DNA from: an uncultured delta proteobacterium
GTDB lineage: Bacteria > Myxococcota_A > UBA9160 > SZUA-336
Direction of reading: 5' to 3'
DNA length: 64,000 nt
Assembly: GCA_963704165.1 (NCBI GenBank)
Contig: CAVPHD010000004.1
Coordinates: 416,001 to 480,000, forward strand
This document shows positions 1-64,000 of the stretch, piece after piece. A model generated the notes under the pieces. The model saw nothing but the letters and a program-made list of their open reading frames with translations. It was not told the origin of the DNA and made no database searches. How positions within the stretch are numbered: the first letter of the stretch is position 1; each line of letters opens with the position of its first letter. Position numbers and translations under genes: made by a program.

Positions 1-628
1 GCTCGTAGATCGAGACCACGCGCTCCAGACGCGCCGCGTGAGCGGGCGAGCGCGCCGCGCGCGCGAAGACGCGCGAAGCCGTGAAGCCCGTCTTGAAGTC
101 GCCCGGCGTGATCGACGTCGCGTCGATGCCGCTCCCCGCGAGCTCGAGTCGAAGCGCCTCGCCGAGCCCTTCGAGCGCGAACTTGCTCGCGCTGTAGAAC
201 GGCTGGTAGGGCAGGCCGACCAGGCCGCCGAGCGAGCCGATCGCGATCAGCCGCCCGCCCCGCTGCGCGCGCATCTGCGGAAGCACCGCGCGGATCATGC
301 GCACGGCGCCGAAGAAGTTCGTCTCCATCTGCCAGCGGACCTCGTCGAGCTCGGTGTCCTCCACCGAGCCGCAGAGCCCGACGCCGGCGTTGTTGACCAG
401 CACGTCGATGCGACGCTCGGCAGCGAGCAGCGCCTCGACGCAGCGGTGCACCGAGTCGTCGGAGGCGACGTCGAGCGCGAGCATGTGGACCGCCCCGTCG
501 TCGCCCGCGGGCTTGCGGCTCGTGCCGTACACGCGGTGACCCCGCTCGGCCAGCGTGCGCGCGATGCAGCGCCCGAATCCCGACGACGCGCCGGTGACGA
601 GCACGACCTTGGGTGTCTGCGGAACCAC
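1..628 (-). CDS. Short-chain dehydrogenase/reductase (SDR), 3' end runs off the window
   Basis: Manual translation from GTG at 628: MVPQTPKVVLVTGASSGFGRCIAR (TGxxxGxG), later VLVNNAG. No stop before position 1, so it is absent from the ORF track. Confidence 0.9.
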   Translation of the reverse strand, partial: MVPQTPKVVLVTGASSGFGRCIARTLAERGHRVYGTSRKPAGDDGAVHMLALDVASDDSVHRCVEALLAAERRIDVLVNNAGVGLCGSVEDTELDEVRWQMETNFFGAVRMIRAVLPQMRAQRGGRLIAIGSLGGLVGLPYQPFYSASKFALEGLGEALRLELAGSGIDATSITPGDFKTGFTASRVFARAARSPAHAARLERVVSIYE

Positions 629-1019
629 GAGACACCTTGGCACCGACGCGCACGGTCGGGCAAGTGCCGGTGTCTCGTGGGCGACGATTGCGAGGGCGAG
701 ACACATCTTCGTTCCCTTGCCGCGCCGCCCTCGTGGTTCGCCCAGTCGATTCGTCGCACCTCGGCTGATTCCGACACGGCACGATGGGCGCAGGCTGCGC
801 GGACAGGCGGGCCGAAGAGCAAAGGAGGATACGAAGTACAAGCGCGATTCTGCTCCGCAACTTCCGGTATGAGGCGTTCGGCGGCGGTCCTCGACGGTGG
901 AGATGCGGGCGAATGAGGCGGCGATCCGACCTCCGAGGCGGATTCTCCCCCCGAGGACCCGAGTCCATCGGACACCTCGGCGTCGGGTTGTTAGCAATTG
1001 GGTCGGGACGGAGAGTGCG

Positions 1020-2159
1020 ATGAACTCGAAAACGCGACGACGCGGGTACCTCGCCGCCGCGCTGGCCGTAGTCGTATCGGCGGCGGCTGGCTTTGCCGCC
1101 TTTCGAATGGCCGTCTCGCAGCTCGAGCGGAAGGTCGCCGAGGTGCTCGGCCCGAGCAGCGAGATGTCAGCGCTCCGGGTCGGCTGGTCGGGCGTGGTGA
1201 TCGAGGGCCTTCACATCGCGGCTCCATCGGGCTGGCCCTCGCCCGACGCGCTGCGTGCGGAGCGCGTTCTGATCGTACCGACCCTGCGCAGCCTCGTGTC
1301 GGGCGATTTCTATCGGATCCGCCTGGTCACGGTGACGCGGCCGTACCTGTCCGCGCTGCGCAAGGATGGTGAGATATCCCTCGCCCTGCCGGGCCTGCGT
1401 GGCGAGGCGAGCGCGCCCGGCGGCGGCACGCTCGCGGTCTTCTACGAGATCACACTCGAGGACGGTGTGATCGAGATCTTCGACGCCACGGTCGCGACGC
1501 CACCGCTCCGCATTCGGCTGGAGCAGATCGAGGCCCGCTTGGAGGACGTGATCGTGCCGGGCCTGAGCGGTCGCAGCGCATTCACGCTCGACGGCGTCGT
1601 AAAGGGCGCCCCGCCGGACGGCATCGCGCACGTCGACGGCTGGGTCGAGATCGGCACCCAGGACTCGTCGATCACGACGCGTCTGCGCTCGGTCGATCTG
1701 GTTCCGCTCGCGCCCTACTTGATCAAGCCGGACGAGCCCCCGATGCGGGCGGGTCGCGCGGACCTGGACCTGCATTCCGAGGTCCGCGACGGGCGTTTGA
1801 GGGCTCCCGGCTCGCTCACCATCACCGGCCTCGAGCTCGAGCCGCCGGAGGGCGTATTCGGCACGTTCATGGGCCTCTCGCGGCGCGCGGCGATCGCAAG
1901 CTTGGAAGAGAAGGGAGAGCGAATCACCGTCGACTTCGCGATCGAAGGTGCGGTCACCAACCCCGAGTTCTCGTTGAACGAAGCACTGAGCACGCAGCTC
2001 ACCTACTCGCTCGCGAAGGCGCTTGGCCTGAGCATCGGTGGTCTGGTCGAGGGCGTGGGCATGATCGGGCTCGAGGGCGGCGAGGCCGCGGGCGACGCGG
2101 CGACGGGCATCGGCGGCTGGATCTGGGATCTGTTCGACAGCGAGCCCGAGAAGAAGTAG
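1020..2159 (+). CDS. DUF748/AsmA-like protein with N-terminal membrane anchor
   Basis: ATG at 1020 within ORF 897..2159. N-terminal TM helix, beta-rich body, C-terminal 'FAIEGAVTNPEFS' typical of DUF748. Confidence 0.7.
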   Translation: MNSKTRRRGYLAAALAVVVSAAAGFAAFRMAVSQLERKVAEVLGPSSEMSALRVGWSGVVIEGLHIAAPSGWPSPDALRAERVLIVPTLRSLVSGDFYRIRLVTVTRPYLSALRKDGEISLALPGLRGEASAPGGGTLAVFYEITLEDGVIEIFDATVATPPLRIRLEQIEARLEDVIVPGLSGRSAFTLDGVVKGAPPDGIAHVDGWVEIGTQDSSITTRLRSVDLVPLAPYLIKPDEPPMRAGRADLDLHSEVRDGRLRAPGSLTITGLELEPPEGVFGTFMGLSRRAAIASLEEKGERITVDFAIEGAVTNPEFSLNEALSTQLTYSLAKALGLSIGGLVEGVGMIGLEGGEAAGDAATGIGGWIWDLFDSEPEKK

Positions 2160-2208
2160 CTGCGCGACTCGCTTCCCATTCCCGCCTCGTTCCGTCAGGC
2201 TGTCGAGC

Positions 2209-2358
2209 ATGCTCGAATCAATTGCGGTCATCCTGATCGTGCTCTGGCTGCTGGGCCTGGTGTCCTCCTACACGATGGGAGGATTGATCCACATCCTGGT
2301 GGTGATTGCGGTCGTGGTCATTTTGGTCCGCGTCATTCAGGGCCGAAGGGTCCTGTAG
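2209..2358 (+). CDS. lmo0937-family small membrane protein (49 aa)
   Basis: Manual translation MLESIAVILIVLWLLGLVSSYTMGGLIHILVVIAVVVILVRVIQGRRVL*; below the ORF-track cutoff. Confidence 0.85.
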   Translation: MLESIAVILIVLWLLGLVSSYTMGGLIHILVVIAVVVILVRVIQGRRVL

Positions 2359-2419
2359 CCCGGGAAGAGCGCGCGGCCCGGCTCGGCGAACACGAGACGG
2401 CCACAGCGCGCCGCACGCA

Positions 2420-2700
2420 CCGTGCCCCAGAGGCGGCGAGACGAGTGGCCGCTACCGAAGTCGTCGAGCCCGATCCGGACGCCCAACGCGCGCAGCTCGA
2501 CAAGGACTCGGAGCGCGTGTCAGGTCAGCGTGGCCTTCACGAGCTCCACGAAGCTCGGAGCCAGCTTGAGCTGCGAGGCGTTCACGGAGACGCGAATTCG
2601 GCTCGACGGCGGGCTCTTGCTCCATGCAGCGATCTGACCAACGGCGCTTCGAAGCACGCGTTCACCCATCGGAAGAACAATTCGCGTCTCCTCGGCGGTA
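2420..2700 (-). pseudogene. EAL (c-di-GMP phosphodiesterase) domain relic
   Basis: AEETRIVLPMGERVLRSA...RVSVNAS..., in-frame TGA at 2520-2522, then ELRALGVRIGLDDFGSGHSS. The middle (ELEITE region) and both ends are missing. Confidence 0.8.
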
Positions 2701-2797
2701 GTGTCTCGTGGGCCTGCGGGTGGGGCCGTGTCTCCGGGGGGATCTCCGCCCGGGGTGGGGTCCCGGGGTGTAGAGTTCCCGATCGACGGGAGTGGCG

Positions 2798-5452
2798 ATG
2801 TACATCCCGAGGCGCCTCGCGCTGGTCCTCTTGGCTCTTGCGATCGGTCGCCTCGCCCATGCAGACGTCTTCTCCTACGAAGCGGTGGGCAACGCCGGAC
2901 GCAACAACACGATCGACTCCAACGCCCTCTCGTGTGACACGGCCGAGGGTTGCTACACGAACCTCGGCGCACGCTGCTCGGACAACCCGAACCAGCTCTG
3001 CAACCTGCAGATCGTTCCCGCGGGACGCTGCACGTACGGCAGCCTGACCAGCGGTGTCGGTCCTTTCGGTACGAGCTGTGTGTTCCCGCACTGGGCGGGA
3101 CGCTGCGCTGTCAATCCGAAGGTCGGCTGCTCGAGCAACGCTCAGTGCGCCGATGTCGGTGGCGCCTGCGACCTGACGATCTCGGTCTTCGGCGAGCTCG
3201 CGTCCTCGTACGGCGGGCAGTGCAACTGCCAGGGCACCGACGCCGCGGCGCCGGATTTCGAGATCGCGATCTGCGGCGGGAGCCTCTCGGTCTGTTCCGA
3301 CGGAGATCCGATGCGCGACGTGGGAGGCCTGGGTGTCGCGCGCGGAATGGAGCTCAAGGTCGGCGGCGCCGGCGCGGAGACATTCGCAGGGCTCGGTCCA
3401 TCGCTCACCGGTTCCGGCACGCCGTCGAGCTCGCCCGCGTACCCGATCGAGAATCCGCCGATCAGCTTCGATCCCCAGCGGGACGCCGGCAGCGTCGCGC
3501 GTGCCCCTGCGCAGGGGATTGGACCGATCCGCCCGATTCGCACCACCGAGGCGCGGGAGGTGGTTCCGTACGTTCACCCCGCGATCGGAACCCCGGTCGA
3601 CGTGCGGAAGATGAAGTCGTTTGGCGACTCCTACTGGGAGGACTGGGCGTTCGTCTCGTCCGCGGTCTCGGGCACGTACAACACGCACGACGTCAGACTC
3701 CCGTGCGATCCGCCCGTCGGCTGGATCGTGGGCACTCCCGTTTCGGGGGGCCTGCACTGCCACGAGCTCGCGCGCGACGGACTGACGTTCCTCTGGGCCC
3801 GGGATCTGACCCCGGCGGAGATCGCGGCCTACACCGTCGGGGGGCAGCGGGTCTGTCCGCCGAACTGCAACAAGGACTTCGAGCTCTCGCCCCCGAGGTG
3901 CAGGAATCTCGTCGAGGCCGGTGCCATGGACCCGTACGCGGGTCTCCAGCTCGCGATCCAGAGCGGCGAGGAGGCCGCGGGGCGCCAGGCCGGCCTTCGA
4001 GACGCGATCGGCGTTTCGGTGTTCACCTGGACCACGTTCCTGGTCGACACCGATCTGCGTTGCAAGGTGGGCGGTTGGGGCAACGCGCCCGGCGTGGTCG
4101 GGCGTTGCAGCAATGGCTCGCGCGTCTGTGCACCCGGTAGCGCCGGCGACGCGGTCTGCGCGGCCGCGCCGAGCAACGGCAGCAGCTGCCGCACCTGCAT
4201 GGGTCCGTACGACTCGATCACGAACCCACTCGGCCTGCCGATCGGTTACGCCACGCACGGCCGACCCGAGCTCGATCTCGTCTCGGGCCAGCGCATCGGC
4301 GGGATCGCGGGCCAGAGCAGCCACATCCGCCTTCCGCTCATCGTCGTCGGCACCACCGGCAACGCGGCCGCGGACTTCCGAGATCTCGCCGACGAGGGCG
4401 CGCCGGCCGTCGATCTCGCTGACCTCGGCCCGGTCGACCCGAATGGAGCTCCGTTCGCGAGCGGTGTGGGTGCGGGCGGAACGTTCGCGAACGGCGTGGC
4501 GCTGAACATCGACGAGCCCTGCTGCCTCGGCGGCCTCCCGGTCCCCTGGGACGCCGCGGCGCTCGGCAGCGTGCTGCCCGGATTCGAGAACGGCTTCAGC
4601 TACCGGTACGGGCCGGGTGGCGGAGACGTGACGCAGAGCGACTGGGCACGCACGTACGACATCGGTCCCGGTCCGGACGGGATTCCGGGCTGCATCGGTG
4701 ACAACGCGCAGACGCTGAATGGATTCGAGGCGTGCACGTCTCGTCTCGGGAAGACGGCGGAGGGACCGAAGACCGATGGCTTCTACGCGACCGGCAAGGA
4801 CGATCGCGTGATTCGATACACCGTCGGATCGACACAGATCCCGGCGTCCGCGGCGAGATTCAACTGGCGAAGCGGTTCGCCCTGGCTGCTGGCGTACTTC
4901 GGATTCGAGCAGATCCCGCCCGTCGTGAACACCGTCTCGGCGTTCACCGTCCGTGACATCAGCTTCTTCGTTCCACGAAGTGCGGACCTGTTGGTGAAGA
5001 TGAACACGACCTGGTGTCCGCTCACGAGCGGATCCGCCGACTGCGGGTCGAGCGACGACAACTGCCTCTTGACGGGGGGTGATACGGACTTCGACGGTGT
5101 CTGCGACTCGGACGACAACTGCCCGTACGTCTCGAATCCCTCGCAGAGCGACGCGGGCGGCGTCGGGGCGGCGGGCGCCGACGGAATCGGCGACGTCTGT
5201 CAGTGCGGGGACGTGACGGGCGACGGCCGCGTGTTGGGCAGCGACGTGTTCGCGATCCGCACGGCGCTAGCGGCGGCCGGCGGGCCGATGGCCGCGCCCG
5301 AGCGGTGCAGCGTCACGGGTGCGATCGATGCGGGCGTGCTGCCCTCGGGCGCGCGGCGCGACTGCGATGTCGCGGACTTCGTACGGCTCGAGCGCGCCCT
5401 CGCGACGCTACCGCTCGGCGCGGCGCAGGTCTGCGAGAGCGCGGTGCCCTGA
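2798..5452 (+). CDS. Large secreted Cys-rich protein with C-terminal thrombospondin type-3-like repeat and dockerin-like module
   Basis: Signal peptide ending AHA-D; many Cys clusters; DTDFDGVCDSDDNCP...DGIGDVC followed by GDVTGDGRV...D. Confidence 0.8.
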   Translation: MYIPRRLALVLLALAIGRLAHADVFSYEAVGNAGRNNTIDSNALSCDTAEGCYTNLGARCSDNPNQLCNLQIVPAGRCTYGSLTSGVGPFGTSCVFPHWAGRCAVNPKVGCSSNAQCADVGGACDLTISVFGELASSYGGQCNCQGTDAAAPDFEIAICGGSLSVCSDGDPMRDVGGLGVARGMELKVGGAGAETFAGLGPSLTGSGTPSSSPAYPIENPPISFDPQRDAGSVARAPAQGIGPIRPIRTTEAREVVPYVHPAIGTPVDVRKMKSFGDSYWEDWAFVSSAVSGTYNTHDVRLPCDPPVGWIVGTPVSGGLHCHELARDGLTFLWARDLTPAEIAAYTVGGQRVCPPNCNKDFELSPPRCRNLVEAGAMDPYAGLQLAIQSGEEAAGRQAGLRDAIGVSVFTWTTFLVDTDLRCKVGGWGNAPGVVGRCSNGSRVCAPGSAGDAVCAAAPSNGSSCRTCMGPYDSITNPLGLPIGYATHGRPELDLVSGQRIGGIAGQSSHIRLPLIVVGTTGNAAADFRDLADEGAPAVDLADLGPVDPNGAPFASGVGAGGTFANGVALNIDEPCCLGGLPVPWDAAALGSVLPGFENGFSYRYGPGGGDVTQSDWARTYDIGPGPDGIPGCIGDNAQTLNGFEACTSRLGKTAEGPKTDGFYATGKDDRVIRYTVGSTQIPASAARFNWRSGSPWLLAYFGFEQIPPVVNTVSAFTVRDISFFVPRSADLLVKMNTTWCPLTSGSADCGSSDDNCLLTGGDTDFDGVCDSDDNCPYVSNPSQSDAGGVGAAGADGIGDVCQCGDVTGDGRVLGSDVFAIRTALAAAGGPMAAPERCSVTGAIDAGVLPSGARRDCDVADFVRLERALATLPLGAAQVCESAVP

Positions 5453-5475
5453 GGGCGGCTGCGCGCACTCCCGAC

Positions 5476-5610
5476 GCAACCGACGCGATCCTCGACGCCC
5501 GCGACCCGGCGCCGCGGACGCCGCGCTGCCCCGACACGCCGAGGCTCGACCGCACGCTCGCGGTCGTGACGGGCGCGACCGGCGGGATCGGCACCGAGAT
5601 CGCGCGCGGC
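5476..5610 (+). pseudogene. SDR N-terminal fragment
   Basis: LAVVTGATGGIGTEIARG Rossmann motif with no start codon and no rest of the domain. Confidence 0.6.
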
Positions 5611-5634
5611 TCCGCGCCGAGTTCGGCCGTGTGC

Positions 5635-6941
5635 CCGAGTGGCCTGCGCGAGTGCCCGAAGTCGACCTGTCTCCTTCCCGCGTTCGCCCAGAATTTGACC
5701 GACGGATTTCTGCGCACCCGGCTATCCAATGACCCGACGAAGGAAGACCGGGCTCGGACAACTTCCAATCACGAAATCGACACGAGCCCGCTCCGCGGCC
5801 GCGCAGAGGCACAAACGTTTCGCCGACGTCTGTGGTCGGGGAATCCGGGCGAGCGTGGTCGCCCACCCGCTACGACGCTGCGGGAACGGTGAAACCGGAC
5901 TCTCTTGACAGAAGCGGGCAGCCGATCGTCGATGAGCCGCTGGGCGTCGCCAACGCTTGGGCGAAGAGGGGAACGCTGTTCGCGGCGGGCGGCGACCGAG
6001 TGAACGCTGCTCCCGAGACCGCGATGACGAACACGCTGCTCCTGCGCGAGCACAATCGCACGACCGGCGTGATCGAAGCCAACCACCCCGGGTGGGACGG
6101 CGAGCAAGGCCTCTAGGGGACGCGCAACGTCCTGATCGTGATGTTCATCAAGATCGTGGTCGAGGAGTACATCAACCACATCAAGACGTTCGCATTCCGA
6201 CTCCGCGCTCTGCCCGAAGTCGAGTGGGCGGCGAACTGGAACCGGCCCAACTGGACGAAGACCGAGTTCACGCTTCTCTGCCGTTGGCACTCGCTGGTGC
6301 CGCAGACGATGCGCTGAGGCAACGAGCTGATCGACGAAGAGTATCTCTTGCTCGATAACTCCCGACTGCTGCGTGCCGGACTGGCGGAGGCGTTCGTCGG
6401 TCAGTCCGCGAACCACGCACCTGAGCTTGGTTTCGGCGATGCAGCGGATCTCATGCGCGATGCGGAGTTGGAGACGATTCGCCAAGCGCGATCCAATCGG
6501 CTCCAGGGCTACGCCGCCTATCGCCGGACGAAGGGGATGAAGGCTCCGAGCTTCCCCGAAGACCTCGTCGGACGCGGCACCGAACCGCTCGAGATTCAGC
6601 GGCGAGCGAATCACCCCAGAGGCCTCGAGGCCTGGTACCAGTCAGTCGAGAAGCTCGAGTGCTACACCGGCGTGTTTGCCGAGCCGCGCTCTGCCAATGG
6701 GCCGCTTCCGCCGCTGATTACGGCGACGGTCGCAATGGACGCATTCTCGCAAGCGCTCACCAACCCGCTCCTCTCGGAGCACGTCTGGGGCAACACCGCG
6801 AACCGACTCGAGACGTTCACGAGAGAAGGTCTTGATGCGATCGAGTCGACCGCGACACCGCGGGACATACTCGATCGCCGCTCGTCCGGTTCAGGGTCAC
6901 GGTCTGTCGGCATGACCCGACGCGACTGGAGGCGGGCGTAG
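5635..6941 (+). pseudogene. Animal-type heme peroxidase / cyclooxygenase-like fatty-acid dioxygenase pseudogene
   Basis: FAQNLTDGFLRT, TSNHEID, LLREHN, IVVEEYINHI, RWHSLVP, DAFSQALTNPLL. One frameshift near 5825, in-frame TAG 6114-6116 and TGA 6315-6317; N-terminus missing. Confidence 0.85.
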
Positions 6942-7202
6942 GCGAACGGGACTCTGCAGTCAGCGCCCCGTTCGGTAGCTCCCGAGCTCCGAGCAGTCAC
7001 ACCGGAGCGCTCGCGGCCGTCGAGAAGCCGAACGTTCTCAGAGCGATTCGGGCTTCCGCCTCGCGTTGGTTCCGGGTACGCGACTCCAATGATCCGGAGA
7101 GTGACAAATCGCTGCATGGTCTCCGATGTTGGTAGACAAGGAGTCTCGCAGGCAGATACATTGGCTAAATCGGGGTGAGAGATTGGGCTGGGAGGCGATC
7201 GA

Positions 7203-7421
7203 ATGCCTTGGTTCGAGATTGCTCGCGAAGTGGTGTCCCCGATCAGGCTGAAGATCGACACGCACCTGCATCGGGAGAAACAGTGTGCTCTCGGCTACCA
7301 CGACGAATCGTGCGAAGAGCGTGGGATGGAGCTGAAATGCCAGCCGTTTCGAGTGCCAGATCCGGATAACCACGAGAACCTGATCGTCCTGTACTTCTGC
7401 ACGCACATCACCTGGAGCTAG
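7203..7421 (+). CDS. Hypothetical protein or fragment in a visibly lower-GC stretch
   Basis: 72-aa ORF, GGAGG a few nt upstream of the ATG; no recognised motif. Confidence 0.3.
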   Translation: MPWFEIAREVVSPIRLKIDTHLHREKQCALGYHDESCEERGMELKCQPFRVPDPDNHENLIVLYFCTHITWS

Positions 7422-7599
7422 CCGCACAAGGCGGCTTCGCGACTCCCGCGAGCCTACGGACGGGTCCGACTTCCGCGAAGGCGCTCGCTCGCGCCGCGTA
7501 TGCTTTAAGAATCGGCGTCTCGCGCGCCGGATTCGACAACGGCCTGCGCGATGGCTGATCTCGATCTCGCCGCTCGAGCGGACCGATTCCTACCTGGGT

Positions 7600-7740
7600 C
7601 GGATGGAGCGATTGAAGCCCGCGTCGATGCGCTCGGCGCCATGATCCGCTGCTCTGCGCCGTTCAACACCACCCACTTGCTGGCGCTCTCGCTGTCCTGC
7701 GGCTTCACGCGAGCGGGCCTCCCCGTCGGCCTGAAGAGCT
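7600..7740 (+). pseudogene. Amidase-signature family C-terminal fragment
   Basis: SAPFNTTHLLALSLSCGFTRAGLPVGL resembles the amidase C-terminal pattern PFNxTGxPAxSLPCGFxxxGLPVGxQ. Confidence 0.6.
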
Positions 7741-7818
7741 CCGTCGTCCGTTCGACGAAGCCACGGCCCCGCTTGCCGGCAACGCCTACGAGCAGGCGAC
7801 CGCGGACTCCGACCCGCG

Positions 7819-8856
7819 CTACTCGCTCCTCCGCCGGCGCCAGGGCGGTCGGTACGAGATGCCGAGGCCGAGGATCCGCTGGATCAGGGCGGGGTACTCG
7901 ATCCCGCGGTGGTGGGCGGACTCGGCGATGTCCTCTTCGATCGCGAGATCCGGGTTCGGGTTGACCTCGATCACGTGCACCTGCCCGGCCTCGGTGAGTC
8001 GCAGATCGAGGCGAGCGTAGCCCGAGAGCTCGAGCGCCCGGAAGCTGCGGCGGGCCACTCGCTGGATCTGTTCGGTGAGTGAGTCGTCGATCTTCGCGGG
8101 GCCGGTCGCGATGCCCAGGCGCTTCTGATACTGCGCGCTCCACTTCGCGCGTTCGGTCGCGATGGGCAGCGTTCCGCTGGGAAGCTTGTCGAAGCGCATC
8201 TCCCAGGGTGGGAAGGTCTCGAGGCGCTGGTTTCCGATCACCCCGACGGTCAGCTCGCGTCCCTCGACGTACTCCTCGGCGATCGCGTGGGTTCCGACGT
8301 TGCGGTGCACGAACGCCACGCGCTCCCGCAGCGCCGCCGCGTCCCGCACCACCGATGCCTGCGAGATCCCGAACGACGCGTCCTCGTCCATGCTCTTCAC
8401 GATGATCGGGTAGCGCAGGCCGGCGGGCGAGTGGGCGCGGCGGCCGAGCCTGAACACGTGGAAGGCCGGAGTCGGGATGCGGTGGTAGCGAAGGATTTTC
8501 TTGGCGAGCGCTTTGTTGCGCCCGAGCGTCAGGCCCTGCGGGTTGCAGCCGGTGTAGCGCGCCCCCAGGAGCTCCAGATGGGAGACCACGTTGACCATGA
8601 AGGTCCCGATGTCCTGGAACTCGCGCAGCAGGTTGAAGATGACGTGGGGACGGAACTCGGAGACGCACTTCCGGATCGCCAGCAGGTCGTGCGACACGCC
8701 GAGCACCTCGAGCTCGTGACCGAGCTCGCGGATCGCCTGGGCGACGTCGTACTCCGTGCGGAAGGGGAGAATCTCGTCGCCCGTGTCGCGACCGGCGATG
8801 TCGTCCGGCGGGACCAGGTCTTCGTGGCAGAGCAGCACGACGCGCCGCCGCTTCAT
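7819..8856 (-). CDS. D-Ala-D-Ala ligase-like ATP-grasp protein (not canonical Ddl)
   Basis: YTG, NKALAK, PIIVK...EDASFGI, EEYVEGRE, ARLDLR, EVNPNP; lacks the N-terminal GGxSxE of true Ddl. Confidence 0.85.
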   Translation of the reverse strand: MKRRRVVLLCHEDLVPPDDIAGRDTGDEILPFRTEYDVAQAIRELGHELEVLGVSHDLLAIRKCVSEFRPHVIFNLLREFQDIGTFMVNVVSHLELLGARYTGCNPQGLTLGRNKALAKKILRYHRIPTPAFHVFRLGRRAHSPAGLRYPIIVKSMDEDASFGISQASVVRDAAALRERVAFVHRNVGTHAIAEEYVEGRELTVGVIGNQRLETFPPWEMRFDKLPSGTLPIATERAKWSAQYQKRLGIATGPAKIDDSLTEQIQRVARRSFRALELSGYARLDLRLTEAGQVHVIEVNPNPDLAIEEDIAESAHHRGIEYPALIQRILGLGISYRPPWRRRRSE

Positions 8857-9887
8857 CGGAAGTACTCCCAGTGGCGCCTTCTCACGTGGCGCATGGTGTG
8901 CACGGTCAGCATTACGATCGCGTCTCGGAGCACCTCGCGCTGCGGTCGTGCGAGGCGCAGTTTGAGCGCCTGGGCCCGCATGATCATCCCCTTCAGGACC
9001 TCGTCGACGACGAAGGCGTACTGTCCGGTCCAGTTCGCGACCCGCCCGCGCAGCTCACTCCGATGCGAGCGCAGGAACGCGGCGGCGCGTTGATGGCGCC
9101 CGTTCCCGGCGGCGTCGGAGAAGAGACGCAGCAGGTCGCGGTCGTAGATCGTCAGGTCCTCCTCGCTCCAGATCGACTTCTTCCGCGCGTAGTATTCGCG
9201 CAGCGTGAAGCGGATCGTCGGCAGCGAGTCCATTCGCTCCTGCGTGCGGACCAGCGGCTTCGCGTCGCGGAGCTCGCGCATCAGGGCCTCGACGAAGCGC
9301 AGCTTGCGGAGCGCCACCGGCCAGCTGGCGTAGCGATGGCGCCAGCGACCGCCGGGCCGCAGCCAGACGGCGAAGGTCTCCGCGAAGTCCTCCACCGGGT
9401 GGCTCTGCGCGTAGAAGTTGTCGACGTTGATCACGAACTTGCGGCTGTTCGGATTCGGCACGTAGCTTCGGCGGTAGGGCGCGCTCGTAGGACCGAAGTG
9501 CTCCCGCCACGCCTTGCGCCGCCGCAGCCGGTAGGCGTTGTCGAGCGCGTGCGCCGTCTCGTGGCGCAGCAGCTTGATGCACCACTCCTGGGTGCCGCCC
9601 TCGACCTCGAACATCTGCTTGCGCTCGAGGCGGGCGAGTCGAGGGTGCGCCAGGAAGAAGGGGATGCCGAACCCGGTGACACCGTCGGGCGTGAACCAGT
9701 CGGTCGAGAGCCACTGGTAGGGCCGGAAGCGCAGGCCCGCCTGCTCGAGCTCGCCGTGCAGCCGCGCCACGTTCTCGCCCAGCGCACCATCCTCCACGCC
9801 CACGCCGAGGTCGCAGAGCCGGACATCGAGGAGCGCATCGTCCGAAAGCTTGGCCCAGCGCGCACGGGCTCGAGGCGGAGTCGGCAT
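8853..9887 (-). CDS. Putative zinc-binding metallopeptidase
   Basis: HETAH (HExxH) plus YAQSHPVEDFAETFA; 4-nt overlap with the ATP-grasp gene. Confidence 0.85.
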   Translation of the reverse strand: MPTPPRARARWAKLSDDALLDVRLCDLGVGVEDGALGENVARLHGELEQAGLRFRPYQWLSTDWFTPDGVTGFGIPFFLAHPRLARLERKQMFEVEGGTQEWCIKLLRHETAHALDNAYRLRRRKAWREHFGPTSAPYRRSYVPNPNSRKFVINVDNFYAQSHPVEDFAETFAVWLRPGGRWRHRYASWPVALRKLRFVEALMRELRDAKPLVRTQERMDSLPTIRFTLREYYARKKSIWSEEDLTIYDRDLLRLFSDAAGNGRHQRAAAFLRSHRSELRGRVANWTGQYAFVVDEVLKGMIMRAQALKLRLARPQREVLRDAIVMLTVHTMRHVRRRHWEYFR

Positions 9888-10301
9888 GAGGGCAACCTAG
9901 CCGCATCTCGCCGTGAGGCCAGACACGGCCGGGTGTCGATGCTCAGCATGGCCCGAAGATCGGCGGGCGGTGCTTCCACGATCGAGCGGGGATGGGGGAG
10001 ATGCCGACTTCTCTGCACGGCAGGCAGGCGTGTGAGCGCGCGCTACGGAGGTCGGACTGAACTAGACGGGTCTCCGAAGAAGTCGGGACGATTCACCCTA
10101 GGAGGATCGCTTCGACGCGCCAGGATGCGAGAATGGAATCGAGGAAGCGGGTCTCCGGGTCGTCGCGACGCGAACGCTATGGGGCCGCTTCGGCTCGTTC
10201 GTGGCGGACCGATACGCCCGGCGACGATCGCCGTCGGGCTCGACCTCGCCAGCCTGGCCTCGTGATCGGGAGCGCCGAGCATCTCGTCCATGAGCGGATG
10301 G

Positions 10302-10637
10302 CTAGCGGCCGCCGTGCTCGAGCCGCCGTGCCCAGCCCTCCGCCCAAGCGTGCAGTGGAGCCAGGCGCTCGATCAAGCTGCGGCCCCGTGTGGTGAGCGC
10401 GTAGCCGTCACCGTCGTGCTCGATGATGCCGGCTTCGCGCAACTCGGTGAGCCGCGTGTTGAGGACGCTCGGATTCGTCTGCGCCGCCTGCTGCAGCGCG
10501 CGGAACGTCAGCGATTCTGCGCGCAGCTCCCACAGCACCCGCAGCGCGCCGCGGCGGCCGAGCAGATCCAGCAGGGCCATGATCGGACGCCCGCGGGTCG
10601 AACCGCGCACCTTGCGGCCGGGACGGGGCGTGCTCAT
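10302..10637 (-). CDS. HxlR-family winged-helix transcriptional regulator
   Basis: LDLLGRRGALRVLWEL...F...VLNTRLTELREAGII...YALT..G. Confidence 0.9.
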   Translation of the reverse strand: MSTPRPGRKVRGSTRGRPIMALLDLLGRRGALRVLWELRAESLTFRALQQAAQTNPSVLNTRLTELREAGIIEHDGDGYALTTRGRSLIERLAPLHAWAEGWARRLEHGGR

Positions 10638-10690
10638 GCTACGAAATTCGTAGCAACATGGATCGTAGGCATGCTATGAATATCGTAGCA
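10637..10690. promoter_or_regulatory. Two 19-bp palindromic operators between the divergent HxlR and CMD genes
   Basis: TGCTACGAA-A-TTCGTAGCA (10637-10655, perfect) and TGCTATGAA-T-ATCGTAGCA (10672-10690, imperfect). Confidence 0.85.
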
Positions 10691-10710
10691 CTCTCCTATG
10701 GAGGTCCTCC

Positions 10711-11259
10711 ATGTCGATCCGCATCCACCCCGCCGAGCCGCCGTTCTCGCCCGAGGTCCAAACCGTATTCGACCGGCTGATGCCCGCCGGCACGCCGCCG
10801 CTCCTGCTCTTCACGACCCTGGCGCGCGACCCGCGTCTGTTCCAACGCTTCTCGGCCGGCGGACTGCTCGACCGCGGAAACCTGACGCTACGCCACCGTG
10901 AGCTGGTGATCGACCGCGTCACCGCTAGCTGCGGCTCGGAGTACGAGTGGGGCGTCCACGTCACGTTCTTCGGCCCGCGCGTGTCGTTGACCGGGCAAGA
11001 AACCAGGTCCCTCGTGCACGGCGGGCCCGACGACGCGTGCTGGAGCGAGCCCGAGCGCGCGCTGCTCCGACTCTGCGACAGCTTGCACGAGCGCTGCGAC
11101 GTCTCCGACGCGCTCTGGAGCGAGCTGCGCGGTCATTTCTCAGAGGGCGCAGTGCTCGAGTTGCTGATGCTGGCGGGCTTCTACCGAATGGTGGCCTACC
11201 TCACCAACGGTCTGCGCCTACCGCTCGAGCCTTACGCTGCGCGCTTCCCGACGGGGTGA
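10711..11259 (+). CDS. Carboxymuconolactone decarboxylase/AhpD-family protein
   Basis: RELVIDRVTASCGSEYEWGVH...GFYRMV; GGAGG RBS. Confidence 0.88.
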   Translation: MSIRIHPAEPPFSPEVQTVFDRLMPAGTPPLLLFTTLARDPRLFQRFSAGGLLDRGNLTLRHRELVIDRVTASCGSEYEWGVHVTFFGPRVSLTGQETRSLVHGGPDDACWSEPERALLRLCDSLHERCDVSDALWSELRGHFSEGAVLELLMLAGFYRMVAYLTNGLRLPLEPYAARFPTG

Positions 11260-11404
11260 GCTTCGATCGGCGCTCCGCAACGATGCCGGAGGCCGTTTCA
11301 GTCGAACCCAGCGACGTGTCCGGTCTCGGTCGGGCTTCGCGCGCGGGTTGTCTCACTCGCGACGCGTTGCTGCTGGCGAACGAGACACGCCCGCGCATTC
11401 CCAG

Positions 11405-11477
11405 AGCCGACGGCCGGACTCGAACCGGCGACCTGCTGATTACGAATCAGCTGCTCTACCAACTGAGCTACGTCGGC
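11405..11477 (-). tRNA. tRNA-Thr(CGT), CCA not encoded
   Basis: GCCGACG/CGTCGGC acceptor stem, anticodon arm GCTGA-TTCGTAA-TCAGC, GGTTCGAGTCC T-arm. Confidence 0.97.
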
Positions 11478-11562
11478 GTGGCGGTAGGGTTAGCGGAGGG
11501 GCAGGGGCCGGACAACAGAGCGCGACCCCGTAGGGTGGCCGCTCCGCGCGCGTCCTCGCGCG

Positions 11563-12495
11563 TCAATAAGACACGAAGCGGATCGGCGCCCAGGCGGACA
11601 GGCGCAGGGTTCGGGCGGGCGGGTAGAGGTCGGCGTCCATGCTCCACGGTTCGGGAACGGACAGGCGGATCTCGACCGAGCGGGCGGGGTGGTGGCGCAG
11701 GCACGAGGCCGGGCCGTGGAAGCCGAGCCGCAGGGCGGGAAGCTCGAGGCTCAGCCGCGCCGCGCTCGCGGAGCTGTACAGGAAGTGGAAGCGCTCGGGG
11801 TCGGTGCCGGCGGTCAGGAAGGGGCGGAAGCCCAGGCCGACGTCGCGCACGCTCGAGGCGCCGGCGACGGTGTAGGCACGCGCGCAGGTCGGCTCGCCGT
11901 CCACGGTGATCTCGATCTCGCGCCTCGCGAAGAGGTCGCGGGCCAGGCGCGTGCCGAGCAGCCCCGACGTCGCGATCCGGCCGACCAGGCTCGCGGTCGC
12001 GACCACGCCGAGCTCGTCGCCCTGGTAGTACTGCTCGAGGAACCGCGCGGCGACGCCGTTCGCGAAGATCAGGCCGGCGCGCGTGGGGCCGACGTCGGGC
12101 TCGACGCGGATCAGCGGGCGGACGGAATCGAGGCGGGGCTCTTCGTCGTCGAGGATGCGGCGGACGGTCTGCTCGGCGCTGGCGTGGGCGTCGAGCGAGT
12201 GGGCGATCGTGTTGATCGTGCCGCCGGCGACGAGCGAGATGCGCGGCAGCGGGCTCCCGCCGAACGCGGCGACCAGCGGCGTCAGCGTGCCGCCGACCGT
12301 GCCGTCGCCGCCGACCAGCACCAGGTGTTCGACGCCGATCGCGCGCAGCCGCGCGAGCGCGACGTCGAGCTCGGCCGGGTCGCGCGTGAAGTGCACGAAC
12401 TCGGCGGGCAGCAGACGGCGCAGCCGCTCGCCGAGCCGACCGTCGCGACCGGCGCGCCGAGCGCGCGCGTTGACGAGTATGCCCGGAGGCTTCAA
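11563..12495 (-). CDS. Diacylglycerol/lipid kinase family protein
   Basis: VGGDGT and GGTIN motifs. Confidence 0.85.
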   Translation of the reverse strand: MKPPGILVNARARRAGRDGRLGERLRRLLPAEFVHFTRDPAELDVALARLRAIGVEHLVLVGGDGTVGGTLTPLVAAFGGSPLPRISLVAGGTINTIAHSLDAHASAEQTVRRILDDEEPRLDSVRPLIRVEPDVGPTRAGLIFANGVAARFLEQYYQGDELGVVATASLVGRIATSGLLGTRLARDLFARREIEITVDGEPTCARAYTVAGASSVRDVGLGFRPFLTAGTDPERFHFLYSSASAARLSLELPALRLGFHGPASCLRHHPARSVEIRLSVPEPWSMDADLYPPARTLRLSAWAPIRFVSY

Positions 12496-12578
12496 CGCTC
12501 TCTCCCACCCACGCGCGGGAAACTAGCGGGGCCGGCCGAGGCGCGCCGCGCCGGACCAGACTCGCTAGACTGCGCCCC

Positions 12579-13499
12579 ATGTCGCTCGCCGAACGCGTGA
12601 TCTGGCGCAACGGGAAGCTCGTGCCCTGGGCCGACGTCACGGTCCACGTGCTCTCGCAGTCGATCCAGCGCGGAACGCTCGTCTTCGACGTGATGCCCGT
12701 CTACTGGCTCGCGCGCGGGCCGGCGATCCTGGGGCTGGACGAGCACGTCCTGCGCTTCGAGCAGTCGGCCGAGCTCTCGGGCATGACGCTCCCGGCATCC
12801 AACGGGGAGCTTCGCGCGGGCATCGCCGAGGCGGTGCGCGCGAATCCCGGCGCCGAGGTCGTGAAGATCTCGGCCTACTACCCCGGCGCGTCGCTCGACG
12901 TGCTGCCGGTCGATCCGAAGGCCGAAGTCGCGATCGCGGCGTTCGCGATCGCCGATCTCTCGAAGGCCGGCCGCGCGTCCGCGTCCGGACCCGCGCGGCT
13001 TCAGGTCTCCGAGTCGCGGAAGATGCCGGCGTCGGTGCTCTCGCCGCAGATCAAGATCGCGGCGGCCTACACGCACGCGGCGTTCGCCAAGGCGCGCGCG
13101 AAGGCCGCGGGCTTTCACGACGTGATCTTCCTCGACGAGCACGACCAGCTGACCGAGTCGTCGACGCAGAGCTTCTTCCTGGTCTGCGACGGCTCGATTC
13201 GCAGCGCGCCGCTCGACGCGGTGCTCGCGGGCGTGACGCGGCGGCTCGCGGTCGAGCTCGCCCGCGACGAGGGCATCCCCGTGAAAGAGGAGCCGATGCC
13301 GCGGTCGCTGCTCGCGCGCGCGCAAGAGGCGTTCCTGACCGGCACGACCTCGAACGTGTGGCCGGTCTCGCGCGTCGACGCGCTCGAGCTGCCGACGCCG
13401 ATTCCCGGCCCGATCACCGCGCGGCTCGTCGCGCGCTTCGCGAAGCTCGTGGCCGACGAGGACCGGGTCTTCTCTTCGCGCTGGCTGCAGGCCGTCTAG
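12579..13499 (+). CDS. Class IV aminotransferase (IlvE-like)
   Basis: IWRNGKLVPW, IKIAAAY (PLP lysine), LAGVTR, EAFLTGT. Confidence 0.85.
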   Translation: MSLAERVIWRNGKLVPWADVTVHVLSQSIQRGTLVFDVMPVYWLARGPAILGLDEHVLRFEQSAELSGMTLPASNGELRAGIAEAVRANPGAEVVKISAYYPGASLDVLPVDPKAEVAIAAFAIADLSKAGRASASGPARLQVSESRKMPASVLSPQIKIAAAYTHAAFAKARAKAAGFHDVIFLDEHDQLTESSTQSFFLVCDGSIRSAPLDAVLAGVTRRLAVELARDEGIPVKEEPMPRSLLARAQEAFLTGTTSNVWPVSRVDALELPTPIPGPITARLVARFAKLVADEDRVFSSRWLQAV

Positions 13500-13500
13500 C

Positions 13501-14514
13501 GTGCCGGCCGCGGAGCAGGGCGAGCGCAAGCGCGTGACCGGTGCGCGCGTGCTCTCGGGCATCCAGCCCAGTGGTGTGCAGCACCTGGGCAACTACTTCG
13601 GCGCGCTGCGGCAGTTCATCGCGCTCCAGGACGGCAACCGCGCCTCGTACTTCATGGCGGACCTGCACTCGCTGACGAGCATCCGCGACGCCAAGGAGCG
13701 GCGCGCGCTGACGCGCGGCGTGGCGCTGGACTTCCTGGCGCTCGGCGTCGACCCGACGCGCTCGATCCTGTACCGGCAGAGCGACCTGCCCGAAGTGACC
13801 GAGCTCGCCTGGATCCTGACGACGGTGACTCCGATGGGGCTGCTGCAACGCTGTGTCTCGTACAAGGACAAGCTCGAAGCGGGGCACGCACCCGACCACG
13901 GGCTCTTCGCGTACCCGGTGCTGCAGGCCGCCGACATCCTGATCTGGCGCGCCGACCTGGTTCCCGTCGGTCAGGACCAGAAGCAACACCTGGAAGTGAC
14001 ACGCGACATCGCGACGAAGTTCAACCTGACCTATCGCGCGGTCTTCACGCTCCCCGAGCCGTACATCCTCGAGGACGTCGCGGTCGTGCCGGGCAGCGAC
14101 GGCCGCAAGATGAGCAAGAGCTACGGCAACACGATCGAGATGTTCGCGCCCGAGAAGGCGCTGCGAAAACAGGTGATGGGGATCGTCACCGACTCGAAGG
14201 GCGTGGACGAGCCCAAGGACCCGGACACGTCGACGATCTTCGCGCTCTACTCACTGCTTGCGAACGCCGAGGAGCGCGCGGCGCTGGCGCAGGCGTTCCG
14301 TAGCGGGGGCACCGGCTACGGCGACGCGAAGAAGGCGCTCTACGAGAAGATCCTCTCGTACTTCGAGGCGGCGCGAGAGCGACGGCGCGCGCTCGAAGCG
14401 GATGCCGACACCGTCGAAGACGTGCTTCGCGACGGCGCCGCGCGCGCGCGCGCGGCGGTCGCGGAGCTGATGCACGACGTGCGCGAGGCGGCCGGAGTCG
14501 GCCGGCCCGCGTGA
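13501..14514 (+). CDS. trpS: Tryptophan--tRNA ligase (start could be GTG 13534)
   Basis: SGIQPSG, HLGN, YPVLQAADIL, VPVGQDQKQHLE, KMSKS. Confidence 0.97.
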   Translation: MPAAEQGERKRVTGARVLSGIQPSGVQHLGNYFGALRQFIALQDGNRASYFMADLHSLTSIRDAKERRALTRGVALDFLALGVDPTRSILYRQSDLPEVTELAWILTTVTPMGLLQRCVSYKDKLEAGHAPDHGLFAYPVLQAADILIWRADLVPVGQDQKQHLEVTRDIATKFNLTYRAVFTLPEPYILEDVAVVPGSDGRKMSKSYGNTIEMFAPEKALRKQVMGIVTDSKGVDEPKDPDTSTIFALYSLLANAEERAALAQAFRSGGTGYGDAKKALYEKILSYFEAARERRRALEADADTVEDVLRDGAARARAAVAELMHDVREAAGVGRPA

Positions 14515-14534
14515 GTCCGGCCGGCGCTCGGGCC

Positions 14535-15128
14535 TTAGAGGTCCATCGGGTCGATCGACGGCCCGGTGTCCTCGCTCGCCGTCGGGATCGGCGTCTTCGG
14601 CCTCGGCCGCTCGGGCGGAGCCACCTGCGCGGGCGGCATGAGCGCGCGCGGATCGTAGTAGTAGCGCTCGCGGCAGATCTTCTCGCCGCGAAGCTCGTGC
14701 ACCGCGACCTCGGTGAGCTTCAGCTGGCGGCCGTCCTTCATCACCAGATCCGCCTCCCACTCGATGCAGATCGCGTTCTTCCCGGCGAAGACGTGTCGCG
14801 CGGTCCACTCCGAGCTGCGCAGACCCGCGAGCCAGCCGGCCAGCTTCGAACGCAGCGCCTGCAATCCCGTGATGGTTCCGCCCGCGGGCTCCACCGACAC
14901 GGCGTCCTCGGTGTAGAACTTCCCGAGATCGAGGTTCAGCTCGTCGTCCATCGCGGCGACGATCCGGTTCGCGACGTCCTCGGAGGGCGAGGGCCGCCGC
15001 GGAGCCGCCCTGGCGGCCACCTTCTTCTTCGCGGCGGGCGCCGGTTTCTTCATCGGCTTTCGCGAAGTCGTCTTCGCGGGAGCCTTCTTTCCGGGCTTCT
15101 TCGCGGTCGTCTTCTTCTTCGCACCCAT
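14535..15128 (-). CDS. SnoaL/NTF2-like protein with Lys/Ala/Pro-rich N-terminal extension
   Basis: ATG 15128 with upstream GGAGAGG; FYTEDAVSVEP...GEKICRERYYYD. Confidence 0.8.
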   Translation of the reverse strand: MGAKKKTTAKKPGKKAPAKTTSRKPMKKPAPAAKKKVAARAAPRRPSPSEDVANRIVAAMDDELNLDLGKFYTEDAVSVEPAGGTITGLQALRSKLAGWLAGLRSSEWTARHVFAGKNAICIEWEADLVMKDGRQLKLTEVAVHELRGEKICRERYYYDPRALMPPAQVAPPERPRPKTPIPTASEDTGPSIDPMDL

Positions 15129-15221
15129 CGCTGGCCTCTCCTCCCCACGTGACGGTGACGCGATTCTAGCAGTGCGTTCGGGCCTTCCCAGAGGTTTTCT
15201 TCCGGTAGACTGCCGGGGACG

Positions 15222-15881
15222 ATGAGCAAGTACACACCGATCGACGACGCCCTGCACGCCTACGTACTGGAGCACCGCACGCCCGACGACCCGCTGCTCC
15301 GGGAGCTGCAGGAGGAGACGCAGCGGTTGATGGGTCCACGCAGCGTCATGCAGATCGCCGCCGACGAGGGAACGCTTCTCGGCCTGCTCGTCGCGGCGAT
15401 CGGCGCGCGCCGGGTGGTCGAGGTCGGCACCTTCACGGGCTACTCCGCACTGTGCATGGCCCGTGCGCTCCCGCCCGGCGGGAAGCTCCTGGCCTGCGAC
15501 GTGTCCGAGGAATACACCGCGGTGGCTCGGCGGTTCTGGGAGAAGGCCGGCATCGCGGACCGGATCGATCTCGCGCTCGGACCCGCGGACGCGACGCTCC
15601 GCGCGCTGCCCGACGAGATCCAGTTCGACTTCGGCTTCATCGACGCGGACAAGGCGAACTACCACACGTACTACGAAGAGATCCTGCGGCGCCTTCGCCC
15701 GGGTGGGCTGATCGCGATCGACAACGTGCTCTGGAACGGGCAGGTCCTGCGCGAGGCGGACCAGAGCGCCGACACGGTCGCGATCCGCGCGATCAACGAC
15801 CACGTCGCGGCCGACCGGCGCGTTCAAGCGGTGATGATCGGCGTCGCCGACGGGGTCACGCTCGCGCGCAAGCTCGGCTAG
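15222..15881 (+). CDS. O-methyltransferase (caffeoyl-CoA OMT family)
   Basis: EVGTFTGYS, FIDADK, DNVLWNG. Confidence 0.93.
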   Translation: MSKYTPIDDALHAYVLEHRTPDDPLLRELQEETQRLMGPRSVMQIAADEGTLLGLLVAAIGARRVVEVGTFTGYSALCMARALPPGGKLLACDVSEEYTAVARRFWEKAGIADRIDLALGPADATLRALPDEIQFDFGFIDADKANYHTYYEEILRRLRPGGLIAIDNVLWNGQVLREADQSADTVAIRAINDHVAADRRVQAVMIGVADGVTLARKLG

Positions 15882-15887
15882 CGGCCG

Positions 15888-16721
15888 ATGGACGCGCGAC
15901 TCCCGCTCGCGGTGATCGGTGCGGGCTGGGCCGGTCAGGCGCGGGTGCGCGCGCTCGCCGAGAGCCCGACCGCGCGGCTCGCGGGTCTGGTCACGCGCCG
16001 CGAAGCGGGGGAGCTCTCGTTCGCGGACGTGCTCGCGGACGCGACCGTCGCCGGGGTGATCCTGTGCACGCCGAATCTCCTGCACGCCGGGCAGGCGCGC
16101 GAAGCGCTCGAAGCCGGCAAGCACGTGCTGGTCGAGTTCCCGCTCGCGCCCGGACCCGAGTCGGGTCGCGCACTCTTCGCGGACGCGCACGCGCGGCGTC
16201 GGGTTCTGCACGAGGAGCACATCGAGCTGCTCTCGCCCGCGCAGTCCTGGCTGCGCGAGCGCGCCGCCGCGGTCGGCCGGCCGCGCAGCGGCAGCGTCCA
16301 CTTCACGGGCAACCTCACGGGCTGGCTCGCCGATCCGAAGCTCTCCGGGAGCTCGGCGCTCTGCGCGCTCTCGCGGCTGCATCGGCTGGTCGACCTGTTC
16401 GGCGCGGCGGAGGTGCGCGGGGCGACGCTCGAACGCGGAACGGGCTATCGGCTCGGGGTCGAGCTCGGCTTCGAGGCCGGCGGCCGCGCGGATCTGGTCG
16501 AGGAGCGCGCGCCGGGTCTGAAACGCGGCACGCGCTGGAGCGTGGAGTGCGAGAACGGATCGATCGGCGATCCGCCGGAGCAACGCCCCCGCGGCTTGTT
16601 CGCGCGCGATCTCGAGTGCTTCGTCGCGCGCGTCACCGAGGGCGCGGAGTCGTACGTGAGCGAGGCCCGTTGCCTGCACGTGCTCTCGCTCGTCGAGGCG
16701 ATCGAACGGCGCCTCTGTTAG
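15888..16721 (+). CDS. Gfo/Idh/MocA oxidoreductase, biliverdin reductase A-like
   Basis: GAGWAG, GKHVLVEFP, HEEHIELL, SRLHRLVDLFG, EERAPGLKR. Confidence 0.8.
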   Translation: MDARLPLAVIGAGWAGQARVRALAESPTARLAGLVTRREAGELSFADVLADATVAGVILCTPNLLHAGQAREALEAGKHVLVEFPLAPGPESGRALFADAHARRRVLHEEHIELLSPAQSWLRERAAAVGRPRSGSVHFTGNLTGWLADPKLSGSSALCALSRLHRLVDLFGAAEVRGATLERGTGYRLGVELGFEAGGRADLVEERAPGLKRGTRWSVECENGSIGDPPEQRPRGLFARDLECFVARVTEGAESYVSEARCLHVLSLVEAIERRLC

Positions 16722-16731
16722 GCTACGCGCC

Positions 16732-17725
16732 GTGAGAGCTTCCGCGTTCGGCACAGCACTCGCGCTCGCGCTGCTTCGCGCTCGTGCCGGGCTGCAACGA
16801 CTCGGGCTCTCCGACGGGCGCCGCGGGATTTCGCGTCGCGCTCCTGACTCCCGGCTCGATTCGCGACGGTGGCTGGAACCAGAGCGCGTACGAGGGGCTC
16901 GAGCGGATCCGTGACGAGCTCGGCGCCGAGATCGCGCACCAGGAGGCGAAGACCCCGCAGGACTTCGAGTCCGGCTTCCGCGATTTCGCCGCGCGCGGGT
17001 TCAGCCTGGTCTTCGGTCACGGCTTCGAGTTCCAGGACGCCGCTTCGCGGGTCTCGAAGGAGTACCCGAACACGATCTTCGTCACGACGAGCGGCTCGAC
17101 GATCCGCTCGAACGTCGCGCCGATCGTCTTCGAGCTCGAAGAGGCGACCTACCTGCTCGGCTTCCTCGGCGCGCGCATGTCGGTGCGCTCCAAGGTGGGC
17201 GCGATCGGGGGCGTGAAGATTCCGTCGGTCGAGAGCACGTTCACCGCGTATCAGGCCGGCGCGATCCGCGCGCGCGGACACGCGGAGACGACGGTCTCGT
17301 ACATCGGCAGCTGGACCGACGTCTCGGCCGCGCGCGAGGCGACGCTCGCGCAGATCGCGGGCGGCGTCGACGTCGTGATCCACAACGCGAACGAAGCCGC
17401 GGCGGGGTTCTTCCAGGCCGTCACCGAGAGCCCGGGCGTGTGGGCGTTCGGCACGAACAAGAACCAGAACGACCGCGCGCCCGAACGCGTGCTCGCCTCG
17501 GCGACGCTCGACGTCCCGCGCGCGCTGGTTCTGGTCGCGCAGGAAGTGAAGTCCGGTTCGTTCAACGCGCGCGCGATGCGCTTCGGTCTGCGCAGCGGGG
17601 TCGTGAAGATCGAGTGGAACGAGGCCCTGCGCGAGAAGATCCCGGCGGAGCTGCGGCAGGAAGTCGAGAAGCTACAGGCCGATGTCGTCTCGGGATCGAT
17701 CTCCGTGCCGCGCGGGAGCTTCTGA
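16732..17725 (+). CDS. BMP-family ABC substrate-binding lipoprotein (+1 frameshift near 16775)
   Basis: Signal peptide from GTG 16732 lies in one frame; lipobox VPG-C and DGGWNQSAYEG, FGHGFEF lie in the next frame. Confidence 0.85.
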
Positions 17726-17729
17726 GCGC

Positions 17730-19178
17730 TTGCCGCGCGTCGCGCTGCGCGACATTCGCAAGCGCTTCGGCGCCACCGAGGCGCTGCGCGGCGCGAGCCT
17801 CGCGCTCGAGCCCGGCTCCGTCCACGCGCTGCTCGGCGAGAACGGCGCGGGCAAGACCACGCTCGTTCGCACGCTGTACGGAAGTGTTCGTCCCGACTCG
17901 GGCGTGATCGAGATCGACGGGCGTGCGGTCGAGATCGAGAGCCCGCGCGCGGCGCTCGCGCTCGGCATCGGCCTCGTGCACCAGCACTTCATGCTCGTGC
18001 CCGCGCTCTCGGTCGCCGAGAACCTTCTGCTCGGCGAGCCGGGTTCGATCTGGCTGCCGCGCGCGAAGCGCAACGCCGAGGCCGCCGCGCTGCTCGAGCG
18101 CTTCGGCCTCGCGCTCGACCCCGAGGCCCGGACCGAGACGCTCGCGGTCGCGCAGATGCAGCGTCTCGAAATCGCACGGGCGCTCGCGCGCGGCGCGAAC
18201 GTTCTCGTTCTCGACGAGCCCACCGCCGTGCTCGCGCCGTCCGAGGTCGACGAGCTTCTCGCGCTTCTCGCCCGCCTTCGCGACCAGGGCAAGAGCATCG
18301 TCCTGATCTCGCACAAGCTCGAGGAGATCACGGCGGTCTGCGACCGGGTGACGGTGCTGCGCGCGGGGGAGACGGTTTCGAGCCAGCCGCTCGCGGGGCT
18401 CGACGCGAGCGAGCTCGGCCGCTTGATGGTCGGCGACGCGCCGCCGCCTCCGGGACGTCCACCGGAAACCGAGCCGGGTCCGCTCGCGCTGTCGCTCTCC
18501 GGTGTACGTGTACCCGGGCTCGCCGGGATCGATCTCGAGCTGCGCGCGGGTGAGCTCGTCGCGCTCGCCGGAATCGACGGCAACGGCCAGGGTCCGCTCG
18601 AGGAGCTGTTCGCGGGCGTGCGCGCGCTCGATGCGGGCACGCTTCGCGTCCTGCGCCCGCCGCTCGCTCTGCTCTCCGGCGATCGCCAGCGCACGGGGCT
18701 CGTGCTCGACCTCTCCGTGGCGGAGAACCTGGTGCTGCCCGAGGCCGCACGCGGTGGTGACACGCAGGTGTTTCGGGCGGGGATCGCGCGCCCGTCCGAG
18801 CTGCGCTTCGAGACGCGCGCGGCGATCGAGCGCTTCGGGATCCGGGCCGGACCCGACGATCCCGCGCGCTCTCTCTCGGGTGGCAACCAGCAGAAGCTCT
18901 GCGTGGCGCGCGCCCTGCGCGCGCGTCCGGGGGTGCTCGTGGCGGTGAACCCGACGCGCGGGCTCGATCTCGAAGCGACGGCCGCGGTGCGCGAAGAGCT
19001 TCGCCGCGAGGTGCGCGAAGGCACGGCCGTGCTGCTGATCTCGACCGAGCTCGACGAGGTTCTCGAGCTCGGCCAGCGGATCGCGGTTCTGTTTCGCGGC
19101 CGGCTCCTGCCCGTTGCATCCGATGCGCGAACTCGGGTGGCGATCGGCCGGCTGATGCTCGGTGAGGCCGCGACGTGA
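17730..19178 (+). CDS. ABC transporter ATP-binding protein (sugar/nucleoside type, two ABC domains)
   Basis: GENGAGKTT, LDEPT, LSGGNQQK; probable TTG start at 17730. Confidence 0.92.
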   Translation: MPRVALRDIRKRFGATEALRGASLALEPGSVHALLGENGAGKTTLVRTLYGSVRPDSGVIEIDGRAVEIESPRAALALGIGLVHQHFMLVPALSVAENLLLGEPGSIWLPRAKRNAEAAALLERFGLALDPEARTETLAVAQMQRLEIARALARGANVLVLDEPTAVLAPSEVDELLALLARLRDQGKSIVLISHKLEEITAVCDRVTVLRAGETVSSQPLAGLDASELGRLMVGDAPPPPGRPPETEPGPLALSLSGVRVPGLAGIDLELRAGELVALAGIDGNGQGPLEELFAGVRALDAGTLRVLRPPLALLSGDRQRTGLVLDLSVAENLVLPEAARGGDTQVFRAGIARPSELRFETRAAIERFGIRAGPDDPARSLSGGNQQKLCVARALRARPGVLVAVNPTRGLDLEATAAVREELRREVREGTAVLLISTELDEVLELGQRIAVLFRGRLLPVASDARTRVAIGRLMLGEAAT

Positions 19179-20191
19179 CGCGGCTGCGTGCCTTCGCACA
19201 GCCCTTCGGTGCGGCCGTCGTGGCGCTCGCGGCGTCGGCGGCGCTGCTCGCGCTGATCGGCGCGGATCCGATCGCGGCCTTCGCCGCGCTCGCGTCCGGG
19301 GCCTTCGGCGACTCGATCGCGCTCGAGAACACCGTCGTGCGTATGGGCCCGCTGCTCCTGGTCGGGCTCGGCGTCGCGATGTCGTTCCGCTGCGGGATCT
19401 GGAACATCGGCGGGGAAGGGCAGCTCTACGTCGGCGCGCTCGCCGCCACCGCTTTCGTGACGCGCGGGCTCGGCCCGGAGGCCGGGGCCGTCGCGGTCCC
19501 GCTCGCGCTGCTCGTCGGCGCCGGGGCCGGCGCGCTCTGGGCCGGGATCGCCGCGGCGCTGCGCGTGCGTCGCGGTGTCTCCGAAGTTCTCTCGACCATC
19601 CTGCTGAACTTCGTCGCCGTCCTCGCCGTCGCGTGGGCCGTTCACGGTCCGCTCCAGGAAGCGAGTGGCGCATATCCGCAGAGCGACGCGTTCCCCGACC
19701 TGGCCCGGCTCGCGATTCTGCCCGGGCTGCGCCGTGTGCACGCCGGGCTCGCGCTCGCCGTCGCGCTGCCGTTCGCCGTCTGGGTCCTGTTGTTCCGCTC
19801 GTCGGCGGGTCTGCGCCTGCGTTCGGTCGGGCTCTCGCCCGAAGCTTCGCGGTACGCGGGCGTGTCACCCGAGCGCGAGACGGTGCGCGTGCTCGTGATC
19901 TCGGGTGCGCTCGCGGGGATCGCGGGCGCGCTCGAAGTCTGCGGCGTCACCGGACGCCTGTTCGAGAACCTCGCCTCGGGCTACGGCTTCACGGCGGTGG
20001 CGGTCGCGCTGCTCGCGCGTCTGAATCCGCTCGGCGTGCTTCCGGCTGCGTTCTTCTTCGCCGCGCTCGCCTCGGGAAGCGGTGCGATGCAGCGCGTGGC
20101 GGCCGTTCCCTCGGTCGCGGTCCAGGTGATCGAGGCGCTCGTGATCTTCCTCTCGGTGAGCTTCGCGATGCCGAAGCGGGGGGCGTCGTGA
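19175..20191 (+). CDS. ABC transporter permease (nucleoside type)
   Basis: WNIGGEGQ, EVLSTILLNF, GYGFTAVAVALLA. Confidence 0.92.
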   Translation: MTRLRAFAQPFGAAVVALAASAALLALIGADPIAAFAALASGAFGDSIALENTVVRMGPLLLVGLGVAMSFRCGIWNIGGEGQLYVGALAATAFVTRGLGPEAGAVAVPLALLVGAGAGALWAGIAAALRVRRGVSEVLSTILLNFVAVLAVAWAVHGPLQEASGAYPQSDAFPDLARLAILPGLRRVHAGLALAVALPFAVWVLLFRSSAGLRLRSVGLSPEASRYAGVSPERETVRVLVISGALAGIAGALEVCGVTGRLFENLASGYGFTAVAVALLARLNPLGVLPAAFFFAALASGSGAMQRVAAVPSVAVQVIEALVIFLSVSFAMPKRGAS

Positions 20192-21072
20192 TCGAGCCCG
20201 CGACGCTCCTGCTTCTGGTCTCGACGCTGCGGCTCGCGACGCCGCTCGCGCTCGCCGCGATGGGAGAGCTGGTGGCCGAGCGCGCGGGCGTGCTCAACAT
20301 CGGCATCGAGGGGATGATGCTCGCCGGCGCGCTCGCGGCGTTCTCGGTCGGCGCCGCGACGGACTCGGTCCTCGCCGGCTGCGTCGCCGGGATCGTCTCC
20401 GGCGTCGCGATGGCCGCGCTCTTCGCGTACTTCGTGCTGCGCCGGAACGCCGATCCGATCGTCTCGGGGACCGCGTTGAACGTGCTCGCGCTCGGGCTGA
20501 CCGGCGTGATCTTTCGCGGCTTGAATCCGCCCGGCAGTGCGCTCGCGCGTGCGCCGCAGGTCGGCGAGCTCGCGTCCGGGATGAACCTGTACCTCGTCGT
20601 CGTGCTCGCACTCGTCGCCGCGGTCGCGCTGGTTCTCGGCCGCACACGCTTCGGGCTCGAGCTCCGCGCCGTCGGCGAGCGCGCCGAGGCGGCGCACGTG
20701 CAGGGCGTGAACGTCCTGCGGCTGCGCTGGCTGGCCGTGCTCTTCGGCGGCGCGTGCGCCGGTCTCGCCGGCTCGTCGCTCGTGCTCTGGATCTCGGACA
20801 CGTTCGTCGAGGGCATGACGAGCGGACGCGGCTTCATCGCGCTCTCGCTCGTACTCTTCGGCGGCTACCGGCCGCTGCGCATCCTGGCGGGCGCGCTCCT
20901 CTTCGGCGCCGCGAACGCGCTGCAGTACCGCCTGCAGGCCTCCGGCTCGGCCATTCCCTACAACCTGTTGCTGATGACGCCGTACCTGCTGACGCTGCTC
21001 GTGCTCGCGCTCTTCGCCGGCCGCGTGCGCGCGCCCGCGGATCTCGCGCGGCCGTTCAGATCCCGCGAGTGA
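20188..21072 (+). CDS. ABC transporter permease (nucleoside type)
   Basis: ERAGVLNIGIEGMM, GRGFIAL, PYLLTL; GTGA overlap with the upstream gene. Confidence 0.92.
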   Translation: MIEPATLLLLVSTLRLATPLALAAMGELVAERAGVLNIGIEGMMLAGALAAFSVGAATDSVLAGCVAGIVSGVAMAALFAYFVLRRNADPIVSGTALNVLALGLTGVIFRGLNPPGSALARAPQVGELASGMNLYLVVVLALVAAVALVLGRTRFGLELRAVGERAEAAHVQGVNVLRLRWLAVLFGGACAGLAGSSLVLWISDTFVEGMTSGRGFIALSLVLFGGYRPLRILAGALLFGAANALQYRLQASGSAIPYNLLLMTPYLLTLLVLALFAGRVRAPADLARPFRSRE

Positions 21073-21074
21073 CT

Positions 21075-22958
21075 CTAGGTGTAGTCGGCGAGTGCCGTTC
21101 GAAGTCGGAAGAGACTGTCGCGGAGCCCGCCCTCGCGGCTGCGCTCTCGCCAGCACGCGGCCTGCTCGACGACGAGCGGCTCGAGATCGGCGCGAAGCTC
21201 GGATGCCGGGGGTCCGCCCGAGCTCGTCGCGTGCATCAATCGCAGCGCGCCGTGTCGCGCGAGCGCGGCGGCCTGCCGGAGCTCACGCGCGCAGATCTCG
21301 CCGCCGAAGCCCGCCGGTCGGGCGCGCACCAGTGACTCGCCGAGAGCGCGAAGCTCGTCGGCGATCGCTTCGAGACGCGGGCCACTGGTCTCGCCCCAGG
21401 TCAGCGCGGGCGCGCGGCCGAGCGGCGTGAAGAGCGCCGTCGCCAGCGGACTCGAGTTCAGCACGTCGAGGCCCGTCTCGGCGCCAATCTCGCCGAGCCG
21501 GACGAGAGCTGCGCCGATCACGCGCTCGCGATCGCGGAGCACGAGCACGTCGAGCGCGCGCTCGAGGTCGAGATCGCTCTGGCTCGCGAGACACCAGCTC
21601 GAGGCCGCGCCGTACGCGAGCGCGGGCAGGCTGACGACCGGCGGCTGCAGGTGGCCGCGGTCGCCCCAGTCGGTGATCAAGACGCCGTCGGCACCGCCGC
21701 CGACTCCCATCTCGACCGCGTCGCGCAGGTTCGCGAGCGCGTTCGGCAGTCGGCCGAGCAGCGAGAGCCAGCTCGACGTGCCGGGACAGACGCGAAACGG
21801 GACGCGCGCGCGCGCGTAGGGTCCGGCGAGCGTCGCGAATCCGCGCACGCCCTCGAGGTCGATCCCCACGCCGCTCAAGACCTCGCGCACCGAAGCGCCG
21901 AGCGTCGCGGGGTCGCGCGGTGCCTCGTAGCCCCAGGCCAGCGCGACGGTCCGTTCGCGCGGGAGATCGCCGATCAGCTCCGGATGCTGCACGACGATGT
22001 CGCCCCAGAACTGCACGTCGCGGTCGTCGGCGTGCAGTCCGCGCATCAGCTCGAGCAGGTAGTCGAGGTAGACGCGTCCCTTGCCGCGCGCCTCGCACGC
22101 ACCGCGGCTCCTTCCGCGTCCGAGCTCGAACGTCTCGTCGCAGCCGATGTTCACGCTCCGGCTCGTGAAGTTCGGCAGCAGCTCCGCGTAGAGCGAGCGC
22201 ATGAACGCGACGCTCTCCGCGGCGGGCGCGAGACACGCGGCGGTCGGAGAGTGGCCATCGAGCTCGGCGAGCGGGCGATACTCCGGGTGTCGGAGCCAGC
22301 GCTCCATGTGGCCGAAGCTGTTCTGATTGGGCACGAGCTCGATGCCGCGTTCGGCGCAGGCGGCGTCGAGACAGCGGATCTCGAGCGGCGTGAGCGGAGA
22401 AGCGTCGCGCCAGACGCGCTCGTGGGCCGCGTACGCAAAGGTGTGTTCGGTGTAGAGCTGAAGCTCGTTCAGCCGCAGCTCCTCGAGCAGATCGAGAAGC
22501 TCGAAGAGCGTTCCCATCGTCGGTACGCGGTCGCGGCTGACGTCGAGCATGTAGCCGCGCACGCGAAGGTCGGGCCAGTCGCGGATGCGCAGGAGCGGGA
22601 GCTCCCTCCCCGATTGAAGAACGATCTGCGACAGCAGGCCCGCGCCCCAGTTGAGCCCGCGCCGATCGCGCGCGCGAAGCGCGATACCGTTCGCCGCGAT
22701 CTCGAGCGAGAAGCCCTCGTCGGGCAACGCGGACGCGGGGTCGATCGCGAGCTCGATCGCGGGTGCATCACCGGCCGGCGCAATCGCCGGCAGTCGGGCA
22801 TCGCGGCCGAGGCACGCGAGCAGGCGCGCGCGCGCGCGCTCGGCATCGAGCGGCCGTTCCGCACGGACGTGCACTGCGGGAATCGCGTCGAGCCGCAGGA
22901 CCCCCGACTCGATCCGCAGCTCACGCGGCCGTGGCAAGAACTCGAGCCGACTCGCCAT
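21075..22958 (-). CDS. Glycoside hydrolase family 20 (beta-N-acetylhexosaminidase)
   Basis: RGYMLDVSRDRVP, NSFGH, IGCDE catalytic pair, WGD. Confidence 0.9.
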   Translation of the reverse strand: MASRLEFLPRPRELRIESGVLRLDAIPAVHVRAERPLDAERARARLLACLGRDARLPAIAPAGDAPAIELAIDPASALPDEGFSLEIAANGIALRARDRRGLNWGAGLLSQIVLQSGRELPLLRIRDWPDLRVRGYMLDVSRDRVPTMGTLFELLDLLEELRLNELQLYTEHTFAYAAHERVWRDASPLTPLEIRCLDAACAERGIELVPNQNSFGHMERWLRHPEYRPLAELDGHSPTAACLAPAAESVAFMRSLYAELLPNFTSRSVNIGCDETFELGRGRSRGACEARGKGRVYLDYLLELMRGLHADDRDVQFWGDIVVQHPELIGDLPRERTVALAWGYEAPRDPATLGASVREVLSGVGIDLEGVRGFATLAGPYARARVPFRVCPGTSSWLSLLGRLPNALANLRDAVEMGVGGGADGVLITDWGDRGHLQPPVVSLPALAYGAASSWCLASQSDLDLERALDVLVLRDRERVIGAALVRLGEIGAETGLDVLNSSPLATALFTPLGRAPALTWGETSGPRLEAIADELRALGESLVRARPAGFGGEICARELRQAAALARHGALRLMHATSSGGPPASELRADLEPLVVEQAACWRERSREGGLRDSLFRLRTALADYT

Positions 22959-22993
22959 TCTCCGATTCCCCCCTGCTCGAGCTACGAGTTAGC

Positions 22994-23665
22994 ATGAGCG
23001 GGCACGAAGGAGGAGACGCCCATGCCCGGTCCATTCCGTCGCGGACGGCTCGATTGAGGCTCGCGGCTCCGCTCCTTCTCGCTCTCGGCATTGCGATGTC
23101 CGCGGGTGCCGAATCGCTCTACGAGGCGCCCGCGCCCGGGAGCTACGAGCTTCCGCCGATCTCGACGGTTCGCGAGCACGTGCTCGTCGACGCGGACGGC
23201 GCTCGCGTCGGCTTCCCGCAGCTCGCGAAGGGGCAGGTGGCGCTCGTCGCGTTCATCTTCCGCGGCTGTCACGAGGCACAGGGCTGTCCGGCCTCGCTCG
23301 CGCTGCTCCGCGAGCTCGACCGCGGGCTCGAAGCCGCGCCGGAACGCGCCGCGCGCGTGCGGCTCGCCTGCGTGAGCTTCGACCCGGCGAACGACACGCC
23401 CGAGCGGATGAGCGAGCTGCGCGACATGATGGATCCGAAGACGGACTGGGGTTTCTTCGCGCCCGCCGGCGAAGTGGATCTCACCGCGCTGCTCGACGAC
23501 TACGGCCAGGACGCGACCCCGCTCGAGAACGGTGGCTTCCGCCACGTGCTGAAGATCTTCCTCATCGACGATCAGCTTCGTGTCCGGAACGTGTACTCCG
23601 CCGGACTGCTGAATCCGAAGCTCGTGCTCGCCGACATCGACACGCTCGCGAAGAGCGCGAAGTAG
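22994..23665 (+). CDS. SCO1/SenC-family copper chaperone (start uncertain)
   Basis: CHEAQGCP, SFDPANDTP, His in FRHVLKIFLID; signal peptide. Confidence 0.82.
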   Translation: MSGHEGGDAHARSIPSRTARLRLAAPLLLALGIAMSAGAESLYEAPAPGSYELPPISTVREHVLVDADGARVGFPQLAKGQVALVAFIFRGCHEAQGCPASLALLRELDRGLEAAPERAARVRLACVSFDPANDTPERMSELRDMMDPKTDWGFFAPAGEVDLTALLDDYGQDATPLENGGFRHVLKIFLIDDQLRVRNVYSAGLLNPKLVLADIDTLAKSAK

Positions 23666-23666
23666 A

Positions 23667-24815
23667 TCAGTCGCGCGAAGCGAGGATTCGCTCGAAGATC
23701 GCGCTCGCGGCTTCGACCTGATCGATCTCGACCCACTCGCGCGACGTGTGCGCCTGATCGATCGAGCCGGGACCGAAGACCACACCCGGGATGCCGTGGG
23801 CGCCGAACACACCGGCGTCGGTACCGAATCCGACACTGCCCGGCGTCGGGTCGAGCGCCGCGACCCGCAGCGCCGCCTGCACCGACTGCACCGACGGATC
23901 ATCGTCGGGCGTGGCCAGCGCCGCCTTCTCGAGCGAGCACCACTCCACGCGGACGCCGTCGAGCGAGTGCTTGGCGAGAAGGCCCTCGAGCTCGGCGCGC
24001 ACGCTGACGTCGTTCTCGCCGGGAAGGCAGCGACGGTCGAGCAAGAGCCAGGCGTCGTCGGGCACGACGTTGGTCGCGGTCCCACCGCCGATCCGTCCGA
24101 CGGATAGCGTCGCGGGGCCGAGCAGCGGGTTCGGGCGCTGCGCGAGCTCCGCGGCGAGCTCCTCGAGCGCGATCACCGTGCGACAGAGCGCGAGCACCGC
24201 GCTCCGTCCCCGAGCCGGATCGGAGCTGTGACACGACACACCGCTCGCGCGGATCCGCGCGTGCACGACCCCTTTGTGGCGCGTGACCACGCGGAGCTGC
24301 GTCGGCTCGGTCGCGATCACCCATTCCGGAGGATCGGACCCGAGGTGCGCGATCACGTCGTTCGCGCCGCTGCTGCCGAGCTCCTCGTCGGCTTCGCCGA
24401 CGACGATCAGATTTCGCCGCAGCGTGCCCTGAACGAGCACGCGTTCGAGCGCGGCGACGAGCGCCGCCATTCCGCCCTTCGTGTCGCAGGATCCGCGGCC
24501 GAAGACGCGACCGTCGGCGACGCGTGGATCGAAGGGCGGGATCTCCATGCCGTCGACCGGAACGGTGTCGAGGTGCGAGGCGACGAGCAGGGTGTCTCCG
24601 GCATCGGCGACCCGGGCGTGCGCGACGAGTGACGGTCGTGCCGGATCCCCGACCAGCTCGGCATCGAGGCCGAGTCGGCGCAGCTGCTCGCGTAGATGCT
24701 CCGCGTAGCGGCGTTCGCCGACGATCGCGGGATCCAGATCGTCGCGGCGCATCGGGTTCACCGAGGGGATCGCGATGTACTCGCGAAGATGGCGAATGCA
24801 CGCGCTCTCCCGCAC
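23667..24815 (-). CDS. M20 family (ArgE/DapE-like) deacylase
   Basis: HLDTV, GRGSCDTKG, DEE, EPT, QAHT. Confidence 0.9.
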   Translation of the reverse strand: MRESACIRHLREYIAIPSVNPMRRDDLDPAIVGERRYAEHLREQLRRLGLDAELVGDPARPSLVAHARVADAGDTLLVASHLDTVPVDGMEIPPFDPRVADGRVFGRGSCDTKGGMAALVAALERVLVQGTLRRNLIVVGEADEELGSSGANDVIAHLGSDPPEWVIATEPTQLRVVTRHKGVVHARIRASGVSCHSSDPARGRSAVLALCRTVIALEELAAELAQRPNPLLGPATLSVGRIGGGTATNVVPDDAWLLLDRRCLPGENDVSVRAELEGLLAKHSLDGVRVEWCSLEKAALATPDDDPSVQSVQAALRVAALDPTPGSVGFGTDAGVFGAHGIPGVVFGPGSIDQAHTSREWVEIDQVEAASAIFERILASRD

Positions 24816-24905
24816 GTCCGGAGTCTAGCGCAGCACCCGGACTGCGACTTGACCCGTCGAATCCGGTCTCTAGGAGTTGCAGCAACCCGAAAGGAGGATC
24901 CATTC

Positions 24906-25352
24906 ATGGCGTTGTTCCGCTACGGACCCGATCGAGACCCGGCCAACGCGCTCTACCGCCTGCAGGGCGAGCTCGAGCGCGCGTTCGACAGTCGCTTCGG
25001 TCACGACCTGGGATTGCTCGGTCGCGGCGTGCATCCCGCGTGCAATATGTTCAGGAGCGGCGAGGATGTCGTCCTGCGCATCGAGGTTCCGGGATTCGCA
25101 CCGGAAGACCTCTCGATCACGAGCCAGGGACAGACGCTCGGCGTCAGCGGGAAGACGGCCGCGCGGGCGGAGCCCTCGGGCAGCTATCACCGGCGCGAGC
25201 GTCACGTCGGCGATTTCTCGCGCTCGATCCAGCTCCCGCGCGAGGTCGATCCCGCGCGCGCGACGGCAGAGTGCAAACACGGCGTGCTGACCATCCGCGT
25301 TCCGGCGCGTGACGAGGTCAAGCCCAAGCAGATCAGCATCAGCGGAGGATGA
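24906..25352 (+). CDS. Hsp20 small heat-shock protein
   Basis: AAAGGAGG RBS; EVPG...RRER...FSRSIQLP...HGVLTI. Confidence 0.93.
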   Translation: MALFRYGPDRDPANALYRLQGELERAFDSRFGHDLGLLGRGVHPACNMFRSGEDVVLRIEVPGFAPEDLSITSQGQTLGVSGKTAARAEPSGSYHRRERHVGDFSRSIQLPREVDPARATAECKHGVLTIRVPARDEVKPKQISISGG

Positions 25353-25750
25353 CGGACATGGCGAACATCGAAGACTCGCGCGAGCGGGCGAAGAAGGGAA
25401 GTGACGACCAGCACACGCGTCCCGGTCGGACCTACCAGCCCAACGTGGACATCCTGGAGACGGAGCATGGCTTGCGCCTCTGGGCCGACATGCCGGGCGT
25501 GGATCAGAACTCGATCGACGTCGAGCTGGTCGACGACGTGATCACGCTCCGCGGCCGCGTCTCGACCGCGGACTACGAGAGCCTGACGCCGATCTACAGC
25601 GAGTACAACGTCGGGAACTACGAGGCGCGGTTCCGGCTCTCGAACACGATCGACGGAGCGCGCATCTCGGCGAAGCTCGCGAACGGCGTGCTCGAGGTCG
25701 AGCTTCCGAAGATCGAGGCCGCGAAGCCCCGACGCATCGAGATCAATTAG
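25349..25750 (+). CDS. Hsp20 small heat-shock protein
   Basis: PNVDILE, ADMPGV, ANGVLEVELPK, PRRIEI. Confidence 0.93.
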   Translation: MTDMANIEDSRERAKKGSDDQHTRPGRTYQPNVDILETEHGLRLWADMPGVDQNSIDVELVDDVITLRGRVSTADYESLTPIYSEYNVGNYEARFRLSNTIDGARISAKLANGVLEVELPKIEAAKPRRIEIN

Positions 25751-26685
25751 ATTCCGACCTGCTTCAGGTAGCGCGAGACCCCTTCCTCGACGCTCGCGAA
25801 GGGGAGGTCGCAGCCGGCTCCGCGAAGCGCCGAGATGTCGGCCTGCGTGAAGCTCTGGTAGCTGCCTCGAAGTCCGGGCGGGAAGTCCACGTACTCGATC
25901 CGCCCGCGGCCGTGATGTGCGATCACGGCTCGGGCGACGTCGTTGAAGGTCTGCGCCCGGCCGGTGCCGACGTTGAAGATTCCCGAGACGTCGGGGTGAT
26001 CGAGAAAAAAGAGATTCACCGCGGCGACGTCGTCGACGTACACGAAATCGCGTCGCTGCTCGCCGGGGCCGTAGCCGTCGGAGCTCTCGAAGAGCCGGAC
26101 GACGTCGCCCTCGCGGAGCTGCAGGTGGTTCTTCCACGCGACGCTCGCCATCTCGGCCTTGTGCGCCTCGCGCGGCCCGTAGACGTTGAAGTAGCGCAGG
26201 CCGACGACCTGGCTGCGAGCGCTCGACGCGTGTCTCCGCACCCAGCGGTCGAAGAGCACCTTCGACCAGGCGTACAGGTTGAGGGGCTTCTCGAGCGCCG
26301 GGTCCTCGCGAAAGACCGGACCCATGCCGTAGACCGCGGCCGACGAGGCGTAGATCAGCGGGATCTCGCGCGCGGTCGCGAACCCGTGGAGCGTCTTCGA
26401 GTACTCGTAGTTGTCGGCCAGCATCGTGCGGCCGTTCCACTCCATGGTGTTGGAGCAGGCGCCCTGGTGGAAGATCGCCTCGACGCCGGAGAGCGTTCGC
26501 GATCCGATCCGGTCGAGAAACGAGTTCTTGTCGGCGAAGTCGAGGAAGTCGCAGTCGGCCAGGTTCCGGAACTTGCGGCCGTCCGCGAGGTCATCGACCA
26601 GGAGCAGATCGCTGCGGCCGCGCGCGTTCAGCGCACGAACCAGATTGCTGCCGATGAACCCGGCCGCGCCCGTGACGACGATCAA
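25747..26685 (-). CDS. hldD: ADP-L-glycero-D-manno-heptose 6-epimerase
   Basis: IVVTGAAGFIGSN, HQGACS, YASSAAVYG, YAWSK, YFNVYGPRE, YQSFTQAD; probable TTG start at 26685. Confidence 0.95.
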   Translation of the reverse strand: MIVVTGAAGFIGSNLVRALNARGRSDLLLVDDLADGRKFRNLADCDFLDFADKNSFLDRIGSRTLSGVEAIFHQGACSNTMEWNGRTMLADNYEYSKTLHGFATAREIPLIYASSAAVYGMGPVFREDPALEKPLNLYAWSKVLFDRWVRRHASSARSQVVGLRYFNVYGPREAHKAEMASVAWKNHLQLREGDVVRLFESSDGYGPGEQRRDFVYVDDVAAVNLFFLDHPDVSGIFNVGTGRAQTFNDVARAVIAHHGRGRIEYVDFPPGLRGSYQSFTQADISALRGAGCDLPFASVEEGVSRYLKQVGI

Positions 26686-26725
26686 GCTCGACTCCCGTTG
26701 CGATCTGCCGGTATCCTGCCGCGCC

Positions 26726-27571
26726 GTGAAGGACGCCGCCACCGATCTCGAGCTCGAGCGCTACCGCCGTGACGGCTATTTCGTGCGCGAGCGCGTCCTC
26801 GGCCGGGCCGACCTCGAGCGCCTGCGCGGCGCGGTCGAGCGCGTGCACCGGTGCGTCGGGGCGGCGGCGGCGGAGCCGGGCGCGGCCGGCGTCGAGCGCA
26901 TCGACGGCAAGCGCTACCAGGATCTGCTCGGCTCGCTCGTGAAGTGGGAATGGCAGGAGGAGCGCGCGGACGTGCGCTCGATGGAGCCGTTCCTGCACCT
27001 CGATCCGGAGCTCGAGGCGATCGTCGACGATCCGCGGCTCTGGCGGCCCGCGACCGCTCTCTGCGGCGCGGACGAGCTCGCGCTCTTCACCGACAAGCTG
27101 AACTTCAAGCGCCCGGGCGGGGCGGTCTTTCCCTGGCACCAGGACAGCCCGTATTTCGTCTTCGATTGTCCGCACGTCGATCGGCTGGTGTCGCTGCAGG
27201 TCTACCTGGACGACGCGACGGTCGAGAACGGTTGCCTGTGGATGATCCCCGGCTCGCACGCGCACGGCCGCCTGCCGTGCTTCGAGGATCAGGGCACGCT
27301 CGGCCGCCTCTACACCGATGTGGATCGGGCGCTTCCCGGCGCCGAGTTCGTGCCGATCGAGGCCCCCGCGGGCTCGGTGATCTTCTTCAACGGCGACGTC
27401 GTGCACGGCTCGCGCCGCAACCGCACGCAGGCGAGCCGGCGCGCCTTCGTGCTGACGTATCAGCCGGCCGGGTTCGCGCAGTTCCGCAGGCCCGGCGAGC
27501 GGCGCGTCAGCTTCGCAGCCGGATCAGCCCTTCTTGAACCACCGACGCGACCAGCTCTCCCTCGCGTGTGA
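26726..27571 (+). CDS. Phytanoyl-CoA dioxygenase (PhyH) family Fe/2-oxoglutarate dioxygenase
   Basis: PWHQD, ENGCL...PGSH, HGS..N...R; 3' end overlaps convergent tesB by 65 nt. Confidence 0.88.
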   Translation: MKDAATDLELERYRRDGYFVRERVLGRADLERLRGAVERVHRCVGAAAAEPGAAGVERIDGKRYQDLLGSLVKWEWQEERADVRSMEPFLHLDPELEAIVDDPRLWRPATALCGADELALFTDKLNFKRPGGAVFPWHQDSPYFVFDCPHVDRLVSLQVYLDDATVENGCLWMIPGSHAHGRLPCFEDQGTLGRLYTDVDRALPGAEFVPIEAPAGSVIFFNGDVVHGSRRNRTQASRRAFVLTYQPAGFAQFRRPGERRVSFAAGSALLEPPTRPALPRV

Positions 27572-28364
27572 AGACGCTGCCGCGGTTGAAGCCGCGCGCG
27601 CCCGCGGCGCGCGGGCTGTCCTGCGCGTAGAGCAGCCACGCGTCGGCGCGGAAGGGGCGGTGGAACCACATCGCATGGTCGAGGCTCGCGGTCTGTAGCT
27701 TCTCGCTCCACCACGAAACTCCGTGCGGAAGGGCGCTCGTGTCGAGCAGCGTCAGGTCGGAGGCGTAGGCCAACACACATTGGTGGAGCGCCCGATCGTC
27801 CGGCAGCGTGTCGACGGCGCGGAACCAGACGTTCTGGAACGGCGGTCGCTTCTCGGGCGCGAACTCGTCGATCGGGTCGATCGGCCGAACCTCGATCGGA
27901 CGCTCGCGCAGGAACGTCGCGCGCATCTTCTCGGGAATCCGGTCCGCCTGCTTCTCGCGCAGCTGGACCTCGTTCAAGAGCCCCTCGGGCCCCGGCACGT
28001 CGGGCATCTCGATCTGGTGTTCGAGTCCGGGCTCGTCGATCTGGAACGACGCCGCGAGGTTGAAGATCGCCTTGCCGTGCTGGATCGCGACCACGCGCCG
28101 GGTCGTGAAGCTCTTCCCGTCGCGAATCCGGTCGACGTCGTACAGGATCGGCACCTTCGGATCGCCCGGCCGCAGGAAGTACGCCGAGAACGAGTGCGCC
28201 GCACGCCCCTCGACGGTCCGCCCCGCCGCGACCAGCGCCTGCCCGAGCACCTGCCCGCCGAAGACCCGCTGCCAGCCGTCCTGCGGGCTGCGCCCGCGGA
28301 ACAGATTGACCTCGATCTGCTCGAGATCGAGAAGCTCGATCAGCTGCTGGAGTACCCGCCTCAT
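27507..28364 (-). CDS. tesB: Acyl-CoA thioesterase II
   Basis: VFGGQVLGQAL, RDGKSFTTR, YASD, SLDHAMWFH, QEGLIR. Confidence 0.95.
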   Translation of the reverse strand: MRRVLQQLIELLDLEQIEVNLFRGRSPQDGWQRVFGGQVLGQALVAAGRTVEGRAAHSFSAYFLRPGDPKVPILYDVDRIRDGKSFTTRRVVAIQHGKAIFNLAASFQIDEPGLEHQIEMPDVPGPEGLLNEVQLREKQADRIPEKMRATFLRERPIEVRPIDPIDEFAPEKRPPFQNVWFRAVDTLPDDRALHQCVLAYASDLTLLDTSALPHGVSWWSEKLQTASLDHAMWFHRPFRADAWLLYAQDSPRAAGARGFNRGSVFTREGELVASVVQEGLIRLRS

Positions 28365-28382
28365 CCGGCGAGGTGTTCTAGA

Positions 28383-29078
28383 TCAATCGCGGGCCCTGCG
28401 AAAGCCCAGGGCGACCAGGCCGACGAGCATCGCCGCGCCCAGCGCCCCCGGGCCCGGCTCCGGAACGGTCACGGAGAGGTTCTCGATCGTCCCGTTGACG
28501 TAAACTGTTTCGATGCTGCCGTTCGAGAAGTTCCAGTACATCTCCGCTACCGGGAACGACTCCAAGATCCACGGGACATCGGAGAGGGCAGACGAAGCGA
28601 GCGGCTCTCCGCTCGAGTCGCCAGCGAGCTCGACACCGAAGAGGTCAGGCGCCAGATCCGGTCCCGTCGGCCTGTCGATGACCCACGCTTGCCAGTAGAC
28701 CTGGCTCCAGATTACCTCGTAGTCGATCAGGGTGATCGAGAAGATGCCGAACTCGGGCGCGTCGGGATCGATATACGTCGCGTCGAACACGAAATCCCCG
28801 ACCTCGCTGTGGAACTCGGCCTCACTTGGCGCGAACGCATAACTGGCGTGCCCCGGCTCCTCCCTGATAGGCGGGACCGCGTCGTCGAAGACGAGATACG
28901 CGCTGAACGGCGTTCCAGGCTCGATCGATCCGCCGATCGACCCGATCGGATCCTCCATGGACCCGCTACCCAGTACCGAGTCGACGGTGCCCGAGAAGTC
29001 GACCCGAACCGTGACTGCCTGGGCCATTGGACTCGCGCCGGCAATCAGGAGGGCCGTGACGAGAGCTCGTGCCTGCAT
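28383..29078 (-). CDS. PEP-CTERM sorting-domain protein
   Basis: Signal peptide; C-terminus VPEP + hydrophobic helix + RRARD. Confidence 0.88.
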   Translation of the reverse strand: MQARALVTALLIAGASPMAQAVTVRVDFSGTVDSVLGSGSMEDPIGSIGGSIEPGTPFSAYLVFDDAVPPIREEPGHASYAFAPSEAEFHSEVGDFVFDATYIDPDAPEFGIFSITLIDYEVIWSQVYWQAWVIDRPTGPDLAPDLFGVELAGDSSGEPLASSALSDVPWILESFPVAEMYWNFSNGSIETVYVNGTIENLSVTVPEPGPGALGAAMLVGLVALGFRRARD

Positions 29079-29125
29079 TGGGACAGTCTACACCCATCTG
29101 CGTAGGCTGGGCGAGGGAATTTGCT

Positions 29126-29553
29126 GGAGGTGGACTGTAAGCCGGGTCCTGTTCCGCGCGTCCCTTGCGGGGCGTGCGGCGAGGATCATTCGTCTAGGCC
29201 CGCCGTTGCCGACGGGCTCGAGCACTCAGACCCGGACACCCCTCGAACCCGCGTCTCCGCGGGAAAGAGTTGAGACGGGCCATCTTCGTCGGTGTCCCTA
29301 TTCGAGCTTGCTCCGGGAGGGGTTTGCCTCGCCGCCGGTCACCCGGCTGTCGCGCGTGGGCTCTTACCCCACGATTTCAACCTTACCGCTGCGAACCCTA
29401 AGGCGCGCAGGTTGGCGGTGTGATTTCTGTTGCACTTTCCCTGAGGTCACCCTCGGTGGCCGTTAGCCATCTCCCTGCCCTGTGGAGCCCGGACTTTCCT
29501 CTTCCCGCGCGAGCCCGAAGGCCGGCGCGGGCAGCGATCCTCCATCCACCTCC
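29126..29553 (-). ncRNA. rnpB: RNase P RNA (bacterial type A)
   Basis: GAGGAAAGTCCGGGCTCC, GAAAGTGCAACAG and CCCGGCTTACAG conserved regions; P1 GGAGGTGGA/TCCACCTCC; TATACT upstream at 29563-29568. Confidence 0.96.
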
Positions 29554-29593
29554 AGCGCGGCGAGTATAGTCACGCTCGGGAGGGAGCGCCGGA

Positions 29594-30808
29594 ATGCGAC
29601 GAGCCTTGATCGTGATCGGAATCAGCATCGCCGCCCTGGTGATCGCCTGTCAGGCGTTCTGGCCCGAGCGCTGGGCCGTGAACGTTCCCCTGCGGGGGGA
29701 GATCTTCGGCTCGGAGCCGCCGCCGAAGTCGGAGCTCGAGGCGCGGATGAAGGTTCCCGAGGGCTTCACGTTCGGCCTCTATGCCGACGGCATCCGGAAC
29801 GCGCGCGTCATGCGCTTCACGTCGACCGGCGATCTGCTCGTCTCGTCGCCGCGCGAGGGGAAGGTCTTCCTGCTCGAGCGCGACGCGGATGGCGACGGCC
29901 GCGCCGACGGCACGCGGGTTCTCGTCGAGGGACTCGAGCGTCCGCACGGGCTCGAGATCGTCGGCGACTGGCTCTACGTCGCCGAGGTCGGTGCGATCGT
30001 CCGCGTGCGCTTCGACGCCTCGACTCGCACGGTACGCGGCGAGCGCGAGACCGTGATCGACGCTCTGCCGACCGGCGGCAATCACTGGACCAAGACGATC
30101 GGGCTCGGACCCGACGGCGGGCTCTACGTCTCGATCGGCTCGACCTGCAACGTCTGCCTCGAAGAGGACGAGCGCCGCGCGACGATCGCCCGGATGCAAC
30201 CCGACGGCAGTGGCTTCGAGGTCTTCGCCACCGGGCTGCGGAACTCCGCCGGCTTCGACTGGCGGCCCGCCGATGGCGCCCTCTACGCGACCGACAACGG
30301 CCGCGATCTGCTCGGGGACGACTTCCCGCCCTGCGAGCTGAACCGGATCGAGCGGGGCCGCTTCTACGGTTGGCCGTTCGTGAACGGAATGGGCGTTCGC
30401 GATCCGGACTTCGGCGGCCAGGGTGGCGCACGTGCGGAGGCGGCTTTGTCGCCGGCGCACGGCTTCGGTGCACACACCGCCCCGCTCGGCATGCGCTTCT
30501 ACCGCGGGAATGCCTTCCCGCAGAAGTACCGTGGCCAGGCGTTCGCAGCGCTGCACGGTTCCTGGAACCGCACGACGAAGAGCGGATACAAGATCGTTCT
30601 CCTCGAATGGTCCAAAGACGGCAGTGAGATCTTCGAGTCGGACTTCCTCACCGGATTCGAGGTCGACGAGAACGTGATCGGCCGGCCCGTCGACGTGCAG
30701 GACGGTCCCGACGGCGCGCTCTACGTGTCGGACGACTTCGCGGGCGCGATCTACCGCGTGACGTACGCCGCTGATTTGCAGGAGACGGATCGCTCGCCTA
30801 GACCGTAG
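29594..30808 (+). CDS. PQQ-dependent sugar/sorbosone dehydrogenase family
   Basis: GNHW, YVSIGSTCN, GLRNS, HGSWN, GRPVDV. Confidence 0.9.
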   Translation: MRRALIVIGISIAALVIACQAFWPERWAVNVPLRGEIFGSEPPPKSELEARMKVPEGFTFGLYADGIRNARVMRFTSTGDLLVSSPREGKVFLLERDADGDGRADGTRVLVEGLERPHGLEIVGDWLYVAEVGAIVRVRFDASTRTVRGERETVIDALPTGGNHWTKTIGLGPDGGLYVSIGSTCNVCLEEDERRATIARMQPDGSGFEVFATGLRNSAGFDWRPADGALYATDNGRDLLGDDFPPCELNRIERGRFYGWPFVNGMGVRDPDFGGQGGARAEAALSPAHGFGAHTAPLGMRFYRGNAFPQKYRGQAFAALHGSWNRTTKSGYKIVLLEWSKDGSEIFESDFLTGFEVDENVIGRPVDVQDGPDGALYVSDDFAGAIYRVTYAADLQETDRSPRP

Positions 30809-30867
30809 CCGGAGCCATTCGGAACGCGCGGCTCCTCGCCGATAGGCCACTCATAGGAGTCCTTCGC

Positions 30868-32331
30868 CTGCTCGAGTCACGGATTCGCATTCTGGCTGCG
30901 CTCGTCTGTGCACTCGCGGCGGTGGTCCTCACCGGTGTCGCGCGCGCCGACCTGTCTGTGGAGCTTGCCGACGCGATCGCAGAGACGCGAAGCGCGTACC
31001 CGAAGCTCGTCGAGATCCGCAGCGGAGACCGGTTTCTCGAAAGCGTCGACGACGCTTCGCTCGAAGCGCTGGTCGCGCGCGTCGCGAACGGAGAGTGGGA
31101 CGCGCCGACCGAGTCGGCGATCTGGGTCGTGCTCGAGGGTTTCTCGCGCGAGCAAGGTCCGGCCGGAACTTACGGACGTTCGCTCACGAGCCGGATCGCG
31201 GGCACGGCCGCGGCCGGAGGGAATCGCGACGCCTTGCGCGGAATTTCGCGAATCCTCCGCCGCTTCCTCGAGGACCAGAGCCACGAGTATTCGATCCTCG
31301 CGCAGGGGCTGCTCTCCGAGAAGATCCGCTGTGGCGCGGCATCGCTCTCGGACGACGAGCTCGTGCGACAGATCACCGCCGAGGTGAATCCCGACAAGGA
31401 GCTCGCGCGCGGGACCACGGACGGCACGGTCGCGGATCGCTACGGACTGCACGATCGCGCCGACCTGTTCTCCGTCGCGGCGACCGGCGATCGCGTCGCG
31501 GTCGCGGGCTACTTCGGCAGCGTGATCGTCTCGCACGACGGCGGGAAGACCTGGGCCGCACCGAAGACGGGAACCGACGAGCCGCTCTACGTCGTGGCGT
31601 TCGGAGCGGAGGACGAGATCTGGGCCGCGGGGCGTGCGGGCGTGGTGATCCGTTCCGAAGACGGGGGACGGTCCTGGACGCGACGACCGACCCCGTTCGA
31701 CCGCCACGTCTTCGGTCTGTACGCGTCGGCGCCCGGCGAGGTGCTCGCCGTCGGCGATTACGGGCTCCAGCTCCGCAGCGTCGATGGCGGCGAGAACTGG
31801 GCGTGCATCCCGCGCGAGCAGGACGTGATCCTCGGCCGCATCGCGAAGGCGGGCGACGACGCCGTGACCGCCGGCGAGTTCGGTACGCTCGAGCGCTTGC
31901 CGGGCGGGAATCCGCCGGGTCGGCGCGGTGTGCTCAGCGGTGTGCCGGAGGATCTGTACGTCTTCGACGTGTGGCTCGACGCGTCCGGCCAGGTCGGCAT
32001 CGCCGTCGGGCTCGGCGGCGCCGTCGTGCGCAGCGAGGACGGCGGCGCGAGCTGGACGCGCGTGAAGCTGCCCTTCAAGCAGGATCTCTTCGGAGTGGGC
32101 GGCTTCGGCGCGCGCATCCTGATCTCGGGGGAGGGTGGCTTTCTCGCGCTCTCCGAGGACGCGGGCCGAACCTTCCGTGCGATCGACGCGTCGATCCCGC
32201 CGGTGACGCTCACCGACGTCGAGTTCGCGGACGCGAAGCACGCTTACGCGGTCGGGTCGCGCGGGCTCGTGCTGCGCTCGGACGACGGCGGCGCGAGCTT
32301 CGGGGTCGCGCGCGGTGGAGGCGGGTCGTGA
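30868..32331 (+). CDS. YCF48/BNR-repeat beta-propeller protein with extra N-terminal domain (possible CTG start at 30868; otherwise GTG 30922)
   Basis: Repeated SxDGGxxW boxes; signal peptide complete only from the upstream CTG, which follows AGGAG. Confidence 0.82.
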   Translation: MLESRIRILAALVCALAAVVLTGVARADLSVELADAIAETRSAYPKLVEIRSGDRFLESVDDASLEALVARVANGEWDAPTESAIWVVLEGFSREQGPAGTYGRSLTSRIAGTAAAGGNRDALRGISRILRRFLEDQSHEYSILAQGLLSEKIRCGAASLSDDELVRQITAEVNPDKELARGTTDGTVADRYGLHDRADLFSVAATGDRVAVAGYFGSVIVSHDGGKTWAAPKTGTDEPLYVVAFGAEDEIWAAGRAGVVIRSEDGGRSWTRRPTPFDRHVFGLYASAPGEVLAVGDYGLQLRSVDGGENWACIPREQDVILGRIAKAGDDAVTAGEFGTLERLPGGNPPGRRGVLSGVPEDLYVFDVWLDASGQVGIAVGLGGAVVRSEDGGASWTRVKLPFKQDLFGVGGFGARILISGEGGFLALSEDAGRTFRAIDASIPPVTLTDVEFADAKHAYAVGSRGLVLRSDDGGASFGVARGGGGS

Positions 32332-35060
32332 GCGCCGCCGAGCGATTCTCGAGGTTCTTCGCACGGCGGCGACACTGGTTCGCGGTCGCGATCGTGATCA
32401 TCACGGGGTTTTTCGCCGTGCAGATGCGGCACCTCGAGATCTTCACGCAGTACCTCGATCTGCTCCCGCGCGACCATCCGTTCATCCGCACCTACGAGAC
32501 GTACCGCGACGTCTACGGCAACGCGAACACGGTCGTCGCCGCCGTCGTCGCGCTCGAAGGCGACATCTACCGGCCCGAGATCCTCCGCGCGGTCGCGAAG
32601 CTCACCGAGCGGATGGACTCGTCGGTCGTCGATGCCGAAGTGAACGCGAAGCCCACCAGTGCATCGGTCGAGCCGCGCGGGGCGGTCGAGACGACGGTAC
32701 ACGCGCTCGTGTCCCTGGTCGATCGGGTCCTGCGCACGTCGAGCGCCGAACCGGCCGAGACCGGCGTCGATCACAATCTGGTCACGAGCCTCACGCATCG
32801 CTCGGCGCGCGACTCCCGGGTGCGGCTCGACGGGACGCTCGACTCGCCGCAGCTCGTCGACGAGATCCCGACCGAGATCGAGGAACTCGACGCGCTCCGC
32901 GAGCGCGTGCGGCGCAACCCCTCGGTCTACGGCGTGCTCGTCGCCACGGACGAGAAGGCTGCGCTCGTGCGCGCGAGCTTCGTCGAGACCCGGCTCGACT
33001 ACGGGGCGCTCTTCAAGCACATGCAGGCTTCGAAGCGCCAGATCGAGGCCGAGTTCCCGGTCCGGGTCCACATGACGGGACAGCCGCTGCTCTTCGGCTG
33101 GACGTACGCGTTCGCGACCGAGATCCTGCTGATCTTCGCGCTGACGCTGATCGTCTCGGTGCTCCTGCTCTGGGCCTATTTCCGGCGCATCTACGGCGTC
33201 TTCCTGCCGATGTCGGGCGCGGCGGTGAACGTGGTCTGGGGACTCGGCTTCGCCGCCTGGGCCGGATACAACCTCGACCCGCTCGTTCTCGTCATACCAA
33301 TGCTGATCACCTCGCGCGCGATCAGTCACTCGGTGCAGTTCGTCGAGCGCTTCTACGAGGAGTACGAGGAGCTCGGCGACAAGGACGAGGCGTGCATTCG
33401 ATCGATGGCGGAGCTGCTCCTGCCGGGCACGCTCGGCATTCTCACCGACTGCATCGGTCTCCTGACGATCGCGCTCGCGACGATTCCGATCATGCAGAAG
33501 CTCGGCCTCCTCTGTGCATTCTGGGCCGCGTCGATTCTCGCGACCGAGGTTCTGCTCAATCGGCTCCTGATCCTGTACCTGCCCGCGCCGCGCGAACGTC
33601 GGCACTACGTGCAGCCGCTGGCGGCGCGCATGCTCGGAGCGGCCGCACGGCTCGTCGGATCCCGCACGAGCGCGTTCGCCATCGTCGGCGTCTTCGCCGT
33701 GGTCACCGGCGTCTGTGCGGTGCTCGCGCGCGACGTACCCGTCGGCGAGCATCGCCCGGGCACGCCGATCCTCTATCCCGATTCCGAGTTCAACGTCGCC
33801 GCGCGCGAGATCGGTGCGCGATTCTCCGGACTCGACGACCTGCTCGTGGTCGCGCACTCGAACGTTCCGGGGCGGGTGTACAGCCCGGATTCCTTCAAGC
33901 TGATCGAATCCCTCCAACGCGCGCTCGAGACCGACGAGAACGCGGGCGGGAGCATCTCGCTCGTCGATCTGCAGAAGCAGACGAGCCGCCTCTTCCACAA
34001 CAACGACCCGCGCTTCGCGATGTGGATGCAGACGACCTCGGAGATCTCCGGAATCTCCTATCTGATGGAGACGAGCGTACCCGCTCCGGGCCTTCTCGAT
34101 CCGTACCGGTCGCGCGACGCGCGATCTCTCGCGGTTCGCGTCTTCTATCGAGACCACCGCACGCCCACGGTGGAAGACGCGATCGAACGCCTCGAGCGCT
34201 TCGCCGGCGACGTTCGCCTCGACGGCAGCCTCGCGATCCGGCTGCGTCCCGGAGATCCGGGTTGGCTTCACGCGCTCGACTGGATCGCGCCCATCTTGCC
34301 GCCGGTCGAGCCGAAGCTCGAAGTGACGCTCGCGGGCTCGGCCCCGCAGGCCGTCGACGGTCGACGCTGGCAGGGCCCCGACGGACTCGAGGCCGAGGTG
34401 CGACGTTCCGGCTGGCGCTCGCCCTGGGAGCTCTGGGTCCGCGCCGGCCCGAGTGCCGAGTTCGAGCCGCAGCCGGGGGGCACGTGGCTTCGCGATGGCG
34501 TCGAGCTGCGCTACGCGGCGGGCTCGATCGGGGTGCTCGCCTCGTCGATCGACGAGATCCGCGCCTCGAGCGACGTCAGCATCGCGATCGTCTTCGTCAC
34601 GACGTTCCTGGTGGTGCTGGCGAGCTACCGCTCGCTCGCGATCGCCTTGCTTCTCGTCAGCTCGCTCGCGACGGCGTCGCTCGCCGCGCTGGCGGTGCAG
34701 GCCGTCACGGGCATCGCGATCGACGTGAACACGCTTCCGGTTCAGGCGATCGGCGTCGGGGTCGGGATCGACTACGCCCTGTATCTGGTCGATCGCGTCC
34801 TGCAGGAACGCCCGCGCTTCGCGACGCGGATCGAAGCCGTCCAGCACGCGATCCGCACCACCGGGCTCGCCATCGGCTTCACCGCATCGACCCTGCTCGT
34901 GGGGATCGTCTTCTGGATTCCGATTTCGAGCCTCCGCTTCTCGGCCGAGATGAGCCTTCTGCTCTCGATCCTGATGGGTGTGAATGCGCTCGCGGCCATC
35001 CTGCTGGTGCCGGCGCTGATCGTGCTGCTGCCCGAACGCTGGGCGGGCCGGCTCGCCTAG
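32328..35060 (+). CDS. RND/MMPL-family transporter
   Basis: Two TM clusters, AISHSVQ, GVGVGIDYALY; GTGA overlap with the YCF48 gene. Confidence 0.9.
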   Translation: MSAAERFSRFFARRRHWFAVAIVIITGFFAVQMRHLEIFTQYLDLLPRDHPFIRTYETYRDVYGNANTVVAAVVALEGDIYRPEILRAVAKLTERMDSSVVDAEVNAKPTSASVEPRGAVETTVHALVSLVDRVLRTSSAEPAETGVDHNLVTSLTHRSARDSRVRLDGTLDSPQLVDEIPTEIEELDALRERVRRNPSVYGVLVATDEKAALVRASFVETRLDYGALFKHMQASKRQIEAEFPVRVHMTGQPLLFGWTYAFATEILLIFALTLIVSVLLLWAYFRRIYGVFLPMSGAAVNVVWGLGFAAWAGYNLDPLVLVIPMLITSRAISHSVQFVERFYEEYEELGDKDEACIRSMAELLLPGTLGILTDCIGLLTIALATIPIMQKLGLLCAFWAASILATEVLLNRLLILYLPAPRERRHYVQPLAARMLGAAARLVGSRTSAFAIVGVFAVVTGVCAVLARDVPVGEHRPGTPILYPDSEFNVAAREIGARFSGLDDLLVVAHSNVPGRVYSPDSFKLIESLQRALETDENAGGSISLVDLQKQTSRLFHNNDPRFAMWMQTTSEISGISYLMETSVPAPGLLDPYRSRDARSLAVRVFYRDHRTPTVEDAIERLERFAGDVRLDGSLAIRLRPGDPGWLHALDWIAPILPPVEPKLEVTLAGSAPQAVDGRRWQGPDGLEAEVRRSGWRSPWELWVRAGPSAEFEPQPGGTWLRDGVELRYAAGSIGVLASSIDEIRASSDVSIAIVFVTTFLVVLASYRSLAIALLLVSSLATASLAALAVQAVTGIAIDVNTLPVQAIGVGVGIDYALYLVDRVLQERPRFATRIEAVQHAIRTTGLAIGFTASTLLVGIVFWIPISSLRFSAEMSLLLSILMGVNALAAILLVPALIVLLPERWAGRLA

Positions 35061-35109
35061 GCCGCCCGGTCGCTTTCCATTCCCGTTAGAATCGCCGTCA
35101 GGAGAGTCG

Positions 35110-36696
35110 ATGAACGATCCGGACGGGCGCACGACGTTGCGAGCGGAAGAGGCGGCAGCACACGGGATGACGATCGCGGTGGCGGCTCGCGAAGCGCCCG
35201 ATCGCATGGCCATCCTCTCGGATGCGGGATCGCTGACGTTCGGCGAGCTCAACGCGCGCGCGAACCAGCTCGTGCGCGCGCTCGCGCGGCGCGGGGTCGG
35301 CAAGTCCGATGCGGTCGCACTGCTCTGCTCGAACCGGCCCGAGTTCGCGGTCGCCTACGCGGCCGCGCTCCGCGGCGGACTGCGGCTCACCTGCATCAAC
35401 TGGCACCTGCAGCGCGACGAGATCGCCTACATCGTCGAGAACTGCGAGGCCCGCGCGTTCCTCGCGGACGCGCGATTCGCCGAGACGGCCGCCGACGTCG
35501 CGCAGGGTGCGTCGAAGGCATCGATCCGGCTCGCGATCGCCGGTCCGATCGAGGGCTTCGAGAGCTTCGACGCCGCACTCGCAGCGGAGAGCACGGCCGA
35601 CGTCGAGGCGCCCGTGCTCGGCGGCACGATGCTCTACACCTCGGGAACCACCGGCCGACCCAAGGGCGTGTACCGCCGTCAGGCTCCGCCCGTGACCGGG
35701 CTCGGGCGAGCCATCGCGCAGGTCGCGAAGTACCGACCCGACACCGACCGGATGCTGTGCACCGGGCCGCTCTACCACGCAGCGCCGCTCGCGTTCAATC
35801 TCGCCGCGCCTCTCGCGGCGAGCATCGGAACAGTGCTCATGGACCGCTGGGACGCGGCCACCGCGCTGCGCCTGATCGAGCAGCACCGCGTCACGCACAC
35901 GCACATGGTCGCGACCATGTTCCATCGCTTGCTCTCGCTGCCCGACGACGTGAAGGCACGACACGACGTGTCCTCGCTTCGCGTGCTCCTGCACGGCGCG
36001 GCGCCGACGCCCGTGCACGTGAAGAAGTCGCTGATCGATTGGCTCGGGCCGATCGTCTACGAGTACTACGCCGCCACCGAGGGCGGCGGCACGTTCATCT
36101 CGAGCGAGGAGTGGCTCGCACGTCCGGGTTCGGTCGGTCGGCCCGCCGACGAGGGAAATCTCTCGGTGCGCGACGACGAAGGCCGGGAGGTTTCCGCCGG
36201 CAGCGTCGGAACGATCTGGTTTCGGGCGCCCGCGGTCGGACGCTTCGAGTACTTCGGCGACGAGAAGAAGACGCAGTCGAGCTACGACGGTGACTGGTTC
36301 ACGATGCGCGACATGGGTTACCAGGACGCGGAGGGCTACGTCTTCCTGACGGGCCGCACATCGGAGCTGATCATCTCGGGCGGCGTCAACATCTACCCGG
36401 CCGAGATCGATGCCGTGCTGCTGATGCATCCCGCGGTGGCCGACGCCGCGGCGGTCGGGGTCCCGAACGAGGAGTTCGGCGAAGAGGTCCGCGCCGTCGT
36501 TCAGCTCACCTCCGGCGCCGCGCCGAGCGAGGCGCTCGCGCTCGAGCTGATGGAACACTGTCGTGCGAGGCTCGCGCACTTCAAGTGCCCCCGCGGCGTC
36601 GATTTCGATCCGTCGCTGCCGCGCTCCGAGGCGGGAAAGGTACAGCGCCGCACCATCCGGGAGCGCTACTGGCAGGGCCTCGGGAGGCAGATCTAG
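35110..36696 (+). CDS. Acyl-CoA synthetase (AMP-forming)
   Basis: YTSGTTGRPKG, YYAATEG, ISGGVNIYPAEI, GK. Confidence 0.93.
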   Translation: MNDPDGRTTLRAEEAAAHGMTIAVAAREAPDRMAILSDAGSLTFGELNARANQLVRALARRGVGKSDAVALLCSNRPEFAVAYAAALRGGLRLTCINWHLQRDEIAYIVENCEARAFLADARFAETAADVAQGASKASIRLAIAGPIEGFESFDAALAAESTADVEAPVLGGTMLYTSGTTGRPKGVYRRQAPPVTGLGRAIAQVAKYRPDTDRMLCTGPLYHAAPLAFNLAAPLAASIGTVLMDRWDAATALRLIEQHRVTHTHMVATMFHRLLSLPDDVKARHDVSSLRVLLHGAAPTPVHVKKSLIDWLGPIVYEYYAATEGGGTFISSEEWLARPGSVGRPADEGNLSVRDDEGREVSAGSVGTIWFRAPAVGRFEYFGDEKKTQSSYDGDWFTMRDMGYQDAEGYVFLTGRTSELIISGGVNIYPAEIDAVLLMHPAVADAAAVGVPNEEFGEEVRAVVQLTSGAAPSEALALELMEHCRARLAHFKCPRGVDFDPSLPRSEAGKVQRRTIRERYWQGLGRQI

Positions 36697-38050
36697 ATGG
36701 GGGCGACGACCGCGATCCGCCGCGCGCTGCTGACCGTGCTCGCGCTCGTTCCGTTCGTCGGGCGCGCCGCGGACCTGCCGCCCGGGCGCTGGACGATCGT
36801 GCAGTGCGGCTCCGTGCTGCTCGTCCCCGGAGAGCCGGCGCGAACTGCGACGACGCTCGTGATCCACGACGGGAAGATCGTCGAGATCCTGCCGGGGATC
36901 GTCGGCGCCGATGCGATCATGTCGGGCAAGACCGGCACACCCGAGGTGCTGGATCTCGGCGACGCCTTCGTGATGCCGGGGCTGATCGACGCGCACGTGC
37001 ACCTCACGTTCGAGTTCGACGCCGACACCCGCGTGCGCCGCGTGACCGAGGACGAAGCCACGGCCGCGCTACGCGGTTCGGTGTACGCCCGCAAGACGCT
37101 CGAAGCGGGGTTCACGTCGGTGCGGGACCTGGGCGGCGGGCCGGCGGTCTTCGCGCTGCGCGACGCGATCGCCTCGGGCCGGATTCCCGGGCCGCGAATG
37201 GTCGTGGCGGGCTACGCGATCTCGCCCACCGGCGGGCACGGGGACCGGACCAACGGCTACCGCGAAGACCTCTTCGACGAGCCCGGAGCGTATCTCGGCA
37301 TCGCGGACGGTCCGTTCGAGGCGCGAAAGGCGGTCCGCGCGCAGGTCAAGCGCGGCGCCGACCTGATCAAGCTGACCGCGACCGGCGGCGTGCTCTCCAA
37401 CACGAGCGCGGGCACGGAGGTGCAGTTCAAGGACGACGAGCTCGTCCGAGATCGTCAGCACGGCGCACATGCTCGGCCGCAAGGTCGCGGCCCACGCTCA
37501 CGGGACCAACGGCGTGAACGCCGCCCTGCGAGCCGGGGTCGACTCGATCGACCACGGGACGTTTCTCGACGCCACGTCGATCGATCTCTTCAAGAAGACG
37601 GGCGCCTGGTACGTGCCGACGGTGACGGCGGGCAAGACCGTCGCGGAGCGCGTGAAGCTGCCCGGGTTCTATCCGCCCGCCGTCGCGGAGAAGGCGCGAC
37701 TCGTCGGCCCGCAGGTCCAGGACGCGCTTCGCCGTGCCCACCAGGGTGGGGTCAAGATCGCATTCGGCACCGATGCGGGCGTGTTCCCGCACGGCGAGAA
37801 CGCGCGCGAGTTCGGCTACATGGTCGAGGCCGGTCTCACGCCGATGGATGTGCTGCGCGCGGCGACGGTCGGATCGGCGAGCCTGCTCGGCATCGAGTCC
37901 GAGGTCGGCACGCTCGAGGTCGGTAAGCAGGCCGACCTGATCGCGACGCGGCGCACCGCCCTCGTCGACGTCACCGAGCTTCTGCGCCCGGTCTTCGTGA
38001 TGCGCAACGGCATCGTCTACAAGCGCAAGTCGGGCGGGGGCGGGACGTGA
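36697..38050 (+). CDS. Amidohydrolase family protein (+1 frameshift near 37447)
   Basis: [17 protein letters not shown] in the first frame; AAHAHG, SIDHG, FGTDAG in the second frame. Confidence 0.88.
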
Positions 38051-38670
38051 TCGTCGCGTGTCTCGATCTCGAGGGCGTGCTGGTGCCCGAAATCTGGATC
38101 AACGTCGCCGAGCGCACCGGCATCGCCGAGCTGCGCCGAACGACGCGCGACGAGCCGGACTACGACAAGCTGATGCGGGCGAGGCTCGAGATCCTCGACC
38201 GGCATCGGCTCGGACTCCGCGAGATCCAGGAGGTGATCGCGACGCTCGAGCCGTTGCCGGGCGCGCCCGACTTCCTGAATCGTCTGCGCGAGCGCCATCA
38301 GGTGCTGATCCTCTCCGACACCTTCTACGATTTCGCGAAGCCCCTGATGCGAAAGCTCGGCTTCCCGACGCTGTTCGCGCACGACCTCGTCGTGGAGACG
38401 TCCGGTCGCATCTCCGGCTACCGGCTGCGCATGCCCGACCAGAAGCGCCAGAGCGTCGAACATCTTCGCGCGCTCGCCTTCCACGTGATCGCCGCGGGCG
38501 ACAGCTACAACGACACGACCATGCTCTCGGCCGCGCACGCGGGCATCCTGTTCCGCCCACCGGCGAACGTGATCGCGGAGTTCCCGCAGTTCCCGGTCAC
38601 GCGCGAGTACGCCGAGCTCGAGCGCGCCTTCGAAGACGCGGCTCGTCTCGTTGCGACGCCCGCGACGTAG
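38047..38670 (+). CDS. thrH: Phosphoserine phosphatase/homoserine phosphotransferase
   Basis: [36 protein letters not shown]. Confidence 0.95.
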
Positions 38671-38704
38671 CGCCTATACTGCGCCGCGCCGAGGAGGATC
38701 CCCG

Positions 38705-39954
38705 ATGTCCGACGCCCCGCTGGTACGCCAGCCTGGCTCCCTGATTCGCAAGCGCCGCGACGGAACACTCGAGGTTCCCGACAACCCGACGATCGCCTAC
38801 GTCGAGGGTGACGGCACGGGCCGTGACATCTGGAAGGCCTCGGTTCGGGTCTTCGACGCGGCCGTGGCGAAGGCGTATCGCCGGCCGACGCAAGATCGGC
38901 TGGCACGAGATGCTCGCCGGACAGAAGGCCTACGACCGGACGAAGAACTGGCTCCCCGACGAGACGGTCGAGACGTTTCGCGAAGTGCCTGGTCGGGATC
39001 AAGGGTCCGCTCACGACGCCGATCGGCGGTGGCATCCGCAGCCTGAACGTCGCCCTGCGCCAGATGCTCGACCTGTACGTCTGCCTGCGGCCGGTGCGCT
39101 GGTACGAGGGTGTGCCGAGCCCGGTCAAGCATCCCGAGCTCGTCGACATGGTCATCTTCCGCGAGAACACCGAGGACATCTACGCCGGCGTCGAGTGGCG
39201 AGCGGGCTCGGCGGACGCGAAGAAGCTGATCGCGTTCCTGCAGAAGAAGATGGGCGTCAAGGAAATCCGCTTCCCGGCGACGAGCGGCATCGGCATCAAG
39301 CCGATCTCACGTCAGGGCACGGAGCGTCTCGTGCGCGCGGCTCTCGACTACGCGATCGAGCACAAGCGCAAGTCGGTGACGCTGGTGCACAAGGGCAACA
39401 TCATGAAGTTCACCGAAGGCGCGTTCCGGGACTGGGGCTACAAGCTGGTCAAGAAGGAATACGCCGGGCGTGCGATCGGCTGGGACGACTGCGACGGCAA
39501 GCCGCCGAGCGGCCAGGTGCTGGTGAAGGACTCGATCGCCGACATCACGCTGCAGCAGGTGCTCACCCGCCCCGACGAGTTCGACGTGATCGCCACGATG
39601 AACTTGAACGGCGACTACCTGTCGGACGCGCTCGCGGCGCAGGTCGGCGGCATCGGAATCGCGCCGGGCGCGAACATCAACTACAAGACCGGGCACGGCA
39701 TCTTCGAGGCCACGCACGGAACGGCGCCGAAGTACGCCGACCAGGACAAGGTGAATCCGAGCTCCGTGATCCTCTCCGGCGTCATGATGCTCGATCACAT
39801 CGGCTGGGGCGCCGCCGCGCGGCTGATCGACCGTGGCATCTCGCGCGCGATCACGCAGAAGCGAGTGACCTACGATTTCCACCGCCTGATGGATGGCGCC
39901 AAGCTCCTGAAGTGCTCGGAGTTCGGCGACGCCATCATCGAGAACATGGAGTGA
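38705..39954 (+). CDS. icd: NADP-dependent isocitrate dehydrogenase (2 frameshifts)
   Basis: [41 protein letters not shown] across three frames. Confidence 0.93.
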
Positions 39955-39958
39955 GCGC

Positions 39959-40890
39959 GTGAAGCGACCGAAGATCTCTCTCGATCGGCGCCGGAAACAT
40001 CGGCGGCGTGCAGGCCCAGCTGATCGCGCAGCGGCAGCTCGGCGACGTGGTGCTGCTCGACGTCGTCGAAGGTGTCCCGCAGGGCAAGGTGCTCGACATC
40101 GACCACGCGCTCGACGGTTGGGGCTCGAACGTCCGCGTCGTCGGTACGAACGACTACAAGGACACGGCCGGATCCGATCTGTACATCGTCACGGCCGGGC
40201 ATCGCGCGCAAGCCCGGCATGTCGCGCGACGATCTGCTGAACACGAACCTCGGGATCATCAAGAGCGTCGCGAAGGGCATCAAGGACAACTCGCCCGACG
40301 CCATCGTGATCGTCGTCAGCAATCCGCTCGACGCGATGGTCTACGCGATGAAGGAGCTGACGGGCTTTCCGAAGCAGCGCGTCGTCGGCATGGCGGGGGT
40401 GCTCGACTCGGCACGTTTCCGCTTCTTCGTCGCGCAGGAGCTCGGCGTGGCGGTACAGGACGTGGTCGCGCTCGTGCTCGGCGGCCACGGAGACACGATG
40501 GTGCCGCTGCCGCGCCTCTCGAGCGTGAACGGCATTCCGCTGCAGTCGCTGCTCTCGAAGGAGAAGCTCGCGGCGATCGTGAAGCGCGTGCAGGATGCGG
40601 GCGGCGAGATCGTCGGTCTGCTCAAGACCGGCTCCGCGTTCGTGTCGCCCGCGGCCGCGTCGGTGACGATGGCCGAGGCGATCCTTCGCGACCAGAAGCG
40701 CGTGCTCGCCTGCGCAGCGTACCTCGACGGCGAGTACGGCGCGCGCGGCATCTACATGGGCGTTCCGGTCCTGCTCGGGTCACGCGGCGTCGAGAAGATC
40801 TTCGAACTCGATCTTCTCCCCGACGAGAAGGCGGAGGTCGCGAAGTCGATCGACCACGTGAAGAAGCTCGTCGCCGACATCAAGCTCTGA
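39959..40890 (+). CDS. mdh: Malate dehydrogenase (2 frameshifts)
   Basis: [33 protein letters not shown]. Confidence 0.93.
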
Positions 40891-40906
40891 GCGGAGAGAC
40901 CCCCCC

Positions 40907-42067
<1,161 letters not shown>

Positions 42068-42071
<4 letters not shown>

Positions 42072-42947
42072 GCATTCTGGTCGACAAGAAGACGAAGCTG
42101 ATCGTGCAGGGCATGGGCAAGACCGGTCAGCTCCACACGAATCTGTCGCTCGAGTTCGGAACGAACGTGGTCGGCGGCGTCACGCCGGGCCGCGGCGGCA
42201 CGGAGGCGTGCGGGCTCCCGGTCTGGAACACGGTGCGCGAGGCGGTGCGCGAGACCGGCGCAAACGCATCGGTCGTGTTCGTTCCCGCTTCGGGCGCCGC
42301 GGACGCGATCCTCGAGGCGGCCGACGCCGGCATCGAGCTGATCTGCGCGATCACCGAGGGCATTCCGGTGCGCGACATGTTGCGCGCGAAGGCGGCCCTG
42401 CGCGGGCTGGAAGGGACGGCTGATCGGCCCCAACTGCCCGGGACTGCTCGATCCGGGGCTGAAGATCCGCATCGGCATCGCGCCCTACTCGATCTTCAAG
42501 CCCGGCAGCGTCGGCGTGGTCTCGCGTTCGGGCACGCTGACCTACGAGGCCGTGCACCAGCTCTCGCAGCTCGGCATCGGGCAGTCGACGTGCGTCGGCA
42601 TCGGCGGCGATCCGATTCCCGGCACGAACTTCGTCGACGTGCTTGCGACTGTTCCAGAAGGACAAGGCGACGAAGGCGGTGGTGATGATCGGCGAGATCG
42701 GCGGCAGCGCCGAGGAAGAGGCCGCCGAGTTCGTCGCCGCCGAGATGACCAAGCCCGTGGTCGCGTTCATCGCCGGCGTGACCGCGCCGTCGGGGAAGCG
42801 CATGGGCCACGCGGGCGCGATCATCTCCGGCGGCAAGGGGACGGCCGAGGGAAGTCCAAGGCGCTCGAGAAGGCCGGCATTCCCGTCGTTCCCACTCCCG
42901 CGCTGATCGGCGAGACGCTGCGCCGTGCGGCGCGCGGCGTCCTGTAG
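42068..42947 (+). CDS. sucD: Succinyl-CoA ligase alpha subunit (about 3 frameshifts)
   Basis: [31 protein letters not shown]. Confidence 0.93.
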
Positions 42948-43851
42948 ATGAGCCTGCTGGTCGTCGGATCCGTCGCGCTCGACGACATCGAGGCGCCGGC
43001 GGGCAGCGTGAAGTCCGTGCTCGGCGGGGCCGCCTCGTACTGCTCGGTCGCCTCGAGCTACTTCGTGCGGACCTCTGCGGTCGGTGTGACCGGCGACGAC
43101 TTCCCGCAGGAGCACCTCGACTTTCTCGCGTCTCGCGGGATCGATCTCGCGGGAGTGACGCGCGCGAAGGGCCGCACCTTCCGCTGGGGCGGGCGGCTAT
43201 CACGCCTCGCTCAATCAGCGCGACACGCTCTTCACCGAACTCGGCGTCTTCGAGCACTTCGATCCGGTGCTACCGCCCGCGCTATCTGGACTCGGAGTGG
43301 GTCTTTCTCGCCAACATCCATCCGACGCTCCAGCGCGACGTGCTCGAGCCAGGTCCGAGCGCCGGTCTTCTCCGCGATGGACACGATGAACTTCTGGATC
43401 GAGGGCGAGCGCAAGGAGCTCGAAGCGACGCTCGCGCGTGTCGCAGGCCTCGTGATCAACGACGAGGAGGCACGCCAGCTCACCGGCGTGCTCGAACCTG
43501 GTCGGCGCGGCCGACGCGATCCGAGCGCTCGGCCCCTCGACCGTGATCGTGAAGCGCGGCGAGCATGGCGCGCTGCTCTTCGACGAGGCGGGCGTCTTCG
43601 CCGCGCCGGCATTCCCGCTGCGCGAGGTACAAGATCCGACCGGCGCGGGCGACAGCTTCGCCGGCGGGTTCATGGGGGCGCTGGCCTCGGGCGGCTCGCT
43701 GGCTCCGGACGCCGTGCGACGGGCGGTGATCTACGGGTCCGTGCTCGCCTCGTTCTGCGTCGAGCGCTTCAGCCTCGATCGCTTCCGAACGCTCGCGCGC
43801 GCCGAGATCGACGAGCGCTTCGAGGAGTTTCGCAGGCTCACCCGGTTCTGA
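42948..43851 (+). CDS. PfkB-family carbohydrate kinase (about 4 frameshifts)
   Basis: VGSVALD, DTMNFWI, DPTGAGDSFAGG. Confidence 0.9.
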
Positions 43852-43941
43852 ACTCCGCAATCGGGCTGGCGCCATCTCGCCTGCGCAGCTCTGCTTCCCA
43901 GATCCATCAAGGGCGGCCGCTTTCCTCCCGATAGGCCTCTC

Positions 43942-44589
43942 ATGTTTTCGAAAGCGGACGGCCCGACGGCCTTGCGTTCCGATCTGATACACGCGCTCTC
44001 GTTCTCGCACGATCGGATCGAGCGAACTTCGGGTGTGTCGACGGTGTCCTCCCTGGCGGCCCTGGCCGGCGTCTGGAACGGCCGCAAGGGACACGTCGCG
44101 CTGATCGTGCGCGACATCGAACCCGCGGCGATCGAGCGCTACGTCGGCTCCGAGACGATCCTGAGCGAGGCCGAGCTCGATGCGGCGGTGGAAGAGGGAA
44201 TCGCGTTTGCCGAGGGCATGGGCTTCTCGATGGACGCTCCCGAGTTCCCGATGCTCTCCGCGGAGGCGCGCGAGCAGCGCATCTACCGCTGGAACAAGCT
44301 TCGCAAGCTGCGGCCGCCGGCTCCCGTCGAGCGAGACAGCGCACCGATCGCCCCTGCTTCGGACCTCGAGGCGGGCGATCCCTCGGAGGTGCCGACCGGT
44401 TACGAGATCGAGCTCGACGATCTCGACGTGCAGCGGCCGCGCGCCACCCCCGCACCGATGCCCGAACGCGGCCTCGAATCCGGCTCGCCCGCGTCGAGCG
44501 CCGTGCTCGGTCGGATCTCACTGGTTCGCAAGGGCGGCGCCGACGCGCGCCGCCTCGAGCTGATCGCTCGTTTGCTCGCGTCGTACTAG
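43942..44589 (+). CDS. Hypothetical protein resembling the gene upstream of myxobacterial tgl
   Basis: F-x-E-x-MGF-x-MD motif and C-terminal ARLLASY; position directly before the TPR lipoprotein. Confidence 0.55.
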   Translation: MFSKADGPTALRSDLIHALSFSHDRIERTSGVSTVSSLAALAGVWNGRKGHVALIVRDIEPAAIERYVGSETILSEAELDAAVEEGIAFAEGMGFSMDAPEFPMLSAEAREQRIYRWNKLRKLRPPAPVERDSAPIAPASDLEAGDPSEVPTGYEIELDDLDVQRPRATPAPMPERGLESGSPASSAVLGRISLVRKGGADARRLELIARLLASY

Positions 44590-44601
44590 GGGGAGGGCTT
44601 C

Positions 44602-45381
44602 ATGTACGGGTGGAAGGCATTTCTCGCCGCGATCTTCGTGCTCGGTGCCACGGCCGCGTGCACCACCGTGGCACCCAGGGACGTGAGCCGGGCCGACTCG
44701 CACCGCGATCTGGCCGAGGTGAAGCTGGCCAAGGGCGAGACCGAGCTCGCCATCAAGGAGTACCAGACCGCGATCCGGCTCAATCCCGACGATCCGGAGA
44801 GCCACTACGGGATCGCCGAGGCCTACCGGCGGAAGAACCTGATGCAGGACACGGAGCGCGAGCTGCGAGAGACGCTGCGCCTCGACCCGGAACACAACGA
44901 GGCTCGTCTGGCGCTCGGCGTGGCGTTCCTGCTGATGGAGCGCTGGAGCGACGCGGCCGCCGAGTTCGAGCGTCTCGCGGCCGACCCGACCTTCGTCCGA
45001 CCGACGCGCGCTCTGGTGAACCTGGGTTGGGCTCACTACAAGTCCGGCGATCTCGAGCGGGCCAAGGCCGACTTCGAGCGCGCGCTCAAGCAGGATCGCT
45101 CCAACTACGTCGCACATCTCAATCTCGGGATCGTGTACTACGATCAAGGCGAGCTGGTCGAGGCCGTCACCCACTTCGAGGAGTGTGTGAAGATCCTCGC
45201 GGAGCGGCCGGTGCAGGTATTCGGGCCGGTCGAGGCGGAAGCGCGCTATCGCATGGCCCAGGCGTACATCCGGCTGGGCAAGCGCGATCGGGCGCTCGAC
45301 TCGCTCCGGGTTGCCGTGGACCGGGGAGGCGAGAGCGAGTGGGTACGCAAGTCGAACGACTACCTGAGGGTGCTGCAGTAG
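44602..45381 (+). CDS. TPR lipoprotein, Tgl/PilF(PilW)-like pilotin
   Basis: Lipobox AA-C, tandem TPRs, LAADPTF...NLG; context with HTH gene and recO. Confidence 0.75.
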   Translation: MYGWKAFLAAIFVLGATAACTTVAPRDVSRADSHRDLAEVKLAKGETELAIKEYQTAIRLNPDDPESHYGIAEAYRRKNLMQDTERELRETLRLDPEHNEARLALGVAFLLMERWSDAAAEFERLAADPTFVRPTRALVNLGWAHYKSGDLERAKADFERALKQDRSNYVAHLNLGIVYYDQGELVEAVTHFEECVKILAERPVQVFGPVEAEARYRMAQAYIRLGKRDRALDSLRVAVDRGGESEWVRKSNDYLRVLQ

Positions 45382-45824
45382 CGGCTGCGCCCGAAGCGAT
45401 CGTCTTCGGCCACTGGTATCGACGTCAGCGCGAGCTGCGCGGGATCTCGATCTTCTACGTCGCCGCGCGCACCAAGCTGACGCCGGAGCGCGTGCGCGAG
45501 ATCGAGGACTCCGGGCAGACGCTCGAGACCGACGGTCTCGGTCGCGCGACCGCTCGCGCGCTCGCGCTCGCGATCGGCGCGGATCCGAACGAAGCCGCGT
45601 CGCTTCTGGGTGAGCGGCGCACGGTTCGCGGCGCTCGCTCGGGTCGATGGGCGTGGCTGCGCGGGATCGTCTGGACCTTCGGGCGGCGAGCCGGGCTCGC
45701 GCTTCTGATCGGTGCGGCGCTCTGGCTGCTCGGCCTCTGGCTCTCCGGAGAATTCGCCCGCGGCGGTGCGCCGACCGTCGTCTACAAGCCCGACTACGTC
45801 GAGAGACTTCTCCGTCCGGATTGA
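45378..45824 (+). CDS. RodZ-like HTH protein with TM helix (start uncertain)
   Basis: FGHWYRRQRELRGIS...VAARTKL...IE, then a hydrophobic segment. Confidence 0.7.
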   Translation, partial: VAAAPEAIVFGHWYRRQRELRGISIFYVAARTKLTPERVREIEDSGQTLETDGLGRATARALALAIGADPNEAASLLGERRTVRGARSGRWAWLRGIVWTFGRRAGLALLIGAALWLLGLWLSGEFARGGAPTVVYKPDYVERLLRPD

Positions 45825-45857
45825 TCCGGCACTCCCGGTCTGGGCTAACCTCCGGGC

Positions 45858-46755
45858 ATGCCCCCGGAGTATCGGACACGAGGCCTGGTCCTTCGGACCT
45901 TCGACCAGGGGGAGTCCGACCGCGTCGTGCATCTGTTCACCGAGTCGCACGGCCGGGTGAGCGCGATCGCGAAGGGCGCGCGTCGCTCGAAGCGGCGCTT
46001 TCCCGGAACGCTCGAGATCCTCTCGTTGATCGACGTCCGGCTGCGTGGACCCGCCGCGCGCGCAGCTGATGCGGCTCGAAGCCGCGAAGCTCGTCGGTTC
46101 ATTCGAGGGGATCACGTCGAACCTCGGCCGTTACGCGATCGCGTGTCGATTTCTCGAGCTGCTCGATCGGCTGACTGCCGAGCGCGAAGCGCACCCCGAT
46201 CTCCTCCACTTCGCCGTGGGCGCGCTCGAAATGCTGCGCGAGGCCGAGCCGGATCGACTGCTGTCGGTGCTCGTTCTCGCCAAGACGCTGGCGCGTCTCG
46301 GGTATCGACCGCAGCTCAGCCGCTGCGCGACGTGCGGCAGCGAGCTGCCCTCGGGATCGGCACGCGTCGCGTTCCTGCCGGGGCACGGCGGGGCGGTCTG
46401 TCGATCGTGTGCGGGGCCCGCGGAATCGACCGTCCCCGTGCAGCTCCTGCGCGCGCTCGAGACCGGATTGCGTCAGCCACTTCGCACACGCGCCGAGCTC
46501 GGTCTCGGCGCGCGCGACGTCGAGCGTGCCGAGCTGCTCGTCGAGCGCTTCTTCAGCTTCCAGATCGGAACGGAGCTGCGAACGACGGCGTTTCTTCGCC
46601 AAGTGCTCGCCGATGCCGAGGAATCCCGAGCGCACGCGCGAGCGGTTGACGCCGTCGGAGAGCGCGGAGATACTCCGCCCGCGGTCGCTCCGGACGGCGG
46701 TTCCATGCAGACCGGGCTTTCGCGCCTCGATCTCGAGACCGATCGGCGCCTCTGA
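45858..46755 (+). CDS. recO: DNA repair protein RecO (+1 frameshift near 46045)
   Basis: ESDRVVHLFT, AKGARRS, GYRP, CATC...CRSC zinc finger. Confidence 0.92.
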
Positions 46756-46786
46756 CGTCAACGAGCCCGAGAGGGAGGCCACGAGC

Positions 46787-49504
46787 TTGGCGAAGCGAGC
46801 ACGCAAGACTTCCTCGGCACGCGGCCACAAGCGCTCGACGCGACCGAAGCGACGCGTCTATTTCTTCGGCGGCGGCCGAGCCGACGGCGACGCGTCGCTC
46901 AAGAGTCTGCTCGGCGGAAAGGGCGCGAACCTCGCCGAGATGACGCGCCTCGGCGTGCCGGTGCCCGCCGGGTTCACGATCTCGACGGAAGTCTGCACCG
47001 AGTTCTATGCCGGCGGCCGAAAGCTCCCGAGTGCCCTCGACGCCGAGATCCGCGCACAGCTGGTCAAGGTCGAGAAGGTGATGGGCGGGAGCTTCGGCTC
47101 GAAGACCCGTCCGCTCCTGGTCTCCGTGCGTTCGGGCGCTCGTGCGTCGATGCCCGGAATGATGGATACGGTGCTCAATCTCGGACTGAACGACGAGACG
47201 CTGCAGGGATTGATCGCCGAGAGCGGCGACCGGCGCTTCGCGTACGACACGTATCGCCGATTCGTGCACATGTACGGCGACGTCGTGATGGGCGTGGAGC
47301 ACGACCATTTCGCCCAGGCGCTCGAGGCGCTGAAGAAGAAGCGCGGCGTCGAGCTCGACACGGAGCTCGATGCCGACGATCTGGCCGGGCTGGTGGATTC
47401 CTACAAGCAGATCGTCAAGCAGACCACCCACGACGGCTTTCCCGACGATCCCTTCGAGCAGCTCCGCGGCGCGATCGCCGCCGTGTTCCTCTCCTGGTAC
47501 TCGCCGCGCGCGCAAAGGTACCGCGAGCTCGAGTCGATCCCGACGGAGTGGGGTACGGCCGTCACCGTCCAGGCGATGGTGTACGGGAACCTCGGCGACG
47601 ACTCCGCGACCGGCGTGGCGTTCACGCGCGATCCGTCGACGGGCGAGCGGCGCTTCTTCGGTGAATTCCTGCCGCGCGCACAGGGCGAAGATGTGGTCGC
47701 CGGCATCCGCACGCCTCAGCCGCTCGGGAATGCCGATCGTCAATCCGGGACGCTCGGGTCGCTCGAGGATCTCATGCCGGCGCGATTCAAAGAGCTCTCG
47801 CGCCTCGCGAAGCGGCTCGAGCGTCACTACGCCGACATGCAGGATCTCGAGTTCACGATCCAGCGCGGCTGCCTCTGGATGCTGCAGACTCGAACCGGCA
47901 AGCGCACCGGACGCGCCGCGGTGAAGATCGCCGTGGACATGGCGAACGAGCGCCTGATCGATCGCAAGACGGCGATCCTGCGCGTGGATCCGAAGCAGCT
48001 CGATCAGCTCCTGCATCCGACGCTCGACGAGGGCAGCATCCCCGCACGCCTCGCGCACGGCCTGCCCGCGTCGCCCGGTGCCGCGTCGGGCCGAATCGTC
48101 TTCACCGCCGAGGACGCCGAAGCCGCAGCTTCGAACGACGAGCGTGTCGTTCTCGTGCGCAGGGAGACTTCGCCCGAGGACATCCACGGCATGCACGCGG
48201 CGCAGGGAATTCTCACCGCGCTCGGCGGGATGACGTCGCACGCAGCCGTGGTTGCGCGCGGAATGGGCAAGTGCTGCGTCGCAGGCTGCGCCGATCTTCA
48301 GATCGATTTCGAGCGACGGATCGCGCGGATCGGCGGCGTCGAGCTGACCGACAAGGACACGATCACGCTCGACGGCTCGACCGGAAACGTCTATCGCGGC
48401 GAATTGCCGACGGTGGAGCCCGAGCTCTCGAAGGACTTCATGACGTTGATGCGCTGGGCGGACGGAATGCGTCGGCTCCGCGTTCGCGCGAACGCCGATA
48501 CCCCCGAGGACGCGGAGCTCGCACTCCGCTTCGGTGCCGAGGGGATCGGGCTCTGTCGAACCGAGCACATGTTCTTCCAGGCGGAGCGAATCCTGGAAGT
48601 GCGCCGCATGATCCTGTCGTCGACGCGCGAAGAGCGCGCGCTCCCGCTCGCGAAGATCCTGCCGATGCAGCGCGAGGATTTCGTCGGGATCTTCCGCGCG
48701 ATGGCCGGGCGGCCCGTCACGATTCGCCTGCTCGATCCTCCGCTGCACGAGTTCCTGCCCCACACCGGCGAGGAGATGGCCAATCTCGCGCGCGACCTCC
48801 GATTGGCCGAGCTCGACCTGCGGCGCAAGGTCGAGGCGCTGCGCGAGTTCAACCCGATGCTCGGTCATCGCGGTTCGCGCCTCGCGATCAGCTATCCGGA
48901 GATCTACGAGATGCAGGTGCGCGCCATCGTCGAGGCGGCCTGTGTTTGCGCGGATGCGGGCGTGCGAACGCATCCGGAGATCATGCTGCCGCTGGTCGCG
49001 GGAACGCGGGAGCTCGAAGCGCTGCGCGCGCTCGTCGACAGCACCGCTACGACCGTCATGAAGGAGCGCGGACGAAAGATCCGCTACAGCGTGGGCACGA
49101 TGATCGAGGTCCCGCGTGCGGCACTCCTTTCCGGTTGTCTGGCGGGCATCGCGGAGTTCTTCTCGTTCGGCACGAACGATCTCACCCAGATGACGTTCGC
49201 GCTCTCTCGTGACGACTCCGGGCGATTTCTCCCCGCCTACGTCGAGAAGGGGCTGATGGACGACGATCCGTTCGTCACCCTCGACACGGAAGGTGTGGGA
49301 GCGCTGATCCGCATGGGAATCGAAGCCGGACGGAAGACGCGAAGAGACCTGAAGGTGGGAATCTGCGGTGAGCACGGCGGAGAGCCGCGCTCGATCGCGT
49401 TCTGCCACGAGGTCGGAATGGACTACGTGAGCTGCTCGCCGTACCGGGTGCCGATCGCCCGGCTGGCCGCCGCGCAAGCGACCATTCCCGGAAAGGGCGG
49501 ATGA
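46787..49504 (+). CDS. ppdK: Pyruvate, phosphate dikinase
   Basis: LGGKGANL, PGMMDT, GGMTSHAAVVARG, GLCRTEHM, FGTNDLTQ, CGEHGG; TTG after GGGAGG. Confidence 0.97.
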   Translation: MAKRARKTSSARGHKRSTRPKRRVYFFGGGRADGDASLKSLLGGKGANLAEMTRLGVPVPAGFTISTEVCTEFYAGGRKLPSALDAEIRAQLVKVEKVMGGSFGSKTRPLLVSVRSGARASMPGMMDTVLNLGLNDETLQGLIAESGDRRFAYDTYRRFVHMYGDVVMGVEHDHFAQALEALKKKRGVELDTELDADDLAGLVDSYKQIVKQTTHDGFPDDPFEQLRGAIAAVFLSWYSPRAQRYRELESIPTEWGTAVTVQAMVYGNLGDDSATGVAFTRDPSTGERRFFGEFLPRAQGEDVVAGIRTPQPLGNADRQSGTLGSLEDLMPARFKELSRLAKRLERHYADMQDLEFTIQRGCLWMLQTRTGKRTGRAAVKIAVDMANERLIDRKTAILRVDPKQLDQLLHPTLDEGSIPARLAHGLPASPGAASGRIVFTAEDAEAAASNDERVVLVRRETSPEDIHGMHAAQGILTALGGMTSHAAVVARGMGKCCVAGCADLQIDFERRIARIGGVELTDKDTITLDGSTGNVYRGELPTVEPELSKDFMTLMRWADGMRRLRVRANADTPEDAELALRFGAEGIGLCRTEHMFFQAERILEVRRMILSSTREERALPLAKILPMQREDFVGIFRAMAGRPVTIRLLDPPLHEFLPHTGEEMANLARDLRLAELDLRRKVEALREFNPMLGHRGSRLAISYPEIYEMQVRAIVEAACVCADAGVRTHPEIMLPLVAGTRELEALRALVDSTATTVMKERGRKIRYSVGTMIEVPRAALLSGCLAGIAEFFSFGTNDLTQMTFALSRDDSGRFLPAYVEKGLMDDDPFVTLDTEGVGALIRMGIEAGRKTRRDLKVGICGEHGGEPRSIAFCHEVGMDYVSCSPYRVPIARLAAAQATIPGKGG

Positions 49505-49986
49505 AGCGGCTTCCGAAACCGCGCGTGCGCCTGTTTCTGATCGCCGTCGCCGTCAGCGCGCTTCTGGCCTGCTTCGGCGGCGGGGCCGACCCGGGTGCGA
49601 GCAAGCCGATCGTCTCCGACGAAGAGGCGATGCGATTCGCCCTGCGTGCGGAGAGCTTCTACCGCTCGCTGCAGGGCGTTCCGCTGGCGGCGACGGTCAC
49701 CTTCTACAACCCGGAGCTGCATCGGTACTTTCCGACGCCCTCCGCGTTCGCCGACTACTACTCGTCGCTCGCGACGATCGCGCGCCAGAACACGCTGAGA
49801 TACGGGCAGGCGCGTCGTGTGCGCATCCGCGAGTTCCACTTCGACTCACCGGACCACGCCGTCGTCGAGGTCGTCATCACCGGCAAGCACGAGCGAGAGC
49901 TTCGCTTCTGGGACATCGACCTCGACCGTCGCGACGTCTGGCGTCGGATCGACGGTGTCTGGCTGATCGTTCCCGAGAAGCTCTGA
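49501..49986 (+). CDS. Hypothetical lipoprotein
   Basis: Signal peptide with LLA-C; ATGA overlap with ppdK. Confidence 0.7.
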   Translation: MKRLPKPRVRLFLIAVAVSALLACFGGGADPGASKPIVSDEEAMRFALRAESFYRSLQGVPLAATVTFYNPELHRYFPTPSAFADYYSSLATIARQNTLRYGQARRVRIREFHFDSPDHAVVEVVITGKHERELRFWDIDLDRRDVWRRIDGVWLIVPEKL

Positions 49987-50136
49987 CACCTCGGTCGCCG
50001 CCGACCTGCACCCGTGTGAAGTTCTTTTCCTCGAAGAGGGTAGTCCGCTTCACTGTACGCGAGTGCTCCGCGCCATCGGCGCGCGCGCGCCACCCGGGAT
50101 TCGCCAGCGTTACCGGTGAATTCGCAGGAATCTCCA

Positions 50137-50754
50137 ATGGATGCCCGCTTGGCATGGCGATTGCTCCCCCTTGTGTCGCATGTGTCCCCGAGCGGCCAAG
50201 TGACCGAGGACGACCGAGTGATCGTCGAGGCGATTCGAGCCGGGGACCCCGGCGCGTTTCGCGACCTCTACCAGCGGCATTTCCGCCGCATCCACAGCTT
50301 CTCGCTGCGCAGGCTCGGGGACGTGGCCGAAGCCGAGGACGTCTGTCAGGACGTCTTCGAGGCGGTCTTCTCCTGCCTGCACCGTTTCGAGGGCAAGTCG
50401 GACCTGATCGTCTGGATCTACGGGATTACCCGGAACATCCTCAACAACCGCCTGCGCCGCCGGGGTGGGGTACGGCTCGTCTCGCTCGAGGACATCCCGC
50501 AGGAGGCCGCACCGCTCGATCTGGGGCCGGAGCCGCTGGCCCAGGCGCGCCAGACGCTCGGTCGGGTCCGAGAGGCGATCGGGAAGCTGCCGGAGGAGCA
50601 GCGCCGGGTGCTCGAAATGCGCCACGGCAAGCGCATGAACATCCGCAAGATCGCCGAGCTGACCGGGCGCAGCGAAGACGCTGTGAAGTCGAGCCTTTAC
50701 CGCGCCCGCCGCTCCCTGGCTGCGCAGCTTCCCGGCGCTCGTCTCGCACTCTGA
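50137..50754 (+). CDS. ECF sigma-70 factor (start uncertain)
   Basis: AEDVCQDVF, WIYGITRN, IAELTG...VKSSLYRAR. Confidence 0.9.
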   Translation: MDARLAWRLLPLVSHVSPSGQVTEDDRVIVEAIRAGDPGAFRDLYQRHFRRIHSFSLRRLGDVAEAEDVCQDVFEAVFSCLHRFEGKSDLIVWIYGITRNILNNRLRRRGGVRLVSLEDIPQEAAPLDLGPEPLAQARQTLGRVREAIGKLPEEQRRVLEMRHGKRMNIRKIAELTGRSEDAVKSSLYRARRSLAAQLPGARLAL

Positions 50755-50860
50755 TCACCCCGGGGGCGTCACCAACGCGCAGCCTCCGCCCACCTATGAG
50801 GCGTAGAGATGGGCGGGCGCGTGGGCCGGATCGGCCCTCCGCCCGGATGCGGGGCAGACG

Positions 50861-51082
50861 ATGGGCGAGAACCGAAGAGGGCAGCGGTCGGCGCATGCGG
50901 TCAGCGTGCGCTTCGGCACCCGGTTCTGGGACGCGGTCGAATACGAGATCGAAGCGCTCGACGCGGGTGACTTCGCTCTCTTCCTCGCCGCCGACCGGTT
51001 TCCCTGCGAAGCGCGACCGGGTGCCTTCGAGTCGATCGGCGCGCGGCTCGCCGTGCTCTGCCGCGAGCGCTTTTCAAACTGA
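50861..51082 (+). CDS. Small hypothetical protein (73 aa)
   Basis: GC3-rich codon pattern like neighbouring genes; fills the gap between the sigma and methyltransferase genes. Confidence 0.5.
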   Translation: MGENRRGQRSAHAVSVRFGTRFWDAVEYEIEALDAGDFALFLAADRFPCEARPGAFESIGARLAVLCRERFSN

Positions 51083-51106
51083 GGCTCCGCGGCTACCCCT
51101 TCCGGG

Positions 51107-51679
51107 GTGAGCTTCGTACGCAAACGTCTTCGCCCGCGGCTGCTCGTCGTCTACGCGCTCGCCGGCGCCGCGGTCTTCCTCTCATCGCCCACGCCGACGT
51201 CTCTCCTCGTCGGTGCGGTTCCGATCGCGCTCGGTGAGGGCCTGCGGCTCTGGGCGACCGGGCACCTGCACAAGAACGATGCCCTGACGATCGCCGGGCC
51301 CTACGCTTATCTGCGTCACCCGCTCTACTTCGGGACGCTCCTGATCGGTGCCGGCTTTCTGATCATGGCCTGGAGCGCGGTCGCGTTCGGGTTCGCGGCG
51401 GTCTTCCTGCTGGTCTACTTCGGCTACTACATGCCCTACAAGGATCGGATCGAGAGCGCGCGGCTCGAGTCGATCTACGGCGACGCCTACCGGCGCTACG
51501 CGGCGGCGGTCCCGCGCCTCGTGCCTCGACTTCACCCCTACCAGCCGCTCGAGGCCGAGCGCGCGCCCGAGACGGCCTGGCGGCGCGTGCGATTCGCCGA
51601 CAACAACGAGACCGGGACGGCGGTGGTGGTGGCACTCGGCGTGCTGTGCATGGTGGTGCGCTGGGGACTCTCCTCCTGA
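51107..51679 (+). CDS. Isoprenylcysteine carboxyl methyltransferase-family membrane methyltransferase
   Basis: GPYAYLRHPLYFG, E..LE..YG..Y..Y...VPR. Confidence 0.88.
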   Translation: MSFVRKRLRPRLLVVYALAGAAVFLSSPTPTSLLVGAVPIALGEGLRLWATGHLHKNDALTIAGPYAYLRHPLYFGTLLIGAGFLIMAWSAVAFGFAAVFLLVYFGYYMPYKDRIESARLESIYGDAYRRYAAAVPRLVPRLHPYQPLEAERAPETAWRRVRFADNNETGTAVVVALGVLCMVVRWGLSS

Positions 51680-52920
51680 CGCGACCGGACCTGGACGGTC
51701 CGGGAATCGCAGTCCTGAATCTCGGCGGGTTCGCCAACCCCGACGTGCTCCTCGTCCAGCGCTCGGGCGCCAAGCTGGTCGTGAAGGACTGGGGGAGACG
51801 CTCGGCGTGGGTCCGTGCGCTCGTCGCTCCCTGGCTCGCCCGCCACGAGGCCGCGATGTTGACCCGCGCCGACGGTATCGACGGCATCCCCCGTCTGCGC
51901 GGGCGGATCGATCGGCTCGCCCTCGCGATGGAGTACCTCGAAGGTCAGCCGCTTCACCGGCACTCGCACGGCCGGGCTCTCCCATCGGCGTTCTTCGCGG
52001 AGCTCGAGACGATTCTCGAGCGGCTGGCCCGCCGCAGGGTGGCCTACCTCGATCTGCGCAGCCCGACGAACGTTCTCGTCACGCCGAGTGGCGCGCCGGC
52101 ACTCGTCGACCTCGGAAGCGCGCTCCGGCTGCCGCTACCGTGGCGCTGGATCCTCGCTCTCGAGAGGCGTGCGCTCGCAAAGCTCCGCGCGCGCTTCGAG
52201 CAGCGGCGCGATGGCGCGCCGGGGGTGGCGGACCCGGAGGACGACCTCAGCGCCAGCCTGAAGGCGGGCGGGACGCGTTTCTGCATTCGCGAATACGGAT
52301 CGCCGCTCGATCCGATCCCGGTGCTCTTTCTGCCCGACGTCGGAACATCCGCACGTGTCTTCGCGCCGATGCTCTCTCGCGCCGCGGCGCACGGCCGACG
52401 CGCGATCGGCATCGATCTGCCGGGCTTTGGCCGCTCTCGACGCGATGTCGAGTCCCTCGAGCCGGCACGCGTTGCCGCGCAACTCGACGACCTGCTTCAC
52501 TCACTTCGGATCTCGCGCGTCGATCTGGTCGGGACGGGACTTGGCGCCGTCGTCGGCGGCGCGCTCGCGGCGCGATCTCCGGGCCGAGTTCGCCGTCGGA
52601 TCGCGATCGACGCGGACGATGCGCCCGGCCGCGCCGCGGAGGTCGAACTGCGCCGGGGCCTCGCGGCCCGCGACCCCGAGGCGCTCCGCGCCCGCGTGCT
52701 CGGCGCTTTGCCCGAGGGTCTCCCCGCCGATCTTCGCGCGACGCTGGCACGGGAGCTCGCGCGCGTTCCTGCGCGCAACCTCGCGCTCGCGTATACCCGG
52801 CACGAGCGGGGCTCTACGCCGCTCGGTATCGGAGATCGCGGACGTGTCGATCTCGAGCCCGCGGCGGCAGGCGATCCCGAGCGTGTCTGGGCCGAGCTCG
52901 AGGATCCGGACGATCCCTAG
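51646..52920 (+). CDS. RIO/Kdo-type kinase fused to an alpha/beta-hydrolase-like domain
   Basis: VVKD, MEYLEG, DLRSPTNVLV, LVDLG; then IDLPGFGRS, LVGTGLG. Confidence 0.75.
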   Translation: MHGGALGTLLLTRPDLDGPGIAVLNLGGFANPDVLLVQRSGAKLVVKDWGRRSAWVRALVAPWLARHEAAMLTRADGIDGIPRLRGRIDRLALAMEYLEGQPLHRHSHGRALPSAFFAELETILERLARRRVAYLDLRSPTNVLVTPSGAPALVDLGSALRLPLPWRWILALERRALAKLRARFEQRRDGAPGVADPEDDLSASLKAGGTRFCIREYGSPLDPIPVLFLPDVGTSARVFAPMLSRAAAHGRRAIGIDLPGFGRSRRDVESLEPARVAAQLDDLLHSLRISRVDLVGTGLGAVVGGALAARSPGRVRRRIAIDADDAPGRAAEVELRRGLAARDPEALRARVLGALPEGLPADLRATLARELARVPARNLALAYTRHERGSTPLGIGDRGRVDLEPAAAGDPERVWAELEDPDDP

Positions 52921-52943
52921 CCCCGGCCACGCTCCGCGGCGGG

Positions 52944-53465
52944 TCAGTCGGGTGAAGCGATCAGCGCATCGGACTCCGCGTCCGGCGTCAGCCGGGTCGC
53001 GGTGCGGATCTCGATCTCGGGGGCGGCCCGGCCTTCGAGCTCGGAGAGGAGCGCGCTGCGCAAGGCCTCCTCACTGCACTCCCCGACGATGTGCAGAGGC
53101 CGGGCATTTCGGGGCACCCGCGGGCCGTTGCCGACGCGCACGACGTCGAGCTCGATCTCGTCGGCCATGGGTGGGTTCTCGAAGCGCAGAGCGACGCGCT
53201 GGCCCGGCTCGAGGTGGCCGCGGTAGACCCAGCTCGATTTCCAGGTCGCAGGCGCGTCCGCCAGGTTCGAGGTCGAGCGCATGCGCAGCTCCACCCATTC
53301 GACGGGGCGCGCGCTCTGATTGCGCACGACGGCGCAGATCTCCGACTGATCGGGAATCTGCTCGAAGTGTGTGCTGTACGCGCCGCGAACGCGCTCCAGG
53401 TTGACCGCGCCCGGGGCGCAGGAACAGAGCACGAGCAGCGCGAGCAGGGGGGGGGCTCGTCGCAT
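52944..53465 (-). CDS. Lipoprotein with Ig-like (FxLYD-like) domain
   Basis: MRRAPPLLALLVLCS-C lipobox; VVRN...V.L...LEPGQ...F pattern. Confidence 0.6.
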   Translation of the reverse strand: MRRAPPLLALLVLCSCAPGAVNLERVRGAYSTHFEQIPDQSEICAVVRNQSARPVEWVELRMRSTSNLADAPATWKSSWVYRGHLEPGQRVALRFENPPMADEIELDVVRVGNGPRVPRNARPLHIVGECSEEALRSALLSELEGRAAPEIEIRTATRLTPDAESDALIASPD

Positions 53466-53539
53466 GGGGGGGTCTCCGACCCCTTCATCGGAGGCCCCTT
53501 CGTGGGGCTTTACACCCGAGCTGGAGACGCCATCCCGCG

Positions 53540-54154
53540 TCAGCCGGACCCGGCGCTCGCTTCGAGCGCCTCTCGGACGAGCTCGAGCCGGTCGTTTCCG
53601 AAGTACATGTCCGAGCCGTTCACGAACATGGTGGGCGAGCCGAACCCGCCGCGGGCGATCAGCTCGTCGGTGTTCTCGCGAAGCCTCGCCTTGTACTCCT
53701 GCGACGCGATCCGAGCGAAGAACTCGCCGGCGGGTAGACCCGCGCGAGTCGCGATCGGCTCCAAGACCGCGTCCTGCGAGATGTCCTGCAGGTCGCCCCA
53801 GTACGCCTCGAAGACTCCGCGAACGTATCCGGGCAGGACTCCGCGCTCGAGCGCGAAGAACGCGCCGCGCATCGCCTTCACGCTGTTCACCGGAAACACC
53901 GGAGGCTGGCCGATGCGCAGCCCGTACGAGCGCGCCCAGTCCCGCAGATCCTTGGCGTAGTAGCGCGCCTTCGCCGGAACGGGATTCGAGCGCTGCTCGT
54001 AGACGCTCGAGTTCACCGAGTTGAACACCCCGCCCACCAGGATCGGGCGCCACACGAGCTCCGCGCGGGATTCACGACAGATGTCCTCGATTCGGTGGAA
54101 CGCGAGGTAGGTCCAAGGACTGCTGCAATCGAAGAAGAACTCGAGTCTGGCCAT
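53540..54154 (-). CDS. 2-hydroxychromene-2-carboxylate isomerase / DsbA (GST-kappa) family
   Basis: FFFDCSSPWTY, FPVNS, GGFGSPT, FGNDRL. Confidence 0.92.
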   Translation of the reverse strand: MARLEFFFDCSSPWTYLAFHRIEDICRESRAELVWRPILVGGVFNSVNSSVYEQRSNPVPAKARYYAKDLRDWARSYGLRIGQPPVFPVNSVKAMRGAFFALERGVLPGYVRGVFEAYWGDLQDISQDAVLEPIATRAGLPAGEFFARIASQEYKARLRENTDELIARGGFGSPTMFVNGSDMYFGNDRLELVREALEASAGSG

Positions 54155-54259
54155 CGTCGCCTCCAGGCCGATTCTACGAGGACGCCGACGCGCGCGCGCG
54201 GATGAAATCCGGTAAAGTGCCGCCCCGTAACGGACCTTTGACCCGGACGAGGAGGACGC

Positions 54260-55972
54260 GTGGAGGTCAGTCGTCACGACATCGTTCTGGTCGGCGGTGG
54301 AGGTGCGGGGCTACGCGCCGCGATCGCGGCCGTCGAGGCGGACCCGAAGCTCACGGTGGCGTGCGTTTCGAAGCTGTATCCGATGCGAAGCCACACGGTT
54401 TCCGCCGAGGGCGGTGCCGCGGCCGTCGCACGCGAGGACGACAACCTCGACCTGCACGCCTACGACACGCTGAAGGGCAGTGATTTCCTCGCGGACCAGG
54501 ACTCCGTCGAGGTCTTCGTCGAGGCCGCCCCGAAGGAGCTCGTCCAGCTCGAGCACTGGGGCTGTCCGTGGAGCCGTGAGACGGATGGCCGCGTGGCGGT
54601 GCGCGCGTTCGGCGGGATGACGACGAAGCGCACCTGGTACGCGACCGACAAGACCGGCTTCCACATGCTGCACGCGCTCTTCCAGACGTCGCTCAAGCAC
54701 GACCGCATCGTCCGCTACGACGAGTACTTCGCGACCAAGATCCTCGTCGAGAATGGCCGCGCCGTCGGCGTCGCGGCCTTCGACATGCGCACCGGGAAGA
54801 TGCACGCGATGCTCGGACGCGCGGTGATCCTGTGCACGGGCGGCGCGGGTCGGATCTTCCCGTTCACGACCAACGCGGCGGTGAAGACCGGCGACGGCAT
54901 GGCGCTCGCGTACCGCGCCGGCGTCGGCCTGAAGGACATGGAGTTCGTGCAGTACCACCCGACGGGGCTGCCCGGCACGGGGATTCTGATCACCGAGGCT
55001 TCGCGGGGCGAAGGCGGTCATCTCAAGAACAACAAGGGCGAGCGCTTCCTGATCGACTACGACTACGGCGTCGGCGGGAAGGCGGAGCTCGGCCCGCGCG
55101 ACATGGTCTCGCGCGCCGAGATGCGCGAGTTCCAGGCCGGGCGAGGCTTCAAGGGGCCGTACGGCGACTACGTGCATCTGGAGCTGATGCACCTGGGCGA
55201 AGAGAAGATCGACAAGAAGATCCCGTTCGTGCGCGAGCTCGCGAAGAACTACGTCGGAATCGACCCGGTCTTCGAGCCGATTCCGGTGCGGCCCGTCGTC
55301 CACTACATGATGGGCGGCGTCGATACCGACGTGAACGGTGCGACGAATCTGCCGGGGCTGTACGCGGCGGGTGAAGTCGCCTGCGTCTCGATCAACGGCG
55401 CGAACCGGCTCGGCTCGAACTCGCTGACCGAGTGCCTCGTCTTCGGCGCACGCGCCGGTCGCGCTGCCGTGGAGTTCTCGAAGGGTTCGACGTCGGGTGA
55501 CGAGAAGAACGCGCTCGATCAGGCGCGCTCCGAAGAGGGCCGGCTCGAGCGACTGCGCGGCAAGCACGGAGGCGAGAAGATCGCGCAGATCCGACGCGAG
55601 CTGAATCTGGCGACCGAGTCGGGTTGCGGGGTCTTCCGCGAAGAGGAATCGATCCGCTCCGGGCTCGACACCGTCGTTCAGCTCAAGGGTCGCTACGTAG
55701 ACGTGGGTCTCACGGATCGAAGCCTGATCTTCAACACCGAGGTGGTGCAGGCGCTCGAGCTCGGGAACATGATCGACGTGGCCGAGACCGTCATCCTCTC
55801 CGCGCTGCACCGGCGCGAGTCGCGCGGTGCGCATACGCGCACCGATTTCCCGATCCGCAACGACGGGGAGTTCTGGAAGCACTCCCTGGTGACGTTCGCA
55901 GCCGATGGGCCGCGCCTGTCGTACAAGCCGGTGAAGAAGACGCGCTGGGAACTCGAGGAGCGGAAGTACTGA
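54260..55972 (+). CDS. frdA: Fumarate reductase flavoprotein subunit
   Basis: [16 protein letters not shown] (FAD His), [21 protein letters not shown]. Confidence 0.9.
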
Positions 55973-55973
55973 G

Positions 55974-56718
55974 ATGGCCGAGATGAAGGTGGTGAAGTTC
56001 GAAGTCCTGCGTTTTCTTCCGGAGTCGGATCAGGAACCGCGCTTCGACACCTACGAGGTGCCGTGCATGGAGGACTGGGTCGTCCTCGATGCGCTGAACG
56101 CGATCAAGGACGACATCGACCCGACCCTGTCGCACCGCTGGTCGTGTCGCATGGGTGTGTGCGGAAGCTGCGGCATGCTCGTCAACGGCCGTCCGATTCT
56201 GACCTGTGCGGCCTTCGTGCGGAACTACGAGGGCACGATCCGCGTCGAGCCGCTCTCGAACTTCCCGGTCGTCCGCGACCTCGTCGTCGATCTCGAGTCG
56301 TTCATCTCGAAGATCAAGAGCGTGAAGCCCTGGATCATCCGCAAGATCGAGAAGGACGTCGCCGAGGGCGAGTACCGGCAGTCACCCGAGCAGCTCGCCG
56401 AGTTCAAGCAGTACTCCATGTGCATCAACTGCGCGCTCTGCTACGCGGCGTGCCCCGTGCTCGCCTCGGAGCCGGCTTTCGTCGGCCCGGCCGCGATCGC
56501 GCTCGGCCACCGTTACAACCTCGATTCACGCGACGAGGGCGATGCCGAGCGCTTCGACGACGCTCGCCGATGCCGATGGGGTCTGGGCCTGCTCCTACGC
56601 GAACGAGTGTAGCCAGGTCTGCCCCAAACACGTCGATCCGGCGATGGCGATCCAGCAGGCGAAGCTGACCTCCGCGCTGCAGTGGTTGCACGTCCTGCCC
56701 AAGAAGAGCTTCACATGA
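55974..56718 (+). CDS. frdB: Fumarate reductase Fe-S subunit (+1 frameshift near 56560)
   Basis: [23 protein letters not shown]-terminal [17 protein letters not shown] in the next frame. Confidence 0.9.
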
Positions 56719-57143
56719 GCCGAGCCCACGCGAAAGCGCCGATCACGAAGACCGCTCCCGCGCGCAAACCGTCGGGTTTTCCGCTCGGATGGCGCCGCTA
56801 CCGCAGCTACACGCTCTTCGCGTTCACCTGCATTCCGATGGCGATCTCGGCCGCCTTGCTCCTGCAGGGCGTCGCGGCCCTCGGTCAGGGTGAGCAGGCG
56901 TGGACGTCCTGGCTCGCGTCGCTCGCGAGTCCCGGCTTGCGCGCCTTGAACGTCTTCTGCCTCGCGTTCACGCTCTACTTCGCTTTCCGCTTCGGTTGGG
57001 TCGGGCGCAAGATCGCGGCGGGCCGGATCGGCCCGATTCCGAAGCCGCCCCTTCCATTGCCCATTCTCGGAGTCGCACCGCTCGGCGGCTTCGTCGCGCT
57101 CTGGCTCGTCGTGATCCTGATCCTCGGGGGGGCGATCGGATGA
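56715..57143 (+). CDS. frdC: Fumarate reductase membrane anchor C (divergent)
   Basis: Three TM helices; operon position; ATGA overlaps. Confidence 0.65.
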
Positions 57144-57493
57144 ATCTGATTCGCAGGCTCGAGCCGGTTTGGTGGTTGTTGTTCGGCGCGGGGGGTTTCA
57201 TCGCCGGGTTCTTCCTGCCCGGGTTGATCATCGGCGTCCTGCTTCTCGGGCCGAGCGACCTGATGAGCGGTGGGCTCGGCTACGAGCGAGCGCTCGCGCT
57301 GGCCTCGAGCCCCGTTGGCAAGATCTTCCTGTGCGCCGTGCTCACGCTGACCTTCTGGCACTGCGCGCACCACCTGCGTCACTTCGCGCTCGACCTGTTC
57401 GGGCACGCCGTCGCGCCGATCGCGGCGTTCGGCTCCTACGCCCTCGCGCTGATCGCGACGCTCGCGACCCTAGGAACCGTTCTCGCGCTCTAG
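57140..57493 (+). CDS. frdD: Fumarate reductase membrane anchor D
   Basis: EPVWWLLFGAGG and WHCAHHLRH..LD, similar to the FrdD pattern. Confidence 0.8.
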   Translation: MNLIRRLEPVWWLLFGAGGFIAGFFLPGLIIGVLLLGPSDLMSGGLGYERALALASSPVGKIFLCAVLTLTFWHCAHHLRHFALDLFGHAVAPIAAFGSYALALIATLATLGTVLAL

Positions 57494-58648
57494 CTCCGCG
57501 AGAATCGAGGCGCGATTCGCGTCGAGCTCGGGAGCGGGCGGCCGTGTCGTCGGATCGGGGCGACCGTCGAGCTTGATCGGGTTCCCCGGCATCTCGAGGA
57601 CGCCCGCGATCGGATCGTCGACCGACACGATCATGTTTCGGGCGCGAATCTGTGGGTCGGCCAGCACGCCCGCGATGTCGTGGATCGGTCCGCAGGGCAC
57701 GCCGACGGCGGCCAGTCGTTCGAGCCACTCTGAAGCATCGCGCGTTGCGAGCCGCTTCTCGATCTCGGGGGTGAGTGCGTCGGCGTGCTGCGCGCGCTCC
57801 TGAACGCCGACGAAGCGGGGATCGTCGAGCAGTTCGCGGGCATCGAGGACTTCGCAGAGCCGGCGGTACATCTCGTCGTGTCCGGCCGCGATCACCAGAT
57901 GCCGATCGCGCGCGCGAAACGCCGCGAAGGGAGCGATCGACGGATGCCGCGCTCCGAGCGGGCCCGGCACCGAACCCGTCGCTGCATAGCGCGCGATCGC
58001 GTTCTCCAGGATCGCGACCTGGGAATCGAGCATGGCGACGTCGACGTGCCGGCCGAGCCCCGTGCGCTCGCGTTCCTGCAGCGCGGCGAGCACGCCGATC
58101 GTGCCGAAGAGGCCCGCCGTGATGTCGCCGATCGAGGTGCCGACGCGCGTCGGCGGGCCGCCGGGCCAACCCGTCAGGCTCATCACCCCGCCCATCGCCT
58201 GCACGACCATGTCGAACGCGGGCCGGGCCGCGTAGGGACCGGTCTGGCCGAAGCCCGAGATCGACGCGAGCACGAGCCGCGGCCAGCGTCGATGCAGCGC
58301 ATCCCATCCGAATCCGTGCTTGGCGAGCACGCCCGGGCGGTAGTTCTCGACCAGAACGTCCGCGCGCGCGAGCAGTGCCTCGAAGATCACGCGATCGTCG
58401 GCGGCGCCGAGATCGAGCGCGATGCTCTCCTTGCCGCGATTGAGCGACATGAAGTACGCGGACTTTCCGGCGACGAACGGTCCGACCTCGCGCGCATCGT
58501 CGCCGCGGCCCGGTCGCTCCACCTTGATCACGCGTGCGCCGAGCTCGGCGAGCACGAGCGTGCAATAGGGACCGGCGAGCACGCGCGTCAGATCGATGAC
58601 GAGGAGTCCGTCGAGCGGACCAGGCGGGATCTGCGCGGGGTCGGACAT
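57470..58648 (-). CDS. CaiB/BaiF (family III) CoA-transferase
   Basis: DLTRVLAGP, GDDAR, LNRGKES, ENYRPG, GFGQTGP. Confidence 0.93.
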   Translation of the reverse strand: MSDPAQIPPGPLDGLLVIDLTRVLAGPYCTLVLAELGARVIKVERPGRGDDAREVGPFVAGKSAYFMSLNRGKESIALDLGAADDRVIFEALLARADVLVENYRPGVLAKHGFGWDALHRRWPRLVLASISGFGQTGPYAARPAFDMVVQAMGGVMSLTGWPGGPPTRVGTSIGDITAGLFGTIGVLAALQERERTGLGRHVDVAMLDSQVAILENAIARYAATGSVPGPLGARHPSIAPFAAFRARDRHLVIAAGHDEMYRRLCEVLDARELLDDPRFVGVQERAQHADALTPEIEKRLATRDASEWLERLAAVGVPCGPIHDIAGVLADPQIRARNMIVSVDDPIAGVLEMPGNPIKLDGRPDPTTRPPAPELDANRASILAELERENGS

Positions 58649-58673
58649 CCGGGACGCATGCTAGCATCCGCCC

Positions 58674-60935
58674 ATGTCCGAGCCGGTGCCGCGCGCAACG
58701 CGACCCGCCGCCGCGGGTCCGGGCGCGGTGCTCTCGACGTTGCGAAGCGTCGGCCGGATGGGTCTTCCGCGCGGGCTCGACGTGCTCGCACATCTGAACC
58801 AGATCGACGGCTTCGACTGTCCCGGCTGCGCGTGGCCCGAGGCGAAGGATCGGCTTCGATTCGAGTTCTGCGAGAACGGCGCGAAGGCCGTCGCGCACGA
58901 AGCGACGCGGAAGCGCGTCACGCGAGAGCTCTTCGCCCGGAACTCGATTGCGGAGCTCGCGGCCCACGACGACCGCTGGCTCGAGGCTCAGGGGCGGCTG
59001 ACGGAGCCGATGTGGTTGCGGCCCGGCGCTCGGCACTACGAGCCCATCGGCTGGGAAGCGGCGTTCGCGTGCATCGCCGATCGGCTTCGTGCGCTCGCTT
59101 CTCCCGACGAGGCGATCTTCTACACGTCGGGCCGGACCAGCAACGAGGCGGCATTCCTGTGGCAGCTCTTCGCGCGCACCTTCGGCACGAACAACCTCCC
59201 CGACTGCTCGAACATGTGTCACGAATCGAGCGGGACGGGACTCGTCGAGACGATCGGCGAAGGGAAGGGCACGGTCGGGCTCGATGACTTCGAGCGCTGC
59301 GATCTGATCCTCGTACTCGGCCAGAACCCAGGCTCGAATCACCCGCGCATGCTGACCGTGCTCCAGGCGGCGAAGCGGCGCGGCTGCGCGATCGCGAGCG
59401 TGAATCCGCTGCGCGAGCGTGGACTGGTGGCGTTCGCGAACCCGCAGGAGGCGCTCGGGCTGCTCGGCATCGGCACGCCGCTCGCGGACCTGTTCGTGCA
59501 ACTTCGCGTCGGCGGCGACGTCGCGCTCCTTCAGGGAGTCGCGAAGTGCCTGCTCGAGCTCGAAGCCGCGAGTCCGGGCCGCGTTCTCGACCACGAGTTC
59601 ATCGCCGAGCACACGTCTGGATTCGCGGACTGGCGCGCGTCGATCGAGCGCCGCTCGTTCGACGAGCTCGAGCGAGCGAGCGGCGTCGCGAGTGCGGGCA
59701 TGCGCGAGTTGGCGCGGCTCTACGCGCGTTCCGAACGGGTCATCGCCTGCTGGGCCATGGGGCTCACGCAGCACGTGCACGGGGTCGAGAACGTGCGGGA
59801 AGTCGTGAACCTGCTGCTGCTTCGCGGGAACATCGGTCGTCCCGGCGCCGGACCGTGTCCGGTGCGCGGGCACAGCAACGTGCAGGGCGATCGCACGATG
59901 GGCATCTGGGAACGCCCGACGCCCGAGTTCCTCGACCGGCTCGGAGCCGAGTTCGGCATCTCTCCGCCGCGAGCGCACGGACACGATACGGTGTCGGCAA
60001 TCCATGCACTCGACGACGGTCGGGCGAAGCTGTTCATCGCGCTCGGTGGCAACTTCGTTCGCGCGGCGCCGGATTCGGAACGGGCCGAGCGGGCCTTGCG
60101 GCGCGCGGCCCTGACCGCGCAGATCTCGACGACGCTGAATCGCTCGCACCTCGTGCACGGTCGCGAGGCGTTCATCTTGCCCACGCTCGGCCGCACGGAG
60201 CGCGACCTCCGGGACGGCGTTGCGCAGTTCGTGACCGTCGAGGACTCGATGCGGTGCGTCCATCGGTCGCAGGGTCGCCTCGAACCCGCGTCGCCCGAGC
60301 TGCGCAGCGAGCCCGCGATCGTATGCGGCCTCGCGCGGGCGGCGCTCGGTCCGACGCATCCGATTCCGTGGGAGTCCTTCGTCGGTGACTACGATCGGGT
60401 GCGTGAGCGCATCGCGCGCGTCGTACCCGGCTTCGAGGACATGAATCGGCGCGTGCGCGCCGAGGGCGGGTTCGTGCTCCCGAGCGAGGCCGGCGCGCGC
60501 CGGTTCGCGACCGTCACCGGGCGCGCGGGTTTCAGCGTGCAGAAGATCCCCGAGCACGAGCTCGAACCCGGACGGCTCTGGCTGATGACGATCCGCAGTC
60601 ACGACCAGTACAACACCACCGTCTACAGCGACGACGATCGCTACCGGGGAATCGCGGGCGACCGCCGAGTGGTCTTCCTGAATCGCGACGACATGATCGA
60701 GCTGGGGCTCGTCGCCGGGGAGCAGGTCGAGATCACGAGCCACTGGCGCGGAGAGACGCGCTCGCTCGGCGGTTTCGGTGTCCGCCCGTTCGACCTGCCC
60801 CGAGGCTGTGCGGCTTCGTACTTCCCCGAGGCGAATCCGCTGGTTCCCGTCGATGCGCACGCGGAGGGCAGTCGCACGCCTGCCTACAAGTCCCTGCCGA
60901 TCTCGCTCCGGCCCGAGCGCCGGACGACCGGCTGA
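58674..60935 (+). CDS. FdhF/YdeP-family molybdopterin oxidoreductase
   Basis: GFDCPGCAW, EFCENG, YTSGR, PDCSNMCHE, RGHSNVQG, RSHDQYNTT. Confidence 0.93.
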   Translation: MSEPVPRATRPAAAGPGAVLSTLRSVGRMGLPRGLDVLAHLNQIDGFDCPGCAWPEAKDRLRFEFCENGAKAVAHEATRKRVTRELFARNSIAELAAHDDRWLEAQGRLTEPMWLRPGARHYEPIGWEAAFACIADRLRALASPDEAIFYTSGRTSNEAAFLWQLFARTFGTNNLPDCSNMCHESSGTGLVETIGEGKGTVGLDDFERCDLILVLGQNPGSNHPRMLTVLQAAKRRGCAIASVNPLRERGLVAFANPQEALGLLGIGTPLADLFVQLRVGGDVALLQGVAKCLLELEAASPGRVLDHEFIAEHTSGFADWRASIERRSFDELERASGVASAGMRELARLYARSERVIACWAMGLTQHVHGVENVREVVNLLLLRGNIGRPGAGPCPVRGHSNVQGDRTMGIWERPTPEFLDRLGAEFGISPPRAHGHDTVSAIHALDDGRAKLFIALGGNFVRAAPDSERAERALRRAALTAQISTTLNRSHLVHGREAFILPTLGRTERDLRDGVAQFVTVEDSMRCVHRSQGRLEPASPELRSEPAIVCGLARAALGPTHPIPWESFVGDYDRVRERIARVVPGFEDMNRRVRAEGGFVLPSEAGARRFATVTGRAGFSVQKIPEHELEPGRLWLMTIRSHDQYNTTVYSDDDRYRGIAGDRRVVFLNRDDMIELGLVAGEQVEITSHWRGETRSLGGFGVRPFDLPRGCAASYFPEANPLVPVDAHAEGSRTPAYKSLPISLRPERRTTG

Positions 60936-60973
60936 GCGGGCCGGGTGCTCTGGCATCCGCCTCCGGTATCCTG

Positions 60974-60992
60974 GATAATGAGACTCGTTCTC
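60974..60992 (+). promoter_or_regulatory. Fur box upstream of feoAB
   Basis: GATAATGAGACTCGTTCTC, 15/19 match to GATAATGATAATCATTATC. Confidence 0.8.
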
Positions 60993-61007
60993 AAAAAGAG
61001 GGTCTCG

Positions 61008-61295
61008 ATGCAGGGTGCAGAGAGGGGCGCGGGCCCGAACCGAGAAGCGTCCATCCCGCTCTTGGCCCTCGCGGTCGGGATCACCGCGCGGATCGCGGAA
61101 CCGGATCGATCCGGTGCGATTCCAACTCGGCTCGAGGACCTCGGGTTCGTACCCGGCACGCTCCTGCGCGTGGTCCGGCGCGCCCCGTTCGGGGATCCGA
61201 TCGAGGTGGAGATCCGCGGCTATCGGCTCTGCCTTCGGGCCGAGCAGGTGACCGGCCTCCGCGTCGTTCCGAATCGCGCGGACTCCAGCGAATGA
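61008..61295 (+). CDS. feoA: Ferrous iron transport protein A
   Basis: RLEDLGFVPG...APFGDPIE...GYRLCLR. Confidence 0.92.
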   Translation: MQGAERGAGPNREASIPLLALAVGITARIAEPDRSGAIPTRLEDLGFVPGTLLRVVRRAPFGDPIEVEIRGYRLCLRAEQVTGLRVVPNRADSSE

Positions 61296-63202
61296 GCGCA
61301 GCCGTCGAGTCGTCCGCCGCGCCGGTGCGCGTGGCGCTGGTCGGTGGGCCGAACGCGGGCAAGACCACGCTCTTCAACGCGCTCACCGGCTCGAGCGCGA
61401 AGGTCGGCAACTACCCGGGCGTGACCGTCGAGCGGCGCGAGGGTGTGCTGCGGGGCGCGTCGTCCGAGGTCCACGTGCTCGATCTGCCCGGCACCTACAG
61501 CCTGATCGGCGAGACACCGGACGAGCAGATCGTCGAGAAGGTGCTCGCCGGTCGGCTCGCGGGTGAGCCCGAACTCGACGGGATCGTCTGCGTCGTCGAT
61601 GCGACCACGCTCCGCCGCGGGCTGGGTGTGCTGCGCGAGGTTCTGAAACGTGGCCTTCCGACGCTGCTCGTCCTGACGATGATCGACGAGGTACGCGCGC
61701 GCGGCGGCAAGCTCGAGCCAAGCCGCCTGTCTCGGATTCTCGGCATTCCGGTGCTCGGGGTCGTCGGTCACCGCGGCGTCGGCATGGACCCGCTGCACCG
61801 ACTCCTTCCCGCCCCGTCTCTCTGGTCGCGCGCCGTGGCGCTGCCACCCGTCGAAACGGCGGTGCAGCGCTTCGCGTGGGTGGACGAGGTCTGTCGCGCA
61901 GTGGGAGCGAACGACCTCGAGCCCGACACGCGAACGGATCGGATCGACCGGGTGCTGCTTCACCCGGTGGTTGGCCTGGTGGTCTTCGCGGCCGTCATGG
62001 TCCTGCTCTTCCAGGGCATCTTCGCCTGGGCGGTGCCCGCGATGGATGCGATCGATGCGGCTTTCGGCGCGCTCGCACGCGCTTCGCGCGAAGCGCTGCC
62101 GGCCGGCTGGCTGACGGATCTCTGGGCCGACGGCGTGCTCGCAGGCGTGGGCTCGGTGCTGGTCTTCCTGCCGCAGATCGTGATCCTGTTCACGTTCATC
62201 CATCTGCTGCAGGACGTCGGCTACATGGCTCGCGCGGCCTTCGTCGTCGATCGCGTGATGGGCTGGGTCGGCCTGCAGGGGCGAAGCTTCGTTCCGCTTC
62301 TCTCGTGCTACGCCTGCGCCGTGCCGGGGATCATGGCCGCGCGCACGATCGCGTCGCCGCGCGAACGGCTCGCGACGATCCTGGTCGCGCCGTTCATGAC
62401 CTGCTCGGCGCGGTTGCCGGTGTACACGCTGCTGATCGCTGCCTTCGTGCCGAGCTCGACGCTGTTCGGGGTACTCGGGATCCAGGGGCTGGTGATGTTC
62501 GGCCTCTACCTGCTCGGCGTCGTGACCGCGCTCGCCTCCGCGGCACTCTTGAACTCGACGTTGCTGAAGGGCACGCCGTCCGTCTTCTACATGGAGCTTC
62601 CACCGTACCGCTGGCCCACCCCCGGCCTGCTCGCGAGGCAGGTCGAACGCAGCGCGCGCGCGTTCCTGCGCCGCGCCGGCACGATCATCCTCGCCGCGTC
62701 GATCGTGCTCTGGGGGCTGCTCTCGTTTCCCCACGCCGATCCCGACCCGCAGCGCACGCCCGCCGAAGACGCGCGCGCCGGTCTCGAAGCGAGCGCCGCG
62801 GCGCGCATCGGCCACGCGATCGAGCCTCTGATCGAACCGCTCGGCTTCGACTGGAAGATCGGCGTCGGCCTCGTGGCGAGCCTCGCCGCGCGCGAGGTGA
62901 TCGTCTCGACGCTGGCGCAGATCCACGCCGTGGCGGACACGGAGGACTCCTCGAGCCTGCGCGACGCGCTTCGCGCCGACCGCGACCCCGAGACCGGTGA
63001 GCCCGTCTTCGATCTGCCCGTCGCGCTCGCGCTGCTGGTCTTCTTCGTCTTCGCGCTGCAATGCACCTCGACGATCGTGGTCATGGCGCGCGAGACCGGG
63101 GGCTTTCGCTGGCCGGCGCTCGCGTTCGGCTACATGCTGGGTCTGGCCTGGCTCGGAGCGTTCGTGACGTACCGTGTTTCGTCGGCCATCCTCGGCGCGT
63201 GA
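61292..63202 (+). CDS. feoB: Ferrous iron transport protein B
   Basis: GGPNAGKT, NYPGVT, DLPG, GYMARAAF, CSARLP. Confidence 0.95.
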   Translation: MSAAVESSAAPVRVALVGGPNAGKTTLFNALTGSSAKVGNYPGVTVERREGVLRGASSEVHVLDLPGTYSLIGETPDEQIVEKVLAGRLAGEPELDGIVCVVDATTLRRGLGVLREVLKRGLPTLLVLTMIDEVRARGGKLEPSRLSRILGIPVLGVVGHRGVGMDPLHRLLPAPSLWSRAVALPPVETAVQRFAWVDEVCRAVGANDLEPDTRTDRIDRVLLHPVVGLVVFAAVMVLLFQGIFAWAVPAMDAIDAAFGALARASREALPAGWLTDLWADGVLAGVGSVLVFLPQIVILFTFIHLLQDVGYMARAAFVVDRVMGWVGLQGRSFVPLLSCYACAVPGIMAARTIASPRERLATILVAPFMTCSARLPVYTLLIAAFVPSSTLFGVLGIQGLVMFGLYLLGVVTALASAALLNSTLLKGTPSVFYMELPPYRWPTPGLLARQVERSARAFLRRAGTIILAASIVLWGLLSFPHADPDPQRTPAEDARAGLEASAAARIGHAIEPLIEPLGFDWKIGVGLVASLAAREVIVSTLAQIHAVADTEDSSSLRDALRADRDPETGEPVFDLPVALALLVFFVFALQCTSTIVVMARETGGFRWPALAFGYMLGLAWLGAFVTYRVSSAILGA

Positions 63203-64000
63203 GCGGCTTTGCGATTCGCGGCGTGGTCGAGGGCTTCTACGGCAAGCCTTGGGCGCACGAGGATCGGCTCTGGCTGCTCGAGCACATGGGGCGCTGGCGC
63301 ATGAACACGTACGTGTACGCGCCGAAGGACGATCCGTTCCACCTCGCGCGCTGGCGCGAGCCGTATCCGGACGAGCGAATGGCGGAGTTCCGCGCGCTGG
63401 TGCTTGCCGGAGAGCGCGTCGGCGTGCGTGTCGGATTCGCGGTCTCGCCCGGCCGCTCGATCGTGTACTCCGATCGCGACGACCGCGCGGCGCTGGTCGC
63501 GAAGCTCGGCGCTTTGCACGCGCTCGGCGCCCGCGTGCTCTCGCTCGCGGTGGACGACGTCCCGACCTCGCTCGTGCACGACGCTGACCGGCGCACGTTC
63601 CGATCGCTCGCCGACGCCCAGCTCGCGCTGATGCGAGAGTTGCAGGATGCGTTCGGTCGCGATTCGCTGCTCTGGCTCGGACCTACCGACTATCTGGGCG
63701 TCGAAGCCACCGACTATCTCGCCGAGATCGGCGAGCGGCTCGATCCGGCCGTCGAGGTTTCCTGGACCGGGCGCACCGTCGTCTCGCCCGAGATCCGAGT
63801 GGACGAGGCCGCTTCGCGCTCGGCAACGCTGCGCCGGCGCGTCCTGATCTGGGACAACACGCCGGTCTCCGACGGGCCGATGCGCTGCATGCTCCATCTG
63901 AATCCCTACACGGGGCGCGAGCGCGGGCTCGAGGCGCACGTCTCGGGAGTCCTCCTGAATCCGATGGAGCACCTGCGCGCATCGGCCGTCACGCTTGGAT
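63199..64000 (+). CDS. GH84 beta-N-acetylglucosaminidase (O-GlcNAcase-like), 3' end runs off the window
   Basis: Manual translation from GTG 63199: RGVVEGFYGKPW, YVYAPKDDP, AVSPG, AVDDV, WTG, IWDN. Confidence 0.9.
   Translation, partial: MSGFAIRGVVEGFYGKPWAHEDRLWLLEHMGRWRMNTYVYAPKDDPFHLARWREPYPDERMAEFRALVLAGERVGVRVGFAVSPGRSIVYSDRDDRAALVAKLGALHALGARVLSLAVDDVPTSLVHDADRRTFRSLADAQLALMRELQDAFGRDSLLWLGPTDYLGVEATDYLAEIGERLDPAVEVSWTGRTVVSPEIRVDEAASRSATLRRRVLIWDNTPVSDGPMRCMLHLNPYTGRERGLEAHVSGVLLNPMEHLRASAVTLG

Follow-up and report, generated by a model that had tools for sequence, protein, structure and literature searches.

The window analysed here (the whole stretch of DNA, 64,000 nucleotides) encodes, at positions 15888-16721, a 277-residue protein that is a genuine member of the biliverdin reductase A (BVR-A) family. 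It is predicted to convert biliverdin-type bilins into bilirubin-type rubins with NADPH as reductant, and it belongs to a broad non-cyanobacterial bacterial clade likely to be ancestral to the animal enzyme, a reading that we put at a probability of about 0.65. Moderate to strong support places animal BVR-A within this bacterial clade and not among the cyanobacteria; the bacterial family to which the window belongs is a cousin of the animal enzyme and probably not its donor. The gene travels with no known supply or use of biliverdin.

Biliverdin reductases (BVRs) have been described as broadly distributed in animals and bacteria (PMC12847894), BvdR has been treated as a mammalian and cyanobacterial enzyme beside a distinct F420 family in Actinobacteria (PMC10608806), and a cyanobacteria-to-metazoan origin of BVR-A has been stated (PNAS 2025). 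The Actinobacterial F420-dependent BVRs and BVR-B also reduce biliverdin in non-photosynthetic organisms and are described as structurally and mechanistically distinct families (PMC10608806, PMC7509768); Pfam, PDB and NCBIfam searches found no sequence relation of the 277-residue protein to either. A literature search with subscription journals outside its coverage found no paper on a non-cyanobacterial bacterial BVR-A clade. Among the matches listed, automated naming at JGI has already made 17 of 120 relatives a 'biliverdin reductase', and NCBI and some JGI names for relatives read 'Gfo/Idh/MocA family oxidoreductase' or 'predicted dehydrogenase'.

Table 1 Coordinates of the BVR-A gene, its active-site motifs and other features in the window.
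Feature	Position	Strand	Basis or remark
BVR-A family oxidoreductase, 277 aa	15888..16721	+	PF01408 Rossmann domain N-terminal, PF09166 domain C-terminal
Dinucleotide-binding glycine motif, residues 11-16	15918..15935	+	G13 = human G17 (2h63 alignment)
R37-R38, cofactor contacts	15996..16001	+	Human R45-R46 (2h63 alignment); predicted NADPH preference
E83-F84-P85, replacing EKP	16134..16142	+	Human E97-Y98 (2h63 alignment)
S162-R163-x-x-R166	16371..16385	+	R163 = human R172 / Synechocystis R185 (alignment); R166 at the spacing of Synechocystis R188
Basic patch R207, R213	16506..16532	+	Human K219, R225; T215 where human has R227
C-terminal Cys	16716-16718	+	Aligned with human C-terminal cysteine pair including C292
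O-methyltransferase (PF01596), upstream	15222..15881	+	Pfam; upstream in 16/20 family loci
Bmp/PnrA-type substrate-binding protein, downstream	16784-17725	+	Bmp within 1.5 kb in 18/20 family loci
ABC ATPase, downstream	17682-19178	+	Pfam
Gene pair, presumably ATP-grasp ligase and zinc-binding metallopeptidase by resemblance	7819-9887	-	
tRNA-Thr(CGT)	11404-11477	-	
GH20 family glycosidase	21075-22958	-	

The open reading frame runs from an ATG start to a TAG stop, and its product scores above the Pfam cut-offs for both PF01408 (53.6 bits, cut-off 24) and PF09166, the catalytic domain of biliverdin reductase (33.3 bits, cut-off 24.5). The top PDB sequence matches, spanning residues 6-277, come from rat and human BVR-A (E 7e-30 to 4e-29), which bears out the full-length likeness to the animal protein claimed in the preliminary description. 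Synechocystis BVR comes next at E 6e-16 over residues 8-175 only, and generic Gfo proteins stand below the BVRs, from E 2e-13; NCBIfam returns only weak sugar-dehydrogenase matches. The six motifs that had been listed (GKHVLVEFP, VLHEEHIELL, SRLHRLVDLFG, ATLE, EERAPGLKR and a C-terminal one) are all found in the claimed order, and the human counterparts given for them match the chain of PDB 2h63 by alignment. The predicted AlphaFold model (pLDDT 96) gives TM 0.92-0.93 and rmsd 1.8-1.9 to mammalian BVR-A in Foldseek, and in VIA its best match is rat BVR-A (Z 35.1, rmsd 1.7, 272 aligned), ahead of Synechocystis BVR (Z 32.0, rmsd 2.2) and the best non-BVR structure (Z 30.7). An ESM Atlas search was non-discriminating because the animal BVR-A cluster ranked only 22nd amid many Gfo/Idh/MocA clusters; the third-ranked cluster of that search is a 107-member Gfo/Idh/MocA cluster, 67% viral among members with a record, with a feature score of 0.97.

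Vertebrate BLVRA (rat 1gcu/1lc0/1lc3, human 2h63; EC 1.3.1.24) shares with the protein the PF01408 and PF09166 domains, the two-domain fold with a compact C-terminal domain, and 30-37% identity (8 vertebrate enzymes), but has two short insertions that are animal-specific and absent here, as well as W where the bacterial protein has R166; it also differs in host, here bacterial, and in its heme oxygenase partner, not found in this genome. BvdR of Synechocystis PCC 6803 (PDB 5b3t/5b3u/5b3v) shares the family, the catalytic arginine and the S-R-x-x-R motif. Unlike the protein described here, BvdR comes from hosts that make bilins and fails the PF09166 cut-off in the one example scanned, and identity to 10 cyanobacterial enzymes is 26-32%. 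Gfo/Idh/MocA oxidoreductases (GenD2 6nor, KanD2 6jw6, KijD10 and inositol dehydrogenases) have the same superfamily fold, with Z up to 30.7, but are only 21-26% identical.

The gene appears to be native to its Myxococcota genome. Its GC3 is 0.90 against 0.87-0.92 in neighbouring genes and hence does not point to contamination or a recent transfer; animal contamination and a recent acquisition from animals were rejected on this ground and on the synteny kept across the family and the orthologue in 22 of 24 relatives. No sigma-70 promoter match was found upstream of the gene.

At the cofactor site, G13, R37, R38 and E83 keep the identities of human G17, R45, R46 and E97. In the human enzyme, G17A damages NADPH binding and R45/R46 are cofactor contacts (PMC12519219); R38 varies within the window's own family (3/8 rows). 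The essential arginine is also kept, with R163 corresponding to human R172, rat R171 and Synechocystis R185, which Takao et al. (PMC5309722) show to be the one essential catalytic residue of all three enzymes. All 29 close relatives compared have R163 as well. In the first of two alignments used for phylogeny (set 1), the arginine is present in 8/8 rows of the own family, 26/26 of other bacteria, 10/10 of cyanobacteria and 7/8 of vertebrates, against 0/10 in the outgroup, and in set 2, made of largely different rows, the figures are 7/7, 26/26, 10/10, 10/11 and 0/11. R207 and R213 correspond to human K219 (here Arg) and R225.

At the secondary bilin site, R207 and R166 are kept, and human Y98 and R227 are replaced by F84 and T215. 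The tyrosine beside E97 is not essential (Takao et al., PMC5309722): human Y98F has a kcat/Km of 4.4 compared with 4.6, although rat Y97F drops from 15.1 to 1.2 (PMC5309722 Table 2). Mutation of R227 lowers the activity of the human enzyme (PMC12519219), and Synechocystis R246A keeps a kcat/Km of 2.2 of 3.9 (PMC5309722 Table 2); the Synechocystis residues Y102, R188, K237 and R246 were mapped through other cyanobacterial orthologues and not through the Synechocystis sequence itself. The protein ends in a cysteine that is kept in its closest relatives and not family-wide; human C292, in the pair to which it aligns, has been noted as conserved (PMC12519219).

The usual Gfo/Idh/MocA motif EKP had been described as replaced as in BVRs, and the motif indeed reads EFP. 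All ten generic outgroup rows of set 1 carry the EKP lysine and a His at position 162, where this protein has Ser. Loss of EKP is not diagnostic on its own: in set 2, EY stands at this site in 7 of 11 outgroup rows, which are without the catalytic arginine. The nearest outgroups of all BVRs are Gfo/Idh/MocA groups of bacteria that have EYP and R19 and no catalytic arginine (L144, L145, L147, L152, L153, L156, L159 and L161).

Assayed biliverdin reduction is on record for cyanobacterial BvdR and vertebrate BVR-A (PMC5309722 Table 2). Since the essential arginine is kept and the protein lies between these two assayed lineages, it is likely able to catalyse biliverdin reduction. By homology, NADPH would bind the Rossmann domain through G13, R37/R38 and E83, stacked bilins would be held in the cleft through their propionates by R163, R166 and R207, and a hydride would pass to C10 with a proton from R163.

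Whether a bilin is the substrate in vivo is, in our estimate, an even bet. An unlikely but substantial alternative is that the protein is a BVR-A homologue acting on a non-bilin carboxylated substrate, perhaps one connected with the neighbouring O-methyltransferase or Bmp ABC importer, with any biliverdin reduction as a side activity. The BVR-A gene starts 6 nt after the stop of the O-methyltransferase gene, as first described, and the two are probably co-transcribed. Both neighbours recur in most family loci (Table 1), no heme oxygenase or bilin-using protein is associated with the gene in the family genomes or the Myxococcota sample, and most coral and other invertebrate-type homologues are without the catalytic arginine (2/8 keep it), which suggests that the BVR-A family can change function. 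However, the O-methyltransferase and the Bmp gene are each found in 0 of 31 loci of other non-cyanobacterial lineages, and genes for HAD-hydrolase or enoyl-CoA hydratase intervene between the BVR gene and Bmp in several family members. Among the loci compared, there is no conserved neighbourhood outside the family and no conserved heme or bilin neighbourhood. The arginine required for biliverdin reduction is, moreover, invariant in all bacterial rows examined, and both cyanobacterial and vertebrate members reduce biliverdin.

Of the 24 other family genomes, 22 carry a single-copy full-length orthologue, as does none of the 16 genomes that represent other families of the class; in one of these 22 the gene is split across two frames (G005:C1:1363575-1364397), by assembly error or a real frameshift. 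A profile search places the BVR-A clade in 60 of 401 Myxococcota genomes, and GTDB loci add records from Planctomycetota, Ca. Eisenbacteria, UBA10199-type bacteria and Bradymonadia. Sampling covered 80 of 223 relatives in the GTDB scan and, in the representative search, 150 of 268 matches (E 1e-10 or better), so closer bacterial relatives may have been missed.

On the eukaryotic side, BVR-A members include those of vertebrates, of Acropora corals and of a unicellular holozoan, Syssomonas multiformis (P0141, EukProt). The Syssomonas protein has about 75 extra N-terminal residues without a Pfam match and shows bacterial-type states (R166, T215 and a short Rossmann loop); its sequence comes from a transcriptome, which could hold prey or bacterial reads. 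The coral and invertebrate-type rows include P0247, P0286 (Acropora), P0381, P0236, P0248, P0261 and P0222, and the Acropora homologue has Asp at the site of the catalytic arginine. Many invertebrate proteins annotated as 'biliverdin reductase A-like' may be biliverdin-inactive, given that this arginine is absent.

Trees were built from two sets of sequences. Set 1 has 71 rows, including 10 generic Gfo outgroups, and was analysed in IQ-TREE under LG+C20 PMSF. Set 2 has 65 largely different rows with an ingroup of only assembled genomes and named proteins, and its outgroups are nearer, 7 of 11 coming from metagenome contigs. The trees exclude fragments and frameshifted loci (16 representatives; L049 and L063) as well as residues 1-70 of the Syssomonas sequence. 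The alignments are short (282-286 columns; 282 in set 1), the trees have long branches, and the composition test is failed by several rows. FastTree results preceded the approximately unbiased (AU) tests, and the cyanobacterial hypothesis was taken from the published paper.

The BVR clade stands apart from generic Gfo/Idh/MocA proteins with support of 100/100 in set 1 and 98/93 in set 2 with its nearer outgroups, and the protein groups with the BVRs in both. Cyanobacteria form their own clade (100/99 in both sets), which branches first when the tree is rooted with the Gfo/Idh/MocA outgroup; the protein does not fall within this BvdR clade and is without its longer segments. Non-cyanobacterial bacteria and eukaryotes group together at 82/80 in set 1 and 100/97 in set 2. 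The eukaryotes of set 1 (99/94) are nested behind nodes of 94/93, 97/81 and 97/83, and their closest sisters (P0125, P0309 and P0150) are metagenome proteins. In set 2 the inner node has 95/94, and the placement of Planctomycetota as sister of the eukaryotes is weak (91/50).

Two shortened segments are common to eukaryotes and non-cyanobacterial bacteria, compared with cyanobacteria and the outgroup, and both deletions lie largely within columns dropped from the tree. The segment from R37 to F45 (spacing 7 in this protein and 19 in BvdR) is at least 19 residues in cyanobacteria and 19-22 in the outgroup, against 12-13 in vertebrates, 8 in Syssomonas and 3-14 in bacteria, apart from two bacterial rows of set 2 with 20 and 23. 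From R213 to D241, cyanobacteria (BvdR included) have 43 residues and the outgroup of set 1 has 47-69, against 28-30 in vertebrates, 29 in Syssomonas, 27 in this protein and its family and 26-33 in most other bacteria; a basal Myxococcota branch has 37-39 and the invertebrate-type rows range from 27 to 49. The nearer outgroups of set 2 have 37-54 here, which makes this second indel a less clear divide at the base. Synechocystis BVR has been described with an extra helix and three extra strands (Takao et al., PMC5309722).

Together, the trees, AU tests and shared deletions challenge the published cyanobacteria-to-metazoan origin (PNAS 2025), and we consider a non-cyanobacterial origin of animal BVR-A to be likely. 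That animal BVR-A did come from cyanobacteria, with the bacterial genes grouped by a tree artefact or taken from eukaryotes, seems quite improbable. An AU test on the quick tree of set 1 does not reject eukaryotes with cyanobacteria (p 0.069), and the stem of the non-cyanobacterial clade reaches only 82/80 in that set. On the careful trees, however, the same grouping has p 0.036 (set 1) and 0.001 (set 2), and the cyanobacteria remain a clade of their own. The eukaryotes fall within the diversity of the bacteria (non-cyanobacterial bacteria as one clade excluding eukaryotes have p 0.027), and the deletions are evidence largely from columns that the trees did not use. Also against cyanobacterial descent, a mammalian enzyme is 25-40% identical to the non-cyanobacterial clade and 22-28% to cyanobacteria, and the gene is present in a unicellular holozoan too.

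The protein had also been proposed as a possible close relative of the animal enzyme. This holds insofar as it stands nearer to the animal enzyme than cyanobacterial BvdR does, but the closeness is not special to its own genome or family, given that other bacteria reach 40-45% identity to vertebrates. An exclusive clade of animals and the own family is rejected with these bacteria present (p 0.0009, set 1) and not rejected in set 2, which is without them (p 0.072); we leave a direct sister relationship as unlikely.

For the biliverdin supply, the earlier statement that the window holds no heme oxygenase or photosynthesis genes extends to the genome, which is 84% complete and gave no match to canonical heme oxygenase (PF01126), to phytochrome (PF00360) or to reaction centre (PF00124). 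Neither PF01126 nor PF00360 occurs in any of the 25 family genomes. Across the Myxococcota sample, PF01126 shows no association with the BVR gene (4 of 60 BVR-positive genomes compared with 4.9 expected), and none of the 13 genomes that encode a ferredoxin-dependent bilin reductase, nor any of the 6 with a reaction centre, carries the BVR gene. As a control pair, bilin reductase and heme oxygenase overlap in 7 of 13 genomes compared with 1.1 expected; in both comparisons related genomes do not count as independent. The own genome, the family and the phylum sample showed no link to phototrophy, phytochromes or phycobilin-type reductases. Heme-oxygenase-like proteins of PF14518 are absent from the own genome and do not track the BVR gene, because they are matched in 8 of 24 genomes within the family and 8 of 16 outside it. 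HemS, ChuX and lipocalin (PF00061) were not found in the own genome, which has four ABM-domain proteins. Hints of a tetrapyrrole connection at other loci are few; in one of them (L040:3663-9996), the BVR homologue lies inside a TonB receptor/BtuF/BtuC-like (BtuB/BtuCF-like) uptake cluster.

Since no canonical heme oxygenase accompanies the gene, our best guess is that the bilin in the cell would be scavenged or would arise when heme is cleaved in a non-canonical or non-enzymatic way; redox protection or detoxification would then be the role of the enzyme. It is very improbable that the protein performs the second step of a complete endogenous heme degradation begun by a non-canonical split-barrel heme oxygenase of the HugZ/HOZ type. 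The candidate is a CREG/PNPOx + DUF2470 protein in the own genome (G000:C6 ~73,600-74,370; L126:1420-2175 +) with weak HutZ (50.9 bits) and HugZ (43.6 bits) matches; DUF2470 recurs within the genus (10 of 11 further genomes), and ferrochelatase is tail-to-tail with the BVR gene in 2 of 80 GTDB loci (L054:1966-3012 and L079:5336-6724). These scores are far under the HutZ and HugZ cut-offs (225 and 240), though, the gene is unlinked to the BVR gene, DUF2470 was found in none of the 13 family genomes that belong to other genera, 11 of them BVR carriers, and HemS and ChuX, not found in the genome, also speak against such a pathway. Finally, it is hardly credible that the protein is a common sugar or inositol dehydrogenase of the Gfo/Idh/MocA type merely resembling a BVR: relatives bear such names and NCBIfam matches point weakly that way, but this identity is largely refuted by the PF09166 score, the absence of the EKP lysine and His 162 and the 100/100 grouping with BVRs.

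We tentatively suggest, at somewhat less than even odds, that a unicellular holozoan ancestor acquired BVR-A from a clade of heterotrophic bacteria (Myxococcota, Planctomycetota, Eisenbacteria and UBA10199) that reduces bilins without a heme oxygenase of its own. The reaction would have been a stand-alone scavenging or antioxidant step that heme oxygenase joined later, and the bacteria may hide a further source of biliverdin. If this is true, bilirubin production began stand-alone in bacteria, given a source clade without heme oxygenase.

If the reading of the protein and its clade holds, the donor of human BLVRA would move from cyanobacteria to non-photosynthetic bacteria, at a date before animals. 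It would also provide hundreds of compact (~277 aa) candidate enzymes for bilirubin production and for work on mechanism, with natural variation at the positions of Y98 and R227. The question raised is why whole families keep a single-copy bilin reductase without a canonical heme oxygenase; possible answers are scavenged bilins, a further heme-cleaving enzyme, or a second substrate that is perhaps relevant to the animal enzyme.
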